A DNA stretch of 64,000 nucleotides from an uncultured delta proteobacterium (GTDB taxonomy: Bacteria > Desulfobacterota > RBG-13-43-22): contig CAVUPH010000015.1 of assembly GCA_963743305.1 (NCBI GenBank), positions 1 through 64,000 of the forward strand, written 5' to 3'. The notes beneath the pieces were generated by a model that saw nothing but the letters and a program-made list of their open reading frames with translations, had not been told where the DNA came from and did no database searches. The translations under genes were made by a program, and so were the position numbers. This document shows positions 1 to 64,000 of this stretch, in pieces. Numbering within the stretch: position 1 is the stretch's first letter; each line of letters starts with the position of its first letter.

Positions 1-410
1 AATGGACCGGAAACCACCTGCCAGCCCAGCTTCCGGTAGAAGGGTGTCAGGGTCGGATCGCAGACCAGCAAGCCGAACGGCACTGCCAGTTCATCACGTA
101 AAAAGCAAGCCGCCTGTTCCATTGCAGCCGTCGCAACGCCGCGTTTGCGCCATTCCTTCAAGGTGACCACTCCGCCGATCCCGCCCAATCGCAGCTCCTT
201 ACCACCGACGGAGGCGGTGCGCTCTGTGATATCTACATGACCGACCAGCAGGTCGCCTTCCCAGGCCAGCACGTGCCAGTCGGCGATCGCCCAGGCGTAT
301 TCATCGGCATAAGTTCCGAACTCCCGGTACAACCAGACAAGAAGCTGCTGGCGTAGTTTCTCATCTATATCTACGCTGTGGATGATTTCAAGTTTGCCGT
401 GCTTAATCAA
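1..410 (-). CDS. GNAT-family acetyltransferase domain, runs off the window edge; in frame with the upstream transporter C-terminus
   Basis: Manual translation: DWHVLAWEGDLLVGHV...LGGIGGVVTLKEWRKRGVATAAM...FGLLVCDPTLTPFYRKLGW, giving GNAT motif A (RxxGxA) and the FYxxxGW motif. Not in the ORF track. Confidence 0.8.
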   Translation of the reverse strand, partial: MIKHGKLEIIHSVDIDEKLRQQLLVWLYREFGTYADEYAWAIADWHVLAWEGDLLVGHVDITERTASVGGKELRLGGIGGVVTLKEWRKRGVATAAMEQAACFLRDELAVPFGLLVCDPTLTPFYRKLGWQVVSGP

Positions 411-1420
411 CCCGTGCAGAACATCCACCAATAGCTGCGCCAGCAATATTTTAAACATCAACGCCACCGGGTAGGCGCTGGCGTACGACAGAGTGGGCAG
501 GTCCGATTCGGTTTGCGAGTTCGCCGCGACCAAACCCGGAGGGTTGGTCATGCCGGCACTCAAGGCGCCCATAGTAGCCAGCAGGTTCATCCGGTAGCCC
601 AGTTGCATCATCAGCAAGCCTGCCAGCAGCGAGCAGATGGTAATGACAGCACCCCCAACCAGCAAGCTGATGCCTTGTTGCCCCAGGATCTCGACGAAAT
701 TCGAGCCAGCGCTGACGCCCGCTCCAGCAGGAAAAGCATCAGACCCAGCTCACGGCTCAGGTTCTTGGCTGCCATAGGCACATACAGCCGCAGCGGGCCA
801 AGCCCCCCAAAATGCCCGACGATCAGGCTGACCAGAAAGGCGCCGCCGGCCGTACCCAATTTCACCTGCACGCCGCTCGCCAGGTTGATCGGAATAACTC
901 CCACCCCGATCCCCAATAACAAACCTGCCAAGAAGGGCAGCATATTGGTCTCTTCGACCCAGCGGGCTACCGTGTACCAGACCAACGAAGGTCTCCGCAG
1001 CCTCTTTATCGCCTACTACTCGGATATTGTCGCCCATTTCCAGCGTCACATTACCGGTCGGCAGGCCGATTTCCAGTCCCTGGCGGCGGATGCGGGTGAT
1101 CACCACGGTATAGCGTTCCCACACTCGCATTTCCGCCAGCCTTCTACCCGTCAACAATTCAGCGGTCACGTCCACGTCCAGCGGCTCGACGCGTCCGCGT
1201 TGACATCCATGCGCTGGGTGGAGAGTCTTTCCCTAGCAGGAACTGCATCTTCTCCAGCTCTTCCGGCGTTCCCACCACCATCACCACATCACCCAAGTAC
1301 AAGGTGCGCCCGGGTGAAGCTGCAAAGACCTGGTCGCCATGCTTGATCCGCGAGATATTCGCCAGGCTCATGCGGCGTGGATTGACCTCGCTGACCTTTC
1401 TGCCATCACAGTTCGGGTTG
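411..1420 (-). pseudogene. AspT/YidE/YbjL-family transporter with TrkA_C domains, 5'-truncated and multiply frameshifted
   Basis: Fragments in three frames: TrkA_C-like VITRIRRQG...GDNIRVVG; LGTAGGAFLVSLIVGHFG; RELGLMLFL; C-terminal GMTNPPGL...YASAYPVAL. Frameshifts may be assembly errors. Confidence 0.8.
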
Positions 1421-2509
1421 GCCCTTTAGTGACCACCCATTCCGTTCCGTTCAAACCTTCATCAACGACTCGCCGATGATCTATCTGGTCCCCGATTCGG
1501 ACTCCAGCCCTTTTCACCCGCTGGCCCTCTTCGACAACCAGCACATAAGACCCCCCCTGGTCATATCCGATGGCCTCCTGAGGAACCAGGAATGCGGACT
1601 TTATCCTGATGGGAATCCGCACTCGGGCAAAGAGACCCGGCTGGATCCTCCCGTCCCGATTGGGGAAGACCCCCCGCAAGAGCAGTGTGCCGGTGGACGG
1701 GGTAAGGCTGACAGCGGCGAAATCCAACGTGCCCTGGTGAGGATACCCGTCTTCCTGGGGCAGGCCCAGTCGGATCGGCCATTTTTTTTCCTTGCCCGGT
1801 CCGGGAAGGCCCCGGCGGCTGTCCAGCAGACGGGCCAGGTCCTGATCGCTGATCGTAAAATAAACGTAGATGGGGTCGAGTTGGCTGACTTCAGCCAGGA
1901 CCGTACTACTTCCCGAGCCCACCAGGTTGCCGGGATCCTGAAGCCGGCGGTCAATCCGGCCGTCAAAGGGAGCCAGAACCTCGGTATAGTCCAAATCGAG
2001 CCGGGCCAGATCCCTCTGGGCCTGGGCGATTTTCATATTAGCCTGGGCCGAATCCCGTTGATTGCGCCAGTTGTCCACATCCGTGGGGGAGGCGGCCTTG
2101 TGGGTCACCAGGTTGGTGTAGCGGTCCAGTTCCGTCCGGGCGTACTCCAGTTGAGACCGAAACAAGGAAATCTGCCCTTCGGACTGCCGGAGTTTAGCTT
2201 CATAGGGACTTTTTTGGATACGAAACAGCACCTGCCCTTTTTTAACCTGCTGGCCGTCCTGAAAGAGGACCTGTTCGAGAAGCCCCTCGACCCGTGCCCG
2301 CAACTGGACCGTTTTAACGGCCTGGGTATTCCCGCTCGCTTCCAGGGTCTCGGTTACCTGTTGCCGTTCCGGCCGGGAGACCGTAACCCGGGGGGAGGGG
2401 GAGACCCCGGACGGGGCTTCTCTCCACAGGCCCCCAGAAGAATAATCAGCAACAGTCCGCTCCAGACCCTCGGGCCCAGCCCCCGGCCATGCTTATTTTT
2501 CCCGGTCAT
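1421..2509 (-). CDS. RND efflux membrane fusion protein (AcrA/MexA-like lipoprotein), frameshifted in a poly-C run near 2391-2400 and 3'-truncated near 1420
   Basis: ATG at 2509 gives a lipoprotein signal (LLIILLGAC). ORF 1368..2303 has RARVEG, VKKGQVLF, APFDGRI, PGNLV and GLFARV; similarity ends at EWVVTKG. Confidence 0.85.
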
Positions 2510-2649
2510 GTCGTCTCTCCGCATCACTCGGCCTTCGAGAGTTTCCCCATGATTATTTTAACTTCTTACTAGAATTCGATCTGAAAACCTAGCTCAACCG
2601 GCTAAACAACGCCTTCAAGTTGAAAATTAATCTATCTTTCGATAGGAAT

Positions 2650-4236
2650 TTACCAGTCGGGAGGAAGAAACAGGGATCCTGACTTTCCCTCCGGGATCGG
2701 TGGATTATAAACGGTCGGGGCCAACAGGCCCCCCCAGTCGGTTCTTCGGGCCATCTTTTCCCGGAGGGCCGGGGGGATCAACTCCTGATCCGGCCGGCCC
2801 TCCCATCCGCCGCCCAGGGATCGGTAGACCCCCACCAGGCTGATGGAGATGTTGCCCAGGGTGGCGGTCAGATTATCCTGGACATTCAGAAGGGCTTGTT
2901 CCGAGGCCAGGACCGAGGTGAAGTCCTTGGTACCCTCCCGATACTGGAGGATGGCCAGATCGAGGGACTTCCGGGCGGCCGCCGTGCTTTCGGCCAGGAA
3001 AGCGGCCCGGTCCTGAGATCGCAAGAAGGCGATCAGCCCGTCCTCCACCTCCTGCTGGGCCTTGAGAACGGCGTTTTGATAAGCCGTGAGCAGTTGTTCC
3101 AACCGGGCATCCTGAACTCGGATGTTATTTTTGATGCGCCCGTAATTGAAGAGGTTCCATTGGAATGCCGGTCCGATCTGTCCGGTACGGCTGCCCCAAT
3201 GGAACAGGTTACTCAGGTTGGCGGCTCCCACATCACTGCTGAGAAAGCCGAAAAAGCCATTCAACGAAAAGGCCGGAAAGAGGTCGGCCCGGGCCACCCC
3301 GACGCGGGCGCTCTGGGCTTCCGCCAGATATTGAGCGCTGCGGATATCCGGCCGCCGGCGAAGGAGATCGGTGGGGATGCCTATCGCCACCTCCGGGGGA
3401 GAGACCGGGATCTTCCCGGCGCCCTCCGACATTTCGGACAGGGGGCCGGGAGGGAGCCCCAACAGCAGGCTAAGGGCATTCCGGGCCTGGCGCTCCTGGA
3501 TTTCCAGGGTCGGGATCGAGGCCAGGGTTGTCTTCCATAGGGTTTGAGCCTGTTCCACGTCCAGTTGGGTCGCCGTACCATACCGCACCCGGGACTCGGC
3601 GATCTGAACGACTTCCCGTTGGGCCTCGGCATTCCGGCGGGCCAGATCGATCCGCTTTTCCAGGGTCCGGATCAGGATATAGGAGCTGGCTACGTCCCCG
3701 GTCAGGCTGACCATAACCTGATCGTAGTCGGCGGCCGAGGCCTGCCAGTCGGCCTGGGCCGATTCCACCGCCCGTTGGAATTTCCCCCAAAAGTCCAATT
3801 CCCAGCCGGCGGACAAACCGATCTCCGCCTGCCGAAAATCCAGGCTGCTGCCGAGAGCCGCTTGGGGGGCGTTTTCGCTGGTTCGATTGTATTGCCAGGA
3901 TCCCTGGACCTGTTGGACTTGGGGATAGAGCCCGCCCACGGCGATACCCAGCCGGGCCCGGGCCTCCAGCACCCGCAGGCCGGCGATGCGGAGCGGCAGG
4001 TTCTCGGCGTAGGATCGAGCGATGAGCCGGTCCAGGATCGGGTCCTGGAATACCCGCCACCAGGCGCGGAAGTCCGGGGTCTGATTCAGTACCCGCGGAT
4101 CGCCTGACTCAGACCAGGCGGGCGCTAGCGAGGCCCGAGGCTGGTGGAAATCCGGCCCTACCAGGGTGCAACCGAAAAAGAACAAAAGGGGGAAGCCCGT
4201 CAGCAGAGCGAGGATGTTGTCTCGGAAAAAGCTCAT
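2650..4236 (-). CDS. Outer-membrane efflux lipoprotein, NodT/OprM (TolC) family
   Basis: Lipobox FFGC-TLVGPDF, WELDFWGK, LLRRRPDIRSA, ADLFPAFSL, YRSLGGGW. Confidence 0.93.
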   Translation of the reverse strand: MSFFRDNILALLTGFPLLFFFGCTLVGPDFHQPRASLAPAWSESGDPRVLNQTPDFRAWWRVFQDPILDRLIARSYAENLPLRIAGLRVLEARARLGIAVGGLYPQVQQVQGSWQYNRTSENAPQAALGSSLDFRQAEIGLSAGWELDFWGKFQRAVESAQADWQASAADYDQVMVSLTGDVASSYILIRTLEKRIDLARRNAEAQREVVQIAESRVRYGTATQLDVEQAQTLWKTTLASIPTLEIQERQARNALSLLLGLPPGPLSEMSEGAGKIPVSPPEVAIGIPTDLLRRRPDIRSAQYLAEAQSARVGVARADLFPAFSLNGFFGFLSSDVGAANLSNLFHWGSRTGQIGPAFQWNLFNYGRIKNNIRVQDARLEQLLTAYQNAVLKAQQEVEDGLIAFLRSQDRAAFLAESTAAARKSLDLAILQYREGTKDFTSVLASEQALLNVQDNLTATLGNISISLVGVYRSLGGGWEGRPDQELIPPALREKMARRTDWGGLLAPTVYNPPIPEGKSGSLFLPPDW

Positions 4237-4499
4237 CGGTTATTGCTTTCAGAGGTTAAGGCGTGCAGGTATCTCCCGGCCATAGAGTTCTTAGGGGCGT
4301 TTAGATTCCTTTCAGGATTCGTCAGATTACCAGAGTACGGCAGGGATATTATATAGCGGAAAACCATTATTTTTGGAATGGAAACCCATTATTTTTAGTG
4401 GTAGGGGACCTCGGACCCGAAAAAGCGTCGACTTAGAGGAAAATAACGCAGGAGGAGCGGAGCCATTTCGACGTTGCCTGCCGTTCAGGACCGCCGCCC

Positions 4500-5045
4500 T
4501 TACCGGACCGCCGCGGGAGCTCTTCGTACACGCTCAAGTTCACTCTCGGCGGTAAACAGGTCATCGCGCAGCGATTCGCGGCGACGGTCAAGGTCGCGTA
4601 TCTCACTGCGCAACTCGTTGCGCCGCGAATCGGAGGTTTTCTTTTCGCGCAGTTCGGATTCCTTGCGCGAGACCTCGTCCAGATTGTTGCTGATGCGCCG
4701 CTTCAGCGAATTGATTTCGTAAGCGGCCTGGTAGAGGCCCTTGAACCTAGCGTCACAGACCTCCGCGTAGGAATGGCCCGCCAGGCCCTCCCGTACGGCG
4801 TTCTCAGGTTGGCAATAGGCGGCGAGTCCTATCTGGCGTCCCTGTAAATAGCGCTTTTCGTCCGGGACGACCTTCACGCCGGCGCAGGCGTCACGGTGCC
4901 GAACGAGTCGATCCACCGCGTAGCCGGTCCGGCCGTCCTTGATCCCTAACTCGTACCAGTCGACCTTCTCGCACTGGTCCTCCGGAATCGTGGCGCAACC
5001 GACCAACAACCCAACATACACCCCCAGCACGACGAGATAACGCAT
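4500..5045 (-). CDS. DUF2799 (YfiL-like) lipoprotein with C-terminal coiled coil
   Basis: Start MRYLVV after GGAGAGG; lipobox LVGC; C..DWYELG.KDG..G and Y..GR..GL..YC motifs. Confidence 0.8.
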   Translation of the reverse strand: MRYLVVLGVYVGLLVGCATIPEDQCEKVDWYELGIKDGRTGYAVDRLVRHRDACAGVKVVPDEKRYLQGRQIGLAAYCQPENAVREGLAGHSYAEVCDARFKGLYQAAYEINSLKRRISNNLDEVSRKESELREKKTSDSRRNELRSEIRDLDRRRESLRDDLFTAESELERVRRAPAAVR

Positions 5046-5103
5046 GGCCTCTCCCCTTCTCTTTTTTGATCTGTGGGCTTTGAAAACGCTTGGGATCTGG
5101 GGA

Positions 5104-5132
5104 AGTATAGGCAAAACGGGGTGGTCTGTCAA
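5104..5132 (-). promoter_or_regulatory. Sigma70 promoter for the DUF2799 gene
   Basis: TTGACA-17 bp-TATACT on the minus strand. Confidence 0.75.
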
Positions 5133-5156
5133 TGCGCTATCGATCTCAAAAACTCA

Positions 5157-5282
5157 GTATCAGGCGTATAAAGCAAGGCGGATTGATCCCCCCAAGACCC
5201 CTTCGGGGCTTGCGCCCGTACCGTCTCGAACCGCCAGGACTCTACTCGCCTTCCACTTGGCGTTTAAACCGCCATCTGATAA
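5157..5282. repeat. Imperfect inverted-repeat element with an internal hairpin
   Basis: TATCAGGCGTATAAAGCAAGGCG ... CGCCTTCCACTTGGCGTTTAAACCGCCATCTGATA flanking a CCCC-TTCG-GGG hairpin. Confidence 0.45.
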
Positions 5283-5297
5283 TTTAGCTAGTGCTCT

Positions 5298-5524
5298 TCA
5301 GCGTTTCTTTCCGATCGCCAACGCTTTTCCAATAAATTCCCCGATACCATGATACTGTTGTATTTCCGGGCTGAAGACCAGTGGACGAATCTTCTCGATA
5401 TCGGGTTTTCCATCATCCTGCAGCATACTTTCATCACGTTTGGATTCCCGTTGGCATCGTACGATCCCACGCACCAGACCGGCGCGGGAAAGATGAGCGT
5501 TTTGGCGCCAAATGATTTTTTCAT
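5298..5524 (-). pseudogene. Flavin reductase/flavoredoxin-family gene with a large internal deletion
   Basis: N-terminus [31 protein letters not shown] is joined out of frame near 5431 to C-terminus [20 protein letters not shown]...[15 protein letters not shown]. Confidence 0.8.
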
Positions 5525-5600
5525 GGGATTCGATCCTTTCATTTTATCTTTTCCCTACCCTGCGGCCGCGCAGCGGTGGACTTTCTCCGGGGCGGCCTGT

Positions 5601-6122
5601 TTATTTAGGTTTGGCCCGTTGGTATTGAGGAGGCCAGGGGATATCCACCTTAAGCGTCTGGGCAGCCTGGAGCGACCAATAAGGATCCCGCAACAGTTCT
5701 CGGGCGATAAGTATCGCATCGGCCTGACCGGTGGATAGAATCTGTTCGGCTTGGACGGGGTGGGTGATTAAACCCACCGCTCCGGTGGCTATCCCAACCT
5801 TAGAACGGATCTCCGCGGAGAAGGGGGTCTGATATCCGGGCCCGACGGGTATTTTGGCCGAGGGCACCAGACCACCGCTGGAGCAGTCAATCAGATCAAC
5901 TCCGATCTCCTTGAGCCGGTAGCCAAGCTCCAGCGATTGAGACAAATCCCAGCCTCCTTTGACCCAGTCGGTGCAGGAGATCCGGACCAAGAGAGGAAAT
6001 TCTGCCGGCCAGCTTTCCCGAACGGCCCGTACAACCTGCAAGGGAAAACGCATTCGGTTTTGAAGATTGCCTCCGTATTCATCCGTCCTGCGGTTGGACA
6101 GGGGGGAAAGAAACTCATGAGG
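5601..6122 (-). pseudogene. NADH:flavin oxidoreductase (old yellow enzyme, YqjM/NamA-like), C-terminal half only
   Basis: [44 protein letters not shown]; upstream sequence is not OYE-like. Confidence 0.85.
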
Positions 6123-6216
6123 ATTATAGAATGAGATGGGGGAACGGCGCAAGGACGAAAAGGTAAAGAGTTTTAGGTTGGGGTGAAGGTCACAGGTTCT
6201 TCAACCGGCGAAATTT

Positions 6217-7689
6217 TTAGAAGCCGAGCGCCTTTTCGAGGTTGCGGATCAGCTCCCGGGGAGTAGGTTCCATCCAGCGCTGCCCCAGAACCAGAAAAAA
6301 AATATAAAAACAAAGGATGCCCAGCGCCGAAAAGATGAGACCGGCCAGCGAGCTGATTTGGGGAAGCGCACCCCGAATTCCGGTTATCAGCCAGACCGAA
6401 AAGAGGCAGGCCAAGGTCGGGATCAGTACCTGGCGAAATACCGCAGACCAGGGTAGAGAAAGCAAGCGCCCGATAATTCCGTAACGGACCAATTGCATGA
6501 ATACGCCAATCACGGCCATTAATATCGCTACCCCCCGCGCGCCTTGCCAGTAGGTCAGGGGAATGACTCCCGCGCCGAAAAGAACGGCCATCACTAAAAC
6601 CGTCTGAACCCAGAGCTTCAGCCGGCCCAGAGCTTGAAAAAGGCCTCCCAAAAAACCGGCGAATAGGGAGCAGACCCCCCAGATCGCCAGCCAGGGGACC
6701 AGCGGTAGAGCAGCCAGCCACTGATTTCCCAGCACGAGCGGGTAAAAATCGAAAGCGCAAACACAAACCAGACCCGCCATGCCCAAAGTGATCACGGAAA
6801 TCAAGCCGAAGGATTGCCGAAAGGCTTTTTCCAGACGGTCCCGATCCCGCTGGAGGTGGCTAAATACCGGAAAGGCCAGTTGGGCGACGACTCCACCGAT
6901 TTCGGTGGTGACCAGCGTACAGATCAAAAAGGTCATCTGGTAAAGGGCCAAGGCCTTAACATCCAGGAGACGTCCGATTACCCAGTCTCCCCCTCTCATA
7001 AAAATGTAGGCGACAAGGCAATTGATAAATATCAAGAAACCAAAGCGGCGAAGGTCCTTTAGCGGCCGCCAATCAAAGGAAAGTCCCAGACTGCCGGGTT
7101 CCGAGAAAAGATGCGCGCCCAGGGTAGTGACCGCCGCCCCGCTGAGCCCGGCCAGCACTAGAGCCCAGGCATCCGGACGAAGATAGGCCATAGCCAGGCC
7201 CACACCCAGACTGATCAGGGATCCCCCGGTCTGCAGGGCCACGACCGGAGCGAACCTAAGATCTTTCCGGGCCAGGGTTTCAAAAAGAGGTTCAAACCCC
7301 TTAATGACCGGGAGCAGCGCCATCACCCGAAGAATGGCCAGCGATTGAGGACTGTCAAAAAAGGCGGCCAGCCACGGCGCGCCCAGGAATACGATTCCTC
7401 CCAGCAGTAAACCGCGGACGATCTGAAGCGTTCGAACCGGCAAAAGATAGGCCGAGAGGTCACCCGAGCGTTGAATCAGGGCCGACCGGAGACCCGTCTC
7501 CGAAAATTGATCCAGGGCCGTCAGGGCCAGGGTGGCCACGGCATAAACACCCATTTCATCCGGACCAAGCCAGCGGGCGATGGTCAGCATCCGCGCCAGA
7601 TCGAACCCGCGGGTCAAAAGGCGCGCGGCCGTCAGGGACAGCCCCCCGCGGAGGAGGCGCCCGGAAAGATCTGGGACGATGGCGTTCAA
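6217..7689 (-). CDS. Wzx/WzxC-type polysaccharide flippase (MOP superfamily)
   Basis: ARWLGPDEMGVYA, GLRSALIQ, FPVFSHLQ and many transmembrane segments. Confidence 0.88.
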   Translation of the reverse strand: MNAIVPDLSGRLLRGGLSLTAARLLTRGFDLARMLTIARWLGPDEMGVYAVATLALTALDQFSETGLRSALIQRSGDLSAYLLPVRTLQIVRGLLLGGIVFLGAPWLAAFFDSPQSLAILRVMALLPVIKGFEPLFETLARKDLRFAPVVALQTGGSLISLGVGLAMAYLRPDAWALVLAGLSGAAVTTLGAHLFSEPGSLGLSFDWRPLKDLRRFGFLIFINCLVAYIFMRGGDWVIGRLLDVKALALYQMTFLICTLVTTEIGGVVAQLAFPVFSHLQRDRDRLEKAFRQSFGLISVITLGMAGLVCVCAFDFYPLVLGNQWLAALPLVPWLAIWGVCSLFAGFLGGLFQALGRLKLWVQTVLVMAVLFGAGVIPLTYWQGARGVAILMAVIGVFMQLVRYGIIGRLLSLPWSAVFRQVLIPTLACLFSVWLITGIRGALPQISSLAGLIFSALGILCFYIFFLVLGQRWMEPTPRELIRNLEKALGF

Positions 7690-7719
7690 AACATTATTCG
7701 TTGAGGCCGAGAGCTCTTT

Positions 7720-8673
7720 TTATTCCAATTTTTTTAGACTTAAGGATTCCACCGGAAAGCCGCTGTCCAGCCAGGCCTGCAGGCCGCCGGCCAACACGCG
7801 AACCTTTTCTATTCCCCGCCGTTTCATCAATTGCGCCACCCGGGCGCTGGAAGCTTCGTTGGGTCAGGAGCAATATAAAATAACCTCCCGGTCCAGAGGG
7901 ATCCGCTGGATATGGTGGCGCACGCCATTCAACGGCAGATGAAAAGCACCGGGGAGGTGTTCCGGTTTCGTTAGGAGGTCCAGGTCCGTTCGAACATCCA
8001 GGATCAGCGGACGGTCTTCGTTTTCCAATTTTTCCTTGACCTCCTCCGCTGAAATGCGCAACAGTAGAAATTGCCTCATGAGCCATTGTCGTTGCCAGAG
8101 TTTCCAGATAATGGTCCCCGCCAGTCCGCCCAGGAGGAGGACCCCGACGCCATTCCCCAATCTCAGGAATTGATTGGCCATCCATTCCAGTTGATCGCTG
8201 AATTCATATCCCAATCCCACCAGGACGATTACCCAGAGGATGATTCCCAGGGTATCCCAGAATATAAACCGCTGGAGCCGCATCCGAAAAATCCCGGCCA
8301 AGGGAGGGGTGATAATGTTGACCCCGGGCAGGAATTTGGCCACCAGGAGTGACCGGACCCCTTGTCGAGAAAAAATATCCTTGGCCCGGCCGACACAGGT
8401 GTCGGGGCTTAGGGACATTCGGCAAAGAAAAGGGATGACCTTCTCTCCCCGCCACTTTCCCAGGGAATACCAACTCAAATCGGCGATCAGCGCGGCGGTC
8501 CAGATCACCAGGAAAATCGGCAGGATTTCCAAGCTTCCGTAACCGACCAGGGCCCCGGCAGCCAGCAAAATAGGCGCAGACGGGATGGGGAGACCAAATT
8601 GCTCCAAAAGCACCCAAAAAAATAGCACCGCGTACCCGTGCTGAACAAAAAAAGATAGAAGTACTTTCACCAT
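7720..8673 (-). CDS. DedA/VTT-rhodanese fusion selenoprotein (UGA read as Sec at 7864-7866)
   Basis: DedA motifs (EQFGLPIP, AKFLPG) then a rhodanese domain (ILDVR, HLPGA, VILYCS-UGA-PNEASSARVA...VLAGGLQAW...FPVE). The frame stays open to TAA at 7720-7722. Confidence 0.88.
7833..7847 (-). promoter_or_regulatory. Candidate bacterial SECIS hairpin
   Basis: GCGCC-CGGGU-GGCGC stem-loop with a G-rich loop, starting 16 nt after the UGA. Confidence 0.6.
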
Positions 8674-8852
8674 AAAAAGACACACCCGGCAAAATAGTTA
8701 CCCGACAGTATAGAAGAATCATTTTGTTTTGGGTAAGAAATTTTCAAACGGAGGATCTAATCCCCTCATCCATTTTAATCAGTAGATCTTTTGTCGCCAT
8801 TAAGGTATATAAAGACTAAATTTCAAACCTAGAAAATTAAAAGAGGTGCCTT

Positions 8853-9815
8853 ATGCGGTATAAAAACACGTCACCGAAACTGTGGGTTCTGGTTTTAATG
8901 AGCGCTTTCATTTTCCTTTGGGCTTCCAGTGAAGTCTTGGCCCGGGCGGGAGGGGGACGGTCCGGAGGATTTCGCGGGAGCCGGTCCTTTTCCGCGCCTC
9001 GGAGCCTAAGCCCGTCCCCACTGAATCCAAGCGCTCCTTCTTCGGGGATGTTCAACCAATCCAATCCGATGGCGCCTTCCACGGGTAGTCCGTTACTGCG
9101 GGGGTTGGCGGGAGGCCTGGCCGGGGGGTTCCTCGGAAGTATGCTCTTTGGCGGCCTGGGTCATGGCGCCATGGGTTCCGGCGGCGGTGGAGGCGGAATC
9201 GGTTTCCTGGAAATCGTGCTCCTGGGGATCGGGGCTTTCCTCTTATTCCGGTTTATCCGCGGTCGTAAAAAGGCCGCCGCTTCCCCGTTCCAGCAGACCA
9301 ATTACGTGCCACCCCCCTATTCCCAGGATCCTAATCCGCCTCAATCCCCCACCGCGGATCAAACGGTCGAAGCCGGAATCGGACATATCCAGTCCATGGA
9401 CGCCCGCTTCAATCCCGCGGATTTCAAAGACTGGGTCCAGGACCTTTTCTTTAAGATCCAGGCGGCCTGGACCAATCAGGACCTGGCCCCCCTGACTCCT
9501 TTTTTAGCTCCGGAGATCCAAGCCATGTTCTCCCAGGACCTGGAAGGTCAAAAATCCCAAGGCCGGATCAATCGTCTGGAAAATATTGCCGTCCGTTCGG
9601 TGGATATCACCGAGGCCTGGCAGGAGGAAGGGAAAGACTTTATCACCATCCTCTTTTACGCCAATTTGCTGGATTACCTGGAAGACAAAAAGACCGGAGC
9701 CGTGGTTTCCGGAAGCAAGACCGAACCGGTCAAATTCCGGGAATACTGGACCTTTGTAAGGCCCGTTGGCGGCCAGGGTAATTGGCAGTTGAGCGCTATC
9801 CAACAGGAAAGTTAA
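8853..9815 (+). CDS. Tim44-domain protein
   Basis: Signal peptide, ARAGGGRSGG, GLAGGLAGGFLGSML, FFKIQAAW, FREYWTF..WQLSAIQQ. Confidence 0.9.
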   Translation: MRYKNTSPKLWVLVLMSAFIFLWASSEVLARAGGGRSGGFRGSRSFSAPRSLSPSPLNPSAPSSGMFNQSNPMAPSTGSPLLRGLAGGLAGGFLGSMLFGGLGHGAMGSGGGGGGIGFLEIVLLGIGAFLLFRFIRGRKKAAASPFQQTNYVPPPYSQDPNPPQSPTADQTVEAGIGHIQSMDARFNPADFKDWVQDLFFKIQAAWTNQDLAPLTPFLAPEIQAMFSQDLEGQKSQGRINRLENIAVRSVDITEAWQEEGKDFITILFYANLLDYLEDKKTGAVVSGSKTEPVKFREYWTFVRPVGGQGNWQLSAIQQES

Positions 9816-9833
9816 ACCAGACGGGAAATTGCT

Positions 9834-9918
9834 CGTCATCCCCGAAGGCCTTTATCGGGGATCCAGTGTTCCTTTGGAAAAACCTGGATTCCCGCTTAGA
9901 AGCGCTGCGGGAATGACG
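9834..9918. repeat. REP-like palindrome (GTCATCCC...GGGATCCAG / CTGGATTCCCGC...GCGGGAATGAC)
   Basis: Nested inverted repeats in the intergenic region; a related copy lies at 40365-40449. Confidence 0.75.
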
Positions 9919-9962
9919 CTTTATTACGCGGGGTCGCTAACCACTTCATAAGAGGCCGGCCA

Positions 9963-11361
9963 ATGCCCGGTAAGTCCGCGGAAGATCTTCAGGAAAAGAT
10001 CCGTTTCTATGAACGGGTGCTGGACAACATCCGCAACGGGGTGATGATCACCGAACCCTCCGGAAAAATTATTTTTTTCAGCCGGGCCTATGGTGATTTC
10101 CTGGGCATCGATCCTCAGAAAAGCCATGGGCCGGCATTGCCGGGAGGTGGTGGAGAATACCCGCATGGAAATCGTGGCCCGGACCGGCGTCCCGGAAATC
10201 AACCACCTTCAACGGATCAAGGGCCGGGACATGGTGGTGCAACGGATCCCCATTAAGAAAAACGGCCGAACGATCGCCGTCTACGGCCAAGTCATGTTTG
10301 AAGACGTGCGTGATGTCCAGGCCCTGGCCAAAAAGCTCAACCTCCTGGAAACCAAACTGGAATTGTACGAAAAAGAGCTGACTCACCTGCGCTCTTCCAA
10401 GTACACGATTAAGCACATCATCGGCCAGAGCGAGCAGATGACCGAATTAAAAAAAATGGCCGTCCAGGCGGCCAAAACCCATGCTCCGGTCTTGATCCTG
10501 GGTGAAAGCGGCACCGGCAAAGAACTCTTCGCCCATGCCATTCACCATGCCAGCGAACGGCGGGCCTTCCCTTTTATCCGCCTGAATTGCGCGGCCATCC
10601 CCCTGGACCTGCTGGAAGCCGAACTTTTCGGCTATGAACCCGGGGCCTTCACCGGTGCCGGCAGAAAAACCAAGCCGGGCAAGTTCGAACTGGCTCACCT
10701 GGGGACCATTTTTCTGGACGAGATCGGAGACTTGCCCCTGGAAATGCAGCCTAAGCTGCTGCGCGTCATCGAAGAAAAGGAAACCGAACGCTTGGGCGGC
10801 ACCCGACTGATCCACAGCAACTTCCGGTTGATCACCGCCACCCATGCTCCCCTGGAAAAGATGGTCGCCGAGGGCCGGTTTCGTAAGGACCTCTACTATC
10901 GCCTGAATGTCATCCCCATCGCTATCCCGCCTCTCCGGGATCGAAAGGAAGACCTTCCGCCCTTAGCCGACCATTTGATCCTGATGCTCAATAAGGAACT
11001 GGGGACCCATGTCACCCGGACGACGCCGGAAGTAATGGATCGTTTTCACCAATATGACTGGCCGGGAAATGTGCGGGAACTGATCAATGTGCTGGAAAGA
11101 ATCATCTATTCCCTAGACGGCGACGCCATCCAGATTCACCATTTGCCCATTTTTCTGCAAACCCTCAGGAAAAAAAAGCCGGTCGCCGGCGCCGCCTCTC
11201 TCAGACGGCTAAAAGAGGACCTGGAGAAGGAAGCCCTGGCACAGGCCTTGGAAAAAACCCAGTACCATAAACAGCAAGCGGCGCAGGCCCTGGGCATTCA
11301 CCGGACGGCCCTCTATAAAAAAATAAAGAAATATAACCTTCCCCTGCACCCGGACCGCTAG
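9963..11361 (+). CDS. PAS-domain sigma54-dependent Fis-family activator, +1 frameshift in an A run near 10119-10122
   Basis: PAS N-terminus; ILGESGTGKE, GAFTGA, FLDEIGD, WPGNVREL and a C-terminal HTH (LGIHRTALYKK). Removing one A joins ORFs 9963 and 10090. Confidence 0.9.
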
Positions 11362-11371
11362 AAAAAAGGAA

Positions 11372-11475
11372 TGTATCCTTTTTTCTACATGTATCCAATT
11401 GGCTATATTTTCATAACCCCGCCTGATTATCGCCAAAAAATAAAGACTGGATTTTTCTGTAGCTTTTTTGCTACA
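11372..11475. promoter_or_regulatory. Putative enhancer (UAS) sites for a sigma54 activator
   Basis: TGTA-N10-TACA boxes at 11372-11389 and 11458-11475 (TGTAGCTTTTTTGCTACA), plus an imperfect copy at 11390-11407. Confidence 0.6.
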
Positions 11476-11561
11476 TTTTAGAAATTGTCGCTTTCTCCTT
11501 TCCTTTCCCCTTTCTTCTTGAATTATTAACCAGTTGCCCGGGCTGGGCCGAGCCGGATTTT

Positions 11562-11578
11562 TTGGCCCTGTTATTGCT
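11562..11578 (+). promoter_or_regulatory. Sigma54 (-24/-12) promoter
   Basis: TTGGCCCTGTTATTGCT with GG-N10-GC spacing, upstream of the SDR gene. Confidence 0.72.
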
Positions 11579-11635
11579 GATATATAGCCAACTCTCTCCT
11601 AAGTTCCCACCAAAACCTTGAAGGAGCCTTTTATT

Positions 11636-12502
11636 ATGGGCAAAAAAGCCGATATTTCCGAGCCCAGGATCAGGAAAGACGATGTGCTGATCCTGTCCGA
11701 TCCCGACTTTAACGTCAACAACGTCTGCCTGGTGACCGGCGCCGGCGGGGGTATCGGCCGGGCAACGGCCATCGCCGCCGCCGTCAACGATCTTATGACC
11801 GTCGGACTGGATATCGACGAAAAAGAGGGCCAGAAAACCCAGCGACTGGCCCGGGACCTGGGCGGGCAGATGATTTTTATCAAAACCGACTTGACCCGGG
11901 AAGAAGACCTCCGCTACGCCGTGGCCGAAGCCGCCAAATTGGGGGCCATCAAATATCTGGCCAACATTGCCGGCATTCAGCACATCGATTCCATCGAAAA
12001 CTTCCCCATGGAAAAATACGACTATATGATGCGCCTCATGCTGCGGGCCCCCTTCTATCTCTCCAAACTGGCGCTGCCCCATATGAAGAAGAGCAAAAAC
12101 GGAACCGGGGCCATCGGCAACATGACCTCCATCCACGCCCACATCTGCACCCTGAACAAACCCGTCTACAACCTGACCAAGTTCGGCCTTCGCGCTTTGA
12201 CCCAATCCCTGGCCGCCGAGGGGATGGGGAAGATCCGGGCTTTTTCGGTCAGTACCGGCTTTGTCAAGACCGCCCTGACCCTGAAGCAGATCCCGGCCCA
12301 GGCCGAACAGCGGGGCATCACCCCTCAGCAGGTGGTCCAGGACGTCATGCTGGGAAATTCGCGAGTGAAAGAGATGATGACGCCCATCGAAGTGGGCAAC
12401 CTGTTTCTCTTCGGGTTTTCCCGGTTCGCCAAATACCTGGTCGGCGGAGACCTCCTGTTTGACGGAGGAATGGTGCTGACTTATGCCGAGAAAAAAGGTT
12501 AG
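11636..12502 (+). CDS. SDR oxidoreductase, D-3-hydroxybutyrate dehydrogenase-like
   Basis: TGAGGGIG, NIAGIQHI..IENFP.EK, YNLTK, KQIPAQA; AAGGAG Shine-Dalgarno upstream. Confidence 0.85.
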   Translation: MGKKADISEPRIRKDDVLILSDPDFNVNNVCLVTGAGGGIGRATAIAAAVNDLMTVGLDIDEKEGQKTQRLARDLGGQMIFIKTDLTREEDLRYAVAEAAKLGAIKYLANIAGIQHIDSIENFPMEKYDYMMRLMLRAPFYLSKLALPHMKKSKNGTGAIGNMTSIHAHICTLNKPVYNLTKFGLRALTQSLAAEGMGKIRAFSVSTGFVKTALTLKQIPAQAEQRGITPQQVVQDVMLGNSRVKEMMTPIEVGNLFLFGFSRFAKYLVGGDLLFDGGMVLTYAEKKG

Positions 12503-12620
12503 CTTCTCTTCCGTTCGCTGGTTTATCAAAAAAAAATAAGGAGGTGATCCGTCAGGCAAGAAATAAATCACTTCTATCTTTAAGAGCTTTTGTAACGCAC
12601 CGATTAAAAAAGGAGGGTTC

Positions 12621-13874
12621 ATGATGAAACAAATCAAATTAGTAAGTCTGGTTTTTATCTTATCCATTTTACTCTGGGGGGGATTGACTCCAGCGAACAT
12701 TTGTCTGGGGGCAGAGCCTTATAATCTCGGAGTCGCCTTAGGCCTAACCGGCACAGGTGCACTGTATAGCAAAGATGGTGTTGATGCCATTAAATTGGCC
12801 GTTGATGAAATTAATGCCCACGGAGGCTTCTTGGGGAAACATCCGATCAAGTTAATCGTCAAAGACGATCAGACCAAGCCGGATGTGGGCGTCCGAGAGG
12901 TTAAGGATCTGATCCTGCGAGACAAGGTGCGCTGCGTCTTGGGGAGCTATTCCAGCGCCGTGGCCGAGGCCATCAAACCGGTCTGCCAGGAATATAAAGT
13001 TCTCCATATCGCCGCCATCAGCAACTCAGAAAACATCACCCAGATTCATTTCAGTCCCTATACTTTCCAGGTTGTTCCCAATACCTACATGCAGGCCAAG
13101 GCCGTGGTTTTAGGTGTGGCCCAGTTGGCTAAAAAGAAAGGTTGGAAAGATTACGTGACCATCGCCTCGGACTATGAGTGGGGCAGATCCACCCAGGAAA
13201 ATACGGTAAAACTCCTGAAAGAGGCGGCTCCTAATTTGAAGTTAAAAAAGGAATTTTGGCCGCCTTTGGGAGAAACGCAGTTTACTTCCTATATTACGGC
13301 CATCATGGCTCAGAAACCTGATTTTGTAATCGGCTCGGTGGCCTCCAAGGATAACGTGGCCTGGATGCAACAGGCCAAGGCCTATGGGTTCTTTGATAAA
13401 ATTCCCTATCCGGGATCATTGATCAGCGTCTCTGAGCTGATAATCGGGGCCAAAACCCTGACCCGGGGTCTGGTGGGATTGAGCCGGGCGCCCTTCTTTG
13501 CCCATCTGGATGTCCCCATGATGGCCGATTTTGTCAAAAACTTTAAGGCCAAATATGACCGCTATCCCAGTGATTGGGCGGTCATGGAATACGATGCCGT
13601 TTATGCCTTGAAGCAGGGGATTGAGAAGGGAGGGAGCATCGACACCGAGAAAGTAAAGGATGCCCTGAAAGGGGCGACCATCAGTACCACCCGGGGCAAG
13701 CTCTATTTCCGACCGATAGACAACCAACTGAGCTGTTCGTCTTATATGGGGGTGGTAGCGGATGATCCCAAATATCCTTTCCCCATCTACCATGATCTGG
13801 TTGAGGTCAAGGGCCCGGATTCCTGGCGTCCCGAAGCCGAAATTATCGCGGCCCGAAAAGACGAGAAAAAATAA
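12621..13874 (+). CDS. Liv-type ABC transporter substrate-binding protein
   Basis: Signal peptide, LAVDEINAHGG, DDQTKP, DYEWG. Confidence 0.9.
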   Translation: MMKQIKLVSLVFILSILLWGGLTPANICLGAEPYNLGVALGLTGTGALYSKDGVDAIKLAVDEINAHGGFLGKHPIKLIVKDDQTKPDVGVREVKDLILRDKVRCVLGSYSSAVAEAIKPVCQEYKVLHIAAISNSENITQIHFSPYTFQVVPNTYMQAKAVVLGVAQLAKKKGWKDYVTIASDYEWGRSTQENTVKLLKEAAPNLKLKKEFWPPLGETQFTSYITAIMAQKPDFVIGSVASKDNVAWMQQAKAYGFFDKIPYPGSLISVSELIIGAKTLTRGLVGLSRAPFFAHLDVPMMADFVKNFKAKYDRYPSDWAVMEYDAVYALKQGIEKGGSIDTEKVKDALKGATISTTRGKLYFRPIDNQLSCSSYMGVVADDPKYPFPIYHDLVEVKGPDSWRPEAEIIAARKDEKK

Positions 13875-13883
13875 GCAGGAGCT

Positions 13884-14047
13884 AATGGACCCGCCGGAAG
13901 ATCGACCGCAGCCCGGGCACGATTAAGCGCCGGGCTGCGGTCGGGGTGGGCCGTTTGAATTCACTTCAAATGGCGGGAGGATCCCGCCTGAGGCGGGATC
14001 CTCCGCCGAGCAGAAAGTGGTTTTTTGGCTTTTTGCGAGGTTAGCAA
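13884..14047 (+). repeat. Structured dispersed element, copy 1 (homologous to 31365-31522)
   Basis: Aligns end to end with copy 2 (CGATTAAGCGCCGGGCTG, GAATTCACTTC, CCGCCGAGCAGAAAGT, TTTTTGCGAGGTTA); three hairpins. Confidence 0.85.
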
Positions 14048-14049
14048 AG

Positions 14050-14934
14050 ATGGATATTTCTTTCCTACTGTCACAATTCATGAGTGGCTTGGCCCGGGGC
14101 GCCATGCTCTTTCTTATCGCCTCGGGCCTGTCCCTCATCTTCGGGGTAATGAATATTCTCAATTTCGCCCATGCCTCCCTCTGGTTGGTCGGGGCCTATT
14201 TCTGCCATACCTTTTGGCTGATGTTACAAAATTATGGCTTTGGGCTATGGGTAAGTATCCTGCTGGCGGCTTTGGCCCTGGCTGTTATCGGTTGGCTGAT
14301 CGAGGTCGTGTTGATCCGCCGGGTTTATAACCGGGAACTTCCCGAGCAACTTTTGCTGACCTATGCCCTGGTTTTGATCATCGGAGATTTGATCAAATTC
14401 TTTTGGGGGGTGGAAGACCGGATCATCGTTCGCCCGGCCATAGTGGACGGACCGGTTTTTATCTTTGGGGTGCCCTTCGATTCCTACCTCATCTTCGTTA
14501 TCCTGGTCGGTGCCGCTATTTCCCTGGGCCTCTGGTGGTTTATGAAAAAAACCCGATACGGCCATATCGTCAGGGCCGCGGTCTTCAGCCGGGAAATGGT
14601 CGGTGCCTTGGGGATCCCTATCCCCAGGATCTATACCGGAGTGTTTGTCTTAGGAATCTTCATCGCCGGTTTAGCCGGGGCCGTTCAGGCCCCGGTGGGT
14701 TCGATCACCCTCGGCATGGATATGGCGGTTATTGTCCAGGCCTTTTGTGTGGTGGTCATCGGCGGGTTTGGAAGTCTCCCGGGTACCCTGGTTGGGTCCT
14801 TGATTGTCGGTGAGATCTACTCCTTTTCCATTCTCTTCTGGCCGGAAGGTGCCCTGGTTCTTATTTTTGTCGTAACCGCCTTTGTCTTGATCATCCGCCC
14901 CTGGGGTTTATTCGGAACCCCCATGAGGATCTAA
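14050..14934 (+). CDS. livH: Liv-type ABC permease (LivH-like)
   Basis: GLSLIFGVMNILNFAHA, VVVIGGFGSLPG. Confidence 0.9.
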   Translation: MDISFLLSQFMSGLARGAMLFLIASGLSLIFGVMNILNFAHASLWLVGAYFCHTFWLMLQNYGFGLWVSILLAALALAVIGWLIEVVLIRRVYNRELPEQLLLTYALVLIIGDLIKFFWGVEDRIIVRPAIVDGPVFIFGVPFDSYLIFVILVGAAISLGLWWFMKKTRYGHIVRAAVFSREMVGALGIPIPRIYTGVFVLGIFIAGLAGAVQAPVGSITLGMDMAVIVQAFCVVVIGGFGSLPGTLVGSLIVGEIYSFSILFWPEGALVLIFVVTAFVLIIRPWGLFGTPMRI

Positions 14935-14951
14935 AGAATTAAGCAGAAGGG

Positions 14952-15908
14952 ATGCTCCTTATGAAGAGAACCTGGTGGCTGGGGTTGCTTTTTATCGCAA
15001 CTCTATTCCTTCCCTTGATGGTAGGGGAATTCTGGATTCATGTGGCCATTGAAATATTGGTTTTAGGCCTTTTCGCGGTCAGCTTTAATATGATCTTTGG
15101 CTATATGGGTCAACTTAGTTTTGGCCATGCGGCTTATTTCGGCGTGGGTGCTTATGCCACGGGCCTACTTATGGTCAAGGCTTCCGTTCCCCTGCCCCTC
15201 TGTCTGGCCGCATCCATGATAACCGCGGGAATCTGCGCTTTGATCCTGGGATACTTTTGTGTCCGTCTCACCGGGATCTACTTTGCCATCCTGACCCTGG
15301 CCTTCGGCCAACTGATGTACTATATCATCTTCCAATGGTATTCCTTTACCGGGGGGGACAACGGCCTCCAGGGGATCACCCCCCCGGCGATACTTTTTAG
15401 GGCCAATTCCTATTACTACTTTGCCCTCTTTATTGTCACCGCGGCCCTGGTGGTCATGTGGTTTATCAGTGAATCCCCTTTCGGGTATACCATGCGGGCC
15501 ATTCGAGATAACACCGACCGGACGCGGTTTATCGGTATCCATGTCCGGAAATACATGCTCATCAACTTTGTGGTGGCCGGGATGTTTGCCGGCCTGGCCG
15601 GCGGTCTTTGGGGGCCCTTTAACCGGAGTATTGCTCCTGATCTTTGCAATTGGCATCAGTCAGGAATCCCGGTATTCATGACCGTTATCGGAGGCCCTAT
15701 GGGCTTTTTGGGGCCTCTGGTCGGGTCGGTGATTTACACCTTCCTCATGGCTTTTGTTACCGGGTTTACCGAATACTGGCCGATGGTTATCGGACTGGTC
15801 ATAACTTTCGTCGTCCTCTTTGTGCCCGGCGGAGTTCTCGGGCTGGTAGAGGAAAAGACGAAGGGTAGACGGGACAAGGGACTTGAAGCCAAACGGAACG
15901 AATCTTAG
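14952..15908 (+). CDS. livM: Liv-type ABC permease (LivM-like)
   Basis: GQLSFGHAAYFGVGAY, YFAILTLAFG, TGGDNG, SPFG...AIRDN. Confidence 0.9.
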   Translation: MLLMKRTWWLGLLFIATLFLPLMVGEFWIHVAIEILVLGLFAVSFNMIFGYMGQLSFGHAAYFGVGAYATGLLMVKASVPLPLCLAASMITAGICALILGYFCVRLTGIYFAILTLAFGQLMYYIIFQWYSFTGGDNGLQGITPPAILFRANSYYYFALFIVTAALVVMWFISESPFGYTMRAIRDNTDRTRFIGIHVRKYMLINFVVAGMFAGLAGGLWGPFNRSIAPDLCNWHQSGIPVFMTVIGGPMGFLGPLVGSVIYTFLMAFVTGFTEYWPMVIGLVITFVVLFVPGGVLGLVEEKTKGRRDKGLEAKRNES

Positions 15909-15928
15909 AACTATAGAAAGTTGAGCGT

Positions 15929-16681
15929 ATGGCCGAAGAAGTTATCCTCAGAGTGAAGGAATTGTTCAAGGCCTTTGGCGGGCTCTTGGCCACCAACAAT
16001 GTTAATTTTGAGATTAAAGCCGGAGAAATGTCCGCCATTATCGGCCCCAATGGTGCAGGAAAGAGCACTTTATTTAATCTCTTAACCGGATATCATGCCG
16101 TCGACAAAGGGCAGGTGTTCTATAAAGAAAAAAATATTACCAATTGGCCGCCTTATAAGATTGCCCGTCTGGGGATAGCCCGTGCCTTTCAGGTCAGTAA
16201 TATTTATCCCAAACTGACCACCTATGAGAATGTCCGCCAAGCGATTCTAACTCAGCAAAAAAGAACCCTTAACTTCTTTACCCCGGCCAGGCGGCTGGCC
16301 CAAAAGGAGACCCAGGACATCATTCAAATCACCGGGCTAAACGAAAACGCCCAGATGGTCGCCGGCAATCTTTCTCAGGGAGATAAGAAACGACTGGAAC
16401 TGGCTATTGCGCTGGGGAGTAAGCCTGATCTGCTTTTTCTGGATGAGCCCACCGCCGGCATGTCCGGGGAAGAAACCCACGAAACTATGGAATTGGTGGC
16501 TCGGCTCAACCGGGAAATGGGGTTGACCATTCTTTTTACAGAGCATGATATGCCGGTGGTCTTTGGGTATGCCCGCAAATTATCGGTTTTGCACGCGGGG
16601 ACCATTATTGCTGAAGGGACACCGGAAGAGATCAGGGCCAACGAAAATGCGCAAAAGGTTTATCTCGGGGAGGAAACATGA
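15929..16681 (+). CDS. livG: ABC ATP-binding protein (LivG-like)
   Basis: GPNGAGKS, LDEPTAGM, EHDM. Confidence 0.92.
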   Translation: MAEEVILRVKELFKAFGGLLATNNVNFEIKAGEMSAIIGPNGAGKSTLFNLLTGYHAVDKGQVFYKEKNITNWPPYKIARLGIARAFQVSNIYPKLTTYENVRQAILTQQKRTLNFFTPARRLAQKETQDIIQITGLNENAQMVAGNLSQGDKKRLELAIALGSKPDLLFLDEPTAGMSGEETHETMELVARLNREMGLTILFTEHDMPVVFGYARKLSVLHAGTIIAEGTPEEIRANENAQKVYLGEET

Positions 16682-17385
16682 TTCTGGAGGTTAAAGACGT
16701 CCAAACTTATTACGGAACCAGCCATATCCTTTTTGGTGTATCCCTCTCTGTAGATCGGGGTAAAATCGTCTGCCTCTTAGGAAGAAACGGGGCCGGAAAG
16801 ACCACCACTATGCGGAGTATAATGGGTCTCACGCCTCCTCATTCCGGCAGTATCCAATTTAATGGTGAGGAAATGAGAGGAAGACCTCCTTACTATATTG
16901 CCCAGAAAGGGATGGGCTATGTGCCGGATAACCGGCTGATTTTCCCTGATCTTACAGTAAGGGAAAATTTGGAACTGGCCATTAAGACGCCCAAGGGCTT
17001 TAGCGGGGAGCCTTGGACAGTAGACCGAATTTACGAACTTTTTCCGCCCCTGATAAAACTGGACAAAAACTTGGGGGGTTATCTGAGTGGCGGAGAGCAA
17101 CAGATGCTGACGGTGGGCAGGACCCTGATGGGAAATCCCGAGCTAATTCTTCTGGATGAACCGGTAGAAGGCCTGGCCCCCCTGGTGGTGAGGGCCCTGG
17201 GAGAACAAATCCTGAAATTGAGAGAGCTCGGGGAAACCATCTTTTTTTCGGAACAAAATGTCAAATTTGCCACCATGATAGCCGACCGGGCCTTTGTAAT
17301 TGACAAAGGCAAAATTCGGTACGAAGGAAGCATGGAGGAATTGAAAGAGAACGAAGAGATTCGCAAGAAATATCTAATGATTTAA
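16678..17385 (+). CDS. livF: ABC ATP-binding protein (LivF-like)
   Basis: GRNGAGKT, LSGGEQQML, LDEPVEGLAP. Confidence 0.92.
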   Translation: MILEVKDVQTYYGTSHILFGVSLSVDRGKIVCLLGRNGAGKTTTMRSIMGLTPPHSGSIQFNGEEMRGRPPYYIAQKGMGYVPDNRLIFPDLTVRENLELAIKTPKGFSGEPWTVDRIYELFPPLIKLDKNLGGYLSGGEQQMLTVGRTLMGNPELILLDEPVEGLAPLVVRALGEQILKLRELGETIFFSEQNVKFATMIADRAFVIDKGKIRYEGSMEELKENEEIRKKYLMI

Positions 17386-17454
17386 TGAGAACCCCTTAGC
17401 CCGTTGGGCCGCTTTCCGCGCCCGCATTAAAAAGCCTTTTCCAAGGGATTTAAT

Positions 17455-18981
17455 ATGAATATCGGCACCCTCTTGCCTCGACATGCCCACTTTCGTCCCG
17501 ACCATACCGCGGTTGTTTTTGGAGAAAATCGCTTAAACTTTCGCCAGTTTAATAAGAGCGTCAATCGCCTGGCCAATGTCTTTCTGGACCAAGGGATTAC
17601 CAAGGGAGATAAGATTGCCACCATTCTTCCCAACTCGCTGGAGCTATTAGAGGTCTATTGGGCAGTGGCCAAAATCGGGGCCGTGGTGGTTCCCTTAAGC
17701 CCTCTGCTTAGGGGAACTGGACTGATGACGCTGCTGAAGGATTCCGATACGGAAATGGTCATCACCAATAAGGCCTTTGTCGAAATTTTGAACCCCATCA
17801 AACCGGGACTATCTGGCATTGAGGCTGATCGCTACTGGCTGATTGACAGCAGCGATGCTGAAGGCTACCAGAGCTATCAGCTCCTGAAGGCCCGGGCCAG
17901 CGACCAGGATCCCCCCGGGATCGAATTAAGCGATCAGGACCCTTACAACATAATCTACAGCAGTGGCACTACAGGGCTCCCGAAGGGAATTATCCATACC
18001 CATTATGTACGGGCCATGTACTGTACCCTTTTTGCATCCGCCTATCGGATTTTCCCGGAAAGTATTGTTCTCCATAGCGGTTCCATTGTCTTTAACGGGG
18101 CCTTCCTGACCCTCATGCCGGCTATGTTTGTTGGGGCTACCTACATCCTTCACCCCCAATTTGATGCCGAAGCCATGATCAGGACCATCAAAGAGGAAAG
18201 GGTAACCCATGTTGATGTGGTCCCCGCCCAGGTAATTGCCCTCTTGAATTCCCCCAATTTTACCCTAAAGAATTTAGAATCTTTGGAAATGTTTCATTCT
18301 ATTGGGGCCCCCCTTCATAAAGAATATAAAGAAGAATTAAACCGCCGCCTGCCGGGACGATTCTACGAGCTCTACGGCCTGACCGAGGGTTTCGTGACCA
18401 TCCTCGACAAGACCGATTTCCCCCGCAAGCTTTCTTCGGTGGGTTGTTGCCCGCCCTTTTTTGAAATGAAGATCCTGAACGAGCAGCGGCAGGAAGTGCC
18501 GGTGGGCGAAGTGGGCGAGATCGTCGGCCGCGGGCCGATCCTGATGCCCGGCTACTACAAGCGTCCGGATTTGACCGAAAAAGCGATCATCGACGGCTGG
18601 CTCTATTCCGGGGACCTCGGTTTCGTGGACGAGGAAGGCTACCTGACCCTGGTGGACCGCAAGAAAGATATGATCATCTCCGGCGGTATCAACGTCTATC
18701 CCAAGGACATCGAAGAGCTCCTGGTTCAGCACCCGGCGGTCCGCGAGGCGGCCGTCTTCGGCCTGCCCCATGAAAAATGGGGGGAAACCCCGGTGGCCGC
18801 GGTGATCCTCAAACACCCTGGACAAGCCACCGCCGAGGAGCTGAAGACCTGGACCAACGACCGGGTGGGGGCCAAATACCAGCGGGTAGACCGGGTCATC
18901 CTGATGGACGAATTCCCCCGCAGCACCGCCGGCAAGACGTTGAAGCGCGTTATGCGGGAGGAGTTGCAGAGTGGAGGCTAA
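17455..18981 (+). CDS. Acyl-CoA synthetase (class I adenylate-forming)
   Basis: YSSGTTGLPKG, YGLTE, SGDLG, DRKKDMIISGG. Confidence 0.92.
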   Translation: MNIGTLLPRHAHFRPDHTAVVFGENRLNFRQFNKSVNRLANVFLDQGITKGDKIATILPNSLELLEVYWAVAKIGAVVVPLSPLLRGTGLMTLLKDSDTEMVITNKAFVEILNPIKPGLSGIEADRYWLIDSSDAEGYQSYQLLKARASDQDPPGIELSDQDPYNIIYSSGTTGLPKGIIHTHYVRAMYCTLFASAYRIFPESIVLHSGSIVFNGAFLTLMPAMFVGATYILHPQFDAEAMIRTIKEERVTHVDVVPAQVIALLNSPNFTLKNLESLEMFHSIGAPLHKEYKEELNRRLPGRFYELYGLTEGFVTILDKTDFPRKLSSVGCCPPFFEMKILNEQRQEVPVGEVGEIVGRGPILMPGYYKRPDLTEKAIIDGWLYSGDLGFVDEEGYLTLVDRKKDMIISGGINVYPKDIEELLVQHPAVREAAVFGLPHEKWGETPVAAVILKHPGQATAEELKTWTNDRVGAKYQRVDRVILMDEFPRSTAGKTLKRVMREELQSGG

Positions 18982-18990
18982 TCCCAGCCA

Positions 18991-19036
18991 AAATACGAAT
19001 ATCGAATATTGAACATCGAATTTCGAATGACAAAGT
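18991..19036. repeat. Degenerate heptamer tandem repeat (CGAATAT-like)
   Basis: AATACGAATATCGAATATTGAACATCGAATTTCGAATG; a similar short tract lies on the other strand near 31255-31278. Confidence 0.55.
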
Positions 19037-19317
19037 CTAGCGCAGCCCCACGTCTCACGGGGCCGTGTCTCCCCCGAACCCCATCAGCCGACACCTTTTC
19101 CGCCTTTTGAATGACTTACCGGATGGTAGCCGCCGGCGGACTGTCCGGAAGGACGATTCTTGGCCAATCCTTATTTTCCTGCTTCCTGGGTTGCCCGGAG
19201 AGCAGCCTTCACCCACGTAAAAACTCTTTTCCATTGCGCTGGGACCCCATTATCATTTATAAAAACGATTAACAGGTTTTTTTCTTCCCCCCAAATTAAA
19301 CAATAAAGAGGCTTCCC

Positions 19318-20895
19318 ATGGAAATCCAAAAAGCAGGCTATCCCAATCCGGCACCGTCCGACAGCCGTTCCCATCTGGGAGACATGATCGATGAGGCCCT
19401 TCAGGGCGGCGGTCCGAAGCGCATCGAAGAGCAGCACCGGAAGGGCAAGCTCACGGCCCGGGAACGGATCGACCTGCTGCTCGACGAAGGTTCCTTTGAG
19501 GAATTCGACATCCTGAAAACCGGCCGCGGCGGGGCCTTCGGCCAGGAGCGGCGCTACCCCGGCGACGGGGTGGTGACCGGCCATGGGAGCATCGACGGCC
19601 GGGAGGTCTTCGTCTTCGGTCAGGATTTCACCGTGGTCGGCGGCTCCCTGGGAGAGGCCCACTCCCAGAAGATCTGCAAAGTCATGGACCACGCCGTGCG
19701 GGTGGGGGCTCCGGTGATCGGTCTCAATGATTCCGGTGGGGCCCGGATCCAGGAAGGCGTCGACGCCTTGGCGGCCTATGGCGAGATCTTCAACCGCAAC
19801 GTCCTGGCCAGCGGGGTGGTCCCTCAGATTTCCTGCATCATGGGACCCTGCGCCGGCGGAGCCGTATACAGCCCGGCCATGACGGATTTCACCTTCATGG
19901 TGGAATCTTCCTCCTATTTGTTCGTCACCGGCCCCAACGTAGTTAAAACAGTCACCCACCAGGAGATCAGCTTCGACGACCTGGGCGGGGCCGAGGTCCA
20001 CGGCCGGATCAGCGGGGTGGCCCACTTCGTACTGCCCAACGATATCCTGGCCCTGCGGGAAATCAGGCGGTTAATTAACTACCTGCCCTCCAACAACCGT
20101 CAGACCGCGCCTATCCTGGACCTCAAAGACCCCATCGAGCGGACCGACCCGGCCCTGGATTTTTTGGTCCCGGCCAATCCCAATCATACCTATGACATGA
20201 ACGTCCTGATCTACAGCATCCTGGACGGGGCCGAGTTTATGGAGGTCCAGACCCACTATGCCCGGAACATCATCGTCGGTTTCGGTCGGCTGGGCGGACA
20301 GACCATCGGACTGATCGCCAACCAGCCGGCGGCCCTGGCCGGCGTCCTGGACATTCACGCCTCGGGCAAGGCCGCCCGCTTCGTCCGCTTCTGTGACGCC
20401 TTCAACATCCCCCTGATCTGTCTGGTGGACGTCCCCGGATTCATGCCCGGGCCGGAGCAGGAACACGGTGGGATCATCCGCCACGGGGCCAAGCTGCTTT
20501 ACGCCTTCGTGGAGGCTACGGTGCCCCGGATCACGGTGATCGTCCGCAAGGCCTACGGCGGGGCCTATGTGGTCATGAACTCCAAGCACATCCGCTGCGA
20601 CATCAATTACGCCTGGCCCACGGCCGAAATCGCCGTCCTGGGGCCGCGGGGTGCCGCGGAGGTCATCTACCGCAAGGATATCCAGGCGGCGACGGATCCC
20701 GAAGCGGCCCTGTCCGAAAAGACCGAGGAATATCGAAAGACCTTCGCCAACCCTTTCCTGGCCGCCAAGCGGGGGTATATCGACGACGTCATTTTCCCCC
20801 GGGACACCCGTCACCGCCTGATCCGCAGCCTTCAGTTTCTGGAGGGCAAACGGATGGAGCGCCCCGACCGCAAGCACGGCAACATTCCCTTGTGA
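19318..20895 (+). CDS. pccB: Acyl-CoA carboxylase carboxyltransferase subunit (PccB-like)
   Basis: [50 protein letters not shown]. Confidence 0.9.
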
Positions 20896-20904
20896 GGTCC
20901 GATT

Positions 20905-22914
20905 ATGTTCGCTAAGATTCTAATTGCCAACCGAGGCGAGATCGCCCTGCGCGTCATCCAAACCTGCCGGCGTCTTGGAATCCGGACAGCGGCTGTCTAC
21001 TCCGAGGCTGACAGCCGCTCCCGGCATGTTCTGGAGGCCGACGAGGCCGTATTCCTCGGCCCGTCCCGGGCCGGGGATTCCTACCTGGTCAAAGAGAAAA
21101 TCATCGCCGCCGCCCTGGATCACGATTGCCAGGCCATCCATCCCGGGTACGGGTTCCTTTCCGAAAACGCCGACTTCGCGGAAGCCGTCACCCGGGCCGG
21201 ACTGGCTTTCATCGGCCCGCCGGCCTCGGCCATCTCTCTGCTGGGGGATAAAATCGCCTCCAAGACCCTGGCCGTCCGGATCGGGATACCCGTGGTACCG
21301 GGGCCCCAGCAGCCGCTTTCCGATCCCGAGGAACTGCTGGGCCTGGCCGAAGACCTGGGGTATCCGGTACTGCTCAAACCCGCAGCCGGCGGCGGCGGCA
21401 AAGGGATGCGGATCGCCTTTTCTCAAGAGGAGTTGGTTGAGGCCCTGCGATTGGCCAGGGAGGAGACTCGGAAGGCCTTCGGGGACGACCGGATTTTTCT
21501 GGAGCGTTTCATCGCCGACCCCCGGCACATCGAAATGCAGATCCTGGCCGATCAACACGGGAACGTGGTTTACCTGGGGGAACGGGAATGCTCCATCCAG
21601 CGCCGCTATCAGAAAATCCTTGAGGAGTCGCCATCCCCGACCCTGGACGATTCCCGGCGTCGGGAACTGGGGGAGATGTCCTGCCGGCTGGCCCGGGAGG
21701 CCGGCTACACCAATGCCGGTACCGTGGAGTTCATCTTCGACGGCGAAGGCCGCTATTACTACCTGGAAATGAACACCCGCCTCCAGGTGGAGCATCCGGT
21801 TACGGAAATGGTCACCGGCCTGGACCTGGTGGAGCTTCAATTACGCGTTGCCGCCGGGGAGCCGTTGCCCTTCACTCAGGAGGAGGTGCGGAGAAGCGGT
21901 TGGGCCATGGAGGCCCGGATCTGCGCCGAAGACCCGACCCGCGGGTTCATGCCGGCCACCGGCCTGATCACCCGCTACGCCCGGCCCCGGGGCAAACACA
22001 TCCGGGTGGACAGCGGCATCGGGGCCGGCTCGTTCATCAGCGCCTTCTATGACTCGCTGCTGGCCAAGGTCATCACCTGGGGGGAAACCCGCCCGGAAGC
22101 CATCCAAAACCTGATCCGGGCACTGAACATCTACCACATCGAGGGGATCACCACCAACATCGACTTCGTCAACGCCATCTTGAATCACCCGGCTTACCAG
22201 GAGGGCGCCTTGTCCACCCGCTTCATTGAACGGCATTTCCCGGGAGGGAAGGCGGATGTCCCCCCCCCGGCGGAACAGCTCCAGTATATGGTCATGGCCG
22301 CCACCCTGATTTATCACAACCGCCAAAACGTAGTCCGGGATTCCCTGAAACCGCTGGTCCCCCAGGTGGGCGTCACCCATGCGCCCAAACCCTTTTACGA
22401 TTACGTGGTTAAAAGCGAAAACGACGTCTTTAAAATCCGCCTGGAAGGCAACCCGGCCACCCGGGATTGGAACATCCGAGTCGACGACCGATCCTTTGAG
22501 GTGCGAACCCCGGAATTCGAATACTACCGGAGGCGGCTGAAATTAAAAGTCGACGGGCAATACCACTATTTCCGGCTTCAGTACAGCGGAAATTATTTCT
22601 GGGCCGCCTTCTGCGGAATCACCCGCATACTGGAAATCTACAGCCCCCGGGAGTGGACTTTAGCCCGGTTCATGCCCGCGCCCCGGAAAGAGGAGATGGC
22701 CAACGTCCTGGTCTGCCCCATGCCCGGCCTGGTGGTGGACATCCGGGTCAAGCCGGGCGACCCGGTTTTCCGCGGCCAGGATCTGGTGAGCATCGAATCC
22801 ATGAAGATGGAAAGCTACGTGGCCTCTCCCTGCGACGGGGTGGTGGCGGAGGTGAAAGTAACTTCCGGTCAGGCGGTGGAAAGCGGGGATGTCTTGATAA
22901 CGTTCAAAATATGA
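20905..22914 (+). CDS. pccA: Acyl-CoA carboxylase biotin carboxylase/BCCP subunit (PccA-like)
   Basis: ILIANRGEIA, HPGYGFLSEN, GGGGKGMR, EMNTRLQVEH, biotinylation motif ESMKME. Confidence 0.9.
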   Translation: MFAKILIANRGEIALRVIQTCRRLGIRTAAVYSEADSRSRHVLEADEAVFLGPSRAGDSYLVKEKIIAAALDHDCQAIHPGYGFLSENADFAEAVTRAGLAFIGPPASAISLLGDKIASKTLAVRIGIPVVPGPQQPLSDPEELLGLAEDLGYPVLLKPAAGGGGKGMRIAFSQEELVEALRLAREETRKAFGDDRIFLERFIADPRHIEMQILADQHGNVVYLGERECSIQRRYQKILEESPSPTLDDSRRRELGEMSCRLAREAGYTNAGTVEFIFDGEGRYYYLEMNTRLQVEHPVTEMVTGLDLVELQLRVAAGEPLPFTQEEVRRSGWAMEARICAEDPTRGFMPATGLITRYARPRGKHIRVDSGIGAGSFISAFYDSLLAKVITWGETRPEAIQNLIRALNIYHIEGITTNIDFVNAILNHPAYQEGALSTRFIERHFPGGKADVPPPAEQLQYMVMAATLIYHNRQNVVRDSLKPLVPQVGVTHAPKPFYDYVVKSENDVFKIRLEGNPATRDWNIRVDDRSFEVRTPEFEYYRRRLKLKVDGQYHYFRLQYSGNYFWAAFCGITRILEIYSPREWTLARFMPAPRKEEMANVLVCPMPGLVVDIRVKPGDPVFRGQDLVSIESMKMESYVASPCDGVVAEVKVTSGQAVESGDVLITFKI

Positions 22915-22943
22915 GCGCTGCTCGTTGTTAAGGACGCTGAAAG

Positions 22944-23510
22944 TCATTTTCCTCGTAGGCGGTGGACGGTCCAAAGGATGAAGCCGATGAGGGAAATTCC
23001 GACAATGATTTCCAGTTCATAATGTCTGAGATCCTCCAACAGAATCTGAAGGGCTGCGCCGAAGAGATATCCCCCTAAAGCGATGACCACGGACCAGAGC
23101 AGGGCTCCCAGGCTGTTAAGAATCAGGAAACGGCCGGCCTTGAATTGTTTATCCAATCCCAGGACAAAGGGAGTGAGGATGCGTATGCCGTAAACAAACC
23201 GAAAGCCTAGAACGATCAGGTTATGGTAGCGTTCGATGGCTCTATGGACCTTATCCACTCGGGTCTGGAGTTTGGGATACCGGCTTAACAACGTAACCCC
23301 TTTATAGCGTCCAATGAAAAAGAAAAGCTGGTCCCCGGAAAAGGCGCCTAAAAAGGCATAAAACATGACCCAGGGCAGCTTAAGATATCCTAAATGCGCT
23401 GTGAGCCCGCCTAAAATCAGGACGGTTTCCCCTTCAAAAAAAGTGCCTAAGAAAACACCCAGGTACCCATAGGTCCTGAGCAAGTAATCAAAAGTCATGC
23501 TTGACACCAC
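22944..23510 (-). CDS. DedA-family membrane protein
   Basis: GTFFEGETVL, GDQLFFFIGR, RFVYGIR, N.LGALLW. Confidence 0.9.
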   Translation of the reverse strand: MVSSMTFDYLLRTYGYLGVFLGTFFEGETVLILGGLTAHLGYLKLPWVMFYAFLGAFSGDQLFFFIGRYKGVTLLSRYPKLQTRVDKVHRAIERYHNLIVLGFRFVYGIRILTPFVLGLDKQFKAGRFLILNSLGALLWSVVIALGGYLFGAALQILLEDLRHYELEIIVGISLIGFILWTVHRLRGK

Positions 23511-23680
23511 TCCTTAGGGTGTTTTTCACGCCGGGGGAAGACGACGACCTTAGCGCGGAAGATTCTACCCCTCACTTTTTACTATCGCTTACCGGAGAGG
23601 TTTCTAGTTGAGGTGAGTACTAATCATAGCATATGTCAATCCGGAAATAAAAGATATTGTAATCCCGATTCCAGACCTAT

Positions 23681-26575
23681 ATGCTTGAGCCAGGTTCCTC
23701 AGCCGAAAGATCCCGGAGATGCATGATGCCCGTTAAAAACACCACAGCCGATGATCCCGACAACCTCCGCCGTCAGGCAGAAGAAAAAGCCCGGATCCAG
23801 GCCGCCCGAACGCCGACCGCCGCGGAGCCCCTCTCCCCTGAAGAAACGCGACAGATGCTCCACGAACTGCGGGTACATCAGATCGAGATGGAGATCCAGA
23901 ACGAGGAATTGCGCCGGGCGCAAGTGGAAGTGGACGCCGTCGCGTCGCGGTATTTCGACCTCTACGACCTGGCTCCGGTGGGCTATTGCACCCTGAGCGA
24001 ACAGGGCCTGATTCTGGAGGCCAATCTCACCGCCGCCACCCTGCTGGGCGTACCCCGGGGTGCTCTGGTCAATAGACTATTTACCCGGTTCATCTTCCCA
24101 GAGGACCAGGACATCTACTACTTGCACCGCAAACAACTCGTTGAGACAGGTGCGCCGCAGTCGTGCGAGTTGCGAATGGTCAAAATGGACGGTACCCCTT
24201 TCTGGACCCATCTGGCGTCCATTATCGTCCAGAACACTGCAGACGCTCCCTTGATCCGCAGCGTGTTGAGCGACATCACCGCGCAAAAGGTAACCGAAGA
24301 AACCATCCGGCGCATCCGCTATCGAAACGAATTGATTCTGAATTCCGCCGGGGAAGGGATCTTCGGGCTTGACCTCCAGGGAGACAATACTTTCGTCAAC
24401 CTCACGGCGGCAAAAATGCTGGGCTATGAAGCGGAAGAGTTAATTGGGAAAAGCAGTCATGCGCTCATTCATCATACTAAAATGGACGGGAGCCCTTACC
24501 TGGAAGAAGAATGCCCGATTTATGCCACTTTTAGAAAAGGCGAGATGTTTCATATCGAGGAAGATATTTTTTGGAGGAAAAACGGCACTGGAGTCCCTGT
24601 CGAATACACCTGCACCCCGATTTTAGAAAACGGAAAGCGGGTAGGGGCCGTAGTTATTTTCCTGGACATTAGCCGGCGTAAGGTTGCCGAAGCGAGACAA
24701 CAGGAGGAGGCCGGCCAACTTAGGGAACGGGTCAAAGAACTGAACTGCCTCTTTTCCATTTCCGAACTTTTCCGGAAGCCCGGACTGGCTCAAGCCGAAA
24801 TATTCCAGGGAATCGTTGATCGGATCCCCCCGGCCTGGCAATACCCGGAGATCGCCTACGCCCGGCTTGTCCTGGAAAACAGAAAATTTCAGACCGGGAA
24901 TTATCACCCTACCCCTTGGAAAGCGACCGCCGACATACTGGTCAACGGGCAACCGAAAGGATTCCTGGAGGTAGGTTATCTGGAGGAGAAGGATTGGGGG
25001 CGGGGGGGGCCTTTTCTGGCGGAAGAAATGCATTTGATCGAAGAGATCGCGGAGCGTACGGGCATATTTTTCGCCTGGGTACAGGCCGAGGAAGCCCTGC
25101 GGGAGAGTGAAAGAGGATTCCGCGTTTTATTCGAGCAGGCGGCCGTGGGCGTTGCCCAGATTGAGACGACTACCGGCCGATTCATGAAAATCAACCAACG
25201 TTATGGTGATATAATCGGATATAGCCTGGAGGAGATGCGATCGCTTACTTTCCAGCAAATCACTTACCCGGAGGATCTTCAAGAGGATCTGGAAAGTATG
25301 GAAAAACTCGTAGCCGGAAAAATCTGCGAATTCTCCATGGAGAAGCGATACCGGCATAAGAACGGCAGCCTGATCTGGGTCGACCTGACGGTTTCCCCCA
25401 TGTGGGCGCCGGGCGAGACGCCCGACTACCATATCGCCGTCGTGCAGGACATCACCAAGCGGAAACGGGCCGAAGAAACGTCAAGAGAAGAACGCGTCTT
25501 TCGCCAAGCCATCGAAGATGCCTTCCTGGCCGGGATAACGGTGGTTGATGAGAACGGGCGGCAATCTTATGTCAACCGGGCTTTTTGCCGAATGGTGGGC
25601 TGGGAGGAGGAGGAATTGGTAGGGGCGCTGCCTCCCTTCAAATACTGGCCCCCAGATCAATCGGAGACTATGGCTTCGATCTTTCAATCCCATCTGGACA
25701 ACCAGGTCCCCCGGGGTGGCACTGAAATGATTCTGCGGCGGCGCAACGGAGAACGTTTTTGGGCCTTGGTGCTGTCAGCTCCCCTGATCGATGGTCAAGG
25801 CCGTACCAAAGGGCGGATAGGTTCCGTCTACGATATTAACGAGCGCAAACGAATCGAAGAGCGGGTGCGCATGCTCAGCCAACAGCTTTTGCGTAGTCAG
25901 GAAGAGGAACGATTGAGGATTTCCCGCGAACTCCATGACGTGATCGGGCAGAACCTTTCCGCTTTAAAGATCGCCCTGGAAGGCCCCTGGATGAATCGTT
26001 TGGAAAACATCCCCGAGGTCGGACAGAGAACTAAGGAATGGTCCCATATACTCCAGGAAACCATCCAAGGAGTTCGGGATATGGCCCACACCCTGCGCCC
26101 CTCCAGTTTAGATCAACTGGGGCTGATTAAAACCATTCTACAATATTGCGAGGAGTTTGCAGCCAAAAACCGGATCGAGGTGGATTTCAAGGCGGCCGGG
26201 ATCGATGATACCGCTCTGGACTACGACACCCGGATTGCCCTCTATCGTCTGATCCAGGAAGGCCTGATCAATATCAGTAAACACGCGGCCGCAACTCTGG
26301 CGGTCATTCGGCTGGTTTCTTCATTCCCCGATATCATCCTGCGCATTGAAGACAACGGACAAGGGTTTGATGTGGAAAAACGGCGGGAGGCGGCGGTCGA
26401 AGAGAAACGCCTGGGTTTAAGCAGTATGGAAGAGCGCGTTACCCTGCTCCAGGGAAAGATGAAAATTGATTCCCAACCCGGGAGGGGCACCCGGGTCTCA
26501 ATCGAGATTCCTTCTCAACTTTCATACAAAAGGCAATCCGATGGCCGACAAGAAAAAAATCCTCCTCGTGGATGA
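23681..26575 (+). CDS. Cytoplasmic multi-PAS sensor histidine kinase (HisKA_3 type)
   Basis: Four PAS/PAC repeats, RISRELHDVIGQ H-box, QEGLINISKH, EDNGQGFD, GTRV; no transmembrane segment. Confidence 0.92.
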   Translation: MLEPGSSAERSRRCMMPVKNTTADDPDNLRRQAEEKARIQAARTPTAAEPLSPEETRQMLHELRVHQIEMEIQNEELRRAQVEVDAVASRYFDLYDLAPVGYCTLSEQGLILEANLTAATLLGVPRGALVNRLFTRFIFPEDQDIYYLHRKQLVETGAPQSCELRMVKMDGTPFWTHLASIIVQNTADAPLIRSVLSDITAQKVTEETIRRIRYRNELILNSAGEGIFGLDLQGDNTFVNLTAAKMLGYEAEELIGKSSHALIHHTKMDGSPYLEEECPIYATFRKGEMFHIEEDIFWRKNGTGVPVEYTCTPILENGKRVGAVVIFLDISRRKVAEARQQEEAGQLRERVKELNCLFSISELFRKPGLAQAEIFQGIVDRIPPAWQYPEIAYARLVLENRKFQTGNYHPTPWKATADILVNGQPKGFLEVGYLEEKDWGRGGPFLAEEMHLIEEIAERTGIFFAWVQAEEALRESERGFRVLFEQAAVGVAQIETTTGRFMKINQRYGDIIGYSLEEMRSLTFQQITYPEDLQEDLESMEKLVAGKICEFSMEKRYRHKNGSLIWVDLTVSPMWAPGETPDYHIAVVQDITKRKRAEETSREERVFRQAIEDAFLAGITVVDENGRQSYVNRAFCRMVGWEEEELVGALPPFKYWPPDQSETMASIFQSHLDNQVPRGGTEMILRRRNGERFWALVLSAPLIDGQGRTKGRIGSVYDINERKRIEERVRMLSQQLLRSQEEERLRISRELHDVIGQNLSALKIALEGPWMNRLENIPEVGQRTKEWSHILQETIQGVRDMAHTLRPSSLDQLGLIKTILQYCEEFAAKNRIEVDFKAAGIDDTALDYDTRIALYRLIQEGLINISKHAAATLAVIRLVSSFPDIILRIEDNGQGFDVEKRREAAVEEKRLGLSSMEERVTLLQGKMKIDSQPGRGTRVSIEIPSQLSYKRQSDGRQEKNPPRG

Positions 26576-27218
26576 TCATCCGCTGTTCCGGGCGGGCCTT
26601 AAATCCTTATTGGTGGACAACCCCTCTTTTCAAGTGGTCGGGGAGGCCGGGGACGGGCAGGAGGCGATTCGTCTGGCCAAAGCCCTCAAGCCCGATTTGG
26701 TCCTTCTGGATATCTCCCTGCCCGACAAAAACGGGATTGAGGTCACTCGTGAATTAAAGAGCCTTTTCCCTGAGATCCTGATCCTGGTCGTCAGCATGCA
26801 CGCCAAAATTGATTATATAGCCGACGCCTTTCGAGCCGGCGCCCTGGGATATGTCATCAAAGAATCGGCGGCCGAGCGGTTGGTACAGGGCCTGGAAGCC
26901 GTTGCCCGGGGAGACTATTTCCTGGACAGCTCCCTTTCCCAGGAAGTGGTGGGAAGAATATTAGGACTTCCAGCCCAAGAGGCCAAAATCATCGATGGGA
27001 GATATGCCAGTTTGACTCAAAGGGAGGAACAGATCCTGCGGCTCTTAGCCGAAGGGCATACGGCCAAGGAAATCGGAGAGCAGCTTTTTATCAGCCCCAA
27101 AACCGTGGAAAACCATCGCGCCAATATCATGGATAAACTGGATCTTCACAGCACCCTGGAATTGATCCGCTACGCGATCAGGGTCGGACTAATCGATCCC
27201 GAACTCTGGCAAAGATAA
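26541..27218 (+). CDS. NarL/LuxR-family response regulator
   Basis: ILLVDDHPLFR, LDISLP, LTQRE...ISPKTVENHRANIM. Confidence 0.93.
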   Translation: MADKKKILLVDDHPLFRAGLKSLLVDNPSFQVVGEAGDGQEAIRLAKALKPDLVLLDISLPDKNGIEVTRELKSLFPEILILVVSMHAKIDYIADAFRAGALGYVIKESAAERLVQGLEAVARGDYFLDSSLSQEVVGRILGLPAQEAKIIDGRYASLTQREEQILRLLAEGHTAKEIGEQLFISPKTVENHRANIMDKLDLHSTLELIRYAIRVGLIDPELWQR

Positions 27219-27220
27219 TC

Positions 27221-27330
27221 AGCCGCTTCGCCCTTGGGGATGGGTGCCCCCTGAGATCTGGTCTGGCCCGATCTCAGCTTAGTCTACCATAGGTTGTGCC
27301 CACCCACCCCCAAGGGCGAACAACCTATAG
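27221..27330 (-). other. Structured non-coding element, copy A (homologous to 49414-49582)
   Basis: TTCGCCCTTGGGG.TGGGTG / CACCCA.CCCCAAGGGCGAA stem and inner CTGAGATC/GATCTCAG hairpin. Confidence 0.65.
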
Positions 27331-27354
27331 CGAGTGCAACACCCCCCCACCCTC

Positions 27355-27400
27355 CTACCCCTCCGGGGAAAATTCCCGGAACCCGGGATTTTTCCCTATT
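27355..27400. promoter_or_regulatory. Possible NarL-type regulator binding region
   Basis: Clustered GGGGAAAATTCCC and GGGATTTTTCCC palindromes between the regulator and two small genes; function is inferred. Confidence 0.4.
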
Positions 27401-27493
27401 GAAATTGAGTCCCCTCTCTTATGGACAATAATCAGGCCCTATGATTAGGTTAGCCCTAACGAGTCATTAAAGAAGATAAAGAGGAAATCAACC

Positions 27494-27751
27494 TTGGCAA
27501 GAGATTATTTGGATGTGGCCCATCTGGTCCGATGTATTCAACGGGCGGAAGGAAACCCCGATTGTTTCCGTAGAATCATGGAAGAGTGCCAGGAAATCAA
27601 TTGCTGCTGGAGAGCGTATTGCGTTGAAAAACCCCAAGTAACCGGTACGACCGATAAAGCCGGCGGGGATCGGGCATACTGTCTGGACGACGCTAGCCGG
27701 GAAAATGGATTTAACCCCGGCAGCCGCCAAGTGGAGGGAACCCGGCCGTGA
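27494..27751 (+). CDS. Small Cys-rich protein (LVRxIQRAEGNxDCF...CCWRxxC; resembles deltaproteobacterial SAP-domain-annotated proteins)
   Basis: TTG start after AGAGGA; Cys-rich motif. Confidence 0.65.
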   Translation: MARDYLDVAHLVRCIQRAEGNPDCFRRIMEECQEINCCWRAYCVEKPQVTGTTDKAGGDRAYCLDDASRENGFNPGSRQVEGTRP

Positions 27752-27832
27752 CGATGATCCTCCGTCTGGCAAAAGGGTTAAGTAAAGGGTCCAACCATTT
27801 TTCAGACTATCAAAAATATAAAAGGTGGAATA

Positions 27833-28105
27833 ATGAAAAAAACAATCAAAATCCTTCATGTCGATTCGAATTGGGACGTCGTCTATATCGTCATCCAAGA
27901 CGGGACATTAATGAAATCCATCGTCCCCATGAAAACCGCCGTCGATCTGCTGAAAAAGGTAAAATTCGATCTGATTCTCTCCGAACCTCAAAATAAAGCG
28001 GTGCTTACTCCGCAAACGGCAACCGATCATATCGATTATATTAAGGATTCCTTGACCAATCACTGCGCTGGTTTGGAGAGGATCAATTTCTCTCCCGAAG
28101 CCTAA
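27833..28105 (+). CDS. Small hypothetical protein with a degenerate receiver-like N-terminus
   Basis: AGGTGG Shine-Dalgarno; KILHVDS...AVDLLKKVKFDLILSE. Confidence 0.55.
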   Translation: MKKTIKILHVDSNWDVVYIVIQDGTLMKSIVPMKTAVDLLKKVKFDLILSEPQNKAVLTPQTATDHIDYIKDSLTNHCAGLERINFSPEA

Positions 28106-28156
28106 GAGGATTTTCGACGCAAAAAACTAAGGAAATCATGATCTTTGTTCAAGGGA

Positions 28157-29641
28157 TTACGGATTCCTCCGGGGGACTTGCTTAAAATCAATAAACCCCC
28201 GATCGACGTCTGTATGGATCAATTCGACGCGAATCCGGTCGCCCACATCAACGCCTTCGAATCCCTGGACCAGCCTTCCCTCCAAAGGCGGTTGCAGGAG
28301 ACGCGCCCAGGTTCCCTTGGGGGCCGCCCCGGTAACTATAGCCTCAAATCGCTCCCCGATCCTTGCTTCGAGGAGCAGGGCGGCGGCTGATTTCCCGACT
28401 TGACGCTCTACCTTCCGGGCGGCATCTTCTTCCTCAGTGCAGTGCCTGGCCAATTCCTCCAGTTCGTCCGCGCTATATGGACAAGGGACTCCCTCCAGGG
28501 CCGCCTTAAGCAATCGCTGGGTGATCAGATCGGGATAACGACGGTTAGGGGCGGTGGAATGGGCATAGTCTTTTACCGCCAGCCCGAAATGACCTGGAGC
28601 GTTCTCACCGGGGAGCTCGGAAACGTATTCCCCGGCCCCCAACAGTTTAATAATGGAAAGCGAGAGGTCGGGGAAACGAACCGGATCATCGCTGTTGGCC
28701 TTCAGCAGAAATCCTTCCAGGGCTTTTGAATCCGGCTCCTCCGGGAGAATGAATCCCTGCTCCCGGGCAAGGGAGACAATCCGGTCCCATCGTTTAGGAG
28801 TGCGGACCACACGCCGGATGGAAGGGAATTTTTTTTCAAAGAGAAACTTGGCCGTCACCCCATTGGCCGCGATCATGAAGTCTTCGATGAGGCTCCGGGC
28901 GCGGTTCTTTTTTTCCACGGATAGTTCGCTGATCCGGTCGCCGTCGAATAGGGGACGCGCTTCAATGGTCTCGAAATTCAGGGCCCCGTGTAGATGCCGA
29001 AAGCGCTTCAGGCTCTGGGCCACCCGATCCTGGAGGCGGAGGTTTTCATCCAGCCCGCGAACGGCGGCAATCCCTTCCGGCGGAGGTCCGCTCCCCTCCA
29101 GCCAGGCGGCCACACTGTTATAAGCCAGTTTGGCCTGACTGCGGACCAGTGCCCGGAAGATCCCCCATTCCTGGAGAGACCCCTCTCGGTCGATAACCAT
29201 TTCGATGACCAGGGCCAAGCGATCTTCCCGGTCATTGAGGGAAGTGAAGTCGGTGGACAGTTTTTCAGGCAGCATCGGGAATATCATTGCAGCCGTGTAG
29301 ACCGAGGTGGTATTGTGCCCGGCCTGACGGTCCAGGGCCGAGCCTTTCAAGACCAGGGCATCCACATCGGCTACCGCTACCAGTAGTTTGCATCCGCCAT
29401 TAGGCCGGGGCTCGGCCACCGACAATTGGTCCAGATCCCGGGAATCATCATTGTCTATCGAAGCCCAAAGGAGACCCCGCAGGTCGCTGATCTGGCCCGA
29501 GTTTTCCGTGGCGGGGGAATGAATTCGCTCCAGTTCCGCTAGTGATTCCGCGGAAAAATCCGGCAACAGTCCTCTCTCAAGCATCGCCCGGCGGGCAATC
29601 TGCTCTAGAATTGCGCGATGGTGTTTGCCCTTGGTCATCAC
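28157..29641 (-). CDS. RNB-domain exoribonuclease (RNase II/R family, short form)
   Basis: SIDNDDSRDLDQ, TTSVY...PMLP, LIEDFMIAAN, HFGL..Y.HSTAPNRRYPDL. Confidence 0.92.
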   Translation of the reverse strand: MMTKGKHHRAILEQIARRAMLERGLLPDFSAESLAELERIHSPATENSGQISDLRGLLWASIDNDDSRDLDQLSVAEPRPNGGCKLLVAVADVDALVLKGSALDRQAGHNTTSVYTAAMIFPMLPEKLSTDFTSLNDREDRLALVIEMVIDREGSLQEWGIFRALVRSQAKLAYNSVAAWLEGSGPPPEGIAAVRGLDENLRLQDRVAQSLKRFRHLHGALNFETIEARPLFDGDRISELSVEKKNRARSLIEDFMIAANGVTAKFLFEKKFPSIRRVVRTPKRWDRIVSLAREQGFILPEEPDSKALEGFLLKANSDDPVRFPDLSLSIIKLLGAGEYVSELPGENAPGHFGLAVKDYAHSTAPNRRYPDLITQRLLKAALEGVPCPYSADELEELARHCTEEEDAARKVERQVGKSAAALLLEARIGERFEAIVTGAAPKGTWARLLQPPLEGRLVQGFEGVDVGDRIRVELIHTDVDRGFIDFKQVPRRNP

Positions 29642-29808
29642 CCGGCCCCCTTTAGGTGGTTATGTCAAATATCGACTTGAAGAAAAAACCTATTTTCCGT
29701 ACCCTGGGACAGCCCAGGCTAACTCATGTACCTGTAAGAAACAAAATATATAGCGTCGATTAAACTTGCCCTCTATAATGGGTAAAATCATAACCAAAGG
29801 AAAACGGT

Positions 29809-30261
29809 TTGTTGTCTTCAAAATTAAAACCTGCGGTTTCTAAATATTGGCTGGCCACGGCGGCGGGCTTGATGTGGACCGCCGTGGGTCTTATGCTCTG
29901 CGGGTTGGCCTATGAATGGCTCGCCGTCCTCCCTTTACGCTGGGCCGTCCCTTTAGGAGCCGTCGGTATCCTCTTGTCCTTGGTGGTTCATCGCTTTGCT
30001 TTTTCGAAAATCGCCCTGAAAAACATCGATCGGCTCCGCCAATTCCCGGATAGAGTCTGTTTTTTTGCCTTCCAAGCCTGGAAAAGCTACCTGCTCATCG
30101 CCCTGATGGTTATGCTCGGTTTTATTCTTCGACACTCCACCATTCCCAAATACTATCTTTCCGTGCCCTATGCCGCCATCGGCGGCGCATTGTTTTTGTC
30201 CAGCTTTCATTACTACGCCCATCTTTGGCGTCCGCCCAACAAAAAGGAAACGAGGGAATAG
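29809..30261 (+). CDS. Hypothetical membrane protein (about four TM segments)
   Basis: Hydrophobic ORF with FAFQAWKSYLLI; AAGGA upstream. Confidence 0.7.
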   Translation: MLSSKLKPAVSKYWLATAAGLMWTAVGLMLCGLAYEWLAVLPLRWAVPLGAVGILLSLVVHRFAFSKIALKNIDRLRQFPDRVCFFAFQAWKSYLLIALMVMLGFILRHSTIPKYYLSVPYAAIGGALFLSSFHYYAHLWRPPNKKETRE

Positions 30262-30262
30262 T

Positions 30263-30403
30263 GATAACCTCGCCAAAAGTCCCCAAAGCTGTCATTGCGA
30301 GGAGGGAAGCGACGAAGCAATCCCCAATAATCAGATGTCTGCCACAGTGGGGATTGCTTCGCTTCGCTCGCAATGACGAGGTTTTCGACTTTTTGTGAAC
30401 CCT
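30263..30403. mobile_element. MITE-like element carrying a GTCATTGCGAG...CTCGCAATGAC palindrome
   Basis: Imperfect terminal inverted repeats GATAACCTCGCCAAAAGTC ... GACTTTTTGTGAACCC; core repeated at 35891 and 38337. Confidence 0.7.
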
Positions 30404-30477
30404 TTACCTAATAATCGATTTGAATCTCCTCTCCCGCTGCTTACGCTCAGCGCCATGCGCCCTGCGCTTTGCCTTTT

Positions 30478-31185
30478 CTACCGGTAAGTGATCAGGGACG
30501 GATCCCGCTGCAGTTCCAAATAGGCCACCGAGTTAAACGAAGAAAGAGTAAAACGCTGTTCGGAAAACTTAAAGGTGGACACTGAGGCGTTGCGAATTTG
30601 CCAGGCCAGGTCCACCGCGTCCAGATCCGGCAGGGAAAGGGCTTTCTGAAGCAGGGCGGCCAGAGGACCGCCCGAGGTGACCAGGGCCACGGTTTTCCCC
30701 TTTCCGGATTCCCGGAGGATCCGGGCCAACCCCTCCCGCACCCGGCTGGTAAAGGCCGGCCAGGTTTCCACGCCTTCCAGACCTTCCGGATTGTTGATCC
30801 AGCGGGAAAGGGAGAGATTCAGCACCCGGTAGAGGACATGCGGGTCGGTAAAAAGTCTTTCCAACTCCGCCTCCAGGGACGGTTTCTCCCGGATCAGCAG
30901 GGGAAGCTGGAGATTGACCACCGTAGCCATGTCAAACTCATTGAATTCGGACAAGAGACGCGGGGCCGGATCACCGGAAAATAAAGCCGGTTTTTGACTT
31001 AAAGCCGCGGCCGTATCCCGATGCCGTTTCATCTCTCCGCAATACAGGGCGTCAAACGTTCGGCCCGTCTGTTCGAAAAAATCCGCCAGCAGTCGGGCCT
31101 GGGTTAAACCCATTTCCGACAGTTCATCGTAATCGGGCTTGCCGAATGAGGCCTGGGCGTGCCGAATGAGGTATAAATCTCCCAT
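30478..31185 (-). CDS. Histidine phosphatase (phosphoglycerate mutase family) protein
   Basis: LIRHAQASFG..YD.LS..G..QA, VTSGG, NASVS, FNS..L. Confidence 0.9.
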   Translation of the reverse strand: MGDLYLIRHAQASFGKPDYDELSEMGLTQARLLADFFEQTGRTFDALYCGEMKRHRDTAAALSQKPALFSGDPAPRLLSEFNEFDMATVVNLQLPLLIREKPSLEAELERLFTDPHVLYRVLNLSLSRWINNPEGLEGVETWPAFTSRVREGLARILRESGKGKTVALVTSGGPLAALLQKALSLPDLDAVDLAWQIRNASVSTFKFSEQRFTLSSFNSVAYLELQRDPSLITYR

Positions 31186-31364
31186 AGTCTTAACCTGTCA
31201 CAATGTTTTTTAACGTTAATATTATCCCCTTCTATCCTGCCAATGTCAATTTTCTTTCGGATTTCGCGTTTCGAATTTGGTTGCGGCCAGGCACTGAGCA
31301 GGATGGCAAGGGAAATGGTTTTTTTCTTGAAACCGACCCGCTTCTCTTTTACCATGGGAGAAAT

Positions 31365-31522
31365 GATGGACTTGCCCGAAGTCTATCATCAGCCCGAGCG
31401 CGATTAAGCGCCGGGCTGGGGTGAGGGTGGCACCGTTGGAATTCACTTCCAATGGCGGGGGAGGGGGAACCCTTCCCCGCCGAGCAGAAAGTCGTCTTTT
31501 GACTTTTTTGCGAGGTTACCAA
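31365..31522 (+). repeat. Structured dispersed element, copy 2 (homologous to 13884-14047)
   Basis: Same motif order and hairpins as copy 1; ends 2 nt before the etfB ATG. Confidence 0.85.
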
Positions 31523-31524
31523 GA

Positions 31525-32340
31525 ATGAACAGGCCTCTAAAAATTCTGGTTTGCATCAAGCAGGTCCGATCTCAGGATGGTCCGATCGAAATCGATCCCG
31601 CCGATCCCTCCGGGAGATCTCTTTTTGCCGGGAATCTTCCTTTGTTCGTCCTCAATCGTTTTGATGAATTTGCTTTGGAGGAGGCCTTGCGGGTAAAAGA
31701 CGCCTTTCCCGACACGAAGCTTCACGCCCTGACCGTCGGCCCCGCCCGGGCCGAAGCGGTGATCCGCCGAGCCCTGGGCATGGGAGCCGATCACGGGATC
31801 CATTTGCTCACCGAGGAGGGTGAAGAGCCGACGCCCTTTCAAATCTCCTCCTGGATAGCGGCCCTTTCCGACGCCGGCGTCTACGACCTGATCTTAACCG
31901 GGGTCATGGCCGAGGATGATCTGCAAGGGCTGGTGGGGCCCCTGGTCGCCGAACGATTGGGTCTTCTCTGCGCCGCCTCCGTGGTGTCCTTCCGGGTTTC
32001 CCCGGAACAAAACCGGGTCGAAGCGGAGAAAGAGGTGGAGGGCGGCCGACGGGAAAAGTGGCGGCTGCTGCTCCCGGCGGTATTGACGATTCAAAGCGGA
32101 ATCAACAAGCCCCGCTATCCATCACTCTCCCATGTACTTCGAGCCCGAAAGCAGGCCCTGGAAATCATTTCCGCCGCCTCCCTCCCGAACGACGAACCCC
32201 GGCAGTCCCTGGTGCGTTTTGTCCTCCCCGAAAAAGTCCGCACCGGCCGGGTGCTTACCGGGACTTCTAAAGAAAAGGCCGGAAGACTCACCGGGATCTT
32301 GGGCGACAAAAGGCCTCCTGACCTAAATGGCCCCCCTTGA
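31525..32340 (+). CDS. etfB: Electron transfer flavoprotein beta subunit
   Basis: ILVCIKQV, NRFDEFALEEAL, ALGMGAD, INKPRYPS. Confidence 0.92.
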   Translation: MNRPLKILVCIKQVRSQDGPIEIDPADPSGRSLFAGNLPLFVLNRFDEFALEEALRVKDAFPDTKLHALTVGPARAEAVIRRALGMGADHGIHLLTEEGEEPTPFQISSWIAALSDAGVYDLILTGVMAEDDLQGLVGPLVAERLGLLCAASVVSFRVSPEQNRVEAEKEVEGGRREKWRLLLPAVLTIQSGINKPRYPSLSHVLRARKQALEIISAASLPNDEPRQSLVRFVLPEKVRTGRVLTGTSKEKAGRLTGILGDKRPPDLNGPP

Positions 32341-33355
32341 GCCCACACTCTTCGTCCTGGGGGACCACGACCAGGGTCAGATCAGCCCGTCCACCTGGGA
32401 GGGACTGGGCCTCGCCGAGGAAATTCGGCGCCACCAGCCCGCCCCGGTCACAATTATCCTGATGGGCGACGCCGTGGAGGAACCCGCGGCCCGGGCGGCC
32501 AAGGAGGCCCGGGTGGATGTCCTGGCCGTCAAGGTCCCCGGTCTGAAAAGCTTGCCGGGAGAAATCGCCCTGCAGGTCTTGCAGAAATTATTTTTCGAAT
32601 CCCCGCCGGTTTGCCTGATCCTGCCCCAAAATTCCCGCAGTGGGGAACTCGCCCCCCGAATCGCCCTGCGCCTGGGGTTGGCCTGCATTCCCGGGGTGAC
32701 CAAAATCCTTCAGGAAGACAATCGTCTTCTTTTCAGGCGGTCCCTCTTCCAGGGTAAGCTCCTGGCCGACCTGGCCGTGGAAACCCGGGGGGTGGTCCTG
32801 ACCTTCGAATCCGGCTATTTCAAATTTTCAGGATCGCCCCTTCAGGAAAACGGATTTTGGGAGCTGAAAACCCTGTCCGCTTCCGAATCCCGGGCTGAAC
32901 TGCTGGGAATTACACCGGCCGTGGAAATCGAAGCGGCCCTGCGCGAGGCGGAGGTGATCGTGGCCGCCGGCCGGGGCATCGGTTCGGAAGAAACCCTCGA
33001 CCTGATCCATCGCCTGGCGGCCCTGTTTCCCCGATCGTCCGTGGCCGGATCCCGTCCCGTATGCGACCTGGGCTGGTTGCCCTACAATCGACAGGTGGGC
33101 CAGACCGGGTCCACCGTCCGCCCCCGGCTATATTTGGCCTGCGGCATTTCCGGCGCCTATCAGCACATTGCCGGCATGAAGGATTCCGGTTTCATCGTCT
33201 CCATTAACCGGGATCCCCAGGCGGCCATCGGCCAATGGTCGGACTTGCGCGTTGAGGAGGATTTAAAAATTTTTTTACCTCTGCTCATCGATGCGGTGCT
33301 AAGATATCGGGAAGGCCGGGGTTGTTCGGAAGAAGGTAACGGGAGGCTGAAGTGA
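32327..33355 (+). CDS. etfA: Electron transfer flavoprotein alpha subunit
   Basis: EAEVIVAAGRG, SRPVCDLGW, QVGQTG, CGISGAYQH..GM, INRDPQA. Confidence 0.92.
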   Translation: MAPLEPTLFVLGDHDQGQISPSTWEGLGLAEEIRRHQPAPVTIILMGDAVEEPAARAAKEARVDVLAVKVPGLKSLPGEIALQVLQKLFFESPPVCLILPQNSRSGELAPRIALRLGLACIPGVTKILQEDNRLLFRRSLFQGKLLADLAVETRGVVLTFESGYFKFSGSPLQENGFWELKTLSASESRAELLGITPAVEIEAALREAEVIVAAGRGIGSEETLDLIHRLAALFPRSSVAGSRPVCDLGWLPYNRQVGQTGSTVRPRLYLACGISGAYQHIAGMKDSGFIVSINRDPQAAIGQWSDLRVEEDLKIFLPLLIDAVLRYREGRGCSEEGNGRLK

Positions 33356-33837
33356 AAAATACGAAACCGCTTTCCGGAGACCGGATCAAAGGATTGATCG
33401 ACGACTTCATCGCCACGTCTCCCGTCAATAGTATGGGAACCAAAACCGGGGAGCCGGCCTGGGAGGACGCCTTGGTGGGCTTTGCCTCCGGCGCGGACCC
33501 GATTTGGCAGCAATACCAGGAGTACATCGGTCCCTTCCACTGGACCCCCTGGGAGGTCTTTTCCCAAAACCACCCGGAGGAAACCGCGCGCCCGGAGGAA
33601 CTGACCGTGGTTTCGTGGGTCTTGCCTCAACGTCAGGTGGTGCGCCGGGCCAATCGCCGGGCCAAGAAGTATCCCGCCGAGGAATGGGCCCGGATCAGAG
33701 TCTATGGGGAGGAGTTCAATGTGGCTTGGCGTCGCCACCTGGTCCAGCGCCTTGAACAGGCCGGCCACGCGGCCGTCGCCCCCATGCTGGTTCCCAATTG
33801 GGCCATCGTCAAGTCGCAACGGTTTTCCTATGCCTCA
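33352..33837 (+). pseudogene. QueG-like/4Fe-4S protein N-terminal part, truncated before the Cys cluster
   Basis: LVGFASGADP, FHWTPWE, VVSWVLP, AVAP...SYAS; similarity stops at 33837 where the next gene begins. Confidence 0.65.
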
Positions 33838-34273
33838 TTTTGGATTGATGGATCCGGATGCCCTGGGAGCGGAGGCGGCGGCTCTGCAACGCGCCCGACT
33901 GCATATCCGTGGGGGGCGGAGGAGACTTCGCCAGGGGAAGATATCCGCCGGGCTGGGTACGCTCTACGACGCCCTCCTTTCCGCCCTGGAGTGGTATGTG
34001 GCCTCTCCCGATCGTCGAGAAAACTTACCGATTCAGGGTGAAAATAATCTCGGAGATGATCGGACAGTGTTCGGCCTGCTGGTCAAAGCCGGGGTGATCG
34101 ACGCCCGGTTCGATTATTCAGCCTTTAAACATCTCCTGGACACGGCGCCTCCCGAGTCTTCCACCTATGATTATGCGGAAGTCCTGAATCAAGTGGAGTC
34201 GGTCATGACCCGGATCGGGGTTATGCCCTTCGAAGAGAGCGGGTTGCCCCCCGAGGACCCCTCCACCTATTGA
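33830..34273 (+). CDS. Hypothetical protein (MPHFGLMD...RARLHIRGG)
   Basis: ATG at 33830 in frame with ORF 33704..34273; protein-like composition through LPPEDPSTY. Confidence 0.7.
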   Translation: MPHFGLMDPDALGAEAAALQRARLHIRGGRRRLRQGKISAGLGTLYDALLSALEWYVASPDRRENLPIQGENNLGDDRTVFGLLVKAGVIDARFDYSAFKHLLDTAPPESSTYDYAEVLNQVESVMTRIGVMPFEESGLPPEDPSTY

Positions 34274-34278
34274 TGGGC

Positions 34279-34307
34279 TTGCATTCCCATCATCCAGAGA
34301 TTATACT
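34279..34307 (+). promoter_or_regulatory. Sigma70 promoter of the thiM operon
   Basis: TTGCAT-17 bp-TATACT just upstream of the riboswitch. Confidence 0.7.
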
Positions 34308-34318
34308 GTTTTTGTAAA

Positions 34319-34411
34319 AAATCGGGGAGCTGGGAGGCGCCCGGCTGAGAAGGCCAACGAACCGTGGCCGACCCTTTAAACCTGCTCTGGGTAATGCCAG
34401 CGAAGGGAACG
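34319..34411 (+). ncRNA. TPP riboswitch (THI element)
   Basis: GGGGAGC...GCTGAGA...GACCCTTT.AACCTG.TCTGGGTAATGCCAGCGAAGGGA consensus upstream of thiM. Confidence 0.95.
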
Positions 34412-34454
34412 CAAAATAAAAGCCGGCCCTTCGTGGACCGGCTTTTATTTTGCG
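34410..34454 (+). terminator. Riboswitch-controlled intrinsic terminator
   Basis: CGCAAAATAAAAGCCGG / CCGGCTTTTATTTTGCG stem; loop CCCTTCG is complementary to aptamer CGAAGGG. Confidence 0.8.
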
Positions 34455-34540
34455 AAATCCGGCTTAGCCGGAAAAACAACCCGGACCTCCTTTTTGATGC
34501 AGAACACGACCACTGAGACGGCCAGGGAGATTTCTAACCT

Positions 34541-35344
34541 GTGGATGGAATAAAAAATAAAATCTCGGTTCTTTTAGACCGGGTCCGAACCAGGAGACCG
34601 GTGGTTCATGCCATCACCAACTGGGTGACCGCGGGGGATGTGGCCAATGCCCTGCAAGCCCTGGGGGCGAGGCCGGTGCTGGCCTTTTCGACGTCCGAGG
34701 CGGCCGAGATCACCAACGAGGCCGACACGCTCTACCTGAACCTGGGAACCCCTACACCCGACCGGATTGCGGCCATGCTGCTCGCGGGACGCCGGGCCAA
34801 TGAAATCGGTCTGCCCGTGGTTTTTGATCCGGTGGGGGCCGGTGCTTCCACTTTTCGGAAGGATGCCTGCCGCCAAATCCTTTCAGAATTAACCCTGGCT
34901 ATTATCCGGGGAAATCCGGCCGAGATCGGCGCTCTGGCGGGACAAGGAGGCCAACTGCGGGGAATCGACAGCGTGTCCGGTCCGGAGGACATCCACGATG
35001 CGGTCCGGGTCCTTTCCGCGAGAACGGGGGCCGTGGTAATTGCCAGCGGAGAGCAGGACCTTATTTTCCATGAGAACCAAATGGTGATGGTCGGAAACGG
35101 CCATCCGCTGATGCTCCGGGTTACCGGTACCGGCTGTATGCTCTCGGCGGTCATTGCCGCCTTTGCCGCCGTGGGCCGCGCCCCCCTGGAAAGCGCCATC
35201 GCCGGGGTCTCCTGCTTCAAACTGGCCGGGGAACTGGCCGGGCAGACAGCCGCCGGTCCGGGGGCCTTTAGAATCGGTCTGATGGACTTTCTCTATGCGC
35301 TCACTCCGGACGATCTTCAAAGTTCCGCTGCCCTTCAAGGCTAA
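34541..35344 (+). CDS. thiM: Hydroxyethylthiazole kinase
   Basis: PVVHAITNWV, NLGT, DPVGAGAS.FR, IRGNPAEI, VTGTGCML. Confidence 0.95.
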   Translation: MDGIKNKISVLLDRVRTRRPVVHAITNWVTAGDVANALQALGARPVLAFSTSEAAEITNEADTLYLNLGTPTPDRIAAMLLAGRRANEIGLPVVFDPVGAGASTFRKDACRQILSELTLAIIRGNPAEIGALAGQGGQLRGIDSVSGPEDIHDAVRVLSARTGAVVIASGEQDLIFHENQMVMVGNGHPLMLRVTGTGCMLSAVIAAFAAVGRAPLESAIAGVSCFKLAGELAGQTAAGPGAFRIGLMDFLYALTPDDLQSSAALQG

Positions 35345-35347
35345 TAA

Positions 35348-35863
35348 ATGGAACCAACCGGCACCAACTCTCGTACTGTGGCCCGAGCGATCATTCTGGT
35401 AGCCATTGGGGTGGCCCTTTCCCCTTTCACCAGTATTCCCATAGGCATCGCCAAAATCAATCCGACCCAGCATTTCGTGAACGTGGTGGCCGCCGTTTTG
35501 CTGGGACCCTGGTGGGCCGCCGGTGTCGCCGGGATCATTGGCCTGCTCCGAAACGCCCTGGGTACCGGGACGCTGCTGGCCTTTCCCGGCGGGATGATCG
35601 GCGCCTTTCTGGCGGGGATCCTTTTTCAGTTAACCCGGAATATCTATATCGGGGCCTTGGGCGAGGTTCTCGGGACGGGAGTGCTGGGGGCCCTGGCCAG
35701 CGCCCTGATCGTAGCCCCGGCCCTGATGGGCAAATCCATGGCCTTGGGGGCCTTGATTATCGCCTTTTCGGGCAGCACCGTCGTCGGGGCCTTTTTAGGG
35801 ATCCTGGGGTTGAAGCTCTTGGAAAAAGCGGGTTACGCGACGATCAACAAGCGGAAAATTTGA
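35348..35863 (+). CDS. thiW: ECF S component ThiW (thiazole)
   Basis: NPTQHFVNV..AVLLGPW, LRNALGTGTLLAFPGGMIGA, GEVLGTG. Confidence 0.92.
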   Translation: MEPTGTNSRTVARAIILVAIGVALSPFTSIPIGIAKINPTQHFVNVVAAVLLGPWWAAGVAGIIGLLRNALGTGTLLAFPGGMIGAFLAGILFQLTRNIYIGALGEVLGTGVLGALASALIVAPALMGKSMALGALIIAFSGSTVVGAFLGILGLKLLEKAGYATINKRKI

Positions 35864-35924
35864 TGGGTTCGCAATAGAGTCCCCCGAGCTGTCATTGCGA
35901 GGAGCGAAGCGACGAAGCAATCCC
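35862..35924. repeat. Truncated (half) copy of the GTCATTGCGAG MITE-like element
   Basis: GATGGGTTCGCAATAGAGTC left end overlapping the thiW stop, then GTCATTGCGAGGAGCGAAGCGACGAAGCAATCCC. Confidence 0.7.
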
Positions 35925-35966
35925 TAAGAATAAGTAGGAATTTAACCTGAGAAAGGGCTATTTACG

Positions 35967-37604
35967 TTGGTTCTGGCTTTCGAAAACGTCTCTTATCGAT
36001 ACGACGGAATGGAGGACTGGGCGCTCCGCGAAGTCAACCTGACCGTAGCGGAAGGGGAATATGTGCTGGTAGCCGGGGCCAGCGGCAGCGGCAAATCCAC
36101 CTTCTGCCGGCTGGCCACCGGACTGGCCCCCCATTTTCACGGAGGCGACCTGAAAGGCCGGGTGCTGGTCGATGGGCTGGACACCCGGGAAGTTCCGGTC
36201 AGCCGACTTTTCGGTCACGTGGGCCTGGTCTTTCAAAACACCGATGCTCAGTTGTTCAACCGGACGGTGCAGGAGGAACTGGGGTTCGGCCTGGAAGGAC
36301 TCGGGCTGGAACCCCAAGAGATTGAAAAAAGGCTGGAATGGGTGAGCGGGGTGCTGAAACTCGGCGGCCTCTTAGAACGCTCCCCCCACCAACTTTCCGG
36401 AGGCGAAAAACAGCGGGTGATACTGGGGGCCATTCTGGCCCTTCGTCCCCGCCTGCTGCTGTTGGATGAACCTTTTGCCCATCTCGATCCGGAAGGCAGC
36501 GAAGGGCTCCGATCGCTACTTAAAACCCTGCGCGGCGAAGGGCCGGCCGTGATGGTGGTCGAACACCGCCTCCAGGAAGTGGTGGCGGATGTGGACCGGC
36601 TGGTACTCTTTCATCAGGGCCGCCTGACCGCAGACGGTCCACCGCGGCAAGTATTGGAACAGGAGCTGACAGGTTATGGGCTGAACCTTCCTCCGCTGGT
36701 TGGTCTTTTTCGCGCTTGGGGGCTGGACGGTCCTCCCCCACTTACCCCTCGGGAGGCTATACAACTTCTCGCTTCCGGACCTCCCCGGCGGTTTTCCACA
36801 TCCGGAATAAATAACTCTCGGGACGGAGTACCTCCTTTTTCCCATAATCAGGAGGCCGTCCCGGTGGTGGAAATCCAGGATCTCCGGTTCGGTTACCCCG
36901 ACCAGGAAATCCTGGAAGGGGTTGAATTTCACCTTCGGCCGGGAGAATGCGTAGCGATTCTCGGCCGGAACGGCGCCGGTAAGACCACGCTGATCAAGCA
37001 CCTGAACGGACTACTGCAGCCCTCCCGCGGCACGATACTGGTCTTGGGCCGGGACACCCGGGTGACCAAAACCCACGAACTGGCGCGTAGGGTGGGCTTC
37101 GCCTGGCAAAATCCGAACGACCAGCTTTTTCAAACCTCGGTGCGGGAGGAAGTGCTGATCGGCCCGCGTATTCTGAAAGCCTATGATCCCCCCTGGTGCG
37201 AACGGCTTTTTAACCGGTTCGGACTAGCTCCCCTCTTGGAACGATCCCCCTTCCGGCTGAGCGAGGGAGAAAAAAAAAGAGTGGCTTTCGCCACGGCTCT
37301 GGCCGCCCGGCCGGAAATCGTCATTCTCGATGAACCGACCGCCGGTCAGGATGAGCCCTTTCGCCGGGAGCTGGGCGGACTGATTCGGGAGTTGCGGGAA
37401 GAAGGCAAAACCGTGCTGCTGGTGACCCACGACCTGGAATTCGCCGCGGAACAGGCCCCGCGCTGGCTGGTCTTGTCCGGAGGAAAAATCATAGCCGATG
37501 GGTCCCCCGAGACGATCATGGGCGACCGCCGGGCCATGACCGCAGCCGGTCTACGGCCCACACAGCGGTTTGAATTGGCTCAGTTGTTGGGAAACGTGGC
37601 ATGA
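35967..37604 (+). CDS. ECF transporter duplicated ATPase (fused A-A')
   Basis: Two ABC cassettes: GASGSGKS/LSGGEKQR/LDEP and GRNGAGKT/LSEGEKKR/LDEPT. Confidence 0.92.
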   Translation: MVLAFENVSYRYDGMEDWALREVNLTVAEGEYVLVAGASGSGKSTFCRLATGLAPHFHGGDLKGRVLVDGLDTREVPVSRLFGHVGLVFQNTDAQLFNRTVQEELGFGLEGLGLEPQEIEKRLEWVSGVLKLGGLLERSPHQLSGGEKQRVILGAILALRPRLLLLDEPFAHLDPEGSEGLRSLLKTLRGEGPAVMVVEHRLQEVVADVDRLVLFHQGRLTADGPPRQVLEQELTGYGLNLPPLVGLFRAWGLDGPPPLTPREAIQLLASGPPRRFSTSGINNSRDGVPPFSHNQEAVPVVEIQDLRFGYPDQEILEGVEFHLRPGECVAILGRNGAGKTTLIKHLNGLLQPSRGTILVLGRDTRVTKTHELARRVGFAWQNPNDQLFQTSVREEVLIGPRILKAYDPPWCERLFNRFGLAPLLERSPFRLSEGEKKRVAFATALAARPEIVILDEPTAGQDEPFRRELGGLIRELREEGKTVLLVTHDLEFAAEQAPRWLVLSGGKIIADGSPETIMGDRRAMTAAGLRPTQRFELAQLLGNVA

Positions 37605-38272
37605 AATCATCGATTCTCGATCCCCGCGCCAAGCTGGTCCTGGCCTTCACCGCCGCCGTGATCTTGGTGTCGCTCGATCAATGGCTGAACCTGCTGGTTG
37701 CCGCCGCCGTAATCTGGGGGATGACTCTCCCCCTGAACCTGGTGCCCACCTGGTTCAAATTTTTCAGGGGTTTGGGCCCGGCGGTCCTTGGTTTCTTCGC
37801 CATCGCCTGGCTGGCCTTCGATCTTCCCACGGCCCTGATATCCGGCCTGCGTTTGTTGGCCCTCGGCACGGTTTTCTTTCTTTTTTTTCAGACTACTTCC
37901 CCTAAAAACCTTTCCCAAGCCTTGGTCCGGATGGGGCTGCCCTATGCATTCAGTTTTGTGCTGACCGTCTCCATGGAATTCATCCCGGTCCTAACCCGAC
38001 GGGCGGCCAACATCCGGGACGCGCAACGGGCCCGGGGGATCCCCCTTCAGGGCGGCCTGCGAACACTCCGTTACTTGCCGGCCCTGTTGGGGCCTTTGCT
38101 GATTCAATCCTTTAAACTGGCGGACGAAATGGCCGAAGCCCTGGAGGCCCGGGGCTTTGGAGCCGCTGCCCGCGGCACCCGTCAGGAATTACCCCTGCGG
38201 GCGTTTGATTGGGGGATCATCTCCTTAAGCCTTCTAGGCATTGCCGCCTTACTATTTTTCAGATATAGCTGA
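37601..38272 (+). CDS. ecfT: ECF transmembrane T component
   Basis: LDPRAKL, AQRARG and ALEARGF (two ARG motifs). Confidence 0.9.
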   Translation: MKSSILDPRAKLVLAFTAAVILVSLDQWLNLLVAAAVIWGMTLPLNLVPTWFKFFRGLGPAVLGFFAIAWLAFDLPTALISGLRLLALGTVFFLFFQTTSPKNLSQALVRMGLPYAFSFVLTVSMEFIPVLTRRAANIRDAQRARGIPLQGGLRTLRYLPALLGPLLIQSFKLADEMAEALEARGFGAAARGTRQELPLRAFDWGIISLSLLGIAALLFFRYS

Positions 38273-38310
38273 GAAATTTGCTTTCCTGCTTTTCTACTCG
38301 AATTATTTTT

Positions 38311-38463
38311 GATAAACTCAAAGTGTTCCCAGGGTTGTCATTGCGAGGAGTGGAGCGACGAAGCAATCCCCAATAATCAGCTACTTACCAAGGCGGGGAT
38401 TGCTTCCCCCGGATCAGGTCCGGGATCGTGATGACGGTTTTTTCGACTTTTTACGAAACCATC
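38311..38463. mobile_element. MITE-like element carrying the GTCATTGCGAG palindrome
   Basis: Same core and CAATAATCAG loop as 30263-30403; right end GACTTTTTACGAAACCATC. Confidence 0.7.
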
Positions 38464-38510
38464 GTTAGTACCGCGTCATGCCCCATGGATTATCAGCAAG
38501 GATCAAAATT

Positions 38511-38849
38511 ATGAATACCAGAAACCTGTTGGACCCCATCACTCCTGGAGAAATTTTGAAGGAAGATTTCCTGGAGCCTTTGAAAATTAGCATCAACCAA
38601 CTGGCTCGAAACATTGGGGTACCCCCCAACCGTATCAGTGAAATCGTCAATGGGAAGCGAATGATTACGGCCGACACCGCCTTGCGGTTACAGCGTTTTT
38701 TCGGAGTGGAGGCCCAGTTCTGGCTCAACCTTCAAATGGAGTATGACCTTCGAATAGCCAAACGGCAACGATGGACGGATATAGAAAAACAAATAACACC
38801 CATTCAACCTGCGCTTAAAATCATTCCGGAAACCTCGAAATCAATCTAA
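38511..38849 (+). CDS. higA: HigA-family antitoxin (HTH-XRE), no adjacent toxin
   Basis: PITPGEILKEDFLEPL, RISEIVNGKR.ITADTALRL..FFG...FWLNLQ..YDL. Confidence 0.9.
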   Translation: MNTRNLLDPITPGEILKEDFLEPLKISINQLARNIGVPPNRISEIVNGKRMITADTALRLQRFFGVEAQFWLNLQMEYDLRIAKRQRWTDIEKQITPIQPALKIIPETSKSI

Positions 38850-38920
38850 AAAACAGCGTTCTTGGATGATCGCTTCGATGGCTTTGTCATAGGCCACGGT
38901 ATAATCTCCCCCCTCTGCCA

Positions 38921-39862
38921 CTATTTTTTCTTACGAAAAACCAAAACGGAACTTTCTAGTTCGGGGGGAAGCACGAAGCCGCTCAGTCGCGGGTCCGCCT
39001 GCCACTCAAACCGCTGTTGGCTGGTGTAGACTTCCCAGTTGCCGCCGGCAAATCGGTAACGGCTACCGATGACCACATAGAGATCGACGCTGGGGGTTGA
39101 AAAAACCTCCTTTTCAAAGAGGTTCCCCGGAGGCGGCCAGGAGCAGAGAACAACTTGGGGCATATATTTCTCCAGGGCCTCCTTGGCGCCCAGTTTTTCC
39201 ACCCGGTCCGGGTATTGGATGGCGTGCGTCCAACTGAAGTCGTCGGTGGCCGTGACCGGGACACCGGCCTCGGTCAACAACGCAGCCAGCGTGCCGTCTC
39301 CGGCGGCGATCTCCAGGCAGGAACGACGGTCGATCAGGCCGGCCAAGGCCTCAATCAGAGCGGTTGAGTAGAAGCAGTAAATACCCCGGGACTGCACCAG
39401 CGGCATCAGGAAGCGCTTCTGAGAGATCAGCGGCCACCAGAACCTGAACCAGCCCAGGGAAACCGGTTTGCGTTCCAGTCCTTTCCGGAAAAGAAGGCGT
39501 TGAATGATCAATCCGTTGATCAGGTTGAAGCGAATCTTCCCCGCGGCCTTTCCGCTGGCGGCAGCCAGGTAGCACTTTTCCAGCCCCTGCAGGAGCATTC
39601 GGCTTTTAATCAGGTGCGGCAAAGCGCCGGCGATAACCTGGGGATTCTGACCACTCTTTTCGATGCGCCGGGACCAGAGATCCAGGTCCGACCGGGCTGT
39701 CGTGGCGGCCTCCTCCGTAGTCAGCGCCTTGGCGTTTTTTAACGCGGCCACTAGTCTTGCCCCCGCCTCTTCCCATTCGCCGGGATGGCGGTCCATGAGT
39801 TCCTGAAGGGGAGGATTGCTGTTCAACCACCTCAGAGTGGCCTTCGCCTCGGAGTGCTTCAT
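38921..39862 (-). CDS. Hypothetical protein with a C-terminal class I SAM-binding-like domain
   Basis: CLEIAAGDGTL, VTATDD, VVLCSWPPP. Confidence 0.7.
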   Translation of the reverse strand: MKHSEAKATLRWLNSNPPLQELMDRHPGEWEEAGARLVAALKNAKALTTEEAATTARSDLDLWSRRIEKSGQNPQVIAGALPHLIKSRMLLQGLEKCYLAAASGKAAGKIRFNLINGLIIQRLLFRKGLERKPVSLGWFRFWWPLISQKRFLMPLVQSRGIYCFYSTALIEALAGLIDRRSCLEIAAGDGTLAALLTEAGVPVTATDDFSWTHAIQYPDRVEKLGAKEALEKYMPQVVLCSWPPPGNLFEKEVFSTPSVDLYVVIGSRYRFAGGNWEVYTSQQRFEWQADPRLSGFVLPPELESSVLVFRKKK

Positions 39863-39995
39863 CGATTCCCTTTTTTCAAAAGCCGCCGGTCAAACTCAAG
39901 ATCTTTGACTTCTAAAGTTGATTTAAATTGACTCCGAGCGGTTGACAGCCCTACCATAGGTAATACGACATCAAGGTGACCAGGATAAGCGAGGA

Positions 39996-40334
39996 ATGAT
40001 GCAACTTTTAATCAAAGTTTCGCTCAGCGTGGCTATTATTCTCCTGGCCACCTTTACCGCCAAGCGATTCCCCTCCATTGCCGGTTTAATTGGTGTCATG
40101 CCTTTGACCGGTGCCTTGGTTTTGGGTTGGGTGTATTTGGAAAACCATGGCGACCCAAAGATCATGACGGCTTTTACCAAGGGGGCCGTCTGGGGCATGT
40201 TGCCCAGCATCTTGTTTTACCTCGTCGCCTTTTTTGGCCTTAAAAAGGAATTTTCTCTGACGACCATTCTCGTGTCGAGCTTCGCGGCCTGGTTCTTGGC
40301 CGCCTTGGTTCACCACTGGGCCTTGAAATATTAA
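39996..40334 (+). CDS. Small four-TM membrane protein (DUF3147-like)
   Basis: AKRFPSIAGLIGVMPLTG, WGMLPS.LF. Confidence 0.75.
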   Translation: MMQLLIKVSLSVAIILLATFTAKRFPSIAGLIGVMPLTGALVLGWVYLENHGDPKIMTAFTKGAVWGMLPSILFYLVAFFGLKKEFSLTTILVSSFAAWFLAALVHHWALKY

Positions 40335-40364
40335 GGATCTTATTTCAAAAATGACTTGCGAAGT

Positions 40365-40449
40365 CCAGATTCCGGCTTTCGCCGACATGACGACAAAAAC
40401 CCGCAGCCCAGGCCGCAAGTCGTCATCCCGGCAAAAGCCCGGGTTCAGG
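40365..40449. repeat. REP-like palindrome related to 9834-9918
   Basis: CCAGATTCCGGCTTTCGCCGACATGACGAC ... GTCGTCATCCCGGCAAAAGCCCGGGTTCAGG between convergent genes. Confidence 0.65.
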
Positions 40450-40585
40450 GTCAATCTGTGGACAGGCAGAAAAGTGTTTTACTATTAGACCGTTAATAAT
40501 CGACCTCGGAACCCTCCGAAAAGGATCGCGTAACCATTATAGAGAAATCGAGCCTGACTCCGTCTCCAATGGCCCATTCCAGCGG

Positions 40586-41506
40586 TTAATAGTTCACCAT
40601 TCCCAGACCTTTCAATCCCAGTATCCCCCTGGCTTCATCCGGAGTAGCCGGTTCGATCCCCAGTTCACGGGCGATGCGAATGATCTTGGCAACTTGTTCC
40701 GCGCTGCTTTTGGCCAGGACCCCCTTTTCAAGAAACAGACTGTCCTCAAGACCCACCCGGGCATGCCCTCCAAGGATTAGGGAACCCGTACACATCGGGA
40801 TCTGATATCGCCCCGCGGCGCAAACGGAGAATTCGAATTCCCCAAACTGTTTCCTGGCCGTATCAACCAGAAAAACGAGATTTTCCAAGGTGGCGGGAAT
40901 GCCGCCGAGTATCCCCATGACGAATTGAAGATATATGGGCCTTTGAGCGATTCCTTTCTGAATCAGGAAGGAAAGATTATTAATCATCCCGACATCGTAG
41001 ATTTCGAATTCCGGTTTGGCTCCGTGGTCATAAATGATTTCCAGAAACTGACGCATGGTCCTGAAGGTATTCGGGAAGATGAAATCCTCGGTGCTCTCCA
41101 AATAGGGCTCTTCCCAATTGAATTTCCATTCTTTTATATTGCTCCTAATATGAAAAAGGGCAAAATTCAATGACCCGGCATTTAGAGAAGTCAATTCAGG
41201 TCGAAGATTGGAAGCTACTCGAACCCTGTTCTCTACAGGTTCGCCGAGTTTCCCCCCGGTGGTAAAGCACAGAATGAGATTGCAGCGTTTCTTAACCTCT
41301 TGGGCTACCTGACGGTAAATATTTTGGTCGGCGTTCGGGACCCCGGTTAAGGGGTCACGGACATGGATGTGAACGACCGCCCCCCCCGCCTCGTAGACAC
41401 GAATGGCCTCCTCTATGAGCTGTTCAGGCGTTAAGGGGAGGAAAGGCGACATACTCGGTGTGTGGATGGCACCGGTTAAGGCGGCCGTGAAAATTCTTTT
41501 GTTCAT
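40586..41506 (-). CDS. Beta-keto acid cleavage enzyme (BKACE/DUF849, Kce family)
   Basis: TAALTGAIHTPSMSP.LP.TP, HIHVRDP (Zn ligands), SLNAGSLNF, PEFEIYD, RVGLED. Confidence 0.93.
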   Translation of the reverse strand: MNKRIFTAALTGAIHTPSMSPFLPLTPEQLIEEAIRVYEAGGAVVHIHVRDPLTGVPNADQNIYRQVAQEVKKRCNLILCFTTGGKLGEPVENRVRVASNLRPELTSLNAGSLNFALFHIRSNIKEWKFNWEEPYLESTEDFIFPNTFRTMRQFLEIIYDHGAKPEFEIYDVGMINNLSFLIQKGIAQRPIYLQFVMGILGGIPATLENLVFLVDTARKQFGEFEFSVCAAGRYQIPMCTGSLILGGHARVGLEDSLFLEKGVLAKSSAEQVAKIIRIARELGIEPATPDEARGILGLKGLGMVNY

Positions 41507-41562
41507 GTTGTATTTCCTTTTTCTTGAAGAATTTGGCGTAAAGGGCGTAATCCCAAGCCGGA

Positions 41563-42456
41563 TTACGGGCCTTCCGCTTTGCGAACATGGGCAACTACTG
41601 CCTCGACAATGAGGGGCCACGCGCTTCCATGGGGCAGGTCATGTCCCATACCCTCAATGATCATCAACTCGGCACCCGGTATCGCCTCCGCGCTATCCAC
41701 CCCTCCCGATACGGGTACCAGCGGATCATCCGCTCCGTGGATCACCAGTGTCGGTGCGGTTATGGAAGCGAGCCGGGGTTTCCGGTTTCCATGTGCCAGA
41801 ATCGCTACGAATTGACGCGCCTTGCCCGGACCATAAAATGCCCGAGCATAGCTGCGACCCGCCAACTTCCTGTGCCAAATCTCATCGAAGGGGAAGCCGG
41901 GGCCAGCAATCGTTCGATATAACTTCATCATATAATCGACGTAGGCCTCGCATTCTTCAGGCGGTGGGGTAAGCAGGAGTTCCATGATTTCGGGTTTTGG
42001 CATCGGGAGATGAGGATTCCCTGTGGTGGCATAAACCTGGGTCAGGCTCCGGACGCGGGAGGGATGTCTATAGGCTATCGTTTGCGCGATAGCGCCGCCC
42101 ATGGAAATACCACAAAGGTGGGCTCTATCTATTTGGATTGAGTCCAGAAGCCCGACAGCGTCGTCTGCCATGTCGTCGAGCGTGTATGGGGCGTCCACTT
42201 TTTCTCCCTTCATTCTGGCCGTCATGGCTGCCCTTAGGTCGGGAACGCCTGCCTCTTCCATTTTCGTAGATAGCCCCACATCACGGTTGTCAAAACGGAT
42301 TACATAAAGGGCTTTTCTCGCCCATTCACTACAGAGTTCCTCATCCCACCCTATCATTTGTCCCCCAATTCCGGCGATCAGCATTAGGGGCGGAGAGGAA
42401 GATTCCCCAAAGGTCTCATATTCGATCTGAATCCCGTTAGCCAATACCCGGGGCAT
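41563..42456 (-). CDS. Alpha/beta hydrolase (esterase)
   Basis: RFDNRDVGLS, GISMGG nucleophile motif, HGADDPLVP, GMGHDLP. Confidence 0.92.
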   Translation of the reverse strand: MPRVLANGIQIEYETFGESSSPPLMLIAGIGGQMIGWDEELCSEWARKALYVIRFDNRDVGLSTKMEEAGVPDLRAAMTARMKGEKVDAPYTLDDMADDAVGLLDSIQIDRAHLCGISMGGAIAQTIAYRHPSRVRSLTQVYATTGNPHLPMPKPEIMELLLTPPPEECEAYVDYMMKLYRTIAGPGFPFDEIWHRKLAGRSYARAFYGPGKARQFVAILAHGNRKPRLASITAPTLVIHGADDPLVPVSGGVDSAEAIPGAELMIIEGMGHDLPHGSAWPLIVEAVVAHVRKAEGP

Positions 42457-42603
42457 AATAATACCTTCTTTAATTATCTTGAATTTAGGGGCTATTCCCC
42501 GTGACACGGCTAACCACCGGGCAAGGCCTTATAATACCGGTAATGATCTCCTTGACCAGAAGGGCATCGAAAGATGGCGTGCCTATCGTCAGGAGAAGGT
42601 TCT

Positions 42604-43536
42604 TCAAGAAAGGGAGGAATCCTGGTTGTTTTTTTTCTGTGGATTCAGAAAGTCGGGTTGGAGAAATTCTGGATTAGGATAGGCGTAAAACCCCTTTCCG
42701 GCCTTGACACCCAACTCACCTCTTTTAATTTTTTCCAGCATGGCCCCCGGTGGTTCGTCTTTTGGATCCTTCGATTCGCTAAAATACACCATTTCGATGT
42801 GGTAGACGGTGTCCAAACCCACTGCATCCATAATTGCAAAAGGCCCCATCTTCATCCCAGTGAAGATTCTCCAGGCACGGTCTACATCGCGGAAATCGAC
42901 AAAACCATTGCCCCAGAGGTATAAGCTTTGCTTCTTGATCGCCCGCCAGACACTGTTAAAGCAGAAGCCCAAAATCTCCTTCTTCACCTGGAGCGGGATC
43001 AGGCCTAACGATCGGAGCCAGTCCGCACCCTTCTCGAGAATCTCCGGGAGGGTTTTTGTCCCACCCATGATGTCCGCCATGTTCATCCCTTGGAGCAATT
43101 GATAGAAATGGGTGTTTAGGCATCTTTCCGGCCTACCGCTACTCTCTTCTATCCTCGATATAGGCAAAGATGAACTGTTGGTGGCAAAAATGGCCTTGGG
43201 GGGGGCCACTTCGCCCATCTGTTTGAATATCTTACGCTTCAGCTCCACATCCTCGGTTACCGCCTCCACAACCAGATCGACATCTTTCAACGATTCTTTG
43301 AGGTCCGATGTAACGGAGACCGCTTGTCTGCATCTTTCCCAATTATCCCAAGGAATCAGGGGTGACACAGCTTTTTCCTTCAGGTCGGCGTGAAGTTTCT
43401 GGTAATTTTCATCTAATGCGTTCTGTCGGGTGTCATAGGCCGTTACCTTGTAGCCAGCATAGGCTGATAACATGGCAATCTGCGTTCCTAAGAAACCTAC
43501 GCCGACAACAGCAATGCGTTCAAAAGGTTTATCCAT
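42604..43536 (-). CDS. 3-hydroxyacyl-CoA dehydrogenase-family protein (divergent)
   Basis: GVGFLG, EAVTED..LK, ATNSSS, GPFAIMDAVGLD, LGVKAGKGFY; THFY in place of the usual HFFNP. Confidence 0.88.
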   Translation of the reverse strand: MDKPFERIAVVGVGFLGTQIAMLSAYAGYKVTAYDTRQNALDENYQKLHADLKEKAVSPLIPWDNWERCRQAVSVTSDLKESLKDVDLVVEAVTEDVELKRKIFKQMGEVAPPKAIFATNSSSLPISRIEESSGRPERCLNTHFYQLLQGMNMADIMGGTKTLPEILEKGADWLRSLGLIPLQVKKEILGFCFNSVWRAIKKQSLYLWGNGFVDFRDVDRAWRIFTGMKMGPFAIMDAVGLDTVYHIEMVYFSESKDPKDEPPGAMLEKIKRGELGVKAGKGFYAYPNPEFLQPDFLNPQKKNNQDSSLS

Positions 43537-43622
43537 AATTCCTCTTATCCCCTTTCTTCATGCTGGCTGAATTATTGCAAAAATCCCCGGCAGGCGAGCA
43601 GGACTATCGATCACCTCTGCAC

Positions 43623-44336
43623 TTAAACCTCAAGATATTTTTCCCGAATATCCTCTCGGGACGCCAGCTCTTCAGCCGTCCCGGAAAACGCACAGCAGGC
43701 CTTTTTCATTACATAGACCCGCTTGGCCAGGGACAAGGCGATTTTAAAGTTGTGCTCGACCAGGAGGATAGAAACCCCGGTCTTGCTAATACTCTCCAGC
43801 ATGTCCCGAACCTCTTTTTTCAGTAAAGGGGCTAAGCCTTCCGTCGGTTCATCGACAAGGATGAGATCAGGATTGGCCATCAGGGACCGGCCTACGGCCA
43901 ACATCTGTTGTTCACCACCGGAGAGATTGGCGCCTTTGCTCTTTTGGCGCTTCTCTAAAGAAGGAAAGTGTTCGAAGATCTTCTCCACCGTCCAGACGTT
44001 CGGATTCTTCTGGTCTATTTTTCCTCCTTTGATTCCCATAGCCAGGTTTTCCATTACCGTCAGGGTAGGGAAAATCCACCTCTCCTCCGGCACATAACCG
44101 ATACCAGCTTTGGCTACCTTGTATGGTGGATAGCCAGTGATCTTCTCCCCTTTGTAAATCACACTTCCCGATCTTGGTGTGACCAGACCCATAATGCTTT
44201 TCAGGGTGGTGCTCTTGCCCATGCCGTTTCGACCCAGGAGCGCCACAATTTCCCCCTGAGCCACTTTCAATGACATGTCTTGCAACACACGGCTTTCACC
44301 GTAATAGGTATTTAGGCTCTCAACTTCAAGAAGCAT
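43623..44336 (-). CDS. livF: ABC ATP-binding protein (LivF-like)
   Basis: GRNGMGKS, LSGGEQQML, DEPTEGLAP. Confidence 0.92.
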   Translation of the reverse strand: MLLEVESLNTYYGESRVLQDMSLKVAQGEIVALLGRNGMGKSTTLKSIMGLVTPRSGSVIYKGEKITGYPPYKVAKAGIGYVPEERWIFPTLTVMENLAMGIKGGKIDQKNPNVWTVEKIFEHFPSLEKRQKSKGANLSGGEQQMLAVGRSLMANPDLILVDEPTEGLAPLLKKEVRDMLESISKTGVSILLVEHNFKIALSLAKRVYVMKKACCAFSGTAEELASREDIREKYLEV

Positions 44337-44338
44337 CC

Positions 44339-45085
44339 TTATTCCTCTGTCTCTCCCAGATAAGCATCTTTTACCGCCTGATTTTCCCTTATTTCGTTGG
44401 GGGGACCAGAAGCCAGAATAGTTCCCTGGTGGAGAACAGTAATTCGGTCCGCCAAGGAAAAAACCACATCCATATCATGCTCTATGATCACGACGGTTTT
44501 ACCCTCGGTAAGCTTCTTAATCAGCTCAACCGCATAGTGAGTTTCCTCTTTAGACATACCAGCGGAAGGCTCGTCCAGCATCACCAAGTCCGGATCCGTG
44601 GCCAGGGCCAGGCTGATCTCCAGGGAACGTTGTTGGCCGTAAGATAAAATCCCTGCAAGCACGTCCCGTACCTCATACAGGTTGATCCGTCTGAGGAGCT
44701 CGTCCGTTTCCCGGGTAATATCTTTCATAGCATCCACATACCGGAACATATTGAAACGAACACCACGCTTGGACAAAATACCCATACGGATATTCTGAAA
44801 GGCAGTAAGTCGACTAAAAGTGCTGGTAATCTGAAAAGAACGCCCCATACCCTGTCGTACCAATTGCTCTGGTTGACTTCCGGTGACATCCCTCCCCTTA
44901 AAGAAGACCCTCCCCTTACTCGGCACATAGGTACCGGTGATGGCGTTAAACAGGGTCGTCTTACCGGCACCATTGGGTCCGATGATGGCGTGACGCTCCC
45001 CTTCCTTGACTTCCAGATTGACATCGAAAAGAACCTTCAATCCTTTGAAGTCGTGATATAACCCCTGGGTCTCCAAGATATTCAT
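44339..45085 (-). CDS. livG: ABC ATP-binding protein (LivG-like)
   Basis: GPNGAGKT, LSYGQQR, LDEPSAGM, EHDMD. Confidence 0.92.
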   Translation of the reverse strand: MNILETQGLYHDFKGLKVLFDVNLEVKEGERHAIIGPNGAGKTTLFNAITGTYVPSKGRVFFKGRDVTGSQPEQLVRQGMGRSFQITSTFSRLTAFQNIRMGILSKRGVRFNMFRYVDAMKDITRETDELLRRINLYEVRDVLAGILSYGQQRSLEISLALATDPDLVMLDEPSAGMSKEETHYAVELIKKLTEGKTVVIIEHDMDVVFSLADRITVLHQGTILASGPPNEIRENQAVKDAYLGETEE

Positions 45086-46092
45086 GGTTGGCAGCGATCA
45101 TCCTCCCTGGTTGTTTTTTCTGGCGACTGGGCGAACACTTTGCTCCCGATCAGTGCCAATACCCCGGCAAACCCTTTGGGGAAATACAACATGACCACAA
45201 TGAGGATTAGGCCCATCAACAGTTCGACCTCTTTAATATATCGGCTGGTAAATTCTTGGAGAAGAGTGAAAATAGCAGAACCCCAGATGGGTCCGAAAAA
45301 GCTCCCCGCCCCCCCCACCATAGTGATCAGTATAACTTGAAACGAAGTCCCGGGGCCCAGCGCCAGATCGGGCGCGATCACATCCTGAAAGAGGGCTAAA
45401 ACAGCACCGGCAATCCCGGCAAAACCTGCGGAAATGGCATAGATTACCGCCTTAGTCTGCGGCACCTTGAACCCCAGGTAAGCGACTCGCTTGGCATTGT
45501 CACGAACACTGACCATGAGTTGCCCAAAGGGTGTTTTGGTAAAAAACCACAAAAGCCAAAGGCTGATCCCAATGACCACGACGGCAAAGTAATAGAAGTT
45601 CGTGGTATCTTTCATATCAAAGGAAATGACTCCCGGAATGTTGAGCGCCGGCAGGGGAAACCCACTGACCCCGTCTTCGCCATTGGTTATTGTTCTCAGT
45701 TTCAGAGCCAAGGTATAAATGAGCATGCTAAAGGCGAGGTGCAACATAGCGAAGGCTGTGCCGCTGACTCTGGTAACAATGGGGCCTAGGACTACAGCCA
45801 GGATGACAGAGGCAAAAAAGCCCATAAACAGGGCTGCAAGAAGGGCACAGCCTTTAATATGGACCAAGGCCAGGGCCGTGGCAAAACCTCCGGTCCCGAA
45901 GTACATGGCGTGACCGAAACTGAAAAGGCCCGTATAGCCAAGCAGCAGGTTGAAAGAGACCGCATAGAGGGCAAAGAGAGCGAAGTGAATAAAAACATTG
46001 GTAAAGTAGGGCCCAACGAGCTTCGGGTAGAAAGTCAGCAAGATCAGCATCACTCCCCATAAAACCCATTTGACTTTTCTGTTAATCGTCAC
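45082..46092 (-). CDS. livM: Liv-type ABC permease (LivM-like)
   Basis: NLLLGYTGLFSFGHA, TNGEDG, TPFG...VRDN. Confidence 0.9.
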   Translation of the reverse strand: MTINRKVKWVLWGVMLILLTFYPKLVGPYFTNVFIHFALFALYAVSFNLLLGYTGLFSFGHAMYFGTGGFATALALVHIKGCALLAALFMGFFASVILAVVLGPIVTRVSGTAFAMLHLAFSMLIYTLALKLRTITNGEDGVSGFPLPALNIPGVISFDMKDTTNFYYFAVVVIGISLWLLWFFTKTPFGQLMVSVRDNAKRVAYLGFKVPQTKAVIYAISAGFAGIAGAVLALFQDVIAPDLALGPGTSFQVILITMVGGAGSFFGPIWGSAIFTLLQEFTSRYIKEVELLMGLILIVVMLYFPKGFAGVLALIGSKVFAQSPEKTTREDDRCQP

Positions 46093-46965
46093 TCATTCCC
46101 TTTCTCCAAAAAAGCCCATGGGTTTTATAGCCAGAACAATGGCCATAAAAGCAAAGGTGAGGACCGGTGCCAGTTGAGATAAAAACTGGACACCGAAAGA
46201 AGAGAGTAGTCCGATGGTCATAGCCACCAGAAAGGCTCCCCCCAGGCTGCCGAATCCTCCCACAGCCACCACGATGAACGCGTCCATTCCCATCTGGTCT
46301 GCCAGTCCGGGGAAGACACTCAAAACCGGAGCGATGGTTACCCCGGCCACCCCGGCCAGAAAGGAGCCCGCACCGAAAACAAACATGAAGAGGAGGGGCA
46401 CATTGATCCCCAGGGCATTGACCATAGTGGCATTGGACACGGCAGCCCGCACCACCATGCCTAATCGCGTTTTAAAGAGAATGAGCGCCATAAGACCCAA
46501 GACCATGGTGGTCAGAACCATAACGAAGAGCCGGTAGACGGGGTAGACCAGGCCTCCGATGGTTGCGGACCAGTTTAGTATTGGGGGCGGAGACACGTAG
46601 AGAAACTCGGTTCCCCAAATGATCTTGACGGCTCCCAGAATTACGAACATGACACCCGTCGTCACGATCAATTCAGCCACATGTCCCAGGGAGTGAATCT
46701 TTCTGAGGAGAAACCTCTCCACCAGCGCTCCCAAGATCCCCGTAGCGATGGGCCCCAGAAGCAGGGCCAGCCAGAAACTTCCGGTCGAGACCGTTATTTG
46801 ATAAGCAAAATAGGCAGAAAGCATGAAGAAGGCGGCATGGGCCATGTTGAGAACACCCATCATGCCGAAGATCAGGGTCAGGCCTGAGGCCACCAGGAAA
46901 AGCACCATCCCGTAGGCCAGCCCATGCACCCCCTGCGTAACATACATTGCGGTTATGGGGTCCAT
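46093..46965 (-). CDS. livH: Liv-type ABC permease (LivH-like)
   Basis: GLTLIFGMMGVLNMAHA, VGGFGSLGGA. Confidence 0.9.
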   Translation of the reverse strand: MDPITAMYVTQGVHGLAYGMVLFLVASGLTLIFGMMGVLNMAHAAFFMLSAYFAYQITVSTGSFWLALLLGPIATGILGALVERFLLRKIHSLGHVAELIVTTGVMFVILGAVKIIWGTEFLYVSPPPILNWSATIGGLVYPVYRLFVMVLTTMVLGLMALILFKTRLGMVVRAAVSNATMVNALGINVPLLFMFVFGAGSFLAGVAGVTIAPVLSVFPGLADQMGMDAFIVVAVGGFGSLGGAFLVAMTIGLLSSFGVQFLSQLAPVLTFAFMAIVLAIKPMGFFGERE

Positions 46966-47070
46966 CCATTCAACCTTTACGAATTGATTAAAGCGCTTCC
47001 CCAACCCCTCCTCCTAAGGCGGGGTCTGAGAAGCGCATTTTCTGAATCCATTTATTCATTCCGGATGATC

Positions 47071-48486
47071 TTATTTCGCACCCTTGCATCTATCCATCGT
47101 TGGATCTATCCTCGGCATAATCTTAGCCGCCGGAATAGTAAATCCGTGACCGGCGGAGCTATAGTTTTTGTCAAAATAATAGGGCGGGATGTTGAAAAAA
47201 GCCTTTTGCTGCTCAGGGGGAACAGCTTCGAAGACATGCAGATCCTGAACAGTTTTATGGTCGCAGGCCCTCATATGCTGGATCTTCCCGTTGGCATATT
47301 GATAAGTGTCACCTTCCCAGACTTTGATGATCTTTTCCGGGTCCGCGCTGGCCGCCCGTTCAACTACGCTCAGGAGCCAATAGGTCTGCTCGATGTAAGA
47401 GCCCAGGCTTCCCAAGGGGTGCTCGTAATTCGCGGTGTTATAGGGGGCCTTCCACTTCTTCCAGGCATTGTTCCAGTTTTTATAGTATTTGATAAATGCC
47501 GGATTCTTAAAAACAGAGTCTTCAAACCCGTACCAGCTGAGTTGAACCAGGCCCTTTGACCCCTCTACCCCGATTTCAGTGAGGGAAGGAGGATCCTCCA
47601 CATAGATATGCGCTATGGGAATATTTACGCCCAGTTGTCGAGCTTGTTTGACCAGATTGGCGGCGTCCGGGATAAAGTCCCCGGTATAAATCACCTCTGC
47701 TCCGGAGGCCTTGATCTTGGTCATATAAGGGGCAAAGTCGGCCAGAAACATCTTGTGGTAATCTTCGCCGACGATCTGAGCCTCGGGATAATATTCTTTT
47801 AAACCTGCCTTGAAACCATCAGCGAAAATATGCCCGAAAGTGGAGTCCTGACAGAGAATGTAAAACTTCTTTTCCTTCTTCCGGATCTGTCCATAGTAAT
47901 AGGCCATCGCCCGTCCTATCTGCCCGGAGGACCAGCAGGTCATGAAGGAATAACGGGTGAAGTTGGCACCCTCATAGAGGTCATCCGTTAAGGCCGCCGT
48001 ATCCATGGCAATGACTTTATACTTATTGGCCACTTCATTCATTACTTTCGCATTGGGAGTGCCGGCGGTACCCCATAAGACATTAACCTTTTCCTCGAGA
48101 ATCATTCTTTCGGCGACCTTTTTAGTCACATCCGGCTTGAATTCCATGTCGCCTTTGATAACCTGGATGAGCTTCTTTTTTCCATCAATCATTATGCCGC
48201 CTCTTTTATTGTAATCGGAGGCGGCCCAAAGAGCGGCGATCCAATAGACTTGTCCTATCACAGTCGCCGGGCCGGAAAACGGGGCCAACACGGCTATTTT
48301 AAAAGTATCCCCCGTGGGAATTACCGGGTGGTTCGGATCAAAGCCGGACATGTCTGACATTTTGTTGAAATCAAACTTGGCATTGACTTTGGCTGCGGCC
48401 AGACTTCGGACTGGGTTTGATACCATCACCGCGAAAAAGAAAACAACGGATACCAGAATTATAATCCCTTTGCGTAAACGGTTCAT
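47071..48486 (-). CDS. Liv-type ABC substrate-binding protein with an N-terminal extension
   Basis: Signal peptide, KIAVLAPFSGP, DFAPYMTKIKASGA, MRACDH. Confidence 0.9.
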   Translation of the reverse strand: MNRLRKGIIILVSVVFFFAVMVSNPVRSLAAAKVNAKFDFNKMSDMSGFDPNHPVIPTGDTFKIAVLAPFSGPATVIGQVYWIAALWAASDYNKRGGIMIDGKKKLIQVIKGDMEFKPDVTKKVAERMILEEKVNVLWGTAGTPNAKVMNEVANKYKVIAMDTAALTDDLYEGANFTRYSFMTCWSSGQIGRAMAYYYGQIRKKEKKFYILCQDSTFGHIFADGFKAGLKEYYPEAQIVGEDYHKMFLADFAPYMTKIKASGAEVIYTGDFIPDAANLVKQARQLGVNIPIAHIYVEDPPSLTEIGVEGSKGLVQLSWYGFEDSVFKNPAFIKYYKNWNNAWKKWKAPYNTANYEHPLGSLGSYIEQTYWLLSVVERAASADPEKIIKVWEGDTYQYANGKIQHMRACDHKTVQDLHVFEAVPPEQQKAFFNIPPYYFDKNYSSAGHGFTIPAAKIMPRIDPTMDRCKGAK

Positions 48487-48666
48487 TTTAGTCCTCCTTT
48501 TATTATTTGGTGTAATTTTCGATTAGATCCTTGAGGAGAAGAAACTTCGTGCATAAAATAGTCCGCTTTGTCATTTGGATCTGTTCTGAATTCAATAAAG
48601 CTTGGGCAATGCCGGGTCCCCTGAGACCGGCTCCGAGGATGCCCATAGGGTCGCTGTTCTGAAGCT

Positions 48667-49267
48667 TCATGAATTAAGGCGTCCTCCCTCCCCCGTCGGG
48701 GTGTAAATAACCAAGAAACATTTAGCTTCCTTGCGTCCTACGGATTCACCGAAATGGGGGAATCCGGAATCAAAATAGATACAATCACCCTCTTCGATGA
48801 TGTATTCCCGGTTTCCGTGAAGAAACTTCATCGTTCCCTCAAGAACAAAGAGGATCTCTTCGCCTTCGTGTTGATGGATCGTTTTCTTCTTGGGCTTGAG
48901 CGGAAGGGTCAGGATGAAGGGTTCCATCCTCTTATTTGGGAAGGTATGGGCAACGGCCTCGTAAGTATAATCTAAGACGGCGCCTTTCCTGGCGATTAAA
49001 GGCCTTTCCCCTTTTTTTACAATGCCGATGGAGGTTTGCTGTTCCTCTTCCCCCACGAGGAATGAGATGGTAATCCCCAAGGACACGGGCGATAATCCCC
49101 AATGTGGAAAGAGGAGGGGATTTTTCGGATTTCTCTATTCTTGAAAGATAACCTCTGGTAAAGCCGGTTTGGTTGGCCAATCTTTCGAGAGTAAATTTCT
49201 TGGTAATTCGAGAAGCCTTAATTCTTCTGCCGATTTCTGACTCAATGAATAGCGATGTTGGTTTCAT
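48667..49267 (-). CDS. XRE HTH-cupin transcriptional regulator, frameshifted near 49080
   Basis: HTH (TLERLA..TG...GYLSRIE) in ORF 48932..49279 and cupin (HQHEGEE..FVLEG, GDCIYFDS..PH) in ORF 48667..49086. Confidence 0.88.
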
Positions 49268-49413
49268 CTTTGTATACACGTTCAGGGGAAAGATTTGAAA
49301 AACAAATACAAATAGGAAACTTTTAGAACACTAAATGATCACATTTGTAAACTTTTGTCAATGATTTTTAATAAAATTGAAGGTCTTCCTACATGCTCCC
49401 CTAGTTTATTAAG

Positions 49414-49582
49414 AGGTTGTTCGCCCTTTTGGTCTGAGTTTGGGCCTGCTGCAAATAAAATGAGTAATTTCGGCCCGGATTCGAAGTCCGGAGTACCCTT
49501 GGAACCTTTGGCAAGGCCTTTCGCCGAGACCAGATGGCTATACCAGATCTAGGAGGTACCCAACCAAAAGGGCGAAGCGTCT
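49414..49582 (+). other. Structured non-coding element, copy B (homologous to 27221-27330)
   Basis: AGGTTG-TTCGCCCTTTTGGT ... ACCAGATCTAGGAGGTACCCA-ACCAAAAGGGCGAA-GCG. Confidence 0.65.
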
Positions 49583-49740
49583 ATTAAGAACCAGAATGTC
49601 TGTTTTTAGTGGAAAGGACAAGGACGACAGGGGAAACAACAGGCTTTGTGTGGGGGGGGGGGGAGGAATAGCCTAATAATAGAAAGGGCATAAAAAAGAG
49701 CCAAACTTCAAAAACAACATTTCTGGAAGTCACCAACGGC

Positions 49741-49787
49741 TCATCCTGGTTACCGGACACGATAGGCCCATCCGGCAACCAGGATGA
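49741..49787. terminator. Long hairpin immediately after the acyl-CoA dehydrogenase gene (terminator or REP-like)
   Basis: TCATCCTGGTTACCGGA / TCCGGCAACCAGGATGA; no clear U-tract. Confidence 0.5.
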
Positions 49788-49790
49788 AAT

Positions 49791-51593
49791 TTATTCAAAT
49801 AGTTCCCCCTTGATCTCCACCGTCAAGCCATCCCCTTCCAACAGCCGCCGAGCCAATCCCTCAATTTTCGGTAGCTCGTAGTGAAAGAAATAGGCGAAGG
49901 TCTGGAACTTACCCTGGTAAAAGTTATTTTCTTCTCCCGATAATTCCTTCTCCAGGGCCTTCCGGATAACCAGGGCTTGAACCAGCCACTGCCAAGCCAC
50001 CGCGATGATGCCGAAAAATTCCAGGTAGAGGGTGGCGTCGGCCAGGAAGTATTCGGGTCCTTTCTCCTGGGAAACTTGGACCAGGCTGGCCGTGACCTCC
50101 TTCAGTTTTCCCAGGGCCTCCTGCAGGCGCGCCGCGTACGGGGCCAGTGAGGGGACCTCCCGGGCCGGGGTGAGGGTTAGCTCCACCTCCCGGAGATAAA
50201 GCTGGGCCGCCTTCCCGCCTTTCATGACCATTTTTCTTCCCAATAGGTCCAGGCCATGAATCCCCGTGGTACCTTCGTGGATGGGGTGGATGCGGGCGTC
50301 GCGGTAGAACAGTTCCAGGGGGAATTCATCGCAGTAGCCGTACCCGCCCAGGATCTGCAGGCCTTGACTGACCGAAAGGAGGCCCATTTCCGAGGGATAG
50401 GTCTTGGCGACCGGTGTGAGCAGATCCAGCAGCAGTTCGTTCCGCTCTTTTTCTTCCCCGCTGAGAACCCGGGCCCGGTCCGCATAGAGGCTGCATTGCA
50501 GCAGCAGGGAAAAAGACCCCTCGACCACGGCTCGCTGGAAAAGGAGCATGCGCTTTACGTCCGCGTGTTCGATGATGTTGACCTGAGGCAGCGTGGGGTC
50601 CTTGGCCGCCAGCCGGCGGCCCTGGGGCCGTTCCCGGGCGTATTGCAGCGAAGAATAGTAGGCCGCTGAGGCGATGGCTGTAGCGCTCATCCCCACGTCG
50701 ATCCGGGCCTCGTTCATCATCTGGAACATGTAGGCCAGGCCTTTGTGGGGTTCGCCTACGAGGTAGCCGCGGCAGTCGTTGTTCTCCCCCAGGCTCAATT
50801 GACAAATGGGCGATCCCCGGTAACCCAGCTTATGGAAGCTGCCGGCCACCTGGATGTCGTTGCGCGCCCAAGAGCCGTCTGCTTCGGGGCGGAATTTAGG
50901 CACCACGAACAGGGAGATCCCCTTGACCCCCGGTGAGGCCCCCTTGATCCGGGCCAGCAACAGGTTGACGATATTGTCCACCCCGTCATGGTCGCTGGCC
51001 GAAATGAAAATTTTCTGTCCCCGCAGCAGATAATAGTCCTGATCCGTGGGTTCGGCCAGGGTGCTGAGGTCGGTCAGGGAGCTGCCGGCCTGGGGTTCGG
51101 TCAGAGCCATGGTGCCCTGCCACTCACCGGCATACATCCGGGGAATGTAGGTTTCCTTGAGCGTCTGGGACCCGAAGGACTCGATCAGATGGGCCGCTCC
51201 GGCGGTCAGCAGGGGATAGACGCTGGCCGAGTAATTGGCGGCCGAGAGAATAAAACGGACAACGGCCCCGACCAACAGGGGCAGTTGCTGGCCGCCGTAT
51301 TCGTAGGGGGCCAGCGCGGAGATCCAGCCGCCCTCCCCGCAGGTCCGCATCCACTCCCGGACCATGGGATGGACTTTGACCTCCCCGTCGATGAGTCGGG
51401 GGGGATTTTGGTCCATCTCCCGGAGCAGCGGCTGCAGGATGTCCCGTCCCAGTTTGAGGGCCGTATCCAGGACCAGATCGAAGATTTCCCGGCCGTGTTC
51501 GGCGTAGTACTCATATCGGGTCAACGCTTCGGCATCGAAGACCTCGTAGAGCATGAACTTTACGTTTCTTTCGCTGATGAATTTCTCGGCCAC
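49791..51593 (-). CDS. Acyl-CoA dehydrogenase (long, about 600 aa type)
   Basis: GTMALTEPQAGS, GQKIFIS, KGISLF.VPK, MFQMMNEAR, IHEGTTGIHGLDL; GTG start after GGGAGG. Confidence 0.93.
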   Translation of the reverse strand: MAEKFISERNVKFMLYEVFDAEALTRYEYYAEHGREIFDLVLDTALKLGRDILQPLLREMDQNPPRLIDGEVKVHPMVREWMRTCGEGGWISALAPYEYGGQQLPLLVGAVVRFILSAANYSASVYPLLTAGAAHLIESFGSQTLKETYIPRMYAGEWQGTMALTEPQAGSSLTDLSTLAEPTDQDYYLLRGQKIFISASDHDGVDNIVNLLLARIKGASPGVKGISLFVVPKFRPEADGSWARNDIQVAGSFHKLGYRGSPICQLSLGENNDCRGYLVGEPHKGLAYMFQMMNEARIDVGMSATAIASAAYYSSLQYARERPQGRRLAAKDPTLPQVNIIEHADVKRMLLFQRAVVEGSFSLLLQCSLYADRARVLSGEEKERNELLLDLLTPVAKTYPSEMGLLSVSQGLQILGGYGYCDEFPLELFYRDARIHPIHEGTTGIHGLDLLGRKMVMKGGKAAQLYLREVELTLTPAREVPSLAPYAARLQEALGKLKEVTASLVQVSQEKGPEYFLADATLYLEFFGIIAVAWQWLVQALVIRKALEKELSGEENNFYQGKFQTFAYFFHYELPKIEGLARRLLEGDGLTVEIKGELFE

Positions 51594-51757
51594 TCCGAAT
51601 ACCTCCCTATCGATACAAAGCCCCGGCGTCAAACGATCCCACGTCCTTTTCCGACAAATTCTTGGGATTAGGGGAGAACAGCCGGGCCTGCCTCCTTCCG
51701 CCTTCTACCGGTCTGAGGAGATCCGACTTCGAGGTCCCGTCCGAATTTGTCAAAGGA

Positions 51758-53405
51758 TTAACCTCCATGGGTCTGCCTAATCACTTTTTTATCCAGTTTC
51801 CCCACACTGGTTTTGGGAATGGTATCGATAAAAATATAACGATCCGGAACACCATACTTGGGCAATTTCCCTTCATCGGCAAATCGCCTCATGAATTGTT
51901 TTAAATCTTCCGCAGAGACTCTGTCCCGATATTCCGGTTTAAGGGTGACGACCATCAAAGGCCTTTCACCCCATTTTGGATCCGGAACCCCAATGGCCGC
52001 CGATTCCAGGACGGCTTCATGCCCACTGAGCATGTTTTCCAAATCCAAGGAAGAAACCCATTCACCGCCGGTCTTGATCACATCTTTGATACGATCGGTA
52101 ATCTGCAGATACCCGTCCGGATCAATAAAACCCACGTCACCGCTGTGCAACCAGCCGCTTCGCCACAGATCTTCCGTCTTATCCGGGGCCTTAAAATAGC
52201 CTTGGGTCAGCCAGGGGGATCGCATCACCACTTCACCTTTGGATACACCATCATGGGGCAAGATTCGGTCGTCGGGATCCACCACTTCAATCTCCGCCAA
52301 AGGAACGGGCCTACCGGTTTTGATGACCGTGTCTAACAATTCATCCTTAGACCATTCCAACCGGTCTTCCGGCACAGAGGCTACGGCCATGACCGGGCAG
52401 GTTTCAGACATCCCATAACCAGCCTCAATCTCAATACCGCGCTCTTGGGCTTCTTTAGCCAGTCCTCGCGGCAATCGGGCCCCGCCGATAAGCACTTTCC
52501 AACGGGACAAATCCACCTCGTTTATGGCCGGACAATTTAACAACATTTGCAGAATCGTGGGCACACAGTGGGAAAGGGTTACCTTTTCCCGTTGAATCAG
52601 CCGCAACAGCTTTTCCGGCTCATAGGGCCCCGGATAAACCTGCTTGGCCCCCAGCAAGGTGGCCACGTAAGGAAAGCCCCAAGCATGAACATGAAACATA
52701 GGGGTCAGGGGCATATAAACGTCATTGGATCTAAACCGGCCTAACGTCTGATAACTTCCCTTTAATACCGCTACGGAAAAGGTATGCAGCACCAATTGTC
52801 GATGGGTAAAGTATACCCCTTTGGGATGGCCGGTTGTCCCGGTGGTATAGAACGTGGTGGCTTTGGTATTTTCATCCAGGTCGGCAAAAGGATAAAGGGC
52901 ATCTTCCGCTTGAACCAACTGCTCATAGGCTGCGTCGGCTTTCAATATCGTCTCGGTCCGGCTTTCATCCTCCACAATAACCACCAAGGTCTTGACCGAG
53001 ATAAGATCCTTCCATAATTTTTCCAGGATGGGCAGAAAGGCGGTATGGGTGATGATCATTTTGGCTTCGGCGTGATTCAGCGTGTACAATATTTGCTCAA
53101 CCGACAAACGCCAATTGACCGTTTGGAGCACCGCCCCCATCATAGGGACGGCAAAGAAACATTCCAGGTAGCGCGGACTGTCATAATCCAAAACAGCCAC
53201 CGTATCACCCATCTTGATGCCCAGGCGGCTGAGGCCGTTGGCCAACCGGTGGATGCGATCATGAAGTGTTTTGTAGTTATATCGACTTTTATCGGCATAA
53301 GACAATTTCTCGATCCGGAGAATAGATCAACGGGGTATTCAGCAGTTTCTTGATAATTAACGGATACTGATAATATTCTCCGGGATTATAGTTCTTAGCG
53401 GTCAT
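51758..53405 (-). CDS. Medium/long-chain fatty acid-CoA ligase, +1 frameshift near 53300
   Basis: ATG at 53405 after AGGGAGG (MTAKNY...YQYPLIIKKLL); YTTGTTGHPKG, PMFHVHAWG, GYGMSET, DRIKDVIKTGGEW. Confidence 0.9.
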
Positions 53406-53420
53406 TAAAAAACCCTCCCT

Positions 53421-54116
53421 TTATACTTCCAACCATTCTTTTCGAATGGAAAGATCGTCTTTTAAATCCTCCGGGGTGCCTTCAAAAACAATCCGCCCAT
53501 GACCCATGATGTACAGGCGCTGGGAGATCTTCAAGGCGATGCTCAGCTTTTGCTCCACGAGCAGCACTGAGACCCCCCGCTGGGCGATTTGTTCGATCAA
53601 TTGGCCCATGATTTCAACCAGCATGGGGGCTAAACCCTCGGTGGGCTCGTCGATCATGATAAAATCCGGATCTCCCATCAGCGTCCGGCAGATGGTCAGC
53701 ATCTGCTTTTCGCCGCCGGAGATCAACCCGCCGGCCACGTTGTGGCGTTCACGGAGGTTGGGAAACATTTCAAACACCTGGTCAATGGTCCAGCGGCCTT
53801 TTTGTTTTCGGCTCTTCAAACCCAACTGGAGATTCTGCAGAACCGTCAGGCCGGGAAAAATCCAGCGGTCCTCGGGGACAAATCCGATTCCTTTGCGGGC
53901 GATGATGTGCGGCCTAAGTCCGATGATCTCCTGATCTTGGTAGAGGATCGATCCCTGGGCCGGAACCAGCCCCATGATCGATTTACAGGTGGTGGAACGC
54001 CCGACGCCGTTGCGGCCCAGCAAACTGACGATCTCCCCTTTTCCGACCCGCAGGCAGACCCCTTGAAGAATGTGGCTGAGGCCGTAATAGGCGTGCAGGT
54101 CTTTTATCTCCAGCAT
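53421..54116 (-). CDS. livF: ABC ATP-binding protein (LivF-like)
   Basis: GRNGVGRS, ISGGEKQML, DEPTEGLAP. Confidence 0.92.
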   Translation of the reverse strand: MLEIKDLHAYYGLSHILQGVCLRVGKGEIVSLLGRNGVGRSTTCKSIMGLVPAQGSILYQDQEIIGLRPHIIARKGIGFVPEDRWIFPGLTVLQNLQLGLKSRKQKGRWTIDQVFEMFPNLRERHNVAGGLISGGEKQMLTICRTLMGDPDFIMIDEPTEGLAPMLVEIMGQLIEQIAQRGVSVLLVEQKLSIALKISQRLYIMGHGRIVFEGTPEDLKDDLSIRKEWLEV

Positions 54117-54869
54117 TTAGGCCAGCTCCTTACCCAGATAGGCTTCCTGAACCTGGACGTTGCCGCGAATGTTACCGGGGGTATCCGTGGCCACCAGCGC
54201 CCCATAGACCAGCACCGAAATGCGATCAGCCAGATCAAAGACCACGCTCATGTCGTGCTCGACCATGATCAGCGTCTTGTCTTCCGTGACGTGGTGAATT
54301 AATTCGACGGCCCGGCCGGTCTCACTTTTACTCATCCCGGCCGTCGGTTCATCCAGCAGGATCACCTCGGCATTGCCGGCGATGGTGACCCCGATTTCCA
54401 GAGCCCGTTGCTCCGCATAGGCCAGAAGACCGGCTGGAATATCCCGTCGGTCGGCCAGGTTGATTTTCTCTAAAAGCGCCTCGGCTTTTTCGTTGACCCT
54501 TTTCAATCGTCCGCAGAGATGCCAGAAGGAGTATCGATAGCCCATGGGCCACAACAAAGCACAGCGAATATTCTCGAAAACGCTCATTCGGGGAAAAATG
54601 TTGGTCACCTGAAAGCTGCGGGAAAGGCCGCTGCGGTTGATCTGATGAGAGTGCAGGCCGGTGATGTCGCGCCCTTTCAGTTCGATGCGGCCGGAATCGA
54701 CCTGATAAAAGCCGCTGATCAGATTAAACAGGGTGGACTTCCCGGCCCCGTTGGGCCCGATGATGGCGTGCCTTTCCCCGCTGAGAAATTCCACAGTAAC
54801 TCCGTTGATGATTTTGGTGCTGCCGAAACTTTTGTGGACCTCGATCAGTTTAAGGGCGGCGGCGGTCAT
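54117..54869 (-). CDS. livG: ABC ATP-binding protein (LivG-like)
   Basis: GPNGAGKS, AYAEQRALEIG, LDEPTAGM. Confidence 0.92.
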   Translation of the reverse strand: MTAAALKLIEVHKSFGSTKIINGVTVEFLSGERHAIIGPNGAGKSTLFNLISGFYQVDSGRIELKGRDITGLHSHQINRSGLSRSFQVTNIFPRMSVFENIRCALLWPMGYRYSFWHLCGRLKRVNEKAEALLEKINLADRRDIPAGLLAYAEQRALEIGVTIAGNAEVILLDEPTAGMSKSETGRAVELIHHVTEDKTLIMVEHDMSVVFDLADRISVLVYGALVATDTPGNIRGNVQVQEAYLGKELA

Positions 54870-56149
54870 CACGGGGTTCCCTTCTTCATTTCCAGGGTCA
54901 CCTCTTGCCAGGCCTGTTTGACCCTTCTGCCTGCCCGGCGGAGAAACACAAAACCGATGATGAGCAGTCCAAGCGCCACCCCCCAGGGGAGGGGTGACTG
55001 GGCGCTGAAGGTGATTTTGAATAACTTCAGGGGGGCGGTCGGATCGATACTCAGGGAAAGATGGTAATTGATTTCAATCAAAATCATGGCCCCCAGAAAA
55101 ATCACCAGGGTCGGCCAAGCCGCCAGGATATAGGCCGGCAGCAGCCGCTTCAGCAGTCCGGCCTTCCATACCGGTTCATGCATCATGATGAGGCCGGCCA
55201 GCCCGTTCGGCGCCCAGAGCACCATGCCCATAAAGAGCAGCCCGAAATACAGCAGCCAGGCATTGGTGATGTTGGCCAGGGAAAGCTGCATAAAGGTGAC
55301 CAGCACGGCGCCCAGAATGGGTCCGAAAAAATGGCCGACCCCGCCGATATAGGTCATCATCAAGACATTACCGGAGGGTATGTGCCCGATCGTTTCGGCC
55401 GTCACGATTTCGTAGTTTACGGCGAAGAGCCCGCCGGCGATGCCGGCAAAAAAAGCGGCCAGGGCGTACTGGAACGTTCGCACCCGATGGGTATCGTAGC
55501 CGACGAAGGGGGCCCGATCCGGGTTATCCCGGACGGCATTGGCCAAACGCCCCAGGGGCGTCTGGGTCAACAGGTACATTAACACGGTGCTGACCAGGGT
55601 CCAGAAGGCAATCAGATAGTAGACCGTTATTTGTTTGCCGAATTTTATTCCGGTCAACGTGATTCCGGTCATACGATTGCCGGAGATCCCCTGCTCGCCG
55701 CCGAAAAAGCTGGGCAACATCAGGGCGCTGGAGGCGATCAATTCGCCGATGCCCAGGGTAATCAGCGCAAAAGTTGTCCCGGCCCGCTTGGTGGCCAGCC
55801 AGCCGAAGATCAGACCGAAGACAACCGACCCCAATCCCCCGACGAGGGGCATCAGCTCCAGAGGTATGGGCAGAACCCCTCCACTGACCAGATTGAGGAC
55901 ATGGATCGAAATGAACCCGCCCAGGCCATAGAATACCGCATGCCCGAAAGACAGCAATCCCCCTTCCCCGAGCAGCATGTTATAGGAGAGGGCGAAGATG
56001 ATGGCGATGCCCATCTGGCTGAGCATGGACCGGGAGAAACTGGAGCGGAAAATCAACGGCAGAAGACAGGCCAGGATGGCCGCCCCGATCCAAAATCCGT
56101 AGCGGCGCCACCAATAAAGAAACTTCGATTTTTCTTCAATGGGGCTCAT
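54869..56149 (-). CDS. livM: Liv-type ABC permease (LivM-like, extended C-terminus)
   Basis: Likely start MSPIEEK at an ATGA overlap; SYNMLLGEGGLLSFGHA, TPLGRLANAVRDN. Confidence 0.9.
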   Translation of the reverse strand: MSPIEEKSKFLYWWRRYGFWIGAAILACLLPLIFRSSFSRSMLSQMGIAIIFALSYNMLLGEGGLLSFGHAVFYGLGGFISIHVLNLVSGGVLPIPLELMPLVGGLGSVVFGLIFGWLATKRAGTTFALITLGIGELIASSALMLPSFFGGEQGISGNRMTGITLTGIKFGKQITVYYLIAFWTLVSTVLMYLLTQTPLGRLANAVRDNPDRAPFVGYDTHRVRTFQYALAAFFAGIAGGLFAVNYEIVTAETIGHIPSGNVLMMTYIGGVGHFFGPILGAVLVTFMQLSLANITNAWLLYFGLLFMGMVLWAPNGLAGLIMMHEPVWKAGLLKRLLPAYILAAWPTLVIFLGAMILIEINYHLSLSIDPTAPLKLFKITFSAQSPLPWGVALGLLIIGFVFLRRAGRRVKQAWQEVTLEMKKGTP

Positions 56150-57096
56150 GATTCCCGTTTTCCCATCAAGCCTTTCGGACGGAATATGAGCATCAAGACC
56201 ATAAACAGATACGGCAGGATAGGACCGGTATGGGATATCTGGATTCGCAAGAAATCCTTTAACAGGCCACTGGACATAAGATGGATGCCGAAGAGGCCCA
56301 ATACATCGTTCAACGAAACCTGGATTCCAACCGCGAAGGTTTGAATGGCGCCCAGGAGTAAAGAGGCGACAAAGGCCCCGGTCAGGGACCCCATGCCGCC
56401 GACGACGATGACCACAAAGACAATGGGGCCCAAATGGGTGGCCATGGAGGGCTCGGTGATCAAATAGTTGCCCCCGATCACGCCGGCCAGTCCGGCCAGG
56501 GCCGAGCCGCCGCCGAAGACCAGCATAAAGACTCCGGGCACATTGTGTCCCAGCGTGCTTACTCCGTCCGGATGGGTCAGGGCCGCTTGGATAATCAGCC
56601 CGATGCGGCTGCGGGTTAAGACCAGGAACAGGACCACGAACATGCCCACCGAAACGACCAGCATAAAGGCCCGATAGGCCGAAAAATCGGTGCCGAAAAA
56701 GGTAATCAAGGGAAAATCCAGGATGGCCGGGATTTGATAGGCTACGGCGTTCCGACCCCAGATCAGGTTGACGCACTCCTCGATAAGATAGGCCAGGCCC
56801 ACGGTAAACAACAGTTCGGCCACATGGCCGTATTTGTGCACCGTCCGGAGGCCGTAGCGTTCCACCAGGGCCCCTAGGGCACCAACGATCAACGGGGCGA
56901 TCACCAGCCCCGGCCAGAAACCGATAAATTCGCTGACCTGAAAAGCAAAGTAGGCCCCCAGCATGAAGAAGCTGGCATGGGCGAAATTAAGGACCCCCAT
57001 CATGCTGAAAATAAGGGTAAGCCCACTGGAAAGCATGAACAATAGCAGACCGTAGAGAAGGCTGTTGATGGACGAAACAAAAACATATTCCAGCAT
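56146..57096 (-). CDS. livH: Liv-type ABC permease (LivH-like)
   Basis: SGLTLIFSMMGVLNFAHA, VGGMGSLTGA. Confidence 0.9.
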   Translation of the reverse strand: MLEYVFVSSINSLLYGLLLFMLSSGLTLIFSMMGVLNFAHASFFMLGAYFAFQVSEFIGFWPGLVIAPLIVGALGALVERYGLRTVHKYGHVAELLFTVGLAYLIEECVNLIWGRNAVAYQIPAILDFPLITFFGTDFSAYRAFMLVVSVGMFVVLFLVLTRSRIGLIIQAALTHPDGVSTLGHNVPGVFMLVFGGGSALAGLAGVIGGNYLITEPSMATHLGPIVFVVIVVGGMGSLTGAFVASLLLGAIQTFAVGIQVSLNDVLGLFGIHLMSSGLLKDFLRIQISHTGPILPYLFMVLMLIFRPKGLMGKRES

Positions 57097-57220
57097 GGGG
57101 GTTCTCTCGGTTTGGTATGGTGGCCTTACGGATTATACGGTCCTTCGCCACCTGAAAAAAACACGTCAAATCCAGTCAAAAATATCGGGAGACATTCAAA
57201 AGCCGCTGGTCCTCCATACT

Positions 57221-57256
57221 AAAGTCGCCCGCCCGATATACCGGACGGGCGGCGGT
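57221..57256 (-). terminator. Intercistronic hairpin after the substrate-binding protein gene
   Basis: CGCCCGTCCG-GTATAT-CGGGCGGGCG followed by ACTTT on the minus strand. Confidence 0.55.
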
Positions 57257-57271
57257 TCAAGAAAGTCTGGT

Positions 57272-58548
57272 TTATTTGGAGGGCCGATTCATTTTGCAGG
57301 TAGTCGGCATCGCGGTATTCGCCGCCTCAACACGCATATTGGTTTTCCAGCCTAACCCGGTATTTTCCACGTCATACTTGACGGCCTTGGTCCCGGCCTT
57401 GGTCAGGGTGGAGATATACAGGGGCTGGATCAACTGATGATCCTCGGCCCGCATGGTCACTGTGCCGTAATAGGTTTTGAGCGTCATCCCTTCCAGGGCA
57501 AAAGCGACGGCCTTGGCATCGGTGCTGCCGGCCTTGTCAATGGCCTTGGCGACCATTTCCATCAGGGTCCGGATACGTCCGTAATAAAATGGATTCTTGC
57601 CCCCATCGGAATATTTCTCTTGATAACCGAGGTAAAATTTTTCGTCCTCCGGTTTCTTCTCTTCGAGCCAGAGGTTGTTGTGCCACTCAGTCACCTGCTT
57701 CACGTGACCCTCGCCGGCGGCGCCGATGGCGGTCGGGCTGCCCAGTCCGCCGCCGTAAAAAGTGAAGTACTGCACGTTGAGCCCGGCCTCTTTTCCGGCC
57801 TTAACCAGCAATGACAGATCCGCTCCCCAGTTGCCGGTAATGACGCTGTCGGCACCGGAGGCCTTGATCATGGCAATGTAGGGTGAAAAATCCTTCACTT
57901 TGGCCAAAGGAACGGAGGGTGTTGCCGACGATCTGGATATCCGGCCGCTTGGCCTTCAGCATGGCCAGGGAGGCGTCCCGAACCGAGTGTCCAAAGACAT
58001 AGTCCTGGTTGAATCAGATAGACCTTTTTGATGTTCTTCTGGCTTTTAATATAATCGGTAATGGCAGCGATCTTCATGTCCACATGGGCATCGAAGCGGA
58101 AGTGCCAGAAGCTGCACCCTTCGTTGGTGAATTCCGGGGTGATCGCCGCGTAATTAAAGTAGACCACCTGCTTGTCCGGATTGCGTTCATTATGCTTGTT
58201 GATGGCATCGATCAGGGCGCCGGCCACACTGGAACCGTTGCCCTGGGTGATGAATCGAATGCCTTGATCGATGGCGCTTTTAAGCTGGATCAAGCTGTCG
58301 TTGGGGCTTAATTTGCCGTCGAAGGGAACGATTTCGAATTTCTTACCTCCCAATACGCCCCCCTTGGCGTTGAGCAGGTTCGCCATGTACTGAAAATGCT
58401 TATAGCCGGCATCACCGACATTGGCCATGGCGCCGGAAAGGGGGTCGATATAGGCGATTTTAATAGTCTCGGCCGCCAGACCAGACCCGCAAACCATGAT
58501 GATAAGTCCTAAACCCACCAAAACCGCAACCATTCTTTTTAGTCCCAT
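57272..58548 (-). CDS. Liv-type ABC substrate-binding protein, two frameshifts (near 58010 and 57915)
   Basis: KIAYIDPLSG, CSFWHFRFDA; bridging frame NQDYVFGHSV...KRPDIQIVG; then KDFSPY..IKASGADSVITGNWG, MRAEDHQ. Confidence 0.88.
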
Positions 58549-58620
58549 AATAATCTCCTTTCAGGGGTTAAGTATTTTCTATTTTTGGTAGAATTTCCTT
58601 TTTGCCGGAAAAAGTATCAT

Positions 58621-59343
58621 TTATAAACTGGTCCCGGCTTTTGAAGGGAACGCCCGTTCAATTGAAAGTTTTTTCCCCGGGGGTTTCTCCTTCCCCGAGA
58701 TCAACAGGGTTTGAATGTAACCCATCAGCAGATCCACGGCCTCCTTTCTCGGGTAATCCTTAAGACTCCAGCGCCGCAAGGAAAGGAAGGATAATAGATA
58801 AACCACCAGGTTAGCAAAAAAATAGGTATCTCCGATCCGGGTTAACTCCTTCTTATTGGCCTCATCCAGTAACTTTTTAAACATGGTGATATAGCGAGTC
58901 TCCAGTTCCAGGATGGACTGGAGCATTTCCTTGCTCAGAGAGCCGGATTCGCGATAAAGCAGGATGATCTCATCCTCAAAATCGGAGGATTTCTCCAAGG
59001 CATTCCGGATGATGGCGGCTAATTCCCCGGAGCGGAACTCGAATTCGTCTTCCTGGATTTGAAAAAGGGCGCGATACACGGTGTGGATCATATCCTGATG
59101 AACCAAATATAAGATATCCTCCTTGGTCCGGATATAATCATACAGGTTGCCCATGCTGAAGGAGGTGGCTTTGGCAATATCGCGGATGCTGGTCTGGTGA
59201 TAACCCTTCTCAATAAATATCTTGGTCGCCGCGCTGATTAGTTGCCGTCTTCGGCGTTCGACCAAGCCGGTATTCTTGATCTGGGTGGAAACCGTGACCG
59301 GCCCCCGCGTTGCTGCTCCTATAGTTTTTGCTTTTCCCTTCAT
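58621..59343 (-). CDS. TetR/AcrR-family regulator
   Basis: F.EKGYHQTSIRDIA.....MGNLYDYI.TKEDIL. Confidence 0.92.
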   Translation of the reverse strand: MKGKAKTIGAATRGPVTVSTQIKNTGLVERRRRQLISAATKIFIEKGYHQTSIRDIAKATSFSMGNLYDYIRTKEDILYLVHQDMIHTVYRALFQIQEDEFEFRSGELAAIIRNALEKSSDFEDEIILLYRESGSLSKEMLQSILELETRYITMFKKLLDEANKKELTRIGDTYFFANLVVYLLSFLSLRRWSLKDYPRKEAVDLLMGYIQTLLISGKEKPPGKKLSIERAFPSKAGTSL

Positions 59344-59360
59344 CGGGCTTTCCAGATTTC

Positions 59361-59404
59361 CGAGCGAATGCTCGCTATCATACTAATTTAAGGAAATCTG
59401 TCAA
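59361..59404 (-). promoter_or_regulatory. Sigma70 promoter with an overlapping palindromic operator
   Basis: TTGACA-16 bp-TATGAT followed by CGAGC-N4-GCTCG (59361-59374) at the predicted start site. Confidence 0.65.
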
Positions 59405-59482
59405 GGATTTTTTAGATTCCTTTGGATCTATTTCGGATTACGATTGCGAAACCATCCACAATCGAAGTGCATCGCTTGGGAG

Positions 59483-61084
59483 TTAGCTGGCCCGGCTGAA
59501 GTAATCGGGGGATATTCCCGGCCAGGGGTTGTCGACCTGCTCCATCTGAACCAAGTCAGGCTCGGCCAGCCGGGTGAAATCCGACAGGTCCTTGGCCGCC
59601 CAGATCAACCGCTGAAACCGCTGATGGTGGTGGTGAAATCGTTGGTTGGCGTATTCCTTGGCCTGGGTGGTAAACAACAGGAAAGGCCAGTCGCTTCCCT
59701 CCATGAGAAGGAGTTCCCGGGCCAGTTGGCGCAATATCCGGTTTCCCCGTTCATCCACCTCCCGGCCCGATAAAGTGACTTGTTCCAAAACTTTTTCCAG
59801 CTCGCGGCTGGAGCCGTTGATATAAGGCCAGATCCAGCCGTGCTCCGGGTTCAGCCAGACGGTGAAGTCGCTGTTCATCCCCCAGGTGCTCACCCCCAAA
59901 TTGATCGTGGAAAAGCCTTCCTTTCGTCGATCTACGAAGTCGCCCAGGCTACCCGTCTTTACCTCCTCTTCTCCGGCCAGGCGGCGGAAGACCCGGTCGA
60001 TCCACTCCACTCCTTCATGCCACCAGTGGCCGAAGAGCTCGCCGTCATAAGGACTGACGATAAGTGGTTCCTGGTTGGAGGTTTCTCGCTCCAGTCGGAA
60101 GGACTCCTCCCGGAGCAAGGAAACAAAATGATCGGCCTGGCTTTCCACCCGTTCCCGGGCCATTTCCGGGTCATAGCGGGCCTTCTCCGGGCCGCCTGTC
60201 ACCCGGCAATAATGAAGACCGGATTCGGAATCCTTGGCATGAAATTCCAGGTACCAGGGATCGCCCGGGTAGCCTGTCTCCGCCGACCAGACCTGGCGGC
60301 CGGTGGCTTCATTGCGTCCGAAAACCCCCACCCCGGAGGGCAGCCGGTATCCCCGGCCGGTGCCGGGCCGGCTTTCCTCATATTGTTTTCCAGGAAGCCG
60401 GCCCGGGTCAGCCCGACCCCCTCCACAAAGAAATAGGTCAGGCCTTCGTCGGCCAGCCACTGGTCGATTCCCTTCCGTTCGCGCTTTTCCGCCTCCACCC
60501 ACTGGGCCGGACGGTAGGCGCACTCCGGCAGCCAGAAACCCCGCGGTTGCCGGCCGAAATATTTCCGGTACGTTTCCACCCCGAGGCGGATTTGAGAGAA
60601 GACGCTCGAGTCCCGTTCCAAGAGGGGCAGGAAGCCGTGAGTGGCCGCCGAAGTCAGGACCTCGATCACCCCTTCTTCCTGGAGCCATTTCAGGGTTCCC
60701 AAGATATCCCGGTAGAAGTCATGAACGTAGGCCTGAAAATGGCCTTGGAAGCGCTCCCGCCAGTATTCGGCAATTCGCCGGTTCTCGGGATTGCCCTGGA
60801 ATCTGCGGCCATCCTCCTCGGCCCGGCGGATCTTATCTTCCAGGTACTCGGTGAACCTTTGGTTCATATAAGGATCGGCCAGTTGCTCGGCCAGAATGGG
60901 AACCACGCCGATCATAATCCCCGGGCGGAGCCCATCCATCTGAAATCCGCGCAGCACCCGCAGCAGCGGGATATAGGTTTCATTCATGGCCTCGAAGAGC
61001 CATTCCTCTCCGGCCGGCCAGACCCCGGACTTACGGCAATAGGGAATATGGCAATGGAGCATTAGGGCAAAAGATACCCGGCAT
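59483..61084 (-). CDS. GH57 1,4-alpha-glucan branching enzyme (DUF1957), frameshifts near 61070 and 60388
   Basis: LHCHIPY, EWLFEA..ETY.P, ATHGFLP, FWLPECAY, GYPGD.WY.EFH, PYDGELFGHWWHEG, ELLL...SDWPF. Confidence 0.9.
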
Positions 61085-61160
61085 AAGAAGATCTCCGACT
61101 CAGCACTTCAATTCGCAAACCGCAGAGTACAAAGAATTGGACCAATCCCTTGAAAAGTTT

Positions 61161-61249
61161 AGAATGCTGGAATAGTGGAATTATGGAAAAAGAGCTTTGC
61201 TGGGAGGCTACACCCATTATTCCAGTTTTCCATTATTCCAATCTTCCCT
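61161..61249. repeat. Palindromic octamer repeat (TGGAATAG / ATTATTCC type)
   Basis: GAATGCTGGAATAGTGGAATTATGGA ... CCCATTATTCCAGTTTTCCATTATTCCAATCTTCC. Confidence 0.7.
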
Positions 61250-61272
61250 GCGCCTTTCTTCCATCTTCGTCT

Positions 61273-62451
61273 TTACCCTTCGTTCCGCACGATCAACGCC
61301 ACTCCCTGCCCCCCTCCCAGACACATGGTGGCCAGGCCCAGTTCTTTCCCGGAACGGCGCAGCTCATAGATGAGCTTGGTCAGGATGACCCCGCCGGTGC
61401 CGCTGATGGGATGGCCCAGGGCAATGGCCCCGCCGTTGACGTTGACCCTTTCCGGGTCCAATCCTAATTCGCGGATACAGGCCAGAGACTGGGAGGCAAA
61501 GGCCTCGTTCAGTTCCACCAGGTCGATCGCCGCCAGGGACAGGCCGGTCTTTTTCAGGACCGAGCGAGTGGCCTCAATCGGTCCAATGCCCATCAAGGAG
61601 GGTTCCACCCCGACCGAGGCATAACCGACGATAGACACCAGCGGTTTTAACCCCAGATCGCGGGCCTTGTCCCGGGAGGCCACCACCAGGGCGGAGGCCC
61701 CATCGTTCATGCCGCTGGAGTTGCCCGCCGTTACCGTACCCCCGGAGCGGAATACGGGCTTCAATTTGGCCAAATCCTCCAATGTGGTCTCCGGCCGCGG
61801 GTGTTCGTCCTGTTTAAAAAGAATGATCTTCCCCTTGGATTGCGGCACGGGAACAGGCACGATCTGTTCGTCGAACAGCCCCCCTTTCAGGGCCTGGGCC
61901 GCCTTCTTCTGGCTCTCCAGGGCAAAGGCGTCCTGATCGGTCCGGCTGATCTGATATTTTTCCGCCACATTTTCGGCCGTTTCCCCCATGGTGTTGCCGC
62001 TGATGGGATCGAACAGGACCAACTGATCCATGAGCTGCCCATGCCCCAGCCGGTATCCCCAACGGGCTTTGGTCAGGAGATAACCGGCGTTACTCATGTG
62101 TTCCAGCCCTCCGGCCACCAGGACTTGGGCGTCACCGGCCTTGATCGCCTGGGCCGCCAGAAAAACCGATTTCAGCGATCCGCCGCAGGCCTTGGCCACG
62201 GTAAAATTAGGCACCGGGATGGGGATGCCGGCGTCCACGGATATGGGCCGCGCCATATTGGGCGGCAGCTCGCCGGTCCGGTATTGCTGGGCGAAAACGA
62301 CCTCCTCCACTTGGCCCGGCTCCAACCCGGCCCTTTCCATGGCGGCTTTAATCACCAAAGCCCCCAGGGCCCGGTCGGTGACATTTTTCAGGGTCCCGCC
62401 AAACCGTCCCACCGCCGTTCGCACGGCACTGACAATCACAGGTTCATTCAT
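61273..62451 (-). CDS. Thiolase (acetyl-CoA C-acyltransferase)
   Basis: [49 protein letters not shown]. Confidence 0.95.
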
Positions 62452-62541
62452 AGTATTCTTCCTCTTTCTTTGCTTTTTTCGTCTTCTTTGCTTCCTTCTT
62501 CCCTCTCCGTCGAAAGCGCCTATGCCGCCTCGGCGACTCAA

Positions 62542-63429
62542 TCAGGCCTTCGTCGGTCCCAGCCGGGTCCCGTCCGGGCCGTATTCGTACCAGCCGCGGC
62601 CGGTCTTGCGGCCCAGCCATCCGGCCTGGACCCTCCGCCGCAGCCCGGCCGGCGGATACCAGCGGGGGTCTTTGGTCTCCTCGTAAATCGCCAGCAGGGC
62701 CCCGTGGGTCACGTCCAGGCCCACCAGGTCTCCGGTTTCAAAGATGCCCATCTTGCGTCCGGAAGCCAGCCGCAGCCCCTTGTCCACATCCTCGATACCG
62801 GCCACGCCCATCTCCACCAGACGCATGGCTTCCAGCGCCGCCGGAAAATTAATGCGGTTGATCAGGAAGCCGGGTACGTCCTTGTGAACCAGGATCGGCT
62901 CCTTTTTGACCTGAAGGACAAACCGTCGTCCGGCCTCAAAGGCCTCGTCGCTGGTGAATTGACCGCGGACGACCTCCACGGCTTCCATCATGGGGGCCGG
63001 GCTGAAGAAGTGCAGACCCAGGACCTTATCGGGTCGTCGGGTCCCGGCCGCCAGGGTACTGATGCTGATGGCGCTGGTATTGGAGGCCAGCAGGGCCTCC
63101 GGCCGGGCCACGGCGTCAAACCGGGCAAAGATCTCCTGTTTGACTTCCAATTTTTCGAAGACGGCCTCGAGACAAAGATCGGCCTCCGCCGCCCGGCCGA
63201 AATCCGTGGTAGTGGCCATGCGGCCCATCACGGCCTCCAACGGCCCGGCCGCCTTTCCTTTTTCAATCAGCTTCCCGGCGCTCCAGGCAATGTTCTTGGT
63301 CGCCTTTTCCAGTACCTCCGGACCGATATCGCCGAGGATTACTTCCAGCCCGGCCTGGGCGCAGACCTGCGCGATGCCCGAACCCATAAGCCCGGCACCG
63401 GCAATAAATACCTTTTTAATTTCCATCAT
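62542..63429 (-). CDS. hbd: 3-hydroxybutyryl-CoA dehydrogenase
   Basis: GAGLMGSGIA, EAVFEKLEVK, ASNTS, HFFSP, LGRKTGRGWY. Confidence 0.88.
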   Translation of the reverse strand: MMEIKKVFIAGAGLMGSGIAQVCAQAGLEVILGDIGPEVLEKATKNIAWSAGKLIEKGKAAGPLEAVMGRMATTTDFGRAAEADLCLEAVFEKLEVKQEIFARFDAVARPEALLASNTSAISISTLAAGTRRPDKVLGLHFFSPAPMMEAVEVVRGQFTSDEAFEAGRRFVLQVKKEPILVHKDVPGFLINRINFPAALEAMRLVEMGVAGIEDVDKGLRLASGRKMGIFETGDLVGLDVTHGALLAIYEETKDPRWYPPAGLRRRVQAGWLGRKTGRGWYEYGPDGTRLGPTKA

Positions 63430-63527
63430 TGTTCCTTCTCCAAAAGCTGTGAGTTGCTTATCCCCTAATGGCTATTCGTAGATTGTTGAAGGCCGAAGGC
63501 CGTTATATAAATTTTTCGAAGAAAAAT

Positions 63528-64000
63528 TTATTTGGCTGTTACGCTTTCCGGCAGCCGTCGGGTGAGTATATCCACGGTTTCTTCGACCAGATCCTCCAGT
63601 ACCTGACGGGCGGGTTTGATCTCCTTGATCAACCCGGAGATCTGGCCGGCGAGGCCGCCTACGTATTCGTCCTGGTTGGCCTCCACGAAGGCCCCTAACA
63701 GCGCGGAAGAAATCAACACCTGGGAAGGAAACGGCAGGGGCTCCAGGCCGGATTGATCCCAGAGATCATGGTACCGGTTGTAACTGGCCCGCAAGGTCTT
63801 GCCCGAATAAGCCCGGCTGACCCGGGTATCCTCATCGGTGGATTCGATGATCCGGCGCTTGTTCACATCCAGGGCCCCGCCCTCGTTGGTGGCCAGGAAC
63901 CGGGTTCCCACCCAGACCCCGATGCAGCCCATGGCCAGGGCCGCGGCCACACCGCGACCGTCGCCGATGCCGCCGGCGGCCAGCACGGGAACCGGGAAGG
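63528..64000 (-). CDS. Nitronate monooxygenase/FabK-like flavoprotein (partial, 5' end outside window)
   Basis: PVLAAGGIGDGRG.AAAL.MG..GVWVGTRF, AGQISGLI. Confidence 0.88.
   Translation of the reverse strand, partial: FPVPVLAAGGIGDGRGVAAALAMGCIGVWVGTRFLATNEGGALDVNKRRIIESTDEDTRVSRAYSGKTLRASYNRYHDLWDQSGLEPLPFPSQVLISSALLGAFVEANQDEYVGGLAGQISGLIKEIKPARQVLEDLVEETVDILTRRLPESVTAK

Follow-up and report, generated by a model that had tools for sequence, protein, structure and literature searches.

The minus-strand interval 8673–7720 of the window, i.e., the whole 64,000-nucleotide stretch of uncultured delta proteobacterium DNA analyzed here, appears with high confidence to encode one 317-aa inner-membrane selenoprotein, in which an N-terminal DedA/VTT domain is joined to a single C-terminal rhodanese domain and UGA codon 270 is predicted to specify selenocysteine (Sec). 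Its function would be the handling of sulfur or selenium at the membrane. A first-pass annotation of the sequence had proposed a hidden selenoprotein of this kind, namely a DedA–rhodanese fusion whose rhodanese has a C-S-U-P-N-E loop and whose UGA is followed directly by a SECIS element, and our analysis supports that core reading. The features of the locus, all on the minus strand, are as follows.

7720–8673, minus strand: coding sequence of the predicted DedA–rhodanese selenoprotein, complete with 317 codons and a TAA stop; codon 270 is an in-frame TGA
7864–7866, minus strand: UGA codon 270, very probably Sec (U270), at the rhodanese catalytic Cys position, from the comparison of loci and the 3iwh and 6mxv alignments
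7870–7872, minus strand: Cys268, two residues before Sec (CxU motif), probable resolving or partner residue, invariant in the homolog alignment
7833–7847, minus strand: candidate SECIS hairpin with a GCGCC/GGCGC stem and a CGGGU loop, beginning 16 nt past the UGA
8206–8586, minus strand: DedA/VTT membrane domain, aa 30–156 (Pfam PF09335)
8395–8424, minus strand: Cys84-x8-Cys93 pair in a basic loop between the halves of the DedA domain, present in all 120 best homologs
7768–8052, minus strand: rhodanese domain, aa 208–302 (PF00581), complete only with UGA read-through
6217–7689, minus strand: downstream, co-oriented Wzx/MOP-family flippase gene (Polysacc_synt_3), a neighbor that is not demonstrably part of the system
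8718–8747, minus strand: weak match to a sigma-70-like promoter ahead of the ATG, at chance level

Read-through frame and rhodanese active site

Under translation table 11, the open reading frame at 8685/8673..7864 terminates in ...EVILYCS* at the TGA at positions 7866–7864. As the first-pass annotation had noted, the frame remains open beyond this codon (PNEASSARVAQLMKRRGIEKVRVLAGGLQAWLDSGFPVESLSLKKLE) up to the TAA at 7722–7720 and completes a rhodanese domain, which both the translation and Pfam bear out. When read from the ATG at 8673, the product is 317 aa long and the TGA is residue 270 (residue 274 if counted from the GTG at 8685); this start is backed by P0001, a 269-aa protein cluster that is 98% identical. 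The Pfam rhodanese model covers aa 208–302 (53.9 bits, 2.6e-14), and its profile, matched at positions 1–100 of 102, is complete only with read-through.

In ungapped alignments with 3iwh (checked column by column) and 6mxv, U270 falls on the active-site Cys of each structure. In an AF2 model (pLDDT 90.3), U270 lies between the strand at 264–267 and the helix at 271–285, and Foldseek matched the model to 3tp9 with an rmsd of 1.5 Å over 105 columns. In this search against the PDB, the rhodanese part alone was matched, and no solved DedA-like chain was found. These results strongly support U270 as the first residue of the active-site loop U-P-N-E-A-S, where the rhodanese fold canonically has its catalytic Cys. 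Rhodanese sulfurtransferases have an active-site loop of six residues that includes basic ones (the CRxGx[RT] type). The loop of the fusion also has six residues and ends in S/T, but it differs from that of the thiosulfate sulfurtransferases in that it contains no basic residue and has one Glu. Cys268 is invariant in the homolog alignment, and its equivalent is itself encoded by UGA in one paralog (LYUAU). It is likely that Cys268 is the redox partner of U270; it would form a selenenylsulfide with Sec270, so that the domain would cycle through a redox or chalcogen-transfer intermediate.

Decoding of codon 270

We compared codon 270 among the best 80 related genomic loci, which span Acidobacteriota, Nitrospirota, Rokubacteria, Methylomirabilota, Myxococcota, Chloroflexota, Verrucomicrobiota, and others. 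The codon is TGA in 54 loci and TGC or TGT in 26, and the TGA loci continue downstream with PNEA[ST]SA.... Among the 120 best database homologs, 46 end exactly after [YF]Cx and 74 run on with Cys at the U270 position; 72 of these 74 read [YF]CxCP[NDS][ED], and the remaining two read YCTCPTE and CCSCPNE. Thus, homologs do carry Cys opposite the UGA, and the earlier statement that DedA–rhodanese fusions contain YCxCPNE is correct for most of the Cys forms. In its own family, the gene was found in nine relatives, of which six have one TGA, two have none, and one is partial. In a quick tree of the 89 loci supplied (one of which, having no motif match, is absent from it), the Cys forms are nested among the TGA forms. 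Sequence comparison therefore strongly supports the view that the family comprises Sec and Cys forms, which are interchangeable, across many phyla.

Reads with TGC or TGT at this position had been named as evidence against a selenoprotein. Metagenome contigs from other sequencing runs (X1 record 1, X3 record 14, and X10 record 5) retain the TGA, and because these independent contigs span the codon unchanged, it is not an assembly error. X10 is an RNA library, in which DNA carry-over is possible, and the contigs are silent on translation. Contigs of other organisms match the window over positions 7832–7867 only. The shares in the sequencing runs are small, at most 0.25.

The hairpin GCGCC-CGGGU-GGCGC had been noted to start 16 nt after the UGA, and it is both present there (7847–7833) and conserved. 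In most relatives, a flanking A/U forms a sixth pair (7848/7832), and pairing of the resulting 6-bp stem holds in 98.6% of the 348 cells from 58 distinct sequences. The TGA forms all use GCC for Ala +7 and GCG for Ala +10 (54 of 54 each), and all but one use AGC for Ser +6 (53 of 54), while the codons flanking the hairpin vary freely; among the Cys forms, GCC is used at Ala +7 in 13 of 26 and GCG at Ala +10 in 11 of 25. The hairpin energy was −11.8 kcal/mol in the TGA forms versus −6.6 kcal/mol in the Cys forms (Mann–Whitney p = 1.5e-9, with kin that are not independent). A compensatory synonymous change at locus L115 keeps the stem, and it is the one such cell within the fusion family. Compensatory synonymous changes also maintain the stem in two standalone paralogs in the same genome (GCGCU/AGCGC and GUGCC/GGCAC), with the loop CGGGU unchanged. 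The stem is nearly invariant in the fusion family, so that the covariation, among related sequences, comes mostly from the paralogs and from the contrast between Sec and Cys codons.

The folding of the single sequence was not beyond chance: the 67 nt from the TGA gave −15.3 kcal/mol versus −17.1 ± 2.9 kcal/mol for shuffled sequences, and 144 of 200 shuffles folded at least as stably as the native sequence. Because its stability is no better than that of the shuffles, the hairpin is unusable as evidence by itself, and its significance comes from the comparative evidence only. A scan of positions 7600–8000 against Rfam (E ≤ 10) produced just two matches, both to eukaryotic families and at chance level, and no model for the hairpin. 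According to PMC1088965, a bacterial SECIS is a stem-loop that immediately follows the UGA and has a small apical loop containing G, and the hairpin has this form. The hairpin, small, GC-rich, and with the loop CGGGU, lies inside the codons for S-A-R-V-A; it would recruit SelB and tRNA-Sec, by which UGA270 is very probably recoded.

The presence of the Sec machinery had been proposed as a further check, and here the result was mixed: selB (363 bits), selC (tRNA-Sec, 75 bits, anticodon UCA), and selD were found in the same genome, and selA was not found with two models in this assembly, which is 90% complete. However, selA occurs in 18 of 20 relatives, including all three of the same genus. The selD gene encodes a Sec of its own (AAGUASK), but an apparent frameshift within seven consecutive G interrupts its match, so the machinery is not intact as assembled. 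The genome also contains a tRNA-Sec-like tRNA-Cys with the anticodon GCA, directly upstream of a second selB.

Two other readings of the codon have to be weighed against these data. If the TGA were a genuine stop, the product would be a DedA protein of 269 aa carrying only part of a rhodanese, in crippled form, and the frame beyond the TGA would be a remnant in decay or the result of misassembly. This is how such genes are handled by gene callers and in public annotation, 46 of the 120 best homologs being deposited at approximately 268 aa (one NCBI record, for example, as a “VTT domain-containing protein”), and the missing selA, the apparently frameshifted selD, and the chance-level stability of the hairpin by itself point the same way. 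A decaying remnant is difficult to reconcile, however, with a frame of 47 codons that is open and conserved, with the recurrence of TGA at codon 270 in 54 of 80 loci, which represent many phyla, with synonymous constraint that preserves the hairpin in the TGA forms only, with independent contigs that keep the TGA, and with Cys forms that nest among TGA forms; we consider a genuine stop extremely improbable. The UGA might instead be recoded via the hairpin, yet with Cys inserted wholly or partly, either by the SelB paralog and the tRNA-Sec-like tRNA-Cys or by mischarged tRNA-Sec when selenium is scarce. The tRNA-Cys and second selB of this genome do form the selC*/selB* arrangement described in the relevant part of PMC5389517, which reports that selC* forms with a UCA anticodon decode opal as Cys (Mukai et al., PMC5389517) and states that the role of the GCA type is unknown; moreover, Cys forms of the protein evidently function in nature. 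Nevertheless, the anticodon here is GCA rather than UCA and should not read UGA, and the genome does have a canonical tRNA-Sec (UCA) together with selB; we consider Cys insertion very unlikely. On the sequence evidence, TGA codon 270 is very probably read as selenocysteine.

DedA domain, genomic neighborhood, and possible function

The Pfam VTT/DedA model PF09335 matches aa 30–156 (1.3e-16; 61.6 bits against a cut-off of 33.9), and the whole membrane part covers approximately aa 1–203. The pair Cys84-x8-Cys93 occurs in 120 of the 120 best homologs and is specific to the rhodanese-fused subfamily; the corresponding residues of Escherichia coli YqjA are N101 and Y110. We take E39 and D51, in the YqjA/YghB numbering, to be essential charged residues of these proteins. 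R130 and R136, in the same numbering, are given as essential in DedA proteins of the undecaprenyl-phosphate (UndP) flippase type in part of PMC10127716. The equivalents in the fusion are E24 for E39, A33 for D51, K113 for R130, and N119 for R136, i.e., two of the four residues are replaced, and at the R136 position all 120 homologs have N, S, G, A, T, or Q, with no instance of R or K. The best DedA-type NCBIfam matches were UptA and PRK10847, the UptA models scoring 52.3 bits against a cut-off of 300 and 44.3 bits against 250. Based on these comparisons, the DedA domain is probably not a canonical undecaprenyl-phosphate flippase. By the positive-inside rule, applied to charge counts only, the rhodanese domain and the Cys84-x8-Cys93 loop would be cytoplasmic. 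Extracytoplasmic action of such a rhodanese is possible because the two standalone paralogs carry signal-like N-termini.

The stop codon had been said to lie about 30 bp ahead of a Wzx flippase gene, which was taken as a hint of a link to lipid-carrier handling. The position is correct: the gene at 6217..7689 begins 30 nt past the TAA, belongs to the Polysacc_synt_3/MOP flippase family (2.7e-58), and is separated from the fusion gene by no convincing terminator. The promoter and terminator scan was at or below chance (one sigma-70-like site found versus 1.7 expected). The link itself is not supported. Among 10 loci of relatives (1.5 kb flanks, some on short contigs), Wzx adjacency was found only in this genome and in two of the same genus (G001 and G002), and no Wzx gene lies beside the fusion in any of the 80 wider loci (tblastn); two of the UndP-flippase residues are also replaced, as described above. 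When the Wzx, Tim44-like, OYE-fragment, sigma-54 activator, and DUF2799 proteins of the window were searched against the 80 wide loci with tblastn, the only matches were two to the sigma-54 activator. The recurrent same-strand neighbors elsewhere are flavoproteins, namely an upstream nitroreductase (18 of 75 loci) and a downstream FMN reductase (4 of 74) or receiver–Pyr_redox_2 protein (3 of 74), mostly in one phylum (Acidobacteriota) and with none in the window. A convergent dCTP deaminase downstream in 17 of 74 loci was set aside; it is on the opposite strand, and we read it as Acidobacteriota synteny with no functional link.

It has to be asked whether the DedA domain is nevertheless a flippase for UndP or another lipid, working with the adjacent Wzx, with the Sec-rhodanese acting as a gating redox sensor. 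The domain belongs to a COG0586-type group whose characterized members are UndP flippases and in which rhodanese fusions have been noted (both in the relevant part of PMC10127716), its best NCBIfam matches and the equivalents of E39 and R130 (kept as E24 and K113) are of that type, and the Wzx gene follows at 30 nt with no convincing terminator. The replacement of the D51 and R136 equivalents and UptA scores far under the cut-offs argue in the other direction, as do the restriction of Wzx adjacency to one genus and the recurrence elsewhere of flavoprotein rather than cell-envelope genes. We therefore regard a lipid flippase as unlikely.

The mechanism that we favor, tentatively and at somewhat below even confidence, is that the DedA domain passes sulfur or selenium species to the CX8C loop and the CxU site, with external re-reduction. 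A small anion containing sulfur or selenium, namely persulfide/polysulfide, thiosulfate, or a species derived from selenite, would be conducted or bound by the domain; its capture, transfer, or reduction would take place at the CX8C loop and the CxU site, and the latter would be re-reduced by flavoproteins or thiol reductants separate from the fusion. The CxU sulfur/selenium transferase or redox module proposed in the first-pass annotation would be in line with this. A chalcogen or redox role would also fit the recurrent flavoprotein neighbors and the closest solved relatives, which are rhodanese domains from persulfide dioxygenase fusions and from CoA-persulfide/persulfide reductases. A more far-reaching version, which we consider doubtful, is that this DedA subfamily is a non-flippase sulfur/selenium conduit, in which the cytoplasmic Cys84-x8-Cys93 loop and Cys268-x-Sec270 form an intramolecular chalcogen or redox relay, taking up the persulfide/polysulfide, thiosulfate, or selenite-derived selenium supplied by the membrane domain and handing it on to flavoproteins. 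If this were true, a transporter would be fused to a selenocysteine enzyme and the DedA superfamily would gain a new substrate class. It is even conceivable that the fusion serves to acquire selenium while itself depending on it. Taken together, the switching between Sec and Cys, the invariant CX8C, and the lost phosphate-binding Arg suggest a DedA branch that performs redox or chalcogen chemistry rather than lipid-carrier recycling.

Novelty and comparison with known systems

Both CxU rhodanese selenoproteins and Cys-type DedA–rhodanese fusions have already been published. We found no published description of a Sec-type DedA–rhodanese fusion, and “DedA” is absent from the selenoproteome reviews examined; supplementary tables of selenoproteome surveys may list the family. 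At least 589 species-representative genomes encode a DedA–rhodanese fusion. Two thirds of the best 80 loci use TGA, and public records present such genes as ~268-aa “DedA/VTT” proteins without the catalytic domain, which is a sizeable annotation issue. The TGA form is common in soil Acidobacteriota and thus bears on the use of trace selenium in soils. The predicted Sec would occupy the catalytic position of a rhodanese joined to a DedA membrane domain, and the connection of this rhodanese domain to UndP was called “unclear” in 2023 in the relevant part of PMC10127716.

The best match of the rhodanese domain is NCBIfam NF041203 “rhodanese_LYCAU” (79.6 bits, or 75.1 in the genome scan, below the cut-off of 115), against which two other genes of the same genome score 162 and 154 bits. 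The LYC-x-U/C motif is found in the fusion as ILYCSU and in these paralogs as FYCAU and LYUAU. The fusion has in common with NF041203 the LYC-x-U motif, the downstream ...EA[ST]SARVA, the position of the SECIS, and the loop CGGGU. However, NF041203 members are standalone proteins of ~126 aa (the two in this genome with the signal-like N-termini mentioned above), whereas the fusion carries the domain at the C-terminal end of a DedA membrane protein with an additional CX8C loop.

The Cys-type DedA–rhodanese fusions, such as Pseudomonas aeruginosa PA1209 (described in parts of PMC12893004 and PMC10127716 and compared here by domain architecture), have the same PF09335 plus PF00581 arrangement; they differ in having Cys at the Sec position, mostly as YCxCPNE, in place of a UGA-encoded, predicted Sec with a SECIS. 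UptA and YghB/YqjA have the VTT/DedA fold with two re-entrant loops in common with the fusion, together with E39 (E24) and, by conservative replacement, R130 (K113), and differ at D51 (A33) and R136 (N119) and by the CX8C insert, which is absent from YqjA.

The closest solved rhodanese relatives include 3tp9, 6pfz, 3ict/3icr, 3nt6/3nta, 8a56, and 5ve3, and CoADR-RHD, NADH-dependent persulfide reductase, CoA-persulfide reductase, and persulfide dioxygenase–rhodanese are among the closest solved structures or sequences. In those soluble enzymes, the rhodanese is fused to a redox enzyme, whereas here its partner is a membrane domain of the transporter type and any reductase would be encoded by a separate gene. 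In thiosulfate uptake by YeeE/YedE–YeeD (TusA-like), a membrane conduit bearing conserved Cys residues hands sulfur species to a cytoplasmic sulfur carrier. YeeE/YedE is listed as a selenoprotein family. The folds are unrelated to those of the fusion, and the likeness would be one of concept, a membrane conduit coupled to a cytoplasmic acceptor.

Reading frame and the UGA codon across relatives

Under translation table 11, a minus-strand ORF beginning at GTG 8685 or ATG 8673 stops at TGA 7866-7864 and ends in ...EVILYCS*. When this TGA is read as U, the frame remains open for 47 more codons, which encode PNEASSARVAQLMKRRGIEKVRVLAGGLQAWLDSGFPVESLSLKKLE, until TAA 7722-7720, as the first-pass annotation had proposed. 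The ATG start, backed by a 269-aa database cluster (98% identity), gives a 317-aa product with the TGA as residue 270 (U270; U274 when counted from GTG 8685). Pfam assigned aa 30-156 to VTT/DedA (1.3e-16) and aa 208-302 to a rhodanese domain (2.6e-14). Because the latter match spans nearly the full profile (positions 1-100 of 102) across the TGA, the rhodanese fold is complete only with read-through. The features concerned are as follows.

7720-8673, minus strand: DedA-rhodanese fusion gene
7847-7833, minus strand: hairpin GCGCC-CGGGU-GGCGC, beginning 16 nt past the UGA
6217-7689, minus strand: flippase (Wzx) gene of the Polysacc_synt_3/MOP family, beginning 30 nt beyond the TAA

A protein search returned 1016 matches, of which the best 120 were examined. 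Among these, 46 terminated right after [YF]C-x, the residue preceding the window TGA position, and 74 ran on with Cys at the U270 position. The motif of the continuing homologs was [YF]CxCP[NDS][ED] in 72 cases, the other two being YCTCPTE and CCSCPNE. A genome scan with one genome per species confirmed at least 589 relatives. In the best 80 loci, which were kept, the codon equivalent to 270 was TGA in 54 and TGC/TGT in 26 (53 and 26 with the strict motif; locus L042 was added as TGA under a slightly looser one), and Cys opposite the UGA was present at both levels. The TGA forms among these loci came from Acidobacteriota, Nitrospirota, Rokubacteria, Methylomirabilota, Myxococcota, Chloroflexota, Verrucomicrobiota, Dormibacterota, and “delta proteobacteria” MAGs. 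Nine of 20 relatives of the window genome carried the gene, with one TGA in six, none in two, and a copy cut by a contig end in one.

In a quick, unrooted maximum-likelihood tree of 88 rows (60 Sec and 28 Cys; one of 89 loci, without a motif match, was left out), at least six Sec/Cys changes were needed, at least three of them forced by well-supported branches, and shuffled labels required about 24. On this fewest-change count, Sec and Cys forms have swapped several times in the family, in a direction that an unrooted tree does not give. Independent contigs from three other sequencing runs crossed the TGA unchanged (X1 record 1, X3 record 14, and X10 record 5), with no replacement by TGC or TGT. 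The X1 contig (329 nt) had 11 differences, all outside the TGA, and the X10 contig came from an RNA library and indicates presence in that library, not translation.

The hairpin and the selenocysteine machinery

Taken alone, the 67 nt from the UGA folded no better than shuffled sequences (z = +0.63; 144 of 200 shuffles were at least as stable). When 61 TGA forms (58 distinct) were aligned without gaps, the six pairs of the stem were intact in 98.6% of 348 cells; the stem was nearly invariant, with one-sided G-U changes and one compensatory change from C-G to U-A (locus L115). The hairpin sits within the codons for S-A-R-V-A. In the 54 TGA forms, Ser +6 was AGC in 53, and Ala +7 and Ala +10 were GCC and GCG in all 54; at the neighboring codons +1, +3, +4, +5, +12, and +13, several synonyms were used. 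In contrast, the same alanines in the 26 Cys forms were GCC in 13/26 and GCG in 11/25. The local hairpin energy was −11.8 kcal/mol in the TGA forms vs −6.6 in the Cys forms (Mann-Whitney p = 1.5e-9, a value overstated for kin sequences).

Two standalone paralogs in the same genome belong to the NCBIfam family NF041203 (rhodanese_LYCAU), and both have signal-like hydrophobic N-termini.

G000:C37:59141-59509 (L120): standalone rhodanese selenoprotein gene, 154 bits
G000:C6:223730-224092 (L119): standalone rhodanese selenoprotein gene, 162 bits

One reads FYCAUPTEATSARVAQ and the other LYUAUQDEATSARVAQ. Each carries, at the same spacing from the UGA, a hairpin with the identical loop CGGGU, and their stems, GCGCU/AGCGC and GUGCC/GGCAC, each differ from the window stem GCGCC/GGCGC by one synonymous, mutually compensating pair change. 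Contigs of other organisms (records 6, 10, and 11) aligned to the window only across 7832-7867, exactly from the TGA through the end of the hairpin. A small apical loop with a guanosine is named as a feature of bacterial SECIS elements in the Sargasso Sea selenoproteome paper (PMC1088965). We consider that, as evidence for a SECIS, the codon contrast and the paralog stems carry more weight than the stem alignment of the fusion family. A terminator-like hairpin with a T-rich tail also occurs within the coding sequence, immediately 5' of the UGA (7884-7899, minus strand); it is probably meaningless, because the scan gave fewer such sites than expected by chance.

The sel gene set expected in the genome was recovered in part. 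A tRNA-Sec gene (selC; 75 bits; tRNA-SeC with anticodon tca in ARAGORN), selB (363 bits vs a cut-off of 242), and selD (G000:C26:75850-76774; L011 and L012; 210 + 170 bits), with its own Sec in AAGUASK, were matched. The selD match falls into two frames, split at a run of seven G, which looks like a homopolymer assembly error but could be a real frameshift. No selA was found with the PF03841 or TIGR00474 profiles in this assembly (90% complete, 43 contigs). Since 18 of 20 relatives have selA, including 3/3 same-genus and 12/12 same-family genomes, an assembly gap is the likeliest explanation. The genome also contains a 92-nt tRNA-Sec-like gene (G000:C14:98758-100799; L002, L010, and L018; 50.8 bits on the tRNA-Sec model), which ARAGORN calls tRNA-Cys with anticodon GCA, and directly downstream of it a second selB-like gene that scores 261 bits, with its C-terminal wing matched separately. 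In Syntrophobacterales and Desulfobacterales, Mukai et al. (PMC5389517) described selC*/selB* pairs arranged in the same way.

The hidden selenoprotein of the first-pass annotation, a DedA domain joined to a rhodanese with a C-S-U-P-N-E loop and a SECIS 3' of the UGA, is thus supported by the TGA/Cys loci, the codon constraint, the paralog stems, and the tRNA-Sec, selB, and selD genes. The fusion gene is very probably a real Sec-encoding gene. We regard it as shown or strongly supported that the product is one membrane protein with Sec as the catalytic residue of its rhodanese domain, inserted at UGA270 via a conserved SECIS.

Active site, membrane domain, and possible chemistry

In ungapped HMMER alignments to the solved single-domain rhodaneses 3iwh and 6mxv, U270 falls on the active-site Cys, and C268 aligns with the final residue of the strand before the active-site loop; the 3iwh register (motif ...YYIVCAGGVRSA) was checked column by column. 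In an alternative register, the alignments of 3tp9 and 6pfz match C268 through a two-residue gap, whereas the ungapped register retains a loop of the normal six residues, U-P-N-E-A-[S/T]. The AF2 model (mean pLDDT 90.3, pTM 0.81) has the order strand 264-267, C268-S269-U270, and helix 271-285, and Foldseek matched it to rhodanese domains (3tp9: rmsd 1.5 Å over 105 columns, 36% identity). C268 is invariant in the homolog alignment, and the equivalent position is UGA-encoded in the LYUAU paralog, which argues for positions 268 and 270 acting as a pair. Such a redox pair would form a selenenylsulfide in the window protein; the U-x-U site of the paralog, whose two UGA codons lie six nt apart with one hairpin for both, could form a diselenide.

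The DedA half was aligned to E. coli YqjA (K-12 record). E39 and D51 of YqjA, which we take to be essential charged residues, correspond to E24 (kept) and A33; R130, R136, N101, and Y110 correspond to K113, N119, C84, and C93. C84 and C93 form a Cys-x8-Cys pair found in 120/120 best homologs (strict CX8C pattern in 115; in the remaining five, a single inner residue is A or T). By charge, segments 72-108 (8 K/R, holding CX8C), 130-135 (3 K/R), and 191-207 (4 K/R, the rhodanese linker) lie on one side and segment 158-173 (1 K/R, 2 D/E) on the opposite side. Applied to these counts, the positive-inside rule would place the rhodanese domain in the cytoplasm together with the CX8C loop; the signal-like N-termini of the standalone paralogs make an extracytoplasmic location conceivable for a rhodanese of this kind.

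The target of Sec270 may be a donor of sulfane sulfur or selenium, or some other oxidized substrate, and the resulting adduct would be resolved by Cys268 as a selenenylsulfide. Predicted to lie on the same membrane side, the CX8C loop could relay substrate from the membrane domain or re-reduce the CxU site, and soluble flavoproteins or thiol systems would close the cycle. Among solved structures, the domain is nearest to the rhodanese modules found in CoA-persulfide reductases, persulfide reductases, and persulfide dioxygenase fusions, and this suggests persulfide or polysulfide chemistry. A Ralstonia metallidurans DedA protein is linked to selenite uptake in a review (PMC11422209), which makes selenium species candidate substrates as well. 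This chalcogen-handling reading is a tentative one, given somewhat less than an even chance. A redox-gated lipid or UndP flippase is unlikely, and the rest of the probability is kept for functions that have yet to be proposed. In Todor et al. (PMC10127716), R130 and R136 of YqjA are the basic residues assigned to UndP phosphate binding; among the best 120 homologs, 119 have K in place of R130, and R136 is replaced by N, S, G, A, T, or Q and never aligns with R or K. With the UptA equivalog models, the protein reached 52 and 44 bits, where the cut-offs are 300 and 250.

The flippase gene lies about 30 bp past the fusion stop, as first noted, and the link to lipid-carrier handling hinted at from it is not supported: among relatives carrying the fusion, the two genes are adjacent only in this genome and two same-genus genomes, and Wzx occurred in 0/80 of the best wider loci (3-kb flanks). 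Two further neighbors were seen in the window.

5601-6152, minus strand: ORF beginning right after the Wzx gene, apparently a fragment or a truncated gene; its match to the Old Yellow Enzyme family is confined to the C-terminal half (Oxidored_FMN positions 177-339 of 342)
8853-9815, plus strand: divergent gene whose product has a Tim44-like domain (3.8e-41) and is Gly-rich in its N-terminal part, also found in the relative G002 and beside the partial copy in G007

Across the wider loci, 18 of 75 upstream ORFs examined were same-strand nitroreductase-family genes (about 200 aa; some 600 nt upstream of the fusion gene, abutting or overlapping its start) at 15 Sec-form and 3 Cys-form loci, most of them in Acidobacteriota (L025, L030, L036, L039, L047, L052, L055, L062, L063, L065, L066, L073-L075, L077, L081, L094, and L098). 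In many Acidobacteriota loci, but not in the window, this looks like a two-gene operon. Downstream, a same-strand FMN reductase was found at 4/74 loci and a same-strand receiver-domain pyridine-nucleotide-disulfide oxidoreductase at 3/74. A convergent dCTP deaminase (17/74) was rejected as a functional partner, as it looks like mere synteny. Where the neighbors share a theme at all, they are flavin-dependent redox enzymes and do not belong to envelope synthesis; the loci are kin, which makes the counts non-independent.

Relation to known selenoproteins

In the article texts covered, we found no description of a Sec-form DedA-rhodanese fusion, and the word DedA is absent from two selenoproteome reviews. 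Database entries of about 268 aa are named “membrane protein DedA...” or “VTT domain-containing protein,” and full-length Cys forms “.../rhodanese-related sulfurtransferase,” confirming that pipelines do truncate Sec-form genes. The Sec fusion occurs widely among bacteria of soil and sediment, and its annotation is systematically wrong. Cys-type fusions have been published with no function assigned (PMC10127716), and P. aeruginosa PA1209 is presented as one in PMC12893004. CxU rhodanese selenoproteins are already catalogued as NF041203. This is the best-matching model for the window rhodanese, yet the score is 79.6 bits against a cut-off of 115, which the two standalone paralogs pass (162 and 154 bits); the fusion is the DedA-fused branch of an already known kind of selenoprotein.
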